Shown in pieces: positions 1 to 64,000 of a DNA stretch of 64,000 nt; the first letter of the stretch is position 1, and each line of letters opens with the position of its first letter. Source of the stretch: Octopus vulgaris. Lineage: Eukaryota. The notes below the pieces were generated by a model. It saw nothing but the letters and a program-made list of their open reading frames with translations. It made no database searches and had not been told where the DNA came from. Made by a program: the position numbers and the translations under genes. The DNA lies in the NCBI GenBank assembly GCA_951406725.2, contig OX597819.1, positions 119,040,001 to 119,104,000 of the forward strand, given 5' to 3'.

Positions 1-563
1 GTAATGTAAAGTGTCTATACGTTTATGAGAATATTTGCAGAGAGAAGTGATCTCTAATGAGCCGAAACGTACACTAACGCGATCGATTTCTTTGGTGGCA
101 CCTCAAACAAAATTCCCGGGAGCAATCAAGACAATAATGGTATCACTGACCTCGCACTGAAACAAGGGATATGAATTATCGACTTATTCAATAGATCCTT
201 CCTATTATTTACGAACATACATTAGGGCTTCCTGTCCATAGTTAACGTGTTAAAAAATAGCATATCCTGTGTTATGGATTCAGTTTAGGAATTTCAGAAA
301 TCTAATAGTAGTATATCTGTGCGACTACAAATTCACAACATTCTAATCCTGAGTTTTGCAGTTCTTTTACAGAGATTTATGAATATAAAAGCATATATCT
401 GTTTTTGCATATAAAACGGTACAAGATTATAGGTGTGTACACGAAAGATTATGTAAAAATCTGTGTGTGCATTCATACCTATATATTAATGTGTATAGAC
501 CTGTAGTGATTTATGCCTACATATATATGTATATATAAACGCGCATTTACTAAATCGCATATA

Positions 564-905
<342 letters not shown>

Positions 906-1360
906 GTTTCTGATTGTGTTTGTGTATATATATATATATTATACGTGTATGTGTGTGGTCGCGCGTGGTGTGTGTTTGATCATTTGTAAGACAACAAGAG
1001 AGAGAGAGAGGGAGAGAGAGAGAGAGAGAGAGAGAGGGGTTGCATAAGGAGAAAGTATCAGGACCGGCGATAAAAGGATGGTGAAATAGAAGAAGAATAG
1101 AAATTGGAAGTGAAAAAATCGATATGGCATGCTTTAGTCGGAGTATAGCCAGTCAAAATCATTTAGTAACAAAGATATCGTGAAATTTAATCAAGGCTAT
1201 CTTAATAGCATCTAGGTGCATTCCACTACCCAATGCTGCCTGATTAAGAAATAAGTTTTGACATCTTACTGCAAAATTTCTTGCACATGCATTTTATCCA
1301 TCATGCCAACTTGGAATACCTATTCCACAGAAAACATTATATGTGTATACGTGTATATAC

Positions 1361-1416
<56 letters not shown>

Positions 1417-1689
1417 TAGTAACTGCAAGCATAAAAATACCAAAATACCAATGGAAGAAAAAATGTGAAGTAATAAGCAATTGGAATGTCAGGAATGCTA
1501 GAATGGATTCGGCAAAATATATGGATTATCGGTATAAAAAGAAAATTGCAGATCAAAAACAAAATTATACGTGCAAAAGTTTTTCACCATGTAATACTCT
1601 GTCTATGAATTTATATAAGTTTTTATTTATTCTCTTTACATATCTGTCTCTCAATCTCTCTCTCTTCCTCTCAATCATACATACGTGTA

Positions 1690-1724
<35 letters not shown>

Positions 1725-2482
1725 ATATATGGAGAAGGCTAGCCACTGGATTTGGTTAAAAAGAGACGATGAGCGATGGCTTGAAGGATATTGAGCTTTA
1801 TTTGATAATCATCTGATCTAGCAAGCCTCATATCAGTGAGGGGGGGTGCGTCTGCTAATACTTTACATATACCACGTCCTCACATTGTTGTCATTGTTTT
1901 GTGTTCATTTTTGGTATTTACTATATAGATATATATGATGTAGAAATTTATATTCTGTATGTGTGATTGTGTGTTTGTCTTTGTGTGTGTGTGCCTACAC
2001 TTATTTAGAAATAATACACGTGGAACCGACTGTTTTTTGCTGTGCATGGGACAGTGATGTACATGATAGGGAAGACATAGAAATGTTTATTTTGAGATGC
2101 TCTTTGAATTAATTCAGATGACCATAAATTAAATGGAAATCCGGCTCATAATAAATTACATTGACGATTGTTGTATGTAACACGTGTTTCTTGGATGAAA
2201 TGTCATAAAACGATGTGATGCCATATGAAATATAAATTTATGTGAAAAATAACTTTTCTCCGATATTATTACATATAAGTTTGTAAACCGTTTAAAATTT
2301 CCACCTGATTTCGTGAAAAATATCTATTTCTTTTTGGATCCCTTTAACTCACAGCGTGTGTATTTTTTCAGACATTCGTATTATCATGTATGTATGTATG
2401 TATGTATATGTGTATGTATGTATGTATGTATATGTGTATGTATGTAAGCATGTATGTATGCATGTATTTAGAATTGAATATT

Positions 2483-3075
2483 TATTTCTTTATTGCCCCC
2501 AGGGAGCTAAACATAGAGGGGTCAAACAAAGACAGACAAAGGAATTAAGACGATTACTTCGACACCAGTGCATAACTAATACTTCTTTAATCAACCCAGA
2601 AAGGATGAAAGCCAAAGTCGACCTCGGCGGAATTTGAACTCTGAACGCAACGGCAGACGAAATGCCTATTTCTTTACTACCCACGAGGGGCTAAACATAA
2701 AGTGGACAAACAAGGACAAACAAAGGGATTAAGTCGATTACATCGACACCAGTGCGTAACTGATACTTTTTTAATCAACCCCGAAAGGATGAAAGGCAAA
2801 GTCGGCCTCGGTGGAATTTGAACTCAGAACGCAACAGCAGATGAAATACCTATTTCTTTACTACCCACAAGGGGCTAAACATAGAGGGGACAAACAAGGA
2901 CAGACATAGTTATTAAGACGATTGCATCGACCCCAGTGCGTAACTGGTACTAAATTTATCGACCGCCGAAAGGATGAAAGGCAAAGTCGACCTCGGCGGA
3001 ATTTGAACTCACAGCGGCAGACGAAATACCGCTGAGCATTTTACTCGGTGTTGTAACGATTCTGCCAGCTCCCCG
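2483..3075 (-). mobile_element. tRNA-derived SINE with its ~184-bp body repeated three times
   Basis: Units start at 2483, 2667, 2851. Minus strand reads GAGCTGGCAGAATCGTTA...GAGTTCAAATTCCGCCGAGGTCGACTTTGCCTTTCATCCTTTCGG (A/B-box-like head plus central domain). Same family at ~15175-15350, 22730-22880, 23425-23615, 27838-28050, 62270-62495. Confidence 0.85.
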
Positions 3076-4679
3076 CCATATAGTAGGAGAATATATCGAG
3101 CTAGCAACGTTTTCCTTCATGCGGCAACATCCCCATGTTCGCATGTTGAAATCTATGGATGTTTGTTGTACTAAGATCACCCAAAACAGTGAAGTTCTTA
3201 CTTATTCCCAGATTGCTGAATGTTTATTGGCTAGTAGTATATATTTTGGTGTAATCTATCAGAATGCATATTTGCAATGCATGTCTATTGGGAGGTGCTT
3301 TTAAGACTTACAAATAAAGCTGTCAAACTTGATTTAGGCACATTGACGAAGCATATTCTCGATTCTAATATTACCGAAACAGGGAAGATTTTTTCAGCCA
3401 CTTTGTAACAATAGTATGTTTGAAATAGAAGGAAGAAGTCCTAATAACTAAAAACAAGTTCGCAAATTTATGAAATTTGATATTATGAAGTTCGACTCAA
3501 TCATACCTAAAACTTATATTTGGAATGCTTTCGCTGACAACTTTAGCAAACTAGAAATTTTTTGAAAATGAAATTTAACACATTATTGAAATCTATTTTG
3601 CTTTTCGGTAAAACGTTTAAGCGGTTGGTTTATTTCTAGAAACACACATTGGAGCAAAAATGATATAAACTATTTGGAATATATATTTTAGAGAGACAGT
3701 TATCTACTATTTTTTTTATACTATAGCCAGAAAACCCGATATTTCGTGGCAGAGGTTTTGTCGATAACGTCGAATCAGTACTCGGCTGGCACGTCATTAT
3801 CTACACTAAAACAGAGAAGGGAAAATTCGAACTCAGAACGTAATTAATCATGTTGGCCAGCATGCTTTCAGTTCTGCCAGCTCGCAACCTGAGACAGCTA
3901 TAAAACCACGGATTAAAAAGGGTCATATACGACGGAGAATTGTGTGTACATTGAATGTATTATAGCGAATATTATTTCAGAAATGCATCTATTTCCACAT
4001 CCGTGTAATAAGTTTGGTAATTTATATGATTAACCTAAGATTGCAATTCATGTTTTCTCATCATTTACGTTCCAATATCCTGTTTTTGTGGCTTAATAAA
4101 CTAGATTTATTGATCGATAATGAAGTAGGGCATGTAGCTGAAACCTAATTAATTACAAACAATGTAGGTCAGTGTATAACATTCAATTTTATTTTTTACA
4201 ACGATGTTTATTCATGTTTGCAATATCCGAAATTACAGTTTATTTTTCATGCTTGGACAGGTTATGTCAGGCAGATTACTGCAGGTTCGTGTGGGCACCT
4301 TTCCGCTCATCTACAATCACTTAATAATCCATAGCACTCTGCATTAAGCTACTATTTGGTATTGGCAGCTTCTGGTGATAACAGACGTCTGAAATTCGGA
4401 CATATTAATGGTGAAGTACATAAAGACTCAATATGAGAAAGAAATATACTCAGTATAATTCTCTCATTAGTCTGTGGGTTACTTCTTGCGAAATATGCTT
4501 TGGATAACGCTCCAGTTAACTTTAAAGAAGAAAAAAATCTGCAGCAAATCATTTCGTTGTTGAGGAAGTGACAATGTTGCACTGTTCCATGTCTTGCGGG
4601 ATTGTTCCTTCCTCGCAGCACTGAAATGGTATTTTTAGGAAGTAATTCAGGAAAAGTCCCCTTGAACATCTGATTTCAT

Positions 4680-5460
4680 CTATAGGGATACACCTGATCA
4701 TAGTGTCTTCCAAGCGAGCTAGCCATCAATGACTCTGGTCAGTTTTTCAACAATCGGCAATGCGTCCAGATCCTCCGTTGCATGTAGGTGTTTCACTATG
4801 TCTAGTACTGTCCCGGATGTTGTTTTCCTTAGGGTAGAGTTCGGATTAATGTCCTAACCATCTTCCCAACTGCTCACTTTTACCCTTCAGTGCCTATTCT
4901 AAATTTGAGTGAAGCTAACTTGCTCTTGGTTGGGCCGATGGTTTTCTTTATGCTCTCATACATTCCATGACAGTTACCTTTGTCAAAAGACACGCCAACG
5001 CATAATTGTAAGCAACGTATCTCTATCTTATGTGCGTTGTTTCTCGCTTATCTCAATGCTTGCAGCGTTCCTCCGATGTGATGGTGTTCATGCTTCAACA
5101 GGATAACGTGCTTTTCCACCATGCGCATTCAGCTCATTCGTGCTCACCTCAAATCATGTCTATCATTTTCTGTTCTCTCTTCATTTCAAAGATGTCTGCA
5201 AGAAAGCTATAATACCAATATATATGGACGTCTCAAGATGGAACTGGGTCGAAAATGGTCGCTCATATTGAAGACGAATACTACGCTAAAGAATGGCGCG
5301 AGGAGAAGAGAAACTAAAAATTACCACCGAAGAAAAGCGCCCTTGAAGAAAGGAAAACTCAGTAGCGCTGGTGAAGTGCATTTGCACATGCAGTCCCTGC
5401 ATGCAACACTGCCACTCCACTGAACCACCATCAACAGCTGACCAACGGATGCCTATCATC
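4680..5460. mobile_element. Degenerate RTE-clade LINE: internal ORF piece on - (4680-~5175) joined to 3' end on + (~5180-5460)
   Basis: Minus-strand remnants GMYESIKKTIGPTKSKLASLK and HATEDLDALPIVEKLTRVIDG; plus-strand FKDVCKKA and an RTE-like tail GACCAACGGATGCCTATCATCAT. Confidence 0.6.
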
Positions 5461-7248
5461 ATAACACGCACACAAACACACATACATACACATACACACA
5501 CACATAAATTTCCATTATATTACACCATTTTACTATAAGCCAATTTTGAGTGAGAGAAGAGGCTGTTTGCATCGATCTCATTTCTCGAATGTTAGTTATT
5601 TTATCGATCCTTAACGAGATAAAAGTTGCCGAAGTTCTAAGTGTAGTTGAATATAAAAAATCTGAAATCGGTCACTACCATCGATATCTGCAGTTGCGAT
5701 TAGTTACATCCGGGATCGCGCCACCGGCTTCCATACTCTATGTGAGTTCATTTGACCAAACCACAGTCTCCTTTATTGTACACTACTTGCAAAATAATCT
5801 ACATGCGATTTAATCTAAAACAGACTATGTCTGAGAAATAGAGCAAATGCTGTTTTGCTATCAGAATTGTTAGAGAATTTTCAGAAGGGCCATATAGTCC
5901 TACCCATCCCAACTAATTTCTCAATTGGGGAACATGCCCCCTTTGTAGGATTTTTATCGCAGCACCTTTAACGCCAGGAACTCAGTAGAAATTTTGATGA
6001 AATATCACACTTTTAATTCTCTTTAATTACATTTCATGGTCCGGTTCCGGTATTTTTTATGAATAATAATTTGCTATTTGCCTCTCTATTTTGGGGAGAT
6101 GGCAGATTTATTCATTTTTTAAAGAAGCCAGACATGCCTTTGATATATCTTAGCACGCCTCGTTAAGTAGGGGACAAAACTAATAATATACACACATATT
6201 TTTTAATTGATATTTGAAATATTCATAAATTTGAATGATATTTTAAGAAAGTAATGTGCTAGAAAAAATTAAACTATTTACTTAAATAGCCTATATAAAT
6301 AAGTTACTTCCTATTACGTCATAATTACAAACGTCTCCAAGATTCCTTGTACACTATGTAGGTTGTAAGCGGGGCAATCGCTCGAATGGCGCGATGGAGG
6401 AGTACAGCCAGAACACCTACACAAATCCGTGCGAAGTCTCCTAATATTAATGATAATGTTTATTCCGGAATATCTAAAATATTGCAAACTTTGCTTACTG
6501 AATTCCACAAACTTGCATCACCAATATTTACTTTCTCCAGATTATGACAGAAATATACTAAGAACAGAATTATTCGGTATTCCTGAGTTCTGAATATATT
6601 GTGTTAATTTCCTAATCTAAGTGAAAGAACTTTCTATATTAAATTCATAAAATAAAAATGTTTGCCTTAAAACGACGCAGAACAATTTTTTTTCTAAACA
6701 TGAATGGTTTAGATTTTGTATTTAATATCTGATTCGTTTATATTCTGCATCAGTTGAAAAGAGATAGCACGTGTCTTTTCACCTTGATTGCTATTTCCGC
6801 TAAGATGACACCCTCATCATTAATAAAACTGTAGAGAAAATATCATATTTGAAATAAATAAAACGAAAACAAAATGGATATCTCATACAAATATTTAAAA
6901 AAAATATAATTATATGATTCTCATATATTTCTGACTATTTGAAAAGTTTGAAGCAAAATTCAATTAACTTTGAGAACTGCGTGAATTATTTTTTATGTAT
7001 GAGAAACAAGCTTGATATGAAAAGTGACACTCATGAAAACTGACGTCAATTTTGTATCATTGGCTGATGTTTCGTTGCTTGTCAGCACGTATTAGTTTAT
7101 TTTCATTGCAATACCAGCGCCTGAAAATCGAGAAAATTTGCTTTTTCTTTTTTCTTTCTGAAACAAAGCCAAAATAGCTGCTTCCAGATATTGAAGTTCA
7201 ATACGATGAAATAACGTTCAGTTTCTTTGAAATTATGAAGTTTTAGGG

Positions 7249-7321
<73 letters not shown>

Positions 7322-7419
7322 AAATATATACATGTGGACATATTTATATTTATGTATATACATATTTGTATATATGTACACATACACACAACACGGGTGT
7401 GTAAACAACAGCTGTGTTA

Positions 7420-8155
7420 TAATATTTACATTCGATGGATATTTGTCCTCATCTTGTTTGTTGTTAACACAACGTTTCAGCAGCTATACCCTCCAGCATT
7501 CTTTAGGTGCCGTGGGGAAATTTGGAACCTGGGTACTCATTCCTAAGGTATTTTTTCGATGTTACTATTATTATTATCATTGTTCAGGTCACTGCTTGGA
7601 ATCGAGCTCGGAAGCTTGGAGTGAATTTTATGGCTTATAAATCTAATATTTTTCTATCCTTTCTTAATACCGGTTCCCATATGCTGCTCATAGCTGCACT
7701 CGGTCTGCTTAACAGGCTGTTGTGTCTTAGCATATGTGCTGCTTCATTTAGTTTTCGAATTTTTCAGTGGTGTTCTCTGTCTATTATTTTAACTTCATCC
7801 CACAGGGGGAGGTGGTGGCCATTTCTCCATGCATGATCAGCTATACCCGATTTATCAATATGATCCCGTATCTCAGCTTTACGATGTTCGTCTACCCTTA
7901 TTTTGAGGGGGCCGCATGTTTCGCCTTTGTATAACCTGCCACGGCCGCATGGAATGGAGTACACGCAGTCTTGGTCATATTCTCTTCTACAGGTGGTTTT
8001 ACTCGGAGATATTTGCGAAGTGCTGTATTACTCTTGAATACTGTCTTGATGTCATATGGGCCGCATGTCTTTTGTATCTTTTCGGAGAGGCCTTTCACAC
8101 AGTGTAGACAGAGTGTTGAATGTTTATTGGCCTCATCCTCTCTCTTCTTCATAAT
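7420..8155 (-). mobile_element. Penelope-like element 3' fragment: RT C-terminal region, GIY-YIG endonuclease and 3' UTR with decayed hammerhead
   Basis: ORF 7898..8152 (GLSEKIQKTCGPYDIKTVFKSNTALRKYL) frameshifts into ORF 7764..7964 (YSIPCGRGRLYKGETCGPLKIRVDEH...SGIADHAW...WDEVKIIDRE), then RKLNEAAHML...IWEPVL. 3' end faces a TA-rich tract. Confidence 0.88.
7468..7509 (-). ncRNA. Decayed type I hammerhead ribozyme in the PLE 3' UTR
   Basis: Minus: CAC CTAAAGA ...stem II remnant... GAAACGTT GTG. Stem I CAC/GTG, palindromic AACGTT stem III, G5->A in core. Confidence 0.6.
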
Positions 8156-8159
8156 TGGA

Positions 8160-11058
8160 GTGCATCATAACAAAAGCAAAAATATTTCCTGAGAGACCTT
8201 GCTGCATGCAATCAAGCCCTATGCATAGCTCTCCTATAAACTCACCTTAGCCCTGATTAGAGGATGCAGAAGTACACGTATCGAAATATGCCATACTGCG
8301 AACAGACAGAAGGGAAAGGAGCCATGATAGAGTTGCCCGGGTCTTACTGTCATACTTACATTCAGTTTGTGATACGCTAATTGTATACATAAGACAACAC
8401 AATATAGTCATATGCAATAGATATTTCCCAACGGTTGCTCCAAACCACATAGGCAAGTTTGAAGATTGCCTTACAAGAATTAAAGAAATCCTCATGCAAC
8501 TGGAACACCACGTGACCATATTTCTTATGAGTGATTTCAACCTCCCCAACGTCTCATGCCCTCAGGAATTACTCATTGCAAGCAAGCACAGATGGAGTCC
8601 CTGCTCAACCTCACCAATGCCCTATTCATGGAGCAAGTTGTATTCAGACGCACTAGGGTGAATAAAATTTTGATTCTTTGCTCACGAACAATATAGACAT
8701 CATTCATGATGTGAAAGTGACGCCGACAGTAGCCTTGGATCATAAACCTAATAGAGCTGTCTATGGTTGGGCGGAAAGTAGCCAGAGACATACAGCCTAA
8801 TGAAAGCATCCGAAAGCTCTCCAATGTGAACTTCCACAAACCAGACTGGAAATCGATCCAAAAAGGGATCCGGAGACAGGAATGGTCGAAATGTCTCTCC
8901 ACACCAGGCATTGACATGAAACTAGAATATTTCATGTCTGTTGTGTAAGCCATATGCTAGAAATATGTTCCAGAGCACAATGCTACAAGAAATAGGAACA
9001 AGATTCCAAAGAAGAGGAAGATGCTCATGAAATGACGGATGACGTTTGCAAATGGACTCAACCAACATCCCCAAAGTATAGAAAAGTCCCGTCTAAATAC
9101 AACACTGATAGAGATTGAAAACAGCCTGCAACAATCCTTTATGAGGGAAGGAGCACACAAAGAAGCCTGGGTTATAAAAAATATTACGACAAAACCAAAG
9201 GCCTTCTTTCATTACGGCAAAGAAACAGAATCAATTCGCTGCAAGATAGGCCCCCTCTTCGAAAAGGATGGTTACCTCACAGATAGTTCAACCAGGATTA
9301 GTGGGGTACTGAATGACCAGTTCAAAATTTTCTTTACCAGCCCGTTGGAACACAGACAAGAGAATGAGCCAAAGGACTTTTTTTCCACCTCACCTATAGC
9401 CAGAGAGGCAGTTACGATGGAAAACCTTGCCATTATCGAAGACGATATACTACTAGCCATAGATGAGGTAGAAGCAAACTCAACTGCTCGTCCTGATAGT
9501 TTCCCAGTAATCCTCCCCAAATCGTGTAAGCATGCCCTGGCAAAACCCCTCCACATTCTCTTCCAGAGCTTTCTGACAAATAGCAAATTGTCAAGAGAAC
9601 TAAAGGAGGTAATAATATGCCCAATCCATAAAGTGGAAGCAAAGCAGATACCGAAAACTATAGGCCTATCTCTCTGACTTCACACATCAGCAAAGTCATG
9701 GAACGGATAGTCAGAAGGAAACTAATCGCATTCCCTGAAGTAAATAATTTGCTGAGTGACCAGGAACGAACAGTCTGATGCAGCTCTTACAACATTATGA
9801 TTGGGTGGTGAGGCAGTTACTCAACAACTCAAACGTGGATGTAATATACATTGAATTTGCAAAGGCTTTTGACAAGATGGATCATGGTATGATATGCCAC
9901 AAAGTGTGTGATCTCGGCATAGCTGGAAAACGTTGAGAGTGGTTACATGACTTTCTGGCCAATGTCTCCACCCCAATGAAAACACAAATAGCAAGCGGTG
10001 TTCCACAGGGCACTCTCTTGGGACCACTGCTTTTAAGAGTGACCCTCTCAGATATACTCTTAACTTCCCGGATAGCGACACATGCTAGTTATGCAGATGA
10101 TACGAATGTCTCACACAAAATACAGAACGCCGGCGATGTTGCACATCTGCAGCAGGTGTTGGACTCAATTTACTGATGGGCTGTTTACAGATTTGCAGTT
10201 TAATACTGACAAATCCCATACCCTGCACTACCAGCGTCCAAAACGGAATATGAAACTTACAGGGTAAACTAGTCCACAGGGAATTACAATCCTAGAGCCT
10301 ACATCATTGAGGGACCTGGGTATCGACATGAGTGATGATACCTCTTTCCAAGTGTACATCACCAGGATGGCGGCAAAGTGCAGACGACAGGCAGGATGGA
10401 TCCTAAGGACATTCAGAACCAGAGATAAAGAAACCATTATGGTCCTCTGGAGGACATTCATCCTCAAGCGCCTGGATTACTGCTCCCAACAATGGTCACC
10501 CAAGGGTGTAAAATTAACAGCGGACCTTGAAGAAATTCAGCGAAGCTTCACAAAGAAGAACGTCTCTTTGCAACGGCTCAGCTACTGGGAAAGGCTGAAA
10601 CAACTAAGACTCTACTCCCTAGAGCGAAGGGGGACAGATATGCAGTAATGTACATCTGGAAGATCCTGAAAGGCATAGTGCCAAATTTTGATATTGAAAG
10701 CTACACTAATGCCAGATAGTGCATTGTGCCAAAGATCCCAGCAATACCATCATTCTTCAGAACCAGTTACAGTAACAGCCTGGGCATTAGGGGCCCACTG
10801 CTTTGAAATAGTCTCCCAAAAGGCCTGAGGAATCTCCACAAAGTAGATGTAAGCGTTTTTAAATCAAGGCTGGACCACTTCCTATCGAGAGTCCCAGATG
10901 AACCTATCTCAAGGCAAGAGGTGCAAATAAGCGTAGCTACATCAAATCCCATTCTACACCAAGTGCCATATATTAATGGAAGATCTCAGTAATTAAATTG
11001 TAGCAAGACAGCCGTGCACCAGCATGGCCACAGCTATGAGCTGAAACTACAAAACGAA
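8160..11058 (+). mobile_element. CR1-type LINE, 5'-truncated and pseudogenised (APE remnant, RT, 3' tail)
   Basis: APE remnants (ILRTDR, SDFNLP); RT motifs AKAFDKMDH, SGVPQGTLLGPLL, YADDT; C-terminal RDLGI...LDYCSQQWSP...LSYWERLKQLRLYSLERR; many stops and frameshifts; tail CCAGCATGGCCACAGCTATGAGCTGAAACT. Confidence 0.93.
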
Positions 11059-11126
11059 AATTTATATGTATGTATGTATCTATCTCTCTATCTTTATGTA
11101 TGTATCTATCTATGTATCTATCTATG

Positions 11127-11189
<63 letters not shown>

Positions 11190-11268
11190 ATATCTATCTA
11201 TCTGTGAACGCGTGCGTATCGTTGGCGATTTTTTTCCTCCGTCTGCCCTTCATTGGATTTTTTTCTAT

Positions 11269-11303
11269 ATTTCTGATGAAGAGCTCCGCTCGAAAAGTGA
11301 AAT
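11269..11303 (+). ncRNA. Minimal type I hammerhead motif (probably inactive copy)
   Basis: ATTT CTGATGA A GAGC TCC GCTC GAAAAGTG AAAT. Stems I and II intact; cleavage site degraded relative to GAAACGTC in the sister copy at 47656-47690. Confidence 0.65.
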
Positions 11304-11475
11304 CCTATTTATTTTCTTTCCTTATGTATATATAAAACTTCGGAAATTTGAACTATGAACTTTAATGATACTTTTTTCTTCTCTCCTTCCATCTCCTTAA
11401 TCTGTTACACCCTTCCACAATGTTGTCACTTATTGATATATACTTTCCTCATTTTCCATATTTTCCACCAATGCG

Positions 11476-11529
11476 TCTCTGACGACGGAATATCCCATAC
11501 TCGAGTATGTCCCAGAAACAGCTGTAAGA
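11476..11529 (+). ncRNA. Type I hammerhead ribozyme motif
   Basis: TCT CTGACGA c GGAATAT...ATGTCCC a GAAAC AGCT GTA AGA. Palindromic ACAGCTGT stem III, GUA triplet, stem I TCT/AGA. Confidence 0.72.
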
Positions 11530-12275
11530 TTTTCAATTTTTTCCTGTAACATTATCGTATATGATTTGAGATAGTCGCCTTGTCTTAATGTTTGACCTCC
11601 TGTTTAACAGTTATATATACGTAGTAGGTATGTGTCTAAATTTTGTACGACTCTTACTCTATACTTTAGTCCTCCTCTCACTTTCTTCCTTTTTCCATCT
11701 TCTCGCTCTCCCTCTCTCTCACTTTTCTTGGCACTCTCTTTCTTTAACTCCCACTATTTCCCACTCGCTTATCTCCCTTGTATCTTTCGTTTTGTCATTG
11801 ATTTTTTTCTAATCCTTCAATCCCGCTGCCTCCTCACATCTCTCCTCCTTCGAAGAGACCGGTGCCCAGCAAGCCATGATCTTTCTTTTTTGGCTTGACC
11901 GCCGACCGCCAACACCTCTTATGCCCGTCCCTTACGTAACTGCCTTTAGGCATTCACTTCATACACTTCAACTCAATTTGATTCGTTCTCAGTCGAAAGA
12001 CAGATGTTGTTATTCCTTGTTGTTTGTATTCGCAATGGCTTAAAATGTTCTCTGTTTTATGTCGTTTTGTCCTACACATTCGCTAGCTTTCTTACAAATG
12101 GGTCTAATGCACTTACGTTAGACTTTTTGGGGCGGAGGCAATCAGATCGAAGCATCACAAGGGTCTAACTGCCCGAAACACACACGCACACACACATATA
12201 TATATATATATACATATATACATACGTATGTATGTATACATATATACATACGTATGTATATATATATATATATAC

Positions 12276-12326
<51 letters not shown>

Positions 12327-12397
12327 TCCCACTATCTGGCATATGTAGGTGCTTAAACTTATCAAATATTCACGCTAAATTTAGAGTACCGATATAT

Positions 12398-12454
<57 letters not shown>

Positions 12455-13024
12455 TATACACACTTTCAAGATCTTCGAACTTTTCGATCAGTTATTTCCA
12501 TGATATAAACCCCCAAACCTCTTCTTTCATCACGAAAGCTGGGTAATTTCTCTTTGTCTTTCAAGCAAATTTCATGGGTGCCGATACTCATACTGAATCT
12601 AAGACCTGCACAAGCATTCAGTATATATTTTGGGTACATGCTCTCCTTTCACATTTCACTTACTTCCCCTTCCCCAATTGTGATCAACACTCACGTATAT
12701 AGGGTGTTCATAGTACATTTCGTGCTCTGTAACGACTGTGTTTATATTGTTATATGTTCATCCTGCAGGTTGAAAAACGATTACTCTCTAAGTATTCAAC
12801 GCCCATGCAAATGGTATTATTTGTTATCAGGAGTATTGGTGCTAAAGCCAATAGCGATTTAGGCAGTTGCAATAAAAATAATAAGCATGAAAACCCTATG
12901 AACAAAAACGTCAGGGAACTTATTCATGAGGCTAATCTACCACAGCTGAAAGATAGTGACTTTAGTCTTGTTTGGTAGCCTTCTAGTGCTGTCATCCAAC
13001 CAACACAGTTCTGTAAATGCAAAT

Positions 13025-13178
13025 TCTTCTTCTCTTTTTTATTTTCCGTATTCTTCTTCTTCTTATTATTATTATTATTATTATTATTATTCCTCTTCCC
13101 CTTCTTCTTCTTCTTCTTCCTCTTCTTCCACTTCCTCTTCTTCTTATTCTTTTCCTTCCTCTTCTTCTGCCTCTTTTT

Positions 13179-13209
<31 letters not shown>

Positions 13210-13257
13210 TTATTATTATTATTATTATCGTTATCATCATCATCATCCTCATCATCG

Positions 13258-13289
<32 letters not shown>

Positions 13290-13300
13290 TTGTTCTTGTT
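13025..13300. repeat. Compound trinucleotide microsatellite (TTC/TAT/CAT)
   Basis: Direct inspection; explains the poly-S/Y/I/R ORFs at 12956-13373. Confidence 0.95.
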
Positions 13301-14862
13301 CCTTGTGATGTTATTTAAAGTTGCTGTTATTCTCGAATATCAATTACTCTATAACAAATGTTCTTTGCCATAATTATAGTTTTCTATTCCATCTTCTATG
13401 ATAATTACCCAGGAGCGTAATGCAAAAAACAAAAGTACAAAACAAATGATAATGGAAATTACTACAAATTAGTTCTTTTCTGATGATTTCTTTTCTTTTT
13501 TTTTTGTTTCATTTTGAAATTTTAATAACACAACACACGCAAAATTACAAATATTAGACATCAATTTGACAACGTTTTAGCATAAAACAGTTTTAAAACA
13601 AATAATATCCCTACTGACATCGCCTTATAATGTATATAATCTTCAATTCAGTAATAAAGTTTGAACTATTTGTTGGAAAGTATGCTTTAAAATTCTTCCG
13701 AATCATGTGCATCTGTACCTTGAATTATAAATAAAAAATTTTTTAAATGCTGAAGTTACCAAGTGTATTTACAATATTCTAATAAAGAAGAGGTATTAAT
13801 ATCACATATAAGCGTAATATTATTTGATTTTCTTTATTACATAAGACAAAATCAAGTCTGATTGACGGAATAAAGATATACACGTTTTAATGTTGAATTT
13901 GTACATCTTTAATTTCATAAAACTAACTTATGAAAGGCTACATATTAATCGGTTTCCTCCGTCATGTGTTAGTTTCCGATGGACATGCTAAGATACGGCA
14001 TACAGTCAAGCTCGATAAGCATTACTTTCAAATATTGTACATAAATACTCTTACATGAAAGGCCATCTTGGCAATAAGAAATACACCCATGGACTACAGA
14101 AACTTATTCAAACCCACACATAACTACAGCTGGTGATGACACAAACACCTTGGGAAATTGTGCTTTACAGTATCACTGACACTTCTATATGTCACTATAT
14201 TTTACAATGTGATAAACGGATACAGGCATTACTAAAATAGGATTTCCTTTACTGAGACACAATAAATGGAAGAAATTATTATGAATATTATCCAAAATCA
14301 AATATACTCCCTCCAACAGATTATCAAATATCATCTTCAGGTTATAAACCATCATATGTTTGTATTGACAGGAATCTCTGTACTAATTTTGCTGTACTAG
14401 GATTGGGTTATATATGCATCAAACTCTGCGGTGTATGCGGCGGGTGAGTATGGAAACGTTAAATCGGAAAATTCAAACCCCTTATGACTTCATCAGGGAT
14501 GGTTCAAAAGCGGATCTCCAAATTTTGAGATCATTTTCACATCGATGTTTTTTAAGGTATCAGAAAAAATATTCTAAACACTCCGTAAAATAAGTGGGCA
14601 AAGGACAATATCCAAGAAATAGATAAATCGATATATCTCTATGATTCACGAATGTATTACAATGTTGTTGTATTAATATATTCCTTATATTTGACATTCT
14701 TAGAAATATTAATCTCAATTGTTCATTTCCATTTATTGTCTATCGAATTTAGACCTAACTTTTTTTACTATTCTGCAACATAGTTGTTAGATTTGTTGTG
14801 TGTAGCCCCGATGGATACAGAAATTAGCGTTTATTTAAACATACCGGGGGTGAGGTGGCAGT

Positions 14863-15167
14863 GTGGAGGTATATGGCCTAGTGGTTAGAGCAGCGGACTC
14901 GCTTTCGAGGGATCGCTGGTTCGAATCTAAGACCAGGCGATGTGTGTACTTATGAGCGAAACACCTAAGCTCCACGCGGCTCCGACAGAAAGTAATGGTG
15001 AACTTCTGCTGGCTCTTTGGCCACAAAATTCTCTCACTCTTCCCTCCTGCCTTTTGCACCTCACCTGCGATGGTCCGGCGTCTCGTCCACGTGGGGAACC
15101 TATACGCCAAGGAAACCGGGAAACCGGCCCTGATGAACCAGGGATGGCACGAGAAGGAACAAACAAG
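14863..15167 (+). mobile_element. tRNA-derived SINE, tail type 1
   Basis: A box TGGCCTAGTGGTTAG, B box GGTTCGAATC, then GAGCGAAACACCTAAGCTCCACG shared with the 17048, 36808 and 42832 copies. Confidence 0.85.
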
Positions 15168-17047
15168 GTAACAATATTGTTAGCACGTCGAACCTAATGC
15201 TTAGCGGTATTTTGCGCGTAGCTACGTTCTGAGTTCAACTTCCACCAAGATCGACTTTACCTTTCATGCTTTCGGTATCGATAAAATAAGTAGTAGTTGA
15301 AACATCCCTATCCCATAATGGCTGCCCTTGTGGCAAAATTTGAAACAATTATTTTAATTCAACGAATATGTTGCACGTTTAACTGCATACTTTTCACAAT
15401 CGCACAAACATATATGTTTCCTTTGATGACAAGCATAGCGTAAGCATTATCACACATTCTCGCCCATGGAAAGATATACAAAGTGAGTATATGTTGGTGC
15501 TGTTATATACGTCATGTTTTCATAAGCCCATTCGATAATGCATTGAAACTTTCTATTTTCAATGTTAAGATAGGTTTAACTGCAATGCTATAGAATACAT
15601 TCATATTATTCTTGGCTGGAGAAGAATGGGAAGGACTGAAATGCGTTAACACCAGTAAACTATTTCAGTTGTTGGAGTTGACAGCCAGAGGTCAGTGTTG
15701 TACAAGAATTAAAATGTAGGCGATGAAACAAAAGATTTGTCACACTAAAGGTGAGATAACGTAAATGTTACGGTGTGTTATTTATTAAGGTTACACGAGT
15801 TGGGTTTCGCAAGGAAAGGAGATAAGGAATGCCATTTCCGCAGTTACAAAGGTGAAGATGTAACAATTGACAGGGAAGCAGTGTGTTGGAGAAAGATAGA
15901 GAGATAGATTGAAGTAGCGTGTTGAATATTAGAATAAGGAGAGGATTAACATTGTTCACATTTAGCAATGGTTGAAACTACTGGAAGATGTCTTGTCAAG
16001 AGATATAACTACACATATTGGTATCAACAGATAGTGATTGTAATCTGTAGGTATATATTTGTGGTAGAAGTGGAGCTATTAGAAAAGCAATATTTGGATC
16101 AAAATTGGCCTGTGTTTAGAAATCTCGCATTCTATATGTAGAAGATTTCAAATTGGGACATTGTCGAATTATTTTGGTGTAGTTAAGATGAAGAGGATGT
16201 TTGAGATTTTCCTTTCTACAGACACATTCGGTAGTGTTGTTATAACTGGTTTTACTAATATTCCGTGATAGAAAAAGCAGTACCTTTTATAGATAGTAGA
16301 TAAATATTCTCTATACATTGTTATGTTTACCATAGACATATTAGATTAGGATTGAGGTAATCATTCCAGAGAATTGAGAGTGTGCAGTTAGATATTTATT
16401 CAGTGGTTGTCAAAACGGAAATAATGTTTCGGAAACCCATAATGTATAGATTTGAACAAGAAACTTTCGTAATTTAAGAATAAAACGTTTAGTACGCTCA
16501 ACAATGTCAGGAATAAAGTTCTAAAATTACGACACAGCTGACATAGCCTTTGAGCACCTATGTAAAAGATGATATCTTAGTTATATAAATAAAATATTAA
16601 AACATTTGCATTTGCGCAATTGTGCTAATTCTGCAGTGAGCTTATACTTGTATATGAGTTTGTTTTGTTATTCGCATGTGCGTGCAGATGTGCTGCTGTC
16701 TCTGTGTGCACTTGTGTGTGCGAGTGCGCATATGCCCGCCTGTCTGTGTACACACATATATACAGATGTCACCACAAGTACGAGGGCGCACTTCTATGTA
16801 TCTTTCCTTGTGTCGGTGGTGTCCGCGCTGATTCTCTTACATCACTATATTTCTAGAAAGAGAGGCAACGATGCACTTATGAGAACCGACTCGTGTATTT
16901 GCAACACTGTGTCTTATGTGTGAAATGCCAAAATATTAATTCTAAACTGTTTCAGTATAACGATAAGTTGATCTTTGTCATGTTCATACTATATCGACGA
17001 TTTTCTTTCTTTCATTTTTCTCCCACCAATATCTATTTAATCCCTTA

Positions 17048-17424
17048 GGAGGTGCAATGGCCCAGTGGTTAGGGCAGCGGACTCGCGGTCATAGGATTGC
17101 GGTTTCGATTCCCAGACCGGGCATTGAGAGTGTTTATTGAGCGAAAACACCTAAAGCTTCACAAGGCTCCTGCAGGGGGGGGGGGTGAACCCTGGTGTAC
17201 TTTTTCACCACAACTTTCTCTCACTCTTTCTTCCTGTTTCTGTTTTACCTGTATTTCAAAGGGCCAGCCTTGTCACACTCTGTGTCACGCTGAATCTCCT
17301 CGAGAACTATGTTAAGGGTACACGTGTCTGTGTTATGCTCAGCCACTTGCATTTAATTCCACGAGCAAGCTGTTCCGTTGATCGTATCAGCTGGGACCCT
17401 CATCGTCGTAACCGACGGAGTGCT
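17048..17424 (+). mobile_element. tRNA-derived SINE, tail type 2
   Basis: GGAGGTGCAATGGCCCAGTGGTTAGGGCAGCGGACTCGCGG... ending CATCGTCGTAACCGACGGAGTGC; full-length match to 36808-37187. Confidence 0.9.
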
Positions 17425-19265
17425 CCTATATTTAATCCCTCCAAGATATTTCAGAAGTGTACACCATTTTCGAGTTTTTATATTCACCTTTCTTAGATGA
17501 TATGCAGTAGACTACATTTCTGGTTGTATAGTTAACTCTAGCCTTAAAAAAACATACTAAGCAGTTCTAATCCGTAGACGAGGTCTTTTTAAAGAGGTAT
17601 GTATTACATAGTTATGATTAAGTAGATAGCCCTCATTTCTTTTCGATTTCAATCTTAGCCTATATAAGACCATTTCTAAAAGTACAAGCTACTTCCCATA
17701 GGAAATGGTCTTTACAAGTACTACCTCTTGGGACTTGTTTCTGTTCTACCATGTGCTTATTATGTTTATCTTGTTTGCAAATAGGAGATATTTCTGGGAT
17801 GAGGTAACGAATATAGCTGGAAGTATATTAAACAGCTTCTAGAATGTTTAACCAACGAATTAAAGAAACGATCGCTTAGTTCTTCAGAGAGGTAACCAAG
17901 TAAACGATTAACACAAAAGTGTGAAATAAAAAATAATAATTATCATTATCATCATCATTATTATCATTATTGTTGTTGTTGTTCTAGTTGTTGATGATAT
18001 TGTTGATGTTGTTGTTGCTGCTGCTGCTGCTGTTGTTGTTCTTGTTGTTGTTGTTGTTGGTGGTGGTGCTGTTGTTATTGTTAACACATACTTAATGAAT
18101 ATACATTGAGTATATATGCTATTAATATTTATTTTACTAGAGCTGCTTGTGTTTCATATATATGTATATGTTAGTGTATGTGTGTATGTGTTTGTTTTTT
18201 GTGCGCGTGCGTACGTGTGCGTGCGTACGTGTGTGTGTGTGTATACTTATCTATATATATATATAGTTATTGTATATACTTATCTATATATATAGTTATT
18301 GTATATACTTATCTATATATATAGTTATGGCCTGCTCGCTTAGCCAGCGGGGTGGCGTCATTCGAAGGCTAAAACAATGCGAAGCGCATTGTGACCAGCG
18401 ATGTGTAAAACATTTGATGGTCTGGTCGGTCAAGTGATCACGTTATAATTTACAGAAACATATATATGTTTGGTGATGCAAACCGGAAATTAGAATTCAA
18501 AACATCATTTTGTATATATTTATCCATTGATAATCGAATGAAGTTACAGAGTTACTCAGATTGGAGTGTTCCGTGTGTTATATTTTCTGCACTTATATCG
18601 GTTTATCAGTTTTACATGTGTAAATTATGTGGTCGATCTTACCACTCACATACATTAATATACTTATTCACAACCAGAGAGAAGAGAACTTTCACAAAGA
18701 ATCACAGTTGCTGTAATATCACACACACGGACAAAAGCATTTGTAGATAGAATAATAGGAAAAAAATGAAAGCAACGTAGGTATGTTGTCGCGATAAGTA
18801 TACAAACATAGAAGGTTATTCCTAGTAATGAGGCAAAGAAATATCTGTAGTAAGGCGAAATGCATGTATAATATATGCGATGATTTTGAAAAACAATATT
18901 CTGTTGAGTTGAAAACCTCAATTAAAAATTTATACGATGTCGAAAGCAAAGTGTCAGAGATTGATCAACTAAAGATATAATATGATTTCTATGCGAAATT
19001 TAATTTACGAAGAAAATAATGACTTATATATGTGTGGGCGCGAACACTTCATTATAAGTTTAGAGTACAAAATTAGTCCTGGAAAGAATGTAATAATATA
19101 TTTGCGACACATTTTCATTGTCATATGCAAGTAAATACTCTACAACTAAATGCCTGAGTATTTATAGTTGCTTGTGTGTGTATATGCATGTGTTTGTCTG
19201 TGTCTCTATAAGCTATGCACATAAATGAGTATAAGTGTACATATATTCGTGCACAAACACACACA

Positions 19266-19299
<34 letters not shown>

Positions 19300-19346
19300 C
19301 ACACACACATATATATATATATATATACATACATACATACATACAT

Positions 19347-19379
<33 letters not shown>

Positions 19380-21177
19380 CATACATACATACATACATAC
19401 ATACATACATAATTGCATACATATGGTATGTCTGTCAATATGTCTTACCCGGAACATAATAAAAACTAGAAACGGAAATAATTTTAAAGCTGTAATGCTC
19501 TTCCTTATCGAAATTTAAAAAAAATTAAAACTAAATACACCCGTTCCTTATAAACATACATTTTAACTATAGTTATACTTAAAAATATAACAGAACATAC
19601 GACTTATTTTCACAAAGTGGCGTCCATTGCTTTACTGCTGTATATGTAATATTTTAAACGCAGAATTTTAAAGAAACTGGTCGAAAGTGATATGTTCATC
19701 TTGTTTTCATGCAAAATTGTTTAAAGTGAAAATACCCCCCACCACACACACACACAAAGGCGAGTTTGAGACTATGAGTAGAGATGTCAGCGTTGTAATC
19801 ATGTGTTTCTGGATGTATTGTAAAAATTTGTTATATCTAAAGCAGTTTGTGTGTAATAACGTATGCTCTAAAATTTGAACATAGAGACTATTTTTCTTTC
19901 TATATATTCAATATTCATTAATATCAATTTTCCTGATCTTAGGATGTAAACAAAAAACCCTGCACTATAGAGGAGTGTATTTTCCGCTGAGCCTGTTTCA
20001 GTGTCTAAAATGGTCGGCATAAACGGGATTAGTGATAAAGCAAAAACACAAGAAGAATGTTTAGTTTATAACGTGTATTTCTAAACAGTATTTTTCGGAA
20101 AATAGTAAGATTCTACTTGACAGTTATCGAAGGAAAAGCCATTAGAATTATTGGTTTTTGAGGAACTATAAGATGATTAATTTTTGTGTGGGTTGGGGAT
20201 GAGGATATTTCAAGAAATGTTTCTTGTTCTTGTCATTTTAATTATATTTAAGCTATAGATTTTATAACATTTACGCTTATGCAAGTAATGATTATTAGTA
20301 ATTAAACAAAAAAACCTAAAATATGGCATCTTATAAATTGACAGAGAATTAAAGTAAACCATTATTTTTCTAGCGAAAAGTTTTCAGTTAATTTTCAGTT
20401 TTTTATACATTCGAACTTCGTTGTATCATATTTACGTTTGTAGCTAAGTCCACTTCTATATAAATCATTCAATGGATTCTTTAATAAAACTTTTGCTGAA
20501 TCTCAAACTGTATATCTATTCTTGAATATCAAATATTCTGTTATCTCCAGCGTACTTTTATCACACTCCCGCATCATTTCTTTCTTCTTAATCATCAATG
20601 TTGCCCTCAGCCATTCTATCAACGCACATACAGTTTTGTCTGTAGCTCCGAGGAAGCCAGCATGAGCGAAAGAAATTTATAAACTTATAAGCTAATTTAT
20701 AAATAAATATATTTATATTTACTTTCTGAAACACTGAGTACTTTATTTACTGTGTGAAAAAAAACTTTCTGATGAAAAAAATATTTATCTGAATCAATCT
20801 TCTTGTAGCGCTTTTTATAAATGAAATGCTAAGCATACAGAAAGAGCAAAACTACTTATCAGTAACAAAAAGTTATATTTCACCTAAAATATATATATAA
20901 TAAAAGCCTGCAGCGGAAGACTGTCATTTTTATTAATAGACTTATCTAGCGAGCTTTATATTCTTTTATAAACATGAAGTCAATTAGTATGATATCAATA
21001 AATCTTTATCCACGTCTAACATATAATGCAAGTTTTAATTCTAATGTGAATAGGCCATTTGCATTAACATATCTTGAAAAATTCCTCGATAGAGAATTAT
21101 TTTCGGTTTAATTTACGGAGAACATGGGTAATTACAATATTAACCCTGTCGACTTACAGTCATGAGACATTAATATA

Positions 21178-21420
21178 TTAGCTTGTCCGGAAAGTCCGTG
21201 CCGATATGTTTTTTTTAGAACATGGTTGAGTCCATAAAATATGATTTGACTACACCTCCATTTAGAGCACAGTTTATGCTATCTTTTCGGGGAAGAAGAT
21301 TTATGTTCCTACAACCTGTGTTAATTGTGAAACCCTTTAAAATGGAAGACAAGAAAGTTCATTTTCGGCACTTGATGCTTTTCTTTTTCCGTAAAGGGAA
21401 ACATGTCTCACAAGCGTGTC
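21178..21420 (+). mobile_element. Mariner transposon 5' fragment (TIR-like end and transposase N-terminus)
   Basis: TA followed by TTAGCTTGTCCGGAAAGTCCGTGCCGAT; from 21342 MEDKKVHFRHLMLFFFRKGKHVSQAC, a mariner N-terminal HTH start. Confidence 0.75.
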
Positions 21421-22896
21421 CTTGTACATTTTTTGTATGTGCATTTTGTGTGCGTGTACGTGGGTTTGCTTACTGCAAAGTTTGCACCCATGATTTTTCT
21501 GAATTTGTTTTTCGTTTATACAATTACATTTTTCTCATTCTGTCTGTGTGTGTCTTGTTTGAATTTGTGTGTTTTGCTTTTCATTTTTGTATTTGTCTTT
21601 ACTTTCTTCTATTCTGTCGTTAGTCATCAAGTTGCAAAGTGTCGTGGAGTAGAGGGATGTTATTCCATTTATGTTTTGCTTTGAATCTCGGTCTGTCTAT
21701 TACTATATGTATGACCTCTGTAATCTGTAATCTGTCAACTATGCGTATGCCCAATCTGTTCTATTTCATGATAAAGACTTAACACCTATGTCATTAACCG
21801 ATCCTCCATGTTCTGAGTATGTTGTTAGAACACTGACAAGCTTTTCTCCTCATGGAGCCCCTGCGAGTGTTCACTTCCCGCTCGTCTATGCTACCGGTTG
21901 CCTCCCTAGGGTATGTTGTTGTCCCGTTTGTGCACCATCCCCCTGTACACTATATATTACAGTCTACATTCCTACAGTTGACTTGTGGTTTCATCCAACA
22001 TACTATAAATTTCTGAAATATACATAGAGCCTTTCAAAAGGTGTGTGTGTGTTTAAGCGTAGAGTCGTATGGTTTCAAGGTTAATGGATTCCACTCATTA
22101 TCGTAAAATTGTTGTTTCGACTGCCGGCTTTGTCGATGTGTTTTGTTCTTGAAAAAAATCCTTTGATGAATTTCCCATTATTTTGGTAGTGACAAATGAG
22201 TAACATTGCGACGGGCAAGAGATATATATGCCACAGAATCCAGAAAACTTTCTCTGTGATCCTAGGGCTCGGGTGGTACCTTTGCTCCATTTTATCTACA
22301 TACATACATGAATGTATAAATAACTTATGAAGAAGACTTGACAAATCCCTTTCATTGAACGGCAGTGCTTCATTGATGGCATATATTTTGTAGCAAATGT
22401 AAAGATTAAATATGTATGTGAAGTGGGCGAACAATGAAAATATTTGAAAGAGGTGGCGCTAGACATTACCATTTGGTGCTAAAATGCTTCTGGCTCTCAC
22501 CGTCATTTTGCTAATGGTAATAAAGTGAGTGGTTTAAATTTCTGGTACAAAGTGGGCTTCTTTAGAAGACAGGCATTCGATTACACAGTCCTTCTTCTGT
22601 GGTTGGTAATGTTGCATAATCTACCTGAATTTTATTTCAGGTTGTAAAGAATTGGAAAATACACCGCAAGGCAATCCGGCTGAATTCCCTGTCTTAAATT
22701 ATAATGATATTAGTTTCAAATTTTGACACCTGGCCAGCATTATCAGATGTGGGAATAAATTGGTCACATCGACCAATGTACTTAATTGATAATTAGCTTT
22801 TCGACTCCACAAATGAATGAATATCAAATTTGACCACAGCGCCAAGCTGTGTTTGAACTCAGAACGTAAAATCGGACGAAATATAATATTGCTAAT

Positions 22897-23029
22897 TAGG
22901 AGTGGCTACCAACAACATTGTTCCGGGTTCAGTCCCACTGCGTGAGCGACTGTCTTTCACTTTATTCTCGGGCCGATCAAAGCCCTGTGAGTTGATTTGG
23001 TAGTCAGAAACTGAAAGAAGCCCGTCGTC

Positions 23030-23071
<42 letters not shown>

Positions 23072-23335
23072 TGTGTGTGTGTGTGTGTGTTTGTGTGAGT
23101 GTGTGTGTGTGTGTGTGTGTGCGTTTGTGTGTGTGTGTTTGTCCCCCCCCCAACGTCGCTTGACAAAAGATGGTGGTGTGTTTGCGTTCCCGTAACCTAG
23201 AGGTTCGGTAAAAGAGACCGATATAATAAGTACTAGGCTTACAAAGAATAAGTCCTGAAATCGATTTGCTCGGCTAAAGTCGGTGCTCAAACATGGCTGC
23301 AGTCAAATGACTGAAACAAGTAAAAGAGTAAAAGC
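22897..23335 (+). mobile_element. SINE family with internal microsatellite and CR1-like 3' tail
   Basis: GGTTCAGTCCCACTGCGTG...GAAACTGAAAGAAGCCCGTCG-(TG)n-...CATGGCTGCAGTCAAATGACTGAAACAAGTAAAAGAG. Confidence 0.85.
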
Positions 23336-24105
23336 GAGAGAAAATTGAGCTGGGTGCATTAACGGTTCCGTCGGCTCACTGCCATTTTTAATGGTAATGA
23401 GAGTAATAAGAAGAGTAAGGCAACGAGGTGTCTGGAATGCTAGCACGCCGGTCAAAATGCTTAGCTTCATTTTGTCCATCTGGGTTCAAATTCCGCAAAG
23501 ATCACTTTTCCTTCCAACCACTTGTAGTCGACAAAATGAATACTAGTTGAATACTGGGGTAGTTTAATCGACTTATTGCCCTCTCATAAACTGGTGGCCT
23601 TTTCCCACAATTGGAATCTGCTATGAAAGGTTTCATATTTTCTCACCAACCTTTGGCAAGATTTGAATTGATACTTATATTGTGGGGATAAATACCTATA
23701 TACATTTTGTGTGACGATCTAACATGCCTGCCATAGCAACACATTTATTTTATTCATCTATATATGTTAGGAGAAAATTATTTGCGAAATTTGTTGAAGA
23801 AACAGGATCAATAATTTTCAGAATCTGACATTTTTGACCTGAAGAATTTGAAATAAATAAGAAGCCAGATAGTAATATATTCAGCGCTTCGTTCAATTTT
23901 GCATTTTCCACATTAGTTTAAGCTATATGGGAGCTATTTACGAATGAGTTCTCATTTCAAATACGTAAACACAAATGTTTTGTTTGCACTTGTGAATTGT
24001 CGTGGTAATCACATCATCACACACTTCGGCGCTTCTGTTAGCCTTTATGAATTACAAAGCCATTACAATTTGCTTATTCATGTATACACCCCAAAGCACA
24101 CACAG

Positions 24106-24184
<79 letters not shown>

Positions 24185-24474
24185 ATGTGGAGTTTAGTTC
24201 ACTAGTGATCTAAACGAACGAATAGGTACGCTGGGTAAATGCTATAATTGGTAATCCGTTCGGTTCCTAAGTCACAACTGAGGCTGGAGCTAGGGCTCCG
24301 TAGTTGGCTTTCGTGGTAGGAGGTATATATTTTAGAGGAAAATATTAGAGCAAAAAGGACAACAAAATCCAAGGCAGGACGAGTATTTCGAGTCACTTAC
24401 AATATTTAATTTAATTAGAGTAACGTGAATTAGAAATAATCAATTAATTAATTAGTAAATTAATTAAGAATTGG

Positions 24475-24552
24475 ATTCTTGCGGCTGCTTCTGGGATATA
24501 CCGAGTGATAGGTTAGCATCTCCATACACTGGGTATTCTGTCATGAGAGACA
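24475..24552 (-). ncRNA. Decayed hammerhead of the 11476 family
   Basis: Minus: TCT CTCATGA CAGAATACC...GGTATATCCC A GAAGC AGCC GCA AGA. Colinear with 11476-11529 but with several core substitutions. Confidence 0.45.
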
Positions 24553-24645
24553 AGATATGTATGTATGCTAGTTCTAGACAGAGAATTCAAAGTTTAATGT
24601 ACGTTAAGGAATAAAGAGTAAAACAGTAAGTATATATATATATAC

Positions 24646-24810
24646 ATAGAAGAACTACGCAAAATACCACTAAGCACACACCTAGCTACATGTGGAGAAG
24701 GAAAATTTAAGATCTTTCCCTTCTACAAGTGTCCGAAGAACGACACCTCTTTCAGGAGGAATATGGAAAAACATTTCATAGCTAAGTTCTCCCCCAAATT
24801 AAATGGCTGA
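24646..24810 (+). pseudogene. C-terminal fragment of a PLE GIY-YIG endonuclease (below the ORF-track length cutoff)
   Basis: Manual translation IEELRKIPLSTHLATCGEGKFKIFPFYKCPKNDTSFRRNMEKHFIAKFSPKLNG*, with the terminal R..E..FI..F.P.LN signature. Confidence 0.75.
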
Positions 24811-24825
24811 AACTTTACTCAACAT

Positions 24826-24885
24826 ACATTGAAGGACAAATCTTTCGATTTACAATATAATATAGTAGAACATTTAATATATGTT

Positions 24886-24944
<59 letters not shown>

Positions 24945-25420
24945 TGTGTGTGTATATATATGTTACCTGTTATATACATTATATTGTTTGTGTAATTTAC
25001 TTGATGTTTACTTGCCAATTGTCATTCTAATTTTAACCTTCCTATGATATGCAATTTTCAAGATGGTGTAATTTGATTGTTCATTTTTATTCGATAGAAG
25101 GTGGGTTTTTCTCTAATATTTCATGTGTAATCATGTATATATATATATATAGTGACATTGAAGGATGCATCTTTCGATTTACAATCTAATATAGTAGAAC
25201 ATTTAGTATATGTCTGTAGGTGTATATATATATATCTGTGTATGTATATATATATATATTGCCTGTTATATACATTATATTATTATCTTTATAATTTACT
25301 TCCATCTTTACTTTTTAATTGTCACTTTAATTTTAACTTTCCTATGATATACAATTTTCAAGATGGTGTAATTTGGTTGTTCATTTTGAACCGATAAAAG
25401 GTTTTTTCAAATATTTTATG
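24826..25420 (+). repeat. Diverged tandem duplication (~330-bp spacing) downstream of the PLE fragment, pLTR-like
   Basis: ACATTGAAGGA...TCTTTCGATTTACAAT...GCAATTTTCAAGATGGTGTAATTTG (second copy ACAATTTTC...) at ~24826 and ~25155. Confidence 0.75.
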
Positions 25421-26201
25421 TATAAGTCTGTGTGTGTATATATATGTAGTGGTATAAATATCAACACAAAAAAAAAAAAAAATTTTTAATGTTTTTGCGT
25501 CTCCATTTCCTCCCTTAGTTTTATTTATTTTTTATTTTTATTTTTATATTTATTTTTATTTTTATTTTCCCTTTTCTCTTTTTGTCTCTCTCCCCTTCTC
25601 CAAACACACAGAGACACACACACACACGCACACAAACACACACGGACACAGAGAGACACACACACACACCTCCACTAAACGATTATACAAAGTAGTTCTT
25701 TTGACCCCAAATGGCATATACTCAAAATCATAAAAGGTGTAATTTATGGCCAGCCTACCCACCAACACACACTCAGTGACACCAAAATGGACAGAGAGCT
25801 AAAATTCTTAGAACTCCCTACGGGGTCCAGCAGGCCAAAGGAAATCCTTCTTCTTCTTCTTCTACTTCCCTCCCCCTTCCCCTCTTTCTCTTTAGCCTCA
25901 GATACAAACGCACACACACACACATACACACACACACACATACACATACATGCATGTTCTCTCTCTCTCACTTCCTCCTCATCCGCCTCATCCTCTTATA
26001 CTGTCTTGTTCCTCCCCACTACTACGAAACTCTATAAAATGATCAAATTCCCCACAAAGGAATTAATTTGATTTGAAAACCCCACTAGAATGGGAGAAAG
26101 CGCTAATAATCTGAATGATATGATATATATATGTAAAAAATGTAATATATAAATAAATATCTATAAATATGAACCATCCGATCTTCTGATTACCTCATTT
26201 C

Positions 26202-26299
<98 letters not shown>

Positions 26300-28377
26300 C
26301 GTGTGTGTGTCTGTAAATATATGCGTGGGGGGTACATTTACACACACAACGTAACACATATATACACACATGATTAACTGTGTAATTTTATGTGCAGATG
26401 TGTGTGCGTGTATATGTATGACTTTTTATTTACTTGGATAGATATGTTCTGAGAAAATTATATTTTCGAAACCCACTGTAAAGGCTAATAGTAAATAATG
26501 ATTGTTTATTTTGCTTTCTTTGTCATATTTTATTTATGCCTCACTCCGTACTTTCCTGAATTTTTACCTCACTATCATGTTTACAGTTTATTTCTCTCTA
26601 TACAATTCAAGTATATGGATTAAGTTTCCCTTTACATCTTGATATATAGGTCTTGCAGACACGACCCTATACAGAATAACTTAATATTTCTACCGTGACA
26701 TTGATATATTCATTAACACCAAATTCAGCTAGAAAAAATATCCTTTTTAAATATAATGTGCAATATAAACAATAAAGATTGTGATAATATAATGCAAATA
26801 CAGTCTGAACAATTTTACGTATACATGAATAATTCGTCTGGCAAATATTTCGTATGAAATTATACCGTTAAATTTCGAACATTAGAAAAGATTAATTAAG
26901 ATAAACCAGGGATTATTTCTACAAGAGATAACATATGCAACGTAATTCATATTGCAGGATGCCTAGATATATCAATTTGATGCAAGTTTATATTCGGTGC
27001 TAAGTGAAAAAAGAATTCTTAATCTTTGGACAGGCTTCAACCGAAGTGAATTCATATGTATGGATTATGCAGCCGTGTTTTCGTTATTTTTATATTCATC
27101 AAATCTCCTCCTCTTTAGTTTGCGAAAGCTCACCCGTGAAAAATCAATAGCAAACTCTTTGATTAAAGAACGCCTGAGAGAAATGAAGTTTTTCTTAACG
27201 TGTGGGTGTGTGTGTGTGTGTGTGTGTGAGCGAGCGCATATCTGTAAGTATGTAAGTAAGTTTATTTCTTCATTTTTAGTATGTACCAGAATATTGGCAA
27301 ATGACTAATCTATTCGGTGTTGGATTTCTCCTTTCCGCAGGATGCAGTGCGTTCATAACACGCAGCATTCAGAAGGCGAATGCGGCTTCGAGCCACTTGG
27401 CGTTTCAACACTTTTGTATCTCCTCAAGGAAATCTACCCCGGAGAAATTAATCCACAAATAACGTATTGCTCATGATTACCATCCCATAATATATTGTCA
27501 AGTTCAAGTAATGGAGCAGAAATCTGGATTTTCGCAGTGTCAGTAGGCAGATATTTGTTGAGAGGAAAAGTTGAAAATTCATTTAAAGGCGATAAAAAAA
27601 TTCAGAAACAAAGCTTACTGTTCGACCATATAATACACCGCATCAAAACCTCCTCGCCATCATATTTCAATTTGTACTATTTGGTCTGTTATTTGGAAGG
27701 CTATTCTCACACGGACATAAATAGAGAAATACTCTGAATTTACAATTATTAAAACCATGCTGAAGTAACAAATTGATTTCCGGCTTATAAATCATATACA
27801 TGAATGAATGAATCAGTCGATTAATTATTTTCATTGGCAAGGTGACCAGCTGGCAGAAACGCTAGCATGCCGGGCGAAATGTTTAGCATTATTTCATCTG
27901 TCTTTATGTTCTGAGTTCAAATTCCGCCGAGATCGACTTTGGCTTCCATCAATTCGGAATCAATAGATTAAGTACCAGTTGTGCACTGGATTCTATCTAA
28001 TCGACTGGCGCCCTCAGCAAAACATTTGGCCCTTTTGCCTAGAGTAGCAAATAATAATTCTCATGGGCAGATCTTTGGTAATACGTACACTGCAGAATTT
28101 CAGTTAATCAGCCAAATGCGACTTTATTCATGGCAGTTTAATTTTAAATTTCTTTAAACGTTGCACATTGGTGTAAATTTTGATATAAGCAGCATCATTA
28201 TACTCTGATAATATTTTAAAATGTTATAATGGCGCGAATTACGTCTACTATTTATGACAATCATATTTTTACCTACAATAGTGAAATCTGTATTTTAGAA
28301 TCTCCAAGGCTTTTCCGTAATATTTCCTGTTCCCACACTGAAGAGTCTTTGAAAACGGTCTGTAGATAATTCTCTTA

Positions 28378-28757
28378 TACCTTTACTTGTTTCAGTCATT
28401 TGACTGCGGCCATGCTGGAGCACCGCCTTTAGTCGAACAAATCGACACTGAGACTTATTCTTTGTAAGCCCAGTACTTATTCTATCGGTCTCTTTTGCCG
28501 AACCGCTAAGTGACGGGGAATTAAACACACCAGCATCGGTTGTCAAGCAATGCTAGGGGGACAAACACACACACATACACATATATATATACATATATAC
28601 GACAGGCTTCTTTCAGTTTCCGTCTACCAAATCCACTCACAAGCCATTGGTCGACCCGGGGCTATAGCAGAATACACTTGACCAAGATGCCACGCAGTGG
28701 GACTGAACCCGGAACCATGTGGTTGGTTAGCAAGCTATTTACCACACAGCCACTCCA
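28378..28757 (-). mobile_element. SINE (same family as 22897)
   Basis: Very similar to 44578-44998 and reverse complement of 61651-62045. Confidence 0.9.
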
Positions 28758-29301
28758 TTTGTAGAGAAAAAACAAACATTTGAGTTAATATCATAATTTG
28801 GGGATAGGAATAGGCAAGGAATCATATTTTAAAGATAATTCAAGGACACTTAATTGCCGATACGTTAATATGTCACTTATTTAACGAATTATTCGTCAAG
28901 CAGTGAGAAAGATGCGATATATAGCCATAACAAGAATATGGTCCGCTGTTTGTTTCCTTGTAAGCTCGGAAAATGCATGTAGAATTCAAACAAGCATACC
29001 ATTTAAGTTGCAATATTCATGCATTGGACTCAAATACGCTTCTCGATAAGGTATAAATTTATGCAAGCAAATCATGTTGAATTCTAAACAACAATATACA
29101 TGTAGAATCATCTATAGTTACTCAGACGACCTGATATACGTAGATATGAAGAAATTTACAAGTACAATGATAAGGCCTATTATTTAGCAATTATTAAATG
29201 ATCTCCAAAAATTTTGGTTTCCCTATCACAATTAGTGCTTTCCAGTTATCTCTCACTCTCTATTTCTCCATCCTGTATATATATATATATATATATATAC
29301 G

Positions 29302-29640
29302 ATTGCCGCGTGGAAAGTGTTTGTAAACCATTTAAGAAACACACAAAAGCTGTTCGATTCAATTCAACATTTAAGTTTAATTTGTCAATATGTTTTTGTC
29401 GCTTTAAGACCGCGACCTGTTCACTGACAAAACTCCGTGCTGCGGGATTTTTGTCAGTGACCAGGTCGCGGTCTTAAAGCGACGAAAACAATTTGACAAA
29501 TTAAACTTAAATGTTGAAGTGAATCGAACGGCTTTTGTGTGTTTCTTAAATAGATTACAAACACCTTCCACGCGGCAATTGTTTTCGTTCCAGCACACGA
29601 TCTCAGATCAAATCACTTGCTATGCAAGTATATCTCCGTA
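29302..29640. mobile_element. Palindromic non-coding element between (TA)n tracts with variant hammerhead arms
   Basis: Arms 29302-~29432 and ~29448-29579 are inverted copies; the right arm extends to ~29640. Second copy at 55806-56129. Confidence 0.85.
29450..29500 (+). ncRNA. Hammerhead-like fold with G3-C8 core (GUGACCA)
   Basis: TTTGTCA GTGACCA G GTCGC-loop-GCGAC GAAA ACAA TT TGACAAA: 7-bp stem I, 5-bp stem II, GAAA in canonical register. Confidence 0.62.
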
Positions 29641-29729
<89 letters not shown>

Positions 29730-30110
29730 ATGAGATTTAAGAAACAACTATACTTCATAGGGAAATCTGTTTACCAAAGTAAGGCGGCAATCCTGCGTCG
29801 GGCTCTTACTGTTTACTCGGGTATAACAGATCATGAATGGAAAAATTGAGGCCATCTCCCCCTGTGAGATGAAGTTAAAATAATAGACAGAGAATAACAC
29901 TGGAAAATACAAAAACTAAAAGACGCAGCACATATGATAGGGCACAATAACCTCCTAAGCAGACCTGGTGCAGTTATGAGTAGAATATGAAAACTGGTAT
30001 TAAGTTACAGGGACGCAAGCATACCAAAACGGTTGTCAAACGATGGTGGCGGGGGGGGACAAAAACATACACACACACACACACATATATATATATAAAT
30101 ATATATATAT

Positions 30111-30331
30111 GTGACGTATATTTGCCATTTGATTATGGCTAACCCCTTAGGGTGGATGCTACTGTAGTTTGTAGCCCCAGGAGGACACCTCCTCCAGCTG
30201 GCTATAGACACACTTTCTGTGCCCTATCAGTGTGTCTATAGCAGCTGGAGGAGGTGTCCTCCTGGGGCTACAAACTACAGTAGCATCCACCATTGGGGGT
30301 TAGCCATATTCAAATGGCAAATATACGTCAC
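30111..30331. mobile_element. ~220-bp foldback/MITE-like palindrome
   Basis: GTGACGTATATTTGCCATTTG...CAAATGGCAAATATACGTCAC; ~100-bp nearly perfect arms around a short spacer. Confidence 0.85.
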
Positions 30332-30378
30332 GATGTGTTACTGCTACTGTTTATAACTCGCTCTGAGATTTATCATTG

Positions 30379-30441
<63 letters not shown>

Positions 30442-30442
<1 letters not shown>

Positions 30443-31477
30443 TAGCAATAAAGGTCCATCGTTGCGGGGTCATAGTGCTAGTGCATGTATATACGTGTAT
30501 ATATATATGTGTACATATTACATGTACATCTATATATATACAACTGCACATAAAATACAAAATACGAAGTTATATCTTGATATCGCTAGTGATAACAATA
30601 CTCAAAATATATAACAGACTGGAATTGTTAGCCCGTCTCTTGTAATTTCGATCAATTGTACCTTGTCTTCCCTCTTGTATAGAAGTGTGGCTACAATCCA
30701 GCATACCTCTACTTCTGGGGGGGGGGGGGATGATTTTTAATTTTTTTCCGGACGTCCTACGTCCCAGATATAAAGGTAAAAATAAAATATTTCCACTTTG
30801 CAAATTCGAGTCGAGTACTCCCATGCACGCACCGTTGACTCGAAACTTGCTTCTATTGTGGCGAATTTACCGCCTATGATTAGATACCTTTCATAGTCGC
30901 ACCAAGACACTTTTCCAAGGTGCTTTCCTCCATGTGTTCAAATCTTCTTTTTCTCTACATTGTATACTTTATAGACAATAGTCTTTACTTTAATTTAATT
31001 TTTTATTATCCATCTGGACTATTCCATTTCTGCACGCTAATTTTATTTTTAAGTTATTCCCATTCATGTGAAACCACTTATTCAAGTTCTAGTCATTGAT
31101 CCAATTTTATACCAATTGCTATTTTTACTTTTGTTATGTTACGATTATATTATACTTTAGTTTGATTTTAATTATTACACACTATATATAATTCAATTGT
31201 TATTATTTTTATTGTTAAAGTGAAAGTATCTGACATAAAATAGAGAAGCGTTTTTGTTTCACTATTAACACGTAATACTGAAATAGTGGAGAAGATATGA
31301 TATTTCTATGTGCTCGCTCTAGACAAGAAGTTGAACATTTTTGTTTGCCGATGACACGCCCTGGACCATAAGTAAGGCATGTGTAAAATTTGAATGAAAT
31401 TCGTTGTGTAGTTCTCAAGTTTTAGGGAGACACACAGAGACAGACATACACACATTCTCAGTTTTATATATATAAAG

Positions 31478-31478
<1 letters not shown>
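30442..31478 (-). mobile_element. Non-autonomous Helitron-like element
   Basis: Minus strand starts TCTTTATATATATAAAACTGAGAATGTGTG and ends CCCCGCAACGATGGAC...TTGCTAG; both ends lie in TA tracts. Confidence 0.65.
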
Positions 31479-31508
<30 letters not shown>

Positions 31509-31793
31509 TACGACAGTCTTCTTTCAGTTTCCTCTCACCAAATCCACTCACCAGTCTTTGGTCGGCCCAAGGCTATGGTGGAAGAAATAATCTGAAGGTG
31601 TCACGCAGTCGGACTGAACCTGGAAGTATGTGGTAGGAAAGCAGGCACCTTACCACGCAGCAACGCTGGATGTTTATATATATATATACATATGCTAACA
31701 CACATATATGCATATAGACAGTTTTAAATATATATAACATATATGCTTAGATATATACACATATATATTTTTATACACAGTCATATATATACG

Positions 31794-31824
<31 letters not shown>

Positions 31825-32762
31825 ATATGTATACATACATGTGAAAGAAATTCAGGATAAGATAAATGTTTCACGTGAACTAAAGTATTTAAAAATTCCA
31901 TATATAATATCTAAAAGAATATCAATATCCCAACTGTATACATCAACAACACAATAATATGTAACAGAACTGCATTAAAAATATTTTCACACAGAATAAC
32001 AAGCTCTAAGGTAAAAGATATTCAAATAAAACGGTCAACACAAAAGCGATCAATTAAAGATTTCATAAGCAGCCTTTGAACAATAGAAGCAACATTTTCC
32101 ACTCCATCAAACTAAACAGCGCAGAGAATGGTTTCGCATATTTCACGCATACGTACAATTAAACCAATCGCTGTCGAGTTTTTACTCTCAATTTTTGCTG
32201 TTGCTCTTTTAGACACATATTCACATTATTGAACATAGGCGAACGCAAACACACACACACGCACATATATTAATAGAATTAAAATCAATTTAGATGTATT
32301 CACACTATCTTTTTTCACTATCATTTCCAGCATTCTACAACGCTATAATCTATATATCTCTATAAGCGTCATCAGCAGCGTCAATAGGCGAAACAAGAAC
32401 AACAACAAATCGCGCACACATAACCACATGCACAGGAAAAAGCATGCATATACGCATACACACTCATGCACATACACAAACACACAAACACATATACACC
32501 CAAATACATATATACACATATATGCATATATTACTGAGCTTATGCAGTCTATGTATACACGATTTTGTACGTATATTTATGTGTTTATATAGATGTATAT
32601 GTATGTGTATGTAAGTATATATACATATTTTGACGTCTATACATATATATAAATATATTTACATATACATATATATGTAAGTATATATATATATATATCT
32701 ATATATATACATACATACATACACATATACCTCTCTATAGATTTATATGTACATGTATGGAA

Positions 32763-32816
<54 letters not shown>

Positions 32817-33451
32817 GCATGTATGTATATATCACGTACAGTATTTTCCTAAATATGTAATCTTTCTATCATTATGTCTCTTTCGATATAGATTTCATTG
32901 TTGCTTTTTCACAATTTCTTTCTTTTTGCAGTTTATTCCTCTCCCTTAGTTACATGATCCTACTGCTTATTCCCAATGATTTTTATCACTTAGTATCTTA
33001 GAGTCATCTATTTGCTAAATAACGAACCGAAGCTTAAATGGAAATTCACTGTAATCACGTTACTATGGAAGGACAGTAAATAAAATTTTATAGGCTATGG
33101 ATATAACGAAAAAATTGAATTGCAGAGAAACTTTACTTAAGGCTCAAATATGGCTTCGTGGTTAGGAACTTTACTTCGCATCCACATGGTTTTTAGGTTG
33201 TAAGTACTGCCGTACACCTTAGGCATGTGTTTTCAACCATAAAACCTTCCTAGACAAGAGCTTGTTATAAACATTATAAAGTGAATCGCAATCCCGGCAC
33301 ATTATTTTCTCTCTCCTTTTTTTTTTATTCCCTTTCAATTTTCTTCCCACTCATTCATTTCTATCGAGAATCAAAGATTTTTCTATTCTTCCCGAGCAAA
33401 AAACTAATACACCTGCTTGTTGTCTTTCGTTTTCTGGGTACTAGAGGTATG

Positions 33452-33542
<91 letters not shown>

Positions 33543-34163
33543 CTTCTGTATTGACTGCTTTCCACCACTTTGATCTGTTTTTTGTATTGAATACGTATCG
33601 CCACCGTGGGCCACTGCATCGAACACTTTGAACATATAGCATGATTGAACTTACTTCAAACTATATATCAACTATACATGAACTCTAAGATGTCTGACTC
33701 CGTTGTGTATTATAAATGAATTTCTTGTGTTTGACGGCATGAGCTGTCTTTTTTTATATATAACTTTTTTTGATAAGGTTCATTTCAGGAACTGAAACAT
33801 GTTATAATGTATATATAAAAATTAAAAATTGTATAATATAGCAGCATTTTCGAACTTCATTTTTTACAAATATATACCTACTCGTATACGAGCTAATCCT
33901 ATTATAAATATAAATATATATATATATATATATAATTAATCAATATAGGGTGGCAAAAAAAAATTTTGTAGAATTATTTTGCCACCAGCGGCCTAATGGG
34001 AAAAAATTAAATAGTCATAGACCATTTTTAAGTTCAACATCAACAATCAAGGAACGGCCATAAAAGGCCATTCACCCACTAGAAATAACAGCCAAAGCTT
34101 CAACCGCAAATAAAAATTAATTCCGTAAACCAGGAGAAAATTTAAAAAAACATTTACCCTGTA

Positions 34164-34270
34164 ATTTCTTATACGATATACCGTTTCATCTGCTGATTAA
34201 TGGTAAACTAACCTGATTAAATTAAATCAAGCCAATCTTCCAAAGGCCCTCAGATTCTTCAGTAAGAAAT
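34164..34270 (-). ncRNA. Type I hammerhead ribozyme (mirror copy of 34870-34976)
   Basis: Reverse complement of the + strand motif. Confidence 0.85.
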
Positions 34271-34869
34271 AGCCCAAGTCGGAACAGATATTTTCACGAG
34301 GCATTTCCGACCTTGCCAAGGTTATATCTGACCTAAAATTTTCAAATCGTCGCACTCGCGCCAAATTTATCGGCAGCAAATAAATATAAGCCGTCGATTC
34401 CATTACGGAATTAACCAGAAAATTCATAATTAATCAATATAGGGTGGCAAAATCAATATAGGGCCTGCACTCCGTTTAAGAAATTACAGGGTAAATGTTT
34501 TTTAAATTTTCTCCTGGTTTACGGAATTAATTTTTATTTGCGGTTGAAGCTTTGGCTGTTATTTCTAGTGGGTGAATGGCCTATTATGGCCGTTCCTTGA
34601 TTGTTGATGTTGAACTTAAAAATGGTCTATGACTATTTAATGTTTTCCCATTAGGCCGCTGGTGGCAAAAGAATTCTACAAAATTTTTTTTGCCACCCTA
34701 TATTGATTAATTATGAATTTTCTGGTTAATTCCGTAATGGAATCGACGGCTTATATTTATTTGCTGCCGATAAATTTGGCGCGAGTGCGACGATTTGAAA
34801 ATTTTAGGTCAGATATAACCTTGGCAAGGTCGGAAATGCCTCGTGAAAATATCTGTTCCGACTTGGGCT

Positions 34870-34976
34870 ATTTCTTACTGAAGAATCTGAGGGCCTTTGG
34901 AAGATTGGCTTGATTTAATTTAATCAGGTTAGTTTACCATTAATCAGCAGATGAAACGGTATATCGTATAAGAAAT
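34870..34976 (+). ncRNA. Type I hammerhead ribozyme with long stem II insert; predicted cleavage after 34968
   Basis: ATTTCTTA CTGAAGA ATCTG-(58 nt)-CAGAT GAAAC GGTATATC GTA|TAAGAAAT: 8-bp stem I, canonical core, near-palindromic stem III, GUA triplet. Confidence 0.88.
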
Positions 34977-35106
34977 TACAGGGTAAATGTTTTTAAAATT
35001 TTCTCCTGGTTTACGGAATTAATTTTTATTTGCGGTTGAAGCTTTGGCTGTTATTTCTACTGGGTGAATGGCCTATTATGGCCGTTCCTTGATTGTTGAT
35101 ATATAG

Positions 35107-35167
<61 letters not shown>

Positions 35168-35168
<1 letters not shown>

Positions 35169-35372
35169 GTTGTATACTGTCAACTTAACGTGACAGTCCC
35201 GTAAATGGAATCACCTCCCCGCTATTTAACCCTAGGAGGCATCGACGCTTCCTGTCGGTTTTGACACATTTCATGTGTCCTTATATTTGGGAAGGGGAGA
35301 CAAGCAGCCCCCACTAGCTTGGGCCTGCACTCCCTTTACGGGACTGTCACGTTATGTTGACAGTATACAACC
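35168..35372. mobile_element. MITE-like element with ~38-bp terminal inverted repeats
   Basis: GGTTGTATACTGTCAACTTAACGTGACAGTCCCGTAAA ... TTTACGGGACTGTCACGTTATGTTGACAGTATACAACC (one mismatch). Confidence 0.8.
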
Positions 35373-35467
35373 AGTCTACCGCTCCACCACCGCTCATGTC
35401 TCTCTGAGACATTTAGAAATTAAATATTTCTAATATATATATATAGAGAGAGAGAGCAATATATATA

Positions 35468-35657
35468 CAAAATTAAGGGGAATGACCACTAAAGTGTACA
35501 CCTAATATGCTAAACATAGACGCCAAATTGCCACTACCAGGAAGAATGTGTTCGCAGTAACAATCTCAGGAAAACGCCAAAATGTAAAAATCAGCCAGAC
35601 AAATGACAATGTTTAGCATAATAGGTGTCCTCTGTAGTGGTGATTCATCTTAATTTT
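35468..35657. repeat. Imperfect ~50-bp inverted repeats around a ~90-bp spacer
   Basis: AAAATTAAGGGGAATGACCACT...TATGCTAAACAT versus ATGTTTAGCATA...AGTGGTGATTCATCTTAATTTT. Confidence 0.7.
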
Positions 35658-35740
35658 CTAAGTGGCGCAATTTTTAATCTTTGGATTTTTTAAATATACT
35701 AAGCGACTGGTTTTAATGGATTAATATCAATTTCTACACT

Positions 35741-36150
<410 letters not shown>

Positions 36151-36807
36151 AACATTCACACACATCTATGTATATATGTTTTAAGTTATCTGTGTCTTTC
36201 ACCGCCCGTCTGCTTCTCTATCTTATTCCTTTTTTACGCAGCAGTTATCTGGAAGGTCGTCAAAAGGGACCGAGAGCGAATGTGGTGGATGTAGAAAAAT
36301 ATATTGAAGATGATTTGCTCAACAAAAAGCATTGAAGACGGGGTCCCACCATCACCATCCCTCCAATGTCTGATACAAGTATCAATGAAATGATAAAATT
36401 TAGGGATAGATGTGTTTTCAACCATAAGACCTTCCTAGTAAAGCGCTTGTTAAAAACATTATAAAGAGAATCGCAATCCCAGCACATTATTTTCTCTCAT
36501 CTTTTCTTTTTTTATTCCCTCTCAATTTTCTTTCCACTCATCCATTTCTTTCGAGAACAGTAGGCTCAAAATATCAAAGATATCTCTATTTATGTCCGTG
36601 TGAGAATAGCCTTCCAAATAACAGAACAAATAGTTTTCATCGAAATATGATGGCAGGTCGAACATAAATGTAGAATCTTCTATAATTAAATAGCAATGTT
36701 GTGTATTTGACTGAAAAAAGGGTATGAAGGATTACTCTGCCACTCTGCTTTCTGCCCGATATACTTAGCAGCCTATATACTTTTTACATGTGTATGTGAT
36801 TGTGTGT

Positions 36808-37187
36808 GGAGGCGCAATGGCCCAGTGGTTAGGACAGCGGACTCGCGGTCATAGGATCGCGGTTTCGATTCCCAGACCGGGCGTTGTGAGTGTTTATTGA
36901 GCGAAATCACCTAAAGCTCCACGAGGCTCCGGCAGGGGATGGTGGTGATCTCTGCTGTACTCTTTCACCACAACTTTCTCTCATTCTTACCTCCTGTTTC
37001 TGTTGTACCTGTATTTCAAGGGCCCGGCCTTGTCACTCTCTGTGTTACGCTGAATATCCCCGAGAACTACGTTAAGGGTACACGTGTCTGTGGAGTGCTC
37101 AGCCACTTACACGTTAATTTCACGAGCAGGCTGTTCCGTTGATTCGGATCAACCGGAACCCTCATCGTCGTAACCGACGGAGTGCTT
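36808..37187 (+). mobile_element. tRNA-derived SINE, tail type 2
   Basis: Full-length match to 17048-17424. Confidence 0.9.
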
Positions 37188-37214
37188 CCTTATGTGATTG
37201 TGTATGCGTGTACA

Positions 37215-37246
<32 letters not shown>

Positions 37247-39002
37247 CGTCTGTGCGTGTGTGTGTGTGTGGTAATTAGTGATGTAGCATTAATATCACTT
37301 AGTGAAATCGATAGGTTATACTGAACTTGTCGTAGAGAATGTAAACTCCAACTTTCCAAAGCCTATCATTACCCAGTCTAAGTGAACCTTTCACAGTCCG
37401 CTTCAGCAGAACAAGCCCTCTCTGTCTCACTTACCAATGTGCGGTCTTTCTGCAATCCGTGGTTCTATATAAACTCCAGGAAATCGGCATCATGTGTCCA
37501 ACCGGTTTAAATGAATATTTTACCTAATTTTACATTTCCTCTTCAGTTTCTCTTTTCTTATATTTCATCTCAACTCTCCCCTTCAACTAAGTCATGCCTT
37601 TAACTAACCTCATATTTCATTCCTCCTTCCTTGTATGTCTTGGAACAAGCTTCTCTCTCCTAGTATATGTCAGCGACTCCCGTAGTAATGAGTTTCAAAT
37701 ATACTGTGCTGTCTCTTTAATTTTACACCTGTTAACACTGCGCTGAAGACAGAATGTCCGAAAAAATTAATTTTGGTATTTTCCGCAATAATTTCATCGA
37801 AGTATTTTTGTCGATTTTATTATATATAAACACACATATATAACACATATACGCGAATATATATATATATATATAACAACACTCGCGCACACACGCCCTT
37901 ACACTCACACACAAACACACAAACCCGCAGACACACAGGCAGAATCTGAGATGAAGAAGGATAGTGTTTAGATATGTTTTGAATATAAATATTTTTCTTG
38001 GAAATATATTTTGTTTTCGAGTGAAACGAAGGGGAAGAAATTGTAGTATTGTACATACACTACAATGTATCCATACTATCAAACATGCCCACTGTATTCA
38101 CTTGTGCACGCACTTATATATGCATCTCTTTGCCTACCAACGTAACTATACATTATTCTATGTAATTGCGTTTTTCTTATATTCATTACATACATTTAGT
38201 TTTGTGTGTTTCCGTATATACACTTCTATGTGTAAGTATTAGTTATTTATGAACGTGTTTGCAGTGGATATCAGATAAACAAAGAGACAAGAGCTAGATT
38301 TAAAACCAGCTAGGCAGCACTAATCTTCAAACAGATTAAGAAAATTTAAAAAATGTATGTGAAAGAGAATGTTTAAAACAGATATAAATACTACTTAGAT
38401 TGCGTACTTGTACGTTTATCGTTGCAAAAGTAAGCGAGAAGAAGAGAAATCTAAGAGAGTGTGATTTCCAAACTAACATAGAAGTAAAAGAGTCAGAGAA
38501 GGTAATAGGAAAATATCATGAAGAAATCAATGAGAGCATAGATTATATTTGTTTATTGTCGTATGCAGAATATATGAATTTAAACGAGGAAGAAAAAAAA
38601 ATGATATTATGAGGGATTTTATAATACTTTCAAGTACGTCAAACTGATTAAAATTAACCGTGATAAATGAAGCATTCAAAGCGTATGCCAGGAAATTTAT
38701 TGAAACAAATATAAAGAAATAAAGGGGAAAATCACTGACAAAGAGAGTCGGGAAAAAAAAAACGGAAGAAAATACAGATATGTGAAACAAAGAACGATTT
38801 AAGATGTTTTAAAATGAAAATAAATGATAGAAAGTCAAAATAACAAAGCTGAGGGGAAAAAAAGCAATGAGTATGTTTTAATATTACATATTTGATTTCC
38901 GTTCTTCATTTTCCATAGCAACGTCATTCAAGCAGAACAGTGAATAAATATATTCTTTTGTTTGCTATATCTAAAAAGAAATATTTGTAATGGGCAATAT
39001 AA

Positions 39003-39085
<83 letters not shown>

Positions 39086-39164
39086 TATATATATATATAT
39101 ATGTATGTATGTATGTATGAGAAAGAAAAAAGGGATACATAGAGACACATATAGAAGACAATAA

Positions 39165-39212
<48 letters not shown>

Positions 39213-39702
39213 GCACATACATATATTCACATGCTTACATACTTGCATAGATTACATGTGAATTAAATATGCGTTTGTTTTTCAGTGTGTGTATACATAC
39301 ACACACAGATACACACAAAATATCACTAGTACATGTGTGCATGCATTTAATCATATAAACATGTACACACACACATTCATATATATATATATATATATAT
39401 ATACATACACTTACATGTTTGTATGTATTAATGTATATATGGAAGTATAGGTGCAAGACTGGCTGTTTGCTAAGACGTTTGCTACGCAAGCACATGCTTC
39501 CAGATTCAGTCTCATTGCTGCGCATTTTCATCAAGAGTTTTCAACTATAACACCGTGCCGAGTAAATATTTGTGAGTAGAACTTGGTAGTTAGGCTCAAA
39601 ACGTAAAATACTTTTTTCTATTCCTGAGCGTTATACAAATACCTCTGTTTGTTTTGTACACTACCTGTCTTCGTCTTTTCTTTTTTCGTAAACTCTCGCT
39701 AT

Positions 39703-39764
<62 letters not shown>

Positions 39765-39825
39765 TTTAGAATGAGATAAAAAAAACCAAGGCCGTGAAAT
39801 ATTTAGAATATTTATAAATAGAAGG

Positions 39826-40730
39826 CCTTACTGCTCTTTCCGGGATATTTTATATATTCCTTCATCGGAGACGGTGTGAGAAATATGGTTAAGCAACAGT
39901 TAATTTAGATAAGATATGAAATAGAGAGTGATGTGAAGGAATGAAAATAGATGTGAGATATGCAGGGATATTGAATTTGTAGATCCAATATTTAGGCAGA
40001 ATTGTATACATATAAGATTTAAATACCTTGTGAGTAAATTCCAAGAGTATTTAAAATTGGTCATTCCAAGTATAGGGTTTATACACTGAAATTGAATCGT
40101 GGGTTTATTTAAATTGACGTAAAATTTATAGGGTAATGAGTAAAGGAGTGTCAGATAGAAGGAATGTGGGGTAATAGAGAGACAGGTATACGAGTGTAAA
40201 AAGAAAATGAATGTTAGTTATATAGTGATAGAGCCTAAGTGATGGGGCAGAGAGAGGGTGATAAGGGTAGTAATATGGTGGAATACTATCAATTTATGTT
40301 GACTGACCACTAACTGGTACACATTCCCTATCTTCATCTCTTTACTATCTCTTGCTTTTCATTCTTTTCTTCATTTTTCTTTATTCCTCTCTTCCTTCTG
40401 TCGATTGAACCTTACAAATACATTCTCTACTTTCAGATCACTTTAAATAACCCTCGATTCAATAGCACTGTGGAGAAACTCTATACTTGGAATGACCAAT
40501 TTTAAATAATATTGGATTTTACTCACAAGATATTGGAATCATATATGTATATCATTCTGCCTAAATAATGGATCTACAAATACCATAGTCCTACATATCT
40601 CACGTCTATTTTCATTCCTTCATTTCATTCTCTATTTCATATCTGATCTAAATTAATTATTGCATAACCATTTTCTCACACGGTCACCGATGAAGTGATA
40701 TATAAAATGTCACAAAAACAGTTGTAAATT
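39826..40730. mobile_element. Diverged head-to-head inverted pair with terminal hammerhead-like motifs (11476 family)
   Basis: 39826-~40130 is the reverse complement of ~40430-40730 (AAAATTGGTCATTCCAAGTATAG / CTATACTTGGAATGACCAATTTT). Motifs CCGATGAAGGAATAT...ATATCCCGGAAAGAGCAGTA (-) and CCGATGAAGTGATAT...ATGTCACAAAAACAGTTGTA (+). Confidence 0.75.
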
Positions 40731-40918
40731 CTTCAAAGCGTTCGTTTTTTATATCGTTCTTGAGAATTTTTTTTAATATAAACATGCTTGTATATGAACT
40801 ACGTTGGACTCCTTATTCGCATAATCACCGAAACTGGAGCTTAATTAATGTCTGTCCATAGCACTTACTCAGCATTACCTAACATCTTTAGGTCTTATTG
40901 ACACAATTACTTTTCATG

Positions 40919-41021
<103 letters not shown>

Positions 41022-41242
41022 ACGTCTTGCATAAAAGACAAATAATCGCAAATATAAGTTTATTCTCGTACAATTATGTAAGTAGTATGGTAGTATTATC
41101 ACGGCTCATTAGACTGGTATACACTGTAGTCTATATATGTTTGTGTATGTGTGTCTTTGTGTACATGTGTGTATGATCATGTATAGGTATGTAAGTATAT
41201 GTGTATGTATATACACACACACACACATATCTATATATACGC

Positions 41243-41293
<51 letters not shown>

Positions 41294-41378
41294 TCCTATC
41301 ACCTATACCACTAGCTGGCATATACATGTGCTTACAGTTATCAAGTATTCACTCTGAATTTTTTGTATCTATATATAA

Positions 41379-41434
<56 letters not shown>

Positions 41435-42004
41435 GGGTACATATATGTAAACATATATATATAGTGTGTATATATACATTTTATTTGTGTTTGTGTGGGT
41501 GTTTGTGTAAATTCTGTGCAATGAATGTTAGAATTATTTATATATAAACTATTTTATAAGGGTGCTTTCTGAAGTAAAATTTACCTTTACGTATTATAAC
41601 AGACCCAACAAACACTAGTGCACCACACGCATGCAGATACCTGTTCACACACGTGCGCACACACACACGCACATATACACACATACACACATATAAGAGT
41701 TGAAATATTTTTGAGATATATTGTAAAACCTAAGAGGCCATCACTTGCATTTGTCGCAGAGAAATTTCTTCACTAAAGAAAAAAATGAGTAGAACACTTC
41801 AGGTCAGCTCGAATGAATGCATAACAAGACCATTCAATTCATTTTGTCTAGGATAATCATTCTCAATGTAGAAAAAGAGTACATAGTTATGCGCAGTCTG
41901 ACAGACAGACAGACAGAGAAATGGTCAGAACGATAGTTAGATACTGGTGTATGTACGTATGCATAAGAATATAACATACAACATAAAATAAATAAATAAA
42001 TGTG

Positions 42005-42250
42005 CCTTTTTTTAAAGCCTAGCCAGGCTCATGGTCCCGGCTTCCTGGTTTCTATGGCGTATGTGTCCCCCAGCTGGACGGGACGTCAGTCCATCGCAGC
42101 GTTACTCATTTTTGCCAGCTGAGTGGACTGGAGGAACGTGAAATGAAGTCCTTTGCTCAAGAACACAATGCCTCCCCCGGTCCAGGAATCGAAACCACAA
42201 TCTTACGATCATGATGCTGACACCTGACCACTAAGCCATGCGCCTCCACC
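42005..42250 (-). mobile_element. tRNA-derived SINE
   Basis: Minus: GGAGGCGCATGGCTTAGTGGTCAGG...GGTTTCGATTCC...TGTGTTCTTGAGCAAAGG...CTGCGATGGACTGACGTCCCGTCCAG; related heads at 46020 and ~57795. Confidence 0.85.
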
Positions 42251-42288
42251 AATATACAACATACATACATACATACATACATACATAC

Positions 42289-42360
<72 letters not shown>

Positions 42361-42375
<15 letters not shown>

Positions 42376-42780
42376 AAATATTAGGGAATAAATCCAAATT
42401 TACAGGGAAAAAAATCAGATTTAGGATTAAATCCAATTTTATAGTAAAATATTATATAATATTAATTCGAGACAAAACCACTATTTTGCAAAACAAACAA
42501 GGAAAGACTTAATCAATACATAACATTTTAATATAAAGTAAAGAAACCGCCACTACAATCGTTTCATGTCGTCAAATGACATTCGTCAGGTGGATTTCCG
42601 ATTTTCAAATCAGTTTCAATTGAAACTGATTTGAAAATCGGAAATCCACCTGACGAATGTCATTTGACGACATGAAACGATTGTAGTGGCGGTTTATTTA
42701 CTTTATATTAAAATGTTATGTATTGATTAAGTCTTTCCTTGTTTGTTTTGCAAAATAGTGGTTTTGTCTCGAATTAATAT

Positions 42781-42786
<6 letters not shown>
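42361..42786. mobile_element. Spacer-less 334-bp palindrome (42453-42786) with a left-arm extension, between TA tracts
   Basis: Dyad centre CAA|TTG at 42619/42620; 167-bp arms with one mismatch seen. Confidence 0.93.
42646..42689 (+). ncRNA. Canonical minimal type I hammerhead ribozyme (mirror copy on - at 42550-42593)
   Basis: CCAC CTGACGA ATGTC ATTTGAC GACAT GAAAC GATT GTA|GTGG; all core bases intact. Confidence 0.9.
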
Positions 42787-42831
<45 letters not shown>

Positions 42832-42835
<4 letters not shown>

Positions 42836-43136
42836 GTGCAATGGCCTAGTGGTTAGGGCAGCGGACTTGCGGTCGTAGGATCGAGGTTTCGATTCCCAGA
42901 CCGGGTGTTGTTAGTGTTTATTGAGCGTAAACATCTAAAGCTCTATGAGGCTCCGGCAGGGGAAGGTGGCGATCCCTGCTGTACTCTTTCACCACTCTTT
43001 CTCTCACTCTTTCTACTGTTGGCCTGCTCGCTTAGCCAGCGGGGTGGCGTCATTCGAAGGTTAAAACAATGCGAACGCATTGTGACCAGCGATGTGTAGC
43101 AACATCTGATGGTCTGGTCGGTCATGTGGTCACGTG
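42832..43136 (+). mobile_element. tRNA-derived SINE, tail type 3
   Basis: Same head as 17048; tail GGCCTGCTCGCTTAGCCAGCGGGGTGGCGTC... also found alone at 18328-18442. Confidence 0.88.
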
Positions 43137-43175
<39 letters not shown>

Positions 43176-44006
43176 GTCATACACATTGATAGATACGTGC
43201 ATATATCTGTATTTCTCTCTTTCTCTCTATATATTTATATTTACATACATATACATACATACATTCATGTATATATACACACATAAATAGTTTGGCAGAT
43301 AGATAAATATATGTAACCAAAATCCTAAATCACGAACGTGATGAACCGATGAATCATTTTTCTCGATAAATACTTTGAAATGAATCTGGGAAATTACCTA
43401 CTCCTTAGTAACGAACACTTATAGCTGAGTCGATAAATATTCCATTAATATGTACATCACGTAATATGTTTTGATTAGTTTCGAAGAAAGTTATAACTTT
43501 TCTGTATGTATGTATGTACGCACATCTTTGTGTTTTTTAATGTACATACTATTTTTCTCCTTTTTTGATATATATTTTTATTGATCATTATTTTAGTTTT
43601 GCTATTAGTAGCAATCAATATACTCACGTTTATGCTTGTCATAGGAAATATGACGATACATACAGTATTTGAAAAGTATATTAGAGTTGGGCCTGATAAG
43701 TGTTCACAAATGTATCGGAATTGAGTTAAACGCATAAATATATTAAAAAGCATAAAACATCTGCACAAGCTGTGCATATATATATGCGCACACTTTTTGC
43801 ATCTATGAATGTCTATGTACAAACAGACAAACATAAAACAACACACACACACATTAACACAGACATAGACATATATATGCATACATATGTTTATATTTGC
43901 AGTAATCTAGCTCTAAAATATATGTTACTGTATGATTATATTTGTATAAAGATATTGAGATAGACATTACGAAGAGTGAAAGCGAAGGAGATTGTATCAT
44001 TGGATG

Positions 44007-44097
<91 letters not shown>

Positions 44098-44140
44098 ATA
44101 TCTATCTATTTATCTATCCAGCTATCTATATATCTATCTT

Positions 44141-44171
<31 letters not shown>

Positions 44172-44204
44172 GTCTATCTATCTATCTATCTATCTATCTA
44201 TATA

Positions 44205-44242
<38 letters not shown>

Positions 44243-44253
44243 CATACACACAC

Positions 44254-44299
<46 letters not shown>

Positions 44300-44419
44300 A
44301 CCGTGTTTTACTGGTAAGCTCACAGGCGTGTACATCTGAACTGGTAGCAACTTACGACCACCATATTATTTTGTATTCAAATTGAAATGTAGATCTTATG
44401 ACATTGGAAAGCAATTTAC

Positions 44420-44525
44420 GTCATCTGATGAGGTCGCTGCACTGTGCACATTGCAAGTGATATCAGTACGTCATTCCGCACCCTCCATGGGGCAGTGCAG
44501 AACGAAGCCGAAACGATTGTTATAC
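44420..44525 (+). ncRNA. Type I hammerhead motif with extended stem II
   Basis: GTCAT CTGATGA GG-TCG-CTGCACTG...CAGTGCAG-aa-CGA-ag-CC GAAAC GATT GTT|ATAC. Core intact; stem I weakened. Confidence 0.65.
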
Positions 44526-44577
44526 TAATTACCCTCCATTTCACTCTCCCTCCCTCTCTATCCCTCTCTCTATACTC

Positions 44578-44790
44578 TTACTCTTTACTCTTTTACTTGT
44601 TTCAGTCATTTGACTGCGGCCATGCTGGAGCACCGCCTTTAGTCGAGCAAATCGACCCCGGGACTTATTCTTTGTAAGCCCAGTACTTATTCTATCGGTC
44701 TCTTTTGCCGAACCGCTAAGTGACGGGGACGTAAACACACCAGCATCGGTTGTCAAGCAATGCTAGGGGGACAAACACAGACACACACAC

Positions 44791-44830
<40 letters not shown>

Positions 44831-44998
44831 ATATATACGACAGGCTTCTTTCAGTTTCCGTCTACCAAATCCACTCACAAGGCATTGGTCGGCCCGGGGC
44901 TATAGCAGAAGACACTTGCCCAAGATGCCACGCAGTGGGACTGAACCCGGAACCATGTGGTTGGTTAGCAAGCTACTTACCACACAGCCACTCCTGCA
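44578..44998 (-). mobile_element. SINE (same family as 22897), well-preserved copy
   Basis: Complete head, internal CA/TA microsatellite and TAAAAGAG-type tail. Confidence 0.92.
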
Positions 44999-45000
44999 CC

Positions 45001-45087
<87 letters not shown>

Positions 45088-45878
45088 ACCTATAGTGAGT
45101 TCACTAATGGTTAGGGGTGATGCACTTACGATCACAAATCATGGATTCGTTTCCCGAACCGGGCAGCGCCTCATGATATGTATCGGAACAACTTATTTCA
45201 CGTTGTTCCACAGCTGTACGTGGCGGTCCTTACGACGTCCCCTTTGAGGATTATTGATCTGCTTGCCTAGCCAAAGGGCATTGTGACCACCGATGTATAG
45301 CAACATCTGATTACCTGGTACACCATGTGCTCATGGGACATCACTTTTCTGTTATATATCTACCACTTGTTTCAGACATTACACTACGGTCCTGCTGGTG
45401 CACCACATTGAATTATTTTTTAGTTGAACGAAACGACACTCGTACTTATTTATATTCTTTGAAGCTCTACAAATAAGATATCGGTTTCTTTTCTGAATTG
45501 TTATATTACGGGTCTCACACACATCAGCCCGCTGTCAAGCAGAGATGCGTTACACACGCGCACATACGCACGCATACACACACACACACACACGCGCGCA
45601 CACACACGCACACATGCAACTTCATAGTGGAGTTGAATTAATTAATTCAGTTCAGCCATGAATTTTCATGCTTTTTATATCTTGGTACGAAAGGAACGTC
45701 TGCATGAATAAACATTTTCTTACATATTGTAACATCTTCTCTTCTACATTTTTAACAGAATCTTTTTTATGGGATATCATTTCCATAACTTTACGACAAA
45801 TCATATGCGTGTATATCTATCTATCTAGCTATCTATCTATTTATCTATCTATATATCTATCTATCTACCTCTCTCTCG

Positions 45879-45947
<69 letters not shown>

Positions 45948-46019
45948 CTTTTATTCAATTATTCGTTTAAAACATTTTACTGCGACCATGCTGGAGCACA
46001 GCCTTTTTCGTCAAACAAA

Positions 46020-46345
46020 TGTGAAGGCACAGAGCTCAGTGGTTAGAACGTCGAGCTTATGATCATGAGGTTGTGAATTCGAATCCAAGACCGGATTATT
46101 GTGTTCTTGAGGAAAAGACTGTATTTCACGTTGCTCCAGGTCACTCAGCTCTAGAAATTAGTTGCGACATCACAGGTGCCAAGCTATATCGGCCTTTGCC
46201 TTTCCCTTGGATAAGACTGTTGACGTGGAGAGGGGAGGTCGGTATGTTTGGGCGAATGCTGGACATCCATAAACCGGACATGTGCCTGGGTGGGTAACTT
46301 TCTAGGTGCAAGCGCATGGTCAGTCGTGACCGAAGGCGGTCTCAG
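46020..46345 (+). mobile_element. tRNA-derived SINE
   Basis: GAGCTCAGTGGTTAGAACG...GAATTCGAATCC...TGTGTTCTTGAG...TTTCACGTTGCTCCAGGTCACTCAGCT. Confidence 0.8.
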
Positions 46346-46390
46346 TTCGGCAGCATCTGTAAATATATGTGACAATTATTCGGTAGCCAT

Positions 46391-46451
46391 GATAAAACTC
46401 CGAATTTCGGATGTCGGGGCGGAAACCCACGACGGCATATCTTCAGTTATC
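46391..46451 (-). ncRNA. Hammerhead-like motif, partly decayed
   Basis: Minus: GATAA CTGAAGA ...GTCG...CGAC ATCC GAAA TTCGGAG TT|TTATC; stem I GATAA/TTATC. Confidence 0.55.
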
Positions 46452-46844
46452 GGGCCATCGAAAAATATGCTATGAAAAGGATCATTAAAAAAAGGGAAAC
46501 TACTGTGTGATTGACCGTCATCAAGACAAAAGGAGCTATTAGAATGACTGCTAAGTAACAGGAGGGAGTAAAGGTATAGGGGTAAAAAGTTCATAGTATT
46601 GACGTAAGCGCGCATGTCCATACATCTATACGCGCTTCTGCACACCAACGTACATGCGCCTATATGTATATACGCATCCACCTTCACTTGAAACAAACAC
46701 ATGCTCACCCACACTGGAGAGGACAGATGTGTGAGAGGAGAATGCGCGGAGCGAAGTGAGACTTTGGGTAGATGAGTGGAGGATCAAACTGGGTGAGGGA
46801 AGAGACCAAATATATATATTTGAAAAGTAGTGAAAGGTCCCGCC

Positions 46845-47490
46845 TAATAACAACACTGATGGATATTGAAAAAAGCCTGCCACAATCCTTTGTGAGGGAG
46901 AGAGCAGACAAAGAAGGCTGGGTAATAACTAAATCATTAAGTGAATGACAAAGGCCTTCAGTACTCTGCAAAATAAGACCTCTCTTCCAAAATGATGGAT
47001 CCCTCGCAGATAGACCAACCAGGATAAGTGAGTTACTGATTGACCAGTTCAAAAGTTTCTTTACCACTGCGTTGGAATAAAGTGAAGTAAACGACCCAGT
47101 GGATTTCTTAACCGCCTCAGCTAATATCAGCAAGTCATTTACGATGAATAACATCGACATATACTACAAGACATAGATGAGATGATCCTACCTCGCGGTA
47201 AATGTGCAATTGAGGGTAGCGACATCAAAATCCCCTGTTCACCAAATGTCCCATGTTACAGGAGTCTGTCAATAATAATAATAATAGCGTAGTAAAACAC
47301 CGGTGCCCCAGGATGGCCGAAGCGCCGAGCTGAAACTAAAAAGCAAAATATATGCAGATGAGGGCGCTGCATCGAACTGCCTCATGCACCAAATGGCAAT
47401 TGCTAAAAAGCATTCGTGAAGTAAAATCATGTAGCCACACCAAATGGCGGTGCCCCAGCATGGCCACAGCTTGTGAGCTGAAACTAGATA
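46845..47490 (+). mobile_element. Internally deleted CR1-type LINE relic with two 3' tails
   Basis: 46850-47180 is homologous to ~9097-9465 and 47185-47270 to ~10900-10990; tails at ~47300-47340 and 47445-47487. Confidence 0.8.
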
Positions 47491-47525
47491 AAATAACATA
47501 AATAAAATAAATAATAAATAAATAA

Positions 47526-47569
<44 letters not shown>

Positions 47570-47655
47570 AATCCAAACGGGAAACAAAAAAACAACAACA
47601 ATGGAACAATTACAGTATTATTATTAATAGGCGCTCAGGAAATGGAAGCAGGGAG

Positions 47656-47690
47656 GTATGACGTTTCGAGCGGAGCTCTTCGTCGGAAAC
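47656..47690 (-). ncRNA. Minimal hammerhead motif with CCGACGA core
   Basis: Minus: GTTT CCGACGA A GAGC TCC GCTC GAAACGTC|ATAC; same stem II as 11269. Confidence 0.62.
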
Positions 47691-47859
47691 ATAAAGAAGG
47701 AAGAGAGGAAAGAAAGATCCCAGAGCGGGCAACAGGGATAGAGAAAAAAAAACGACTGGTGTTTACGAGTTGCACATGGTGAAAGGCGGATGTTTACGAT
47801 AACAAGAGCAAAGTAGGTTTTTAAAGGCAAAAGAGTGGAGACAAGGTTGGTAACGCAAC

Positions 47860-50580
47860 AGATGTGTGTGTTTGTGTGAGTGTGTGCGTGTGCGTGTGTG
47901 TATGTGTGTGTGTGAGGCGAGATAAAAAAACAAAAAATATATGTATGTGTTAGTGTGTGCGTCTGTGTGTAGGCGTGTGAGGTAGGGCGAGACAGTGGTC
48001 AGCTTAGCAGACAAAGGTCAGTAGTAAGAAAAAGAAGGAAGGAGGAAGGGAGGGAGGGGATGGGGTGGGGGCGTATGTAGCGTGCCAGCGTGTGTTGAGT
48101 AGTAGTGTGTGTGTGTGTCCAGTGTCGTGGTAGTATTAATGGCGAGTAGATTGAATGTGTGTAAGAGTAATGTATATATTTAAGCAATGTGTGTATATGT
48201 GTGCGCGTGTGTGTAACGAAAAAGGGGGGGGTTAAGGAAAAAGGACTCCAGCTGAGGGGAAGATGGAAGAGTGGTCCCGCGGAGACGGGCGTGGGAAAAC
48301 CCAACGACAAGCGACGGTCCCAGGAACGGGCGGGAGGTCTCGTCGGGTCCAAGAGCGAGGTGCATGCGGCGCGTATGCGTGCGCGAACCGGCGCAAGCGC
48401 GTGTGTGCGCGCGCCTGCGAGTATGCGCGTCAGTATGTATGTGTGTGGATGTGTGAGTGTGTCTGTGTGTATGTCTGGGTGGCAGTGTGTCCGATGACTG
48501 TATGTGAGTATGTGTGTATATATGTGTGTGCATAGATGTATGTCCGTGTGTGTGTGTGTGTATGTGTATGAGTGTGTATGTATGTACGTGTGGGTGTGGA
48601 GAAGTGTGTGTATGTGCATGTGTGTGCGCGTACATACAGGTGTGTGAGTGAGTGTGTGTGTGTATGTATGTGTGAGTGTGTATGTATGTGTGTGTAGGAT
48701 GCATGTATGTGTATGGGTGTATGTATGCGTGTGTGTATGTATGTATGTGTACGTGCGTGTGTGTGTATGCGTGTAGGTGTGCGCGTGTGCATGCATGCAT
48801 GCATGTGCGTATGTGTGTGTGTGCATGTGTGTGGGTATATATGTATGTGCGTATATGTGTGTGTATGTGCGTACATGTGTGTGTGTATGCATGTGTGTGT
48901 ATGTAGGTGTGTAGGCGTGTGTGTATAGGTGTATGTATGTAAGTATGTATGGGTGTGTCCGTGTATGTGTGTGTATGTATGTGTGTGTATGTAGGTGTGT
49001 GGGCGTGTGTATATGTGTGTGTATGTAGGTGTGTGGGCGTGTGTATATAGGTGTATGTGTGTATGTCTGGGTGTGTCCGTGCATGTTTGTGTGTGTGTGT
49101 GTATGCATGTGTATGTAGGTGTGTGTGTACGTGTGTAATGTATGTGTGTATGCGTGTGTATGCGTGCGTGTGTGTATGTAGGTGCGTGTGTATGTGTGTG
49201 GGAGTGTAGGTGTGTGTGTGTGTGTGTGCGTGTTTATGTTGGTGTGTGCGTATGTGAGTGTGAGTGTATGGGTGTTTGTCATGCATGTGTGTGCGCGTGC
49301 AGGTGAGTGTGTGTGTAAGTATGTGTGTGCGCGTGCAGGTGAGTGTGTGTGTATGTGTGTATGTCTGTGTGTATGTATGTGCGTATAGGAGTATGTAGGT
49401 ATGTGTGTGTGTATGTATATGGGTGTATGTATGTATGTGTGTGCATGTGTATAAGTATATGTGTGTGTGCGTATGTGTGTGTATGTGTATGTGTGTGTGT
49501 TTATGTATGTGTGTATGTATGTGTGTAGGCGGGTGTGTGTAGATGTATGTATGTATGGGTGTGTGTCGTGTGTGTTTGTGTGTGTGTGTAGGTAGATGTG
49601 TGTGTCTGAGTGAGGGTATGGCTGTGTAGGTGTGTGTGTGTATGAATGTAAGTGTGTGTGTATACAAGTGTAATGTATGTATGTAGGTGTGTGTGTGTGT
49701 GTATGTGTACGTGTGCATGTGTATGTGTGTGTGTATGCGTGTGAGTGTGAGTGTATGAGTGTATGTCTGTGTGTGTGTATGTCTGAAGTAGGTATGTGTG
49801 TGTATGTATGTATGTGTGTGTGTGTGCAGGTATGTGTGTGTGTGTGTGTGTGAGTAGGTGTGCGTGTATGTATGTGGGTAGGGATGCATGCGAGTGTGTG
49901 GGTAGGTATGCATACATACGCATGCGCACATCCGAAGCAAGCCCACACACACGAAGCGCGCTCACGCACACAACGCACAAGCAGTACAACGCAAGCCCAA
50001 GGGGCCGAGGAAGCCCCCAGTGCGCGCCAAGGCTCGCTAGCGCAAAGGCCCTCGAACGCCCCGCTACGCGGGAACCGAGGATCCATCAGCCAAAACCGGA
50101 AAGCAGAAAAGAGAGGGGGCTGCCTGGATGCAAAAAGGTGTATGTGTGTGTGCATTCAGTGTAAGGGTGTGCATGTGTGGGTATGTATGTATGTATGTGC
50201 CTACATGTATGTGTGCATGTGTGTGTGTGTGAAGTATGTACGTGCGGTGTGTGTGTGTGAGTGTGTGTGTATGTATGTGCGTATGTATGTGTGTGTGTAT
50301 GTGTGTATGTATGTCTGTGTGTGTGTGTGTGTAAGTATGTATGTGTGTGTGTATGTATGTATGTGTGTGTGTATGTGCATGTTGGTTTGTATGTTAGTGT
50401 GTGCAAGTATGTCTGTAAGTGTGTGTGATTAAATGTGTGAATGTATGTACGTAGATGGGTCTACGTATGTGTGTGTGTGAACAGGCGTGTGGGAGGTAGG
50501 TGGGTGGGTGTGTGTGGGTGGTTTGTCCGGGGAATATATATATGGGTATGTATGTATGTATGTATGTATGTATATATATA
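47860..50580. repeat. ~2.7-kb degenerate TG/TATG low-complexity array with GC-rich islands
   Basis: Direct inspection; produces the spurious 718-aa and 590-aa His/Thr ORFs. Confidence 0.92.
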
Positions 50581-50799
50581 TATGCGGCAAATAAGAAAGT
50601 AGAGAAGATATATAAAATACTCTTCACTTTCCTATTTGCCGTATAATTCAAGGGTAAACCACTTTTCACTTCCACCCATATATAATGCTGAGTTACGTTT
50701 TTGGCATGCAATAACTAGTACATGGGTATGGATAAATGGGTACACTACCAGTAGTATATTGGAGAGGTACTCTCCCTGAGTTGATATCTCAAATCCTAG

Positions 50800-50836
<37 letters not shown>

Positions 50837-50896
50837 GTTTAAGTATTTAAGTATTTCTTGTACAAATTTTTTTATGTGAAGTCGTGTGTTGAAACA

Positions 50897-51247
50897 GATA
50901 TTGTTATATTTAGGAATGGTCATTTTGCCAGTTTAGCCAATAAAAACACATGCACTATATATTTGGTGTTATTTGGCCGAAATAAGATTAAGATTAATGT
51001 AAAAAATAAATAACAGATGAGGGCAGCTGCATCGAACTCTCTCATGCATCAGATGGCGTTTGCTAAAAAGCATCCGTGAGGTAAACCCGTGTAGCAAACC
51101 AAATGGCGGTGCCCCAGCATTGCCACAGCTCATTAGCTGAAACTGGAAAAATCAAAAATCAAATCAAACACTGAAGCAAAATAACACCAAATATATAGTG
51201 CGTGTGTTTTTATTGGCTAAACTGGCAAAATGACCATTCCGAAATAT

Positions 51248-51254
<7 letters not shown>
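50897..51254. repeat. ~78-bp inverted repeats enclosing a short CR1-tailed insert
   Basis: ATATTGTTATATTT...TTTGGTGTTATTT (50898-50974) is mirrored at 51178-51254; insert 51013-51148 matches 47355-47487. Confidence 0.8.
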
Positions 51255-51293
<39 letters not shown>

Positions 51294-51346
51294 TTATTAA
51301 TAATATATCTATGAATTATATATATGCATGATTAGATACATATATG

Positions 51347-51383
<37 letters not shown>

Positions 51384-51384
<1 letters not shown>

Positions 51385-52225
51385 TAGCAGAATTGCCCAG
51401 CGTTGCTCGGGGCTGAATTGCTTGAAAGTACTGTTAATGATTGCACTCAATTATGATGATTATTCAGGCAAATATTGATATAGGTTTACGGTGGGAGATA
51501 AGGACTTAACGATCAAACGTTTGCCATTGCATTGTTTTGGGGGAACCAAATTTCTGATGAGCATTATAGGGGCACCAACTTTAAGTTTCAGAAAGTGTGA
51601 TGGTAGTCCGGGGTGCTCAAAGGAATTGAGTACCTCTATTGGATAGTTGATGACGTCCCCTGGGTCAGGAGTTGTATCGATAGACTGATATACATAGACT
51701 TCCCCAGGAATGAGTTTTAGCATTTCATCATTAATATGGTGAACAGTTTTATTCCTCGGGGCCAGTATAGCCTTTTTGCCAATCCAATCCATATTCTGAT
51801 AATTAGCTTGTAGATCTGGGAACACTGCATCTCTGAGATCAGACGGCGTCTTAACAATGGTACAAATGGAATCGATGGCAATATTACTATTTTCATCCCC
51901 TGGTATTTTGCCTTCGCCAAGTGCAAGGAGGGTGTGAGGAAATGCTGCTGTGATATTACGTCGCATATGAGCACGCATATTCGTGTGAAGTTTGAGAGTT
52001 ACTTCCCTTTATTAAAAAAAATATGCATTAAAATGGGAAAAAATGATGGTAAATTATTTGTAAAATCATAGCCTCATCGTAGACGCGCGCTAATACCCAG
52101 AAGGGCTCGATATTAATCACGACTATAAGATACCCGGTTTTGGTGAAACTGCATCGCAAAATGTGGGAGTAGTTAGGAATCTAAATCGGAGTAGACAGAC
52201 ACACAAACTTTCTTTTATATATAAA
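51384..52225 (-). mobile_element. Helitron derivative carrying a PIF1-type helicase fragment
   Basis: ORF 51460..51978 (AILAPRN...LNSFEHPGLPSHFLKLKVGAPIMLIRNL...CNGKRLIV); 3' hairpin CCCGAGCAACGCTGGG followed by CTAG; 5' part shared with the 55314 and 57341 copies. Confidence 0.92.
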
Positions 52226-52742
52226 TATTTTCGTCCTAAAAAACTTTGTATGGATTGAATGGTTACCTCTATGGAAATATATACACGCACATTATACATA
52301 CATGTGTGTATAGATGAATATATAAATACATTTAAATATCTATATACACTTTTGGGCGATCTTTCTGTTTCTTAGAGATAACTTTAGATCTTATTTTCGT
52401 CCTAAAAAACTTTGTATGGAGTGAATGGTTACCTCTATGGAAATATATACACACACGTTATACATACATGTGTGCATAGATGAATATATAAATACATTTA
52501 TATATCTATATACACTTTTGGGCGATCTTTCTGCTACTTGGAGATAACTTTAGATCTTATTTTCGTCCTAAAAAACTTTGTGCGGAGTGAATGGTTACGA
52601 CTATGGAAATATATACACACATTATACATACATCTGTGTATAGATGAATATATAAATACATTTAAATATCTATATACACTTTTGGTCGATCTTTCTGCTA
52701 CTTGGATATACTTTAGGTCTTATATTCGTTCTAAAAAACTTT
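52226..52742. repeat. Tandem repeat, ~166-bp unit, 3.1 copies
   Basis: TATTTTCGTCCTAAAAAACTTTG recurs at 52226, 52392, 52558 and (diverged) 52721. Confidence 0.92.
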
Positions 52743-52919
52743 CCTGTCACACACTCGCACACACGCACACACACACACACGCACCCTCTCACACACACAC
52801 ACAAACACACACTCACACACACGCACACACACACACACGTTAGCTTACAATTTTATTTATATATTTGCGTGTCTATGTCTGTAAAGAGGAAGTGGAAATG
52901 CAGAGTGAAAGAGTCACTC

Positions 52920-53272
52920 ATTACAAAAAGTGAATTACTTTCACATTAATCGTTGCACACTTGCAAAGACAAAGGAGGAGAAATTAGCTGATAGCGTCAG
53001 TGAAACAGTTCGCTCCGTTTGTGTGTGCGTGCGTCTGCGTGTGCTGTAGCCCACACTAAGAAAAGCATTTGACTTAGACACCACAATGTGAGTTTTCTCT
53101 AAATGTTGCTCAATTGGGGTTGAAATTTGAAAAACTGGACCTGGCTCGACCTGATGCATTCTACTCTTAAAAATGCTAGGTAAATTGTAATTGAAGAAAT
53201 CCTATATTGTAGATTTCTATAAGAGACAAAGGGAGGCACATAAAATCTGCCTTTTAATATAAGATTATAATA

Positions 53273-53276
<4 letters not shown>
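52920..53276 (-). mobile_element. Repeat with a Helitron-like 5' end (TCTTATTATAA...); copies at 54310-54630 (+) and ~57015-57260 (-)
   Basis: Three colinear copies (ATCTACAATATAGGATTTCTTCAATTACAATTTACCTAGCATTTTTAAGAGTA); each begins with TC after an A. Confidence 0.65.
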
Positions 53277-53336
<60 letters not shown>

Positions 53337-53836
53337 TGAATCACAAAACACCGCAGCTAAATTCACAATAATATCGATTCTGGATGAGAATCACGGCTAA
53401 ACAAAATATTAAATTAGATCCTAGAATAGAATGCTTACCTAAGCGTGATACTGTTGTTGTAGTTATGGGTCACAAACACCATTTTACAATTAACCCTTAT
53501 TATAGCGTATATAACACAATTACGATCGAACTGAAATCAATTATCTGAAAAATCCGTTTCATAAAATATAGGTCTCTTGCTGAAAACAGTTGATCAATAT
53601 CAGCATAAGCCTTATATACTTGAAAGTAGTGTGTGATACAAGAAAGACAATTCCATAACTACCTTCTTCATAATATGATAATCGAATTAGCTACAAGTTA
53701 TGATTGTATAAAATAAATAGACAACTATATAGGACGAAAATATGCATATATATAAAAATTATATATAGTATATTCATATCTCTTTATTTTCCTCTTTCTA
53801 TATGTATGTGTATCTCTCGCATCCTCGCTACTCTCT

Positions 53837-53945
<109 letters not shown>

Positions 53946-54051
53946 AAATCCATAGAAGGAGAACAAAATGAGAAAAATAGTAACGCGAGGACGTGGTACA
54001 TGTAAGGATGTAAAGTATTTAGCGGACACACAATGAAGGAAACACAGATGG

Positions 54052-54086
54052 GTCAAGGTTTCGAGCAGGCGTTCTTCTTCGGAAAC
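54052..54086 (-). ncRNA. Decayed hammerhead motif with CCGAAGA core (11269/47656 family)
   Basis: Minus: GTTT CCGAAGA A GAAC GCCT GCTC GAAACCTT GAC; upstream flank CGTTGGCGATTTT...TTCCTCC matches 11220-11240. Confidence 0.5.
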
Positions 54087-54185
54087 GCTGGAAAGTCCAA
54101 TAGAAGGGAAGATGGAGGAAGAAAATCGCCAACGATTCACATGTGGTTACATTTTGAAATATATCTATATCTATCCCTCTATCTC

Positions 54186-54312
<127 letters not shown>

Positions 54313-54664
54313 TATTATAAAAGGCAGATTTTATCTGCCTCCCTTTGTATCTTATAGAAATCTACAATATAGGATTTCTTCAATTACAATTTACCTAGCA
54401 TTTTTAAGAGTAGAATGCATCGGGTCGTGCCAGGTCCACGTTTTAAAATTTCAACCCCAATTAAGCAAAATTTAGAGAAAACTCACATTGTGGTGTATAT
54501 GTCAAATGTTTTTCTTAGTGTGGGATACAACACACGCAAACGCACACACACACAAACGGAGCGAACTGTTTCACTGACGCTATCACCCTTCTCCTCCTTT
54601 GTCTTTGCAAGTTGGCAGCTATTAAAGTGAAAACAGTGAATCCGACAGCGATTAAGAAAATGAA

Positions 54665-55285
54665 TTGGTACCTGAATGGAGTGAAAATTTAAAAACTGTT
54701 TCTTTCGGTGATTTTTCTGAAGAAACTGGACCAAGCCACAGACTTTCCCAGAAGGGTAAAGCCTTAGACTATTTCTATTTACTTTTTCGAATGAGCCTAT
54801 TTGAAATCATTACGGCAGAAACGAACCGTTACGCTAAACGTAAACAAAACGAAAGAAAGGATAGTTTGTTATTTCCCACAACCTTAAATGAAATTAAGGC
54901 CTATTTTGCCATAAATATTATTATGGGTATCAGAAAGTTACCCAGAATAACAAATTCTATCATAAAATTTTGTTGTTTACCCAATTGAATATTAGCTAAT
55001 AACCCATTTTCTATAGCAATGTTTGAACAAAATTTTAATAATTTTATATTTTGTGGAATTTACCTGTATCTAATGCAATTAGTCACTTTGTGACAAAAAT
55101 TATAGTATAGAATTGGTTGAGGACATTTCATTAAATTATCTTACAAAAATCACATTAACATATTGATAAATAAAAAAAGTTATAGTTATTTAATGAAACC
55201 AGACTAAATTTATGATTACGTTAGAAATTAATTGAAACACATAAGGGGTGTAATTTGGTCAGAAATATAGTAACGAAAGGGTTAA
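54665..55285 (+). mobile_element. piggyBac fragment: transposase N-terminal piece and right end
   Basis: ORF 54665..54988 (LDYFYLLF...FEIITAETNRYA...TTLNEIKAYFAINIIMGIRKLP) resembles piggyBac transposases; ends ...GTAACGAAAGGG followed by TTAA (55282-55285). Confidence 0.82.
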
Positions 55286-55313
55286 GAAAAACCAAAAAAT
55301 ATTTTATTCTTTA

Positions 55314-55709
55314 CTAGCAGTATCGCCCGGCGTTGCTCGGGTTTGTAAGGGAAATAATTATATAAGCATTTTTAGAGATGTAAAGTATAATAGCCATCTC
55401 AATATGGCTAACCACAAAGGGGGCGGGTGTTACTGTAGCTTTTTACGTTCTGAGATTTAATAATAAATTTTCGAGAGTTACTTCCCTTATATATGTCAAA
55501 AATGGATTAAAAATGGGAAAAATTGATGAGTAAATTTTTTTTTTAAATCGTAGACTCATCGTAGACGCGCGCTAATACCCAGACGGGCTCGATATGAATC
55601 ACGACTATAAGATACCCGGTTTTGGTTAAACTGCACCGCAAAATGTGGGAGTAGTTAGGAATCTAAATCGTAGGAGACAGACACACAACCTCACTTTTAT
55701 ATATAAAGA
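55314..55709 (-). mobile_element. Non-autonomous Helitron (~400 bp)
   Basis: 5' TCTTTATATATAAAAGTGAGG; 3' CCCGAGCAACGCCGGGCGATACTGCTAG; sits between A and T. Confidence 0.88.
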
Positions 55710-55805
55710 TTTCCTCTATTTACATAATATTGAGGTCTCTTTCTTTCTTTTGTTATCTTACTGTTTTTACCAATATACATATATATATATATAAATATAT
55801 ATATA

Positions 55806-56129
55806 GTTACAGAGATGTACTTTCATAGCAAGTGACTTGATCTGAGATCGTGTGCTGGAACGAAAACAGTTGCAGCGTTGAAGGTGTTTATAAGCCATTT
55901 AAGAAACACACAAAAACCGTTAGATTCACTTCAACATTTAAATTTAAGTTGTCAAAATATTTTCGTCGCTTTGAGACCGCGACCTGTTAGCACGATATTT
56001 TTGTCAGTGAACAGGTCGCGGTCTCAAAGCGAGGAAAATATTTTGGCAAATTAAATTTAAATGTTGAAGTGAATCTAACGGTTTTTGTCTGTTTCTTAAA
56101 TGGTTTACAAACACCTTCCACGCTGCAAT
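55806..56129. mobile_element. Second copy of the 29302 palindromic element; variant hammerhead at 56000-56050 (+)
   Basis: TTTGTCA GTGAACA G GTCGC GGTCTCAAA GCGAG GAAAATATTT TGGCAAA; left arm truncated inside the core; flanked by TA tracts. Confidence 0.85.
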
Positions 56130-56147
56130 ATATATATATATACACAC

Positions 56148-56182
<35 letters not shown>

Positions 56183-56505
56183 TGTGTGTATATGTGTATG
56201 CATGTATGTGTGTGTGTGTGCGTGTCTGTGCTTGTGATTGTCCTCCACCACTGCTTGACAATGAATGTTGGTTTGTTTACATCCCTGTCACCTAGTGGTT
56301 TGACAAAGGAAACAGATAGAATAAGTACAATGCTTACAAAAATAAAACTGGAGTTGATTCATTAAACTACAATTCTTCAAGGCATTGCCCCAGCATGGCC
56401 ACAGACCAATGGCTTGAAAAAGCAGAAGAATAAAAGAATACATTCTCTGCTTTGGTCTTATGTTCAAGGCATGAGAAAGCTTGAGTTTACATGAGAAGGC
56501 CTAAC

Positions 56506-56790
56506 AGACCTGGTAGAAACAGCAGCCAAATCTCCCTCAAATCACACCTCATTGTCTTATGTATGTATATATATATGAGCCAATGAGGGGGACCTCTACA
56601 TGGTAGCTAGACCTGGTAGAAATAGCAGCCAAATTTCCCCCAAATCACACCTTACTGTCTTATCTATGTATATATGTATGTATGAGCCTATGAGGGAGAC
56701 CCCTACATGGCAGCTAGACATGGTAGAAATAGCAGCCAAATCTCCCTCAAATCACACCTTACTGTCTTATGTATGTATATATATATATAT
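56506..56790. repeat. Tandem repeat, ~105-bp unit, ~2.7 copies
   Basis: AGACCTGGTAGAAA(C/T)AGCAGCCAAAT-like start at 56506, 56609, 56716. Confidence 0.88.
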
Positions 56791-57340
56791 ATACAAGCCA
56801 CTACGGTTATTTAATGTAAAGTCTTCCTCAAATCACGCTCTCGCTATTTACTCTCTTCCAAGAACATTTTCACTCACTCTTATCTCTTAGCTTCCCATAC
56901 ATTTTACTCATGTATCTATCAGCGTCATAGACAGAAACAAATATTACATCGACATCGCATTCTATTGTCTACCTGTCAACACACAGTGAATTAGTTTCAG
57001 TTTATTCGTTGCACACTGTGTGTGTGCGTTTGCGTGTGCTGTAACCCAAACTAAGAAAAGCATTTGACATATACACCAGAATGTGAGTTTTCTCTAAATT
57101 TTGCTTAATTGGGGTTGAAATTTTAAAAACCGGACCTGGCAAAACCCGATGCATTTTACTCTTAAAAATGCTAGGTAAATTGTAATTGAAGAAATCCTAT
57201 ATTGTAGATTTCTATAACTGACAAAGGGAGGCAGATAAAATCTGCATTTTATAATAAGAGATAAATGTTGTATTCAAAATAACATTTTCTTTAAAAATGT
57301 GTATATAACAAAGTATGTGTATATAACTACGTGACTTATA

Positions 57341-57737
57341 TCTTTATCTATAAGAGTGAAGTTGTGTGTCTGTCTCCTACGATTTAGATTCCTAACTACT
57401 CCCAGATTTTGCGGTGCAGTTTAACCAAAACCGGGTATCTTATAGTCGTGAGTCATATCGAGCCCTTCTAGGTATTAGCGCGCGTCTACGATGAGTCTAC
57501 GATTTAAAAAAAATTTACCATCATATTTTTCCATTTTAATGCATTTTTTTCGCTATTATATAAGGGAAGTAACTCTCTAAAAATATCTACGATGTGTCAA
57601 CGATTTAAAAATAAATTTACCTTAATTTTTGTTCCATTTTTAATGCATTTTTTCCCTATTTTTTGGCTATAACTCTCTAAAACTGCTTATATAGTTATTT
57701 CCCTTACAAACCCGAGCAACGCCGGGCGATACTGCTA

Positions 57738-57738
<1 letters not shown>
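57341..57738 (+). mobile_element. Non-autonomous Helitron (~400 bp)
   Basis: A|TCTTTATCTATAAGAGTG ... CCCGAGCAACGCCGGGCGATACTGCTAG|T. Confidence 0.9.
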
Positions 57739-57793
<55 letters not shown>

Positions 57794-59479
57794 ATGTGAA
57801 GGCACATGGCCTAGAGGTTAGGGTGTTGGTCGCACGATCGCAAGATCATACTTCACTTTCAATTCCTAAACCGGATTGTGCGTTGTGTTCTTTAGCAAAA
57901 CAATTCATCTCACGTTGCTCTGTATTCACTTCAACACCTAATGCACTATGATGACACACCGTGCACCTTTTCAGTCATACGAAGGTCTATACATACACCG
58001 TGCACCTTCTCAGACAACCTTTTCATGAACAGAGTGAACTAATGTGCGGCACACACATTTTGATCACTATAAACAAATCATTTGTGCATCTCATTCGGCA
58101 AATTGCTGAATGGTCATACGCTGTCTTCGACGAGAGAGTCAACAGTGCATACATAATACGTACATATGACGTATATGCAAGGAAAGGCAAATTAGCAAAC
58201 GACTATGAATGCTTGAAACCTTTCAATATTTGCAACAAGGACGTTGTTAGCTTTGAGATTGCACATTTCAAGAATACAAATTGTAGAACATGTTGCGGTG
58301 GATGAATTTCTGTGATGCAGTTGTTTCCGATTCGTGGTAATATGATTGTTTGTTTGTGGTATTTTGCCGGACTTTCTTTTCTCTAAATTCAAATACCAAC
58401 ACATATTGCATTCTTCCATCATCGATCACATCAGCGTCTTTTATTCTGCATCAACGAAAACAGCTAGATTGTCACTTGATGCGCCATTGACTGAGTCAAG
58501 TTCATATATTCACCCGATGGCGTAAGTACATCTCTACATGTTGTTCATATACAAAATCAAGTCAGTGCATACCTCAGGAGAATTAGGAATGACTAACTAC
58601 AATAACTGTGTTGTAGGATACAGAAAAGACAATTGGAAGAGGTGATACAGCTTTATTAGGAATGCATCTTGTATGTACTCTGTGTGATATCGTGAAGAAT
58701 ATTTCGAGATCGATATAATGGAAAAATAACAGCACCTCTTTGCACGTTTGACCTTCGTATGTATAGATTTTCAGATGTATAGACCTTCGTATGTATAGAT
58801 TTTCAGATAGAATATCCTGTAGCAAGAACACTGTCCAAGTAATCCAAGCATTTCGCAATATGAGACGTATATGAGCGCTCTACTGTGCATCGTCAATTAC
58901 GTTATATGAGAAAACACTTCTATCTGTGAATGAAATCAAAGGTTTCGAGACAGCATTTCATTCTTGAGACTTATGCTATGATGCAGATGTTGCCATCCTG
59001 GTTTCTCTATAGTCGCATACATTTACATCTATTATCAGGGTGTATCTTGTGCATGTGTCTAAACAGAGAACGTTATCTGTAGTAATTTTGTTCATGTGGT
59101 ATCTTAGCTCTTAGCATGAAATCCATCCCTTGTAATTTTCGACAATGCTTGATCCAATCACTAAGGGTTCAAATTTAATTAATTAAACGTTTCTTCTTTT
59201 CCTACATCTCTGGTGTTCATATCATAATCTCATTCGTACTTTTCAATTCAATGGCAAATACATTTCTCTAAACACTCATCACAAAGTTAGGATATAGACA
59301 TTTTTATTTAAAATAAGAGTTGCTCATCTGGAATATACATTTTACGCTAAAATCAATACATTTTAGAACTGTTTGTCTGTTGGTGATGTTTTCTGCTTTA
59401 GTTCAGATGCTGACGTAATTGCTGCTGCACTAAAATTACTTAGCTTTATTTCTCAGTGATGTGTAAATAATATTTTAAG

Positions 59480-59653
59480 AAGGCGCAGGAGTGGCTGTGT
59501 GGTAAGTAGCTTGCTTACCAACCACATGATTCTAGGTTCAGTCCCACAACGTGGCAACTTGGGCAAGTGACTTCTACTATAGCTATGGGCTGACAAAATC
59601 CTTGTCAGTGGATATGATAGACGGAAACTGAAATACGCCCGTCGTATATATTT

Positions 59654-59724
<71 letters not shown>

Positions 59725-59948
59725 TATGTATATGTGTGTATATATGTTTGTGTGTCTGTGTTTGTCCCACCAACATCGCTTGACGACAGATGCTGGTGTG
59801 TTAACGTCCCCGTTATCTAGCGGTTCGGCAAAAGAGAACGATAGAATGAGTACTAGGCTTACAAAAATGACTCCCTGGGGTCAATTTGCTCCACTAAAGG
59901 CGGTGCTCCAGCATGGCCGCAGTCAAATTATTGAAACAAGTAAAAGAA
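59480..59948 (+). mobile_element. SINE (same family as 22897)
   Basis: AGGCGCAGGAGTGGCTGTGTGGTAAGTAGCTTGCTTACC... tail GGCGGTGCTCCAGCATGGCCGCAGTC. Confidence 0.9.
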
Positions 59949-59973
59949 TAATAATTAATCGACATACGTTTAG

Positions 59974-60010
<37 letters not shown>

Positions 60011-60139
60011 TTTACATATATATGTAAGTTGATATCTGTGTATGTACGCATGGCCATATCCGTGTTTGATGTATAAATGCCGTATGTAAATGGATTACAT
60101 CACATTTCAGGTGAATTGATTGATTATCGAATGCGCATA

Positions 60140-61410
60140 CGCGGGGCGTTCAATAAGTAATGCCCCTGGCCCATTTGCAATTGTTTGATCTAGCTGAAAT
60201 CTTGCATGTGCACTTATTTATACCTCTATAGATTAAGTGGCGAATTACAGCCCTTAACTAATTGTGGTTTCTGATTTACAGCTGTTTCAACTGAGTTAAG
60301 TGTGAAATGGAGCCTGTTGAGTGTCGAGCAGTGATCTGGTTTTTGTATTTGAAAGGACGCACACCACGGGAAACTTTTGATGAAATGAAAGTAACTTATG
60401 GTGATGATGCCCCATCATATGACCTTGTAAAACGCTGGCATTGTGAATTCAAACATAGTAGGAACTCTGTAGAAACAGCTCCCAGATCTGGTCGCCCCCT
60501 TCTGCCGTTGATGAGACGTCTGTCCGTCAAGTTGAGGCTGCCATTTTGGAAGGTCAACGCATAACTATTCGCCAAAAAGCCCATAAGGTCAAGATTAGTA
60601 CCGGGTCTGTGGAAACTATCATTCATGACCATTTGCATATGGAAAAGGTGTCTGCCAGATGGATTTCCAGGTTGCTCACACCTTTCCAGAAGCAAGAACG
60701 CGTTGAGTGCTCGAGGATGAATTTGGAGATGTGCCAAGAAGATGAGTCAAAATATTTCAAAAGACTGATCACACAGGATAAAACCTGGGTCCATCACTAT
60801 GATCCAGAGACCAAAGCCCAGTCAATGCAGTGGAAGCTCCGTGATTCACCTCCTCCAAAGAAGGCAAGAGTGCAGCCCTCCGCTGGCAAGGTCATGCTCA
60901 CAGTCTTCTGGGACGAGGACGGAGTAGTGATGACAGATTTCCTGGCAAAGGGTACCACAATTACAGGAGCCTATTATGCTTCACTTTTGAGGAAATTAAG
61001 AGAAGCTATCAAAATCAAGAGGCGGGGCAAGATCAGCAAATACATCCTCCTCCTGCAGGACAACGCTCCGGTCCACAACTCGCGTGTCGCTAGATCAGAA
61101 GCACAGGCGTGCAGCTATGAACTCCTCCCCTTGCACCCTCTGATTTTCACCTCTTCCCAGCCATGAAGTTGATTTTGAAAGGAAAACGTTTCCCAGATGA
61201 TGCAGCCTTGATTTCTGAAGGTCACGTCGTGGTTGGAGGACCAAGCTGGGGTCTTCTACATAAACGGTGTCCAGAGCTGTATCAAACTATGGGAGAAATG
61301 CATAACTCTGTGTAGTTCCTATGTAGGAAAAGACTAATAACTGTGCCAAGTGTCGTTGCTCTACTGCTATGGGAAATGGGTCAGGGGCATTACTTATTGA
61401 ACGCCCCTCG
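60140..61410 (+). mobile_element. Full-length mariner (1271 bp) with inactivated transposase, irritans-like
   Basis: TA duplication on both sides; TIR CG(C/A)GGGGCGTTCAATAAGTAATGCCCCTG; transposase ~60307-61337 with RSGRP, KVSARWI, TQDKTWVHHYDPETK, KVMLTVFWD, LLQDNAPVH; frameshifts; YSPDLAP motif largely deleted. Confidence 0.95.
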
Positions 61411-61650
61411 TAGAAAGATTCTTCTTGATACAATATTTTCTGATTCCTCGCAATAACATGTTTCATTATAATTGATTTATATCGTGTGTAAGTCTAGTAT
61501 GAATTTATAACTATCAGACATGCAGGGGACTATACGTAATTACATATATTTTAGGGTGTATCTTTTAAATTTTTCGATTCATTGTAATCTTTGGGCTTCG
61601 TGGAACGTTACTCACTTGGACAATGGTTAGATTATTACTAAAAGAGTGCC

Positions 61651-62045
61651 TAGGAGTGGCTGTGTGGTAAGTAGCTTGCTAACAAACTGCATGGTTCCGG
61701 GTTCAGTCCTACTGCGTTGCATCTTGGGCAAGTGTCTTCTGCTATAGCCCCGGGCCGACCAATGCCTTGTGAGTGGATTTGGTAGACGGAAACTGAAAGA
61801 AGCCTGTCGTATATATATGTATGTGTGTGTGTGTGTTTGTGTGTCTATGTTTGCCCCCCTAGCATTGCTTGACAACCGATGCTAGAGTGTTTACGTCCCC
61901 GTCACTTAGCGGTTCAGCAAAAGAGACCGATATAATAAGTACTGGACTTACAAAGAATAAGTCCCGGGGTCGATTTGCTCGACTAAAGGCGGTGCTCCAG
62001 CATGGCCGCAGTCAAATGACTGAAACAAGTAAAAGAGTAAAAGAG
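61651..62045 (+). mobile_element. SINE (same family as 22897)
   Basis: Reverse complement of 44578-44998. Confidence 0.9.
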
Positions 62046-62550
62046 TATTTGTATTTTCCATTTATACTGTAAAGATAATTCATTCCAAATCTAAATTTTA
62101 ACGCTCATTATATTACAGGGAAGAGTAATATGTGGATACCATTTCAATCATTTATCGGTGTCATTCACCGATGATGGCTTCAGCCAATCAAATTGCTCCC
62201 GGTACATTTTTTGTTTAAGTGTGCTACTTCTGTCATCGGTCCTTATTGTTGAACCATTTATTTATGACAGCCGAGCTGGTAGAAACGTTAGCGCGCCAGG
62301 CGAAATGCGTAGCCGTATTTCCTATGTCGTTACGTTCTGAGTTCAAATTCCGCCGAGGTAGATTTTGCCTTTCATCATTTCGGGGTCGATAAATAAAGTA
62401 CCAGTTTCGCACTGGTCCGATATAATCCACTTAATCTCTTTGTCTGTACTTGTTTGTCCTCTCTATGTTTTCCCCCTAGTGGGCAGTAAAGAAATATATT
62501 TATAACGGCTTAAACGAGCCAATACGTGTTGTCACGCGTTAGGATAACAC

Positions 62551-62581
<31 letters not shown>

Positions 62582-63787
62582 TGTATGTATGTATGTATGT
62601 ATGTATGTATGTATGTATGTATGTATGTATGTATGTATGTATGCATGCATGCATGCATGCATGCATGTATGTATGCATGCATGCATGCATGTATGTATGT
62701 ATGTATGTATGCATGCATGTATGTATGTATGTACGTGCGTGTCTACTTGCGAAGGACTTCGGCACAATTTCTATTCAAAAACTTCACTCAAGTAATTAAT
62801 CGGCTTGGAGCGATATTTATTGTCACCAAATTGCCGAGCGCTGGGGGCCGAGCTCAAAATCAAGCGGTTACCTAGTGAAGATTACTCGATAAGAATACGT
62901 TATCCCATATACTTTTTAATGCTGCATATTGAAAGCTTCTGTGACCTTTCTTAAATCGATTGTGAATGGATACAACACTACTTTTACAACGTAGTATAAC
63001 CCTTATTATCATACGTTAAGAAATACCCAGTCATTGACAAACGTGTCAAAACTAGCAACATTTGATTAGATGAAACTTTACTTTTATGATAACAAACTAC
63101 AACATGCAGTCAGTTCATTATTGATAAAAAATAATCAAGAACGCAATAAAAGTAGATTTAACAAAAGACTGATTGATGGAATATTTTTTCTGTATATAAC
63201 AAGAATTGAATAGTCGAAAGATAATTACGTCTTTTAATCTCAAACACAGATATCAGAAATGTAATGCAGTTTGATGTTTAAAAATGGTGAAAAGAATCAA
63301 AAACAAAATGTCCATCATCAAAGTAATTAAAACCGTATTTTCTGTATCTTTTTTCTTCAAATTGAATATGCAACTGCAAAATTCTAAAAGTATGTTGATA
63401 AATCAGCGCTACTAGACTGTGTAAAACAAAATGAAAGCAGATATCATCAGATGTAAAACATTTTAAGAATATAAATGCAAGTGTAACTCTACAAAAAGAA
63501 TTACACTGATATACGTTATGCGTGGAAAATCTCTAGATAAAGTATAATGAACGACAAGAATATACAATCAAATGAAAATATACATGGAAATATATAGATA
63601 ACATTGGTATATACTTAGCTGCAAATGAACTGGAATAAACTTGAAATATGGCCATCCTTCTCAACCACATGTTTTCGGGTTCAATCCTACTGCGTGGCAA
63701 CTTTGAGACGTGTTTACTATTATAGCCCCAGGATGACCAAAGCCCTGTGAATAGATTCGGTAGATGGTAACTGAAATAAGCCAAACC

Positions 63788-63836
<49 letters not shown>

Positions 63837-64000
63837 ACTATATAGAAGGAGCTATAAATTACTGTGGTTAACCCCGACTCAACCCAGGACCTACATATAT
63901 ATATATATATATATACGAAAGATTGATGGGCAAAGAAAACCTCTATAGAAATTGAACCCGAAACGTAAAGACAAGCGAAATATTACTCACCATTTTGCCC

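Follow-up and report, generated by a model that had tools for sequence, protein, structure and literature searches.

Structure of the repeated element

The analysed DNA, hereafter called the window, is a stretch of 64,000 nucleotides of the Octopus vulgaris genome (GenBank assembly GCA_951406725.2, contig OX597819.1, positions 119,040,001 to 119,104,000 of the forward strand). It contains an element composed of two head-to-head arms of one 492-nt repeat unit, which are separated by a 24-nt insert (Table 1). The direct repeat within the right arm has a spacing of 492 nt and an identity of 98%, and the left arm is 99% identical to the unit. Stops break every frame in a six-frame translation of the doubled unit. 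The original prediction of a recent, non-coding insertion with two nearly identical head-to-head arms was thus borne out by the alignments, by BLAST and by the arm identities of 98-99%; the copy in the window is young and its 492-nt unit is protein-free. The full unit folded as a circle reaches -135 kcal/mol (z -3.7, 58% paired), and its linear fold is likewise better than those of shuffled sequences (z -4.5).

Both ends of the element lie inside (AT)n, and a target-site duplication, which in retrozymes is longer than 4 bp when present, is therefore unreadable. The junction insert is likely a templated end-joining patch, and its match to the MITE, which lies 850 bp downstream, amounts to 17 of 18 nt when extended into the first TA of the right arm. 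BLAST carries the right arm out to unit base 489 with one mismatch. The right arm had been predicted to start at the ribozyme cut, which is correct within a few bases, the exact base being uncertain because the insert ends MITE-like and shares a TA with the arm. The window also contains a second head-to-head element of another family, and ends related to it were present in several of the loci fetched from the genome.

Table 1. Position of the element, its parts and its neighbours in the window
Feature	Positions	Strand	Description
Right arm	34477-35100	+	624 nt, unit 1-492 then 1-132 (BLAST and alignment); 34477 is at the predicted cut, 35100 is the short fixed 3' end, adjoining (AT)n
Full unit	34477-34968	+	492 nt; predicted monomer or circle
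Left arm	33932-34452	-	521 nt, unit 212 to 492/1 to 238 (alignment, locus L070); outer end is the long (tailed) fixed 3' end, adjoining (AT)n
Junction insert	34453-34476		24 nt; the first 11 nt are a second copy of arm sequence, the other 13 nt match the MITE (at 35321)
Hairpin, then short 3' end	35061-35100	+	Unit 93-132; putative RT start site 1
Hairpin, then long 3' end	33932-33987	-	Unit 184-238; putative RT start site 2
Tail			Unit 133-238, ~105 nt, bounded by the short and long 3' ends
(AT)n target, left side	33911-33931		
(AT)n target, right side	35101-35131		
Type I hammerhead, right arm	34870-34976	+	Predicted cut after 34968; stem I 34870-34877/34969-34976 (8 bp); CTGAAGA 34878-34884; stem II 34885-34952 (68 nt); GAAA 34953-34956; short stem III with palindromic loop
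Type I hammerhead, left arm	34164-34270	-	Predicted cut after 34172 (motif scan)
PLE piece outside the element	33537-33910	+	3' pLTR fragment with tail, 781-aa PLE family
MITE	35168-35372		42-nt terminal inverted repeats; 13-18 nt match the junction insert
Direct repeat flanking the region	33225-33370 and 36410-36557		~90% identical, 3.2 kb apart; probably another interspersed repeat
Second head-to-head element	42378-42790		Other family; AT-rich ends; ~80-nt tail on left arm; one short-stem type I hammerhead per arm (cores 42589 on -, 42650 on +)

Copies of the unit in the genome

The genome-wide search proposed with the original prediction was carried out in the organism's own genome (2.8 Gb). 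Exact 492-nt head-to-tail arrays with 98-100% identity and up to ~9 units were found on many chromosomes among the best 40 of 925 candidates. In pattern searches, the intact hammerhead was found 2,362 times, the exact short end 231 times and the long end 816 times, and the reversed-pattern controls for all three gave 0. Start points and permutations were tabulated for 140 loci fetched in three sets, 40 by the full unit, 60 by the short end (from the first 100 listed of 231) and 40 by the long end (from the first 100 listed of 816). These comprise 98 clean head-to-head pairs, 31 single arms and 11 complex loci, the last being excluded from the counts; no tail-to-tail pair was found among the 140 except one nested case.

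In the 98 clean pairs, 194 of the 196 outer ends adjoin (AT)n. The outer 3' ends fall at two places only, at unit base ~132 (short) or ~238 (long), and one short and one long end were combined in 28/30 pairs of the full-unit set, 40/40 of the short-end set and 26/28 of the long-end set, where one end had been the selection criterion in the latter two sets, so that the other alone is informative there. The centre of the pair differs at each locus, with microhomology overlaps in 59 cases, blunt joins in 4 and inserts in 35. Free circular permutation, as first suggested, is thus not what the copies show: longer-than-unit, probably RNA-derived copies do occur, but only the 5' ends vary.

The family therefore consists of dispersed, non-coding copies of low GC content and stable self-paired fold, in tandem units with a hammerhead, by which features non-LTR retrozymes are recognised. 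An ORF with a telomerase-like RT and a GIY-YIG endonuclease, as in an autonomous Penelope-like element (PLE), was neither present in the unit nor attached to it in the 140 loci. The form of insertion is nevertheless that of PLEs, with an inverted 5'-truncated copy at 98 of 140 loci, two fixed RT starts and a tail at one end only. The inversion, regarded at first as possibly an assembly artefact, is very unlikely to be one, nor is it anything unusual, since it is the standard form of PLE insertions.

The inverted arm might also be the product of fold-back (snap-back) copying, in which the first cDNA serves as the template and no second priming on RNA takes place. This is unlikely in our opinion, even if near-perfect hairpin junctions with the same start base in both arms occur at seven loci (L137, L143, L148, L163, L191, L199 and L209), as such copying would leave them. 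The short-end arm is the longer one in 11/28 and 9/40 pairs, each arm of many short pairs has bases that are missing from the other, and fold-back copying gives no cause for a second fixed end. Moreover, two starts have been demonstrated biochemically for a PLE in the available text of PMC11167929.

Two young sister retrozyme families of ~474-475 nt (L265-L294) were also encountered, with 1,830 first-look candidates. They share ~71% identity and the two ends with the unit, and their stems I-III show compensatory changes. Unrelated long-stem hammerhead motifs adjoin PLE ends at L079, L082, L230, L252, L296, L325 and L329, several of them head-to-head. Many hammerhead families thus coexist in this genome.

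The hammerhead motif and its conservation

The pattern scan detected the type I hammerhead in both arms, as had been predicted, in the order ATTTCTTA, CTGAAGA, 68-nt stem II, GAAA, stem III, GTA, the predicted cut and TAAGAAAT. The covariance-model search, which had been suggested as a check, did not recover it: no Rfam hammerhead matched at the gathering score in the whole window or at E<=5 between 33900 and 43000, and the only Rfam matches over the window, all below the gathering score, were to hairpins and microsatellites. The length of stem II is probably the reason for this miss, and the assignment as a putative hammerhead is based on the pattern scan and on conservation.

Among the copies, 58 unit positions are variable, but none of the 11 core positions of the hammerhead. 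All four bases occur at N7, whereas A or C, twice T and never G were seen at H17, and loop III alternates between TATA, TACA and TGCA. The invariance of the 11 core positions is not significant by itself (p 0.25), whereas none of 33 core-plus-stem positions being variable has a p value of 0.016. Between the unit and the sister families, 97% of the stem cells pair, compared to 29-45% for slid partners, both fixed ends are retained and six stem pairs are changed on both sides, a count that reflects few independent events and is not above the shuffle control (216/500). The invariant core and the pairing of the stems across the sister families suggest that the ribozyme is under selection.

The best predicted fold of the monomer lies 3.2 kcal/mol below the active fold, with a pairing probability of stem III of at most 0.08, and two copies of the unit are predicted to be able to form a 12-bp stem III. 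Such a dimer mode is described for metazoan type I hammerheads (PMC4209133). The available text of a study of Xenopus retrozymes reports 8 of 9 dimers as uncleaved in vitro (bioRxiv 10.64898/2026.07.22.740005), and the PLE of the anole is reported to insert without need for its hammerhead (PMC11167929).

Position of the 5' ends

The inner 5' ends of the arms vary and pile up just 3' of the predicted cut, with 47 of 160 arms ending at unit 1-35 where 13 are expected. Of these 160 arms, 94 contributed 31 of the ends in this interval (7.7 expected). As the interval had been picked after examination of the second set, the third set, for which it was fixed beforehand, is the only clean replication, and there 16 of 66 ends fell within it (5.4 expected, p 6e-5). 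No excess was seen on the 5' side of the cut (unit 470-492, 7 ends and 5.4 expected), and strong hairpins such as that at 184-222 had 5' ends at the background rate. The two arms of a locus tend to stop at 1-35 together (both arms at 11 loci, one at 6, neither at 23; Fisher p 2e-5).

The copies had been thought to begin at their own cleavage site. An exact start is the extreme case, found at base 1-2 in only 3 of the 160 arms, and it is the broader accumulation that stands. The starts are most frequent at 5-12 in short-end arms and near 22 in long-end arms. The spread over 1-35 is consistent with trimming at the join, and also with pausing near stem I or the 11-38 hairpin; stops on the first pass and on later passes differ weakly (27/82 and 6/38, p 0.08). 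Read from the one-sided accumulation of the 5' ends, cleavage by the hammerhead in vivo is likely.

Twin priming of the L1 type on the same molecule was also considered and rejected, as it predicts junctions near the start of the other arm and no such clustering was seen.

Variants within and between arms

The divergence was 0.46% within arms, 0.55% between the arms of a locus and 1.55% between loci, and 11 variants that are rare among loci, found in 9 loci, are common to both arms. All 262 captured passes through the cut site are without indel; in the second set, 118 arrivals at base 35 were followed by 87 crossings of the cut. The presence of one haplotype per locus, in all laps and in both arms, fits repeated copying of one circle, as far as can be read from the copies. 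Gene conversion may also homogenise the arms, and, together with unequal crossover, conversion after insertion could mimic parts of this pattern and of the following one.

L065 and L067, on different chromosomes, share a haplotype in which laps 0 and 5 of the long arm show variant 131T, and in L066 and L034 the two arms carry mosaic variants that are in register. Such mosaics, seen in several arrays, are not predicted by a single monomer circle, and those in register suggest that, at least sometimes, the RNA copied was a multimeric circle or a linear read-through product. In the latter case, the template of a PLE-type insertion could have been a partly uncut linear multimer transcribed through existing arrays, and a circle would be unnecessary. 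We find this rather doubtful, if by no means far-fetched. It would account for the shared 131T and for the mosaics of L066 and L034, and unprocessed RNA is described as the main substrate of the anole PLE (PMC11167929), but a multimeric circle explains in-register variants equally well. Furthermore, locus-rare variants are fixed in every lap at L048, L162 and L063, and since linear copying alone only shortens arrays, such fixation needs re-amplification from one unit. A linear template could also hold alongside the mobilisation of a retrozyme by a PLE.

In L060, variants with a period of three occur in one arm; a trimer circle was tried as an explanation and fits that arm but not the other. 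Unequal crossover, which can enlarge tandem arrays, may be reflected there, and one might take the whole family for a satellite or foldback element that multiplied as DNA, or for an artefact of the assembly. This seems to us scarcely credible, because each locus has its own centre yet the same two outer ends, the 5' ends track the ribozyme cut, the core appears selectively conserved and intact PLEs share the form. The genome-wide arrays, the structure of the loci and the single haplotype per locus support what was first proposed, namely that the copies are RNA-derived and those of a retrozyme.

The stretch or part of it is contained in 20 sequencing runs, none of which is recorded as RNA. In four runs guessed to be RNA, contigs of uncertain kind cover the unit and some of them bridge the cut site; in two of these runs, again with contigs of uncertain kind, the unit is covered and the neighbouring PLE fragment is not. 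Contigs of run X15, possibly the window's own sample, contain joints between minus and plus arms at many places. Inspection of the unit by eye for an internal Pol III box revealed nothing convincing.

Relationship with Penelope-like elements

Searches with the GIY-YIG family and with proteins, in which the best 150 or fewer of 6,136-32,167 PLE-like candidates per search were scored, yielded five young intact PLE families with proteins of 781, 811, 775, 775 and ~880 aa. Intact families among them served as the positive control for the pairing of short and long ends, which was found in 4/4 copies of the 811-aa family classed by script (7/8 by eye), 2/2 of the 781-aa family and 2/2 of the 775-aa family. 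The tails of the intact local families are 30-40 nt. These forms agree with the available descriptions of a purified PLE that cuts and extends both strands and has two internal RNA starts bounding the tail (Frangieh et al., PMC11167929), and of PLE insertions that comprise partial tandems plus an inverted copy truncated on its 5' side, bear a tail of 30-40 bp on one of their ends and target (TA)n (Craig et al., bioRxiv 10.1101/2021.04.23.441226).

No sequence common to the five young families and the unit or its sister was found, so the search yielded no partner and the link to PLEs is one of architecture. A 775-aa family (L335-L354) is very young, with many copies of identical protein over the query. 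Its pLTR contains a hammerhead-like motif in which CCGAAGA replaces CUGANGA in 21/21 matches, and it ends 137 and 169 nt past the predicted cut. The short-end spacing of 137 nt, compared to 132 nt in the unit, is a lead to the partner and nothing more. The 781-aa family has an RT/GIY-YIG frame with an upstream 479-aa frame (L101-L116), and the motif scan found no hammerhead in it.

The 3' pLTR fragment of this 781-aa family beside the element in the window is likely older, as it is 94% identical to the family. PLE fragments beside copies, here and at L033, L065, L138 and L178, were considered as attached parts and rejected, being separated by (AT)n or distant, and are read as the result of shared targeting rather than attachment.

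The unit might instead be the pseudo-LTR of an unfound coding Penelope element, of which the copies would be the 5'-truncated ends. The insertion form matches that of PLEs, and 24 of 57 Xenopus retrozyme families are reported to match annotated repeats, nearly all of them PLE termini (bioRxiv 10.64898/2026.07.22.740005). We nevertheless judge this very improbable, since the arrays are pure repeats of the unit up to ~9 laps and the unit has no open frame. In addition, none of the arms in the 100 + 40 loci runs on, on its 5' side, into a PLE reading frame, nearby pieces lying beyond (AT)n or at a distance. That the copies are the terminal repeat of a longer coding Penelope element, which would have contradicted the original prediction, was thus not borne out in the 140 loci examined.

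Proposed mode of insertion

Taken together, it is quite probable that the unit is a young non-coding 492-nt non-LTR retrozyme that is mobilised in trans by a PLE and occupies hundreds of (TA)n sites, in the form of two head-to-head arms whose 3' ends are fixed at two places. In such a cycle, the arrays would be transcribed and the hammerhead would cut at GUA, probably as a dimer or with the help of a protein, giving linear RNAs whose 5' end is unit base 1 and, besides these, circles or multimers that are still partly uncut. A PLE-like RT/GIY-YIG protein would then nick both strands of a (TA)n run and begin reverse transcription at two internal sites, bases ~132 and ~238, the nicks and starts being suggested by the footprint of the insertions and the enzyme by analogy of form. 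On a cut linear RNA, both cDNAs would run off at the cut, whereas on a circle or multimer they would read through it for up to ~9 laps. Finally, the two cDNA ends would join by short microhomology or by a patch of templated DNA, as the footprint of the junctions indicates. The copy in the window would thus have one arm from each start site, its right arm having halted at the cut on the second arrival.

More tentatively, and with slightly less conviction than doubt, we suggest that the insertions record the full retrozyme cycle. A PLE RT dimer would prime twice on one RNA, a quarter to a third of the events would stop at the ribozyme cut, and in the remainder both arms would be copied in up to ~9 turns around an RNA circle, monomeric or multimeric. 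If true, this would imply germ-line hammerhead cleavage and rolling-circle reverse transcription, as well as mobilisation in trans by RNA shape without shared sequence, the shape being a hairpin and a short AT-rich end that follows the cut by ~132-137 nt, as is also seen in the 775-aa PLE of this genome.

These findings bear on how animal retrozymes enter genomes and on whether their hammerheads cut in vivo. The link between PLEs and retrozymes has so far consisted of co-occurrence and pLTR homology, and one purified PLE did without its ribozyme. The 492-nt family offers a direct footprint, with twin ends, a one-sided accumulation of 5' ends and one haplotype per insertion. As the RNA is small, its two start sites are exact and intact local PLE proteins are named, the mechanism of mobilisation can be tested in vitro.

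Comparison with known systems

In LINE-1 twin priming, the poly(A) end is used by the first primer, and an internal site that varies is used by the second. Head-to-head arms and microhomology joins are common to both systems, but the unit has no poly(A) and its two sites are both internal and fixed.

Endonuclease-plus PLEs, as described for Poseidon PAc of Anolis (PMC11167929) and for Neptune and Naiad (bioRxiv 10.1101/2021.04.23.441226), resemble the unit in their partial tandems, inverted 5'-truncated copy, tail at one end, targets that are AT-rich or (TA)n, and a pair of internal RT starts downstream of the hammerhead. The unit differs from them by having no ORF, a tail of ~105 nt instead of 30-40, arrays of up to ~9 whole units, and a full hammerhead core with stems I-III instead of the minimal form described for PLEs.

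Animal non-LTR retrozymes (Cervera and de la Pena 2020, PMC7229834; Li, Clavereau and Pollet 2026, bioRxiv 10.64898/2026.07.22.740005) are, in the accessible text, like the unit non-coding tandem repeats a few hundred bases in length with one type I hammerhead. Likewise, they have a GC content below 45%, occur as dispersed monomers to multimers with a stable self-paired fold, and share their genome with PLEs. The unit had been considered long for the class, and it does exceed the 170-400 nt of the invertebrate circles tested (PMC7229834). This view has to be given up, as 492 nt is not exceptional among published retrozyme consensus lengths of 51-972 bp; the same source already proposes origin from and mobilisation by PLEs (bioRxiv 10.64898/2026.07.22.740005).

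The published animal retrozymes are described as tandems, whereas two-armed insertions, two fixed ends, (TA)n targeting and 5' ends clustered at the cut are found here; the words 'inverted' and 'microsatellite' have no occurrence in PMC7229834. Stem II has 68 nt in the unit, compared to ~4 bp and a small loop in the published descriptions. Homology to the pLTR of local PLEs is reported for published retrozymes, and the unit is without match to the five young PLE families. Circles and cleavage have been demonstrated for published retrozymes, whereas for the unit they are predictions. In the main texts of the open-access literature, no report of cephalopod retrozymes or of two-armed retrozyme insertions was found. 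Judged against this literature, the 492-nt unit represents a new family of animal non-LTR retrozyme. The class being already known, it serves well as a test case and is not an element of a new kind.
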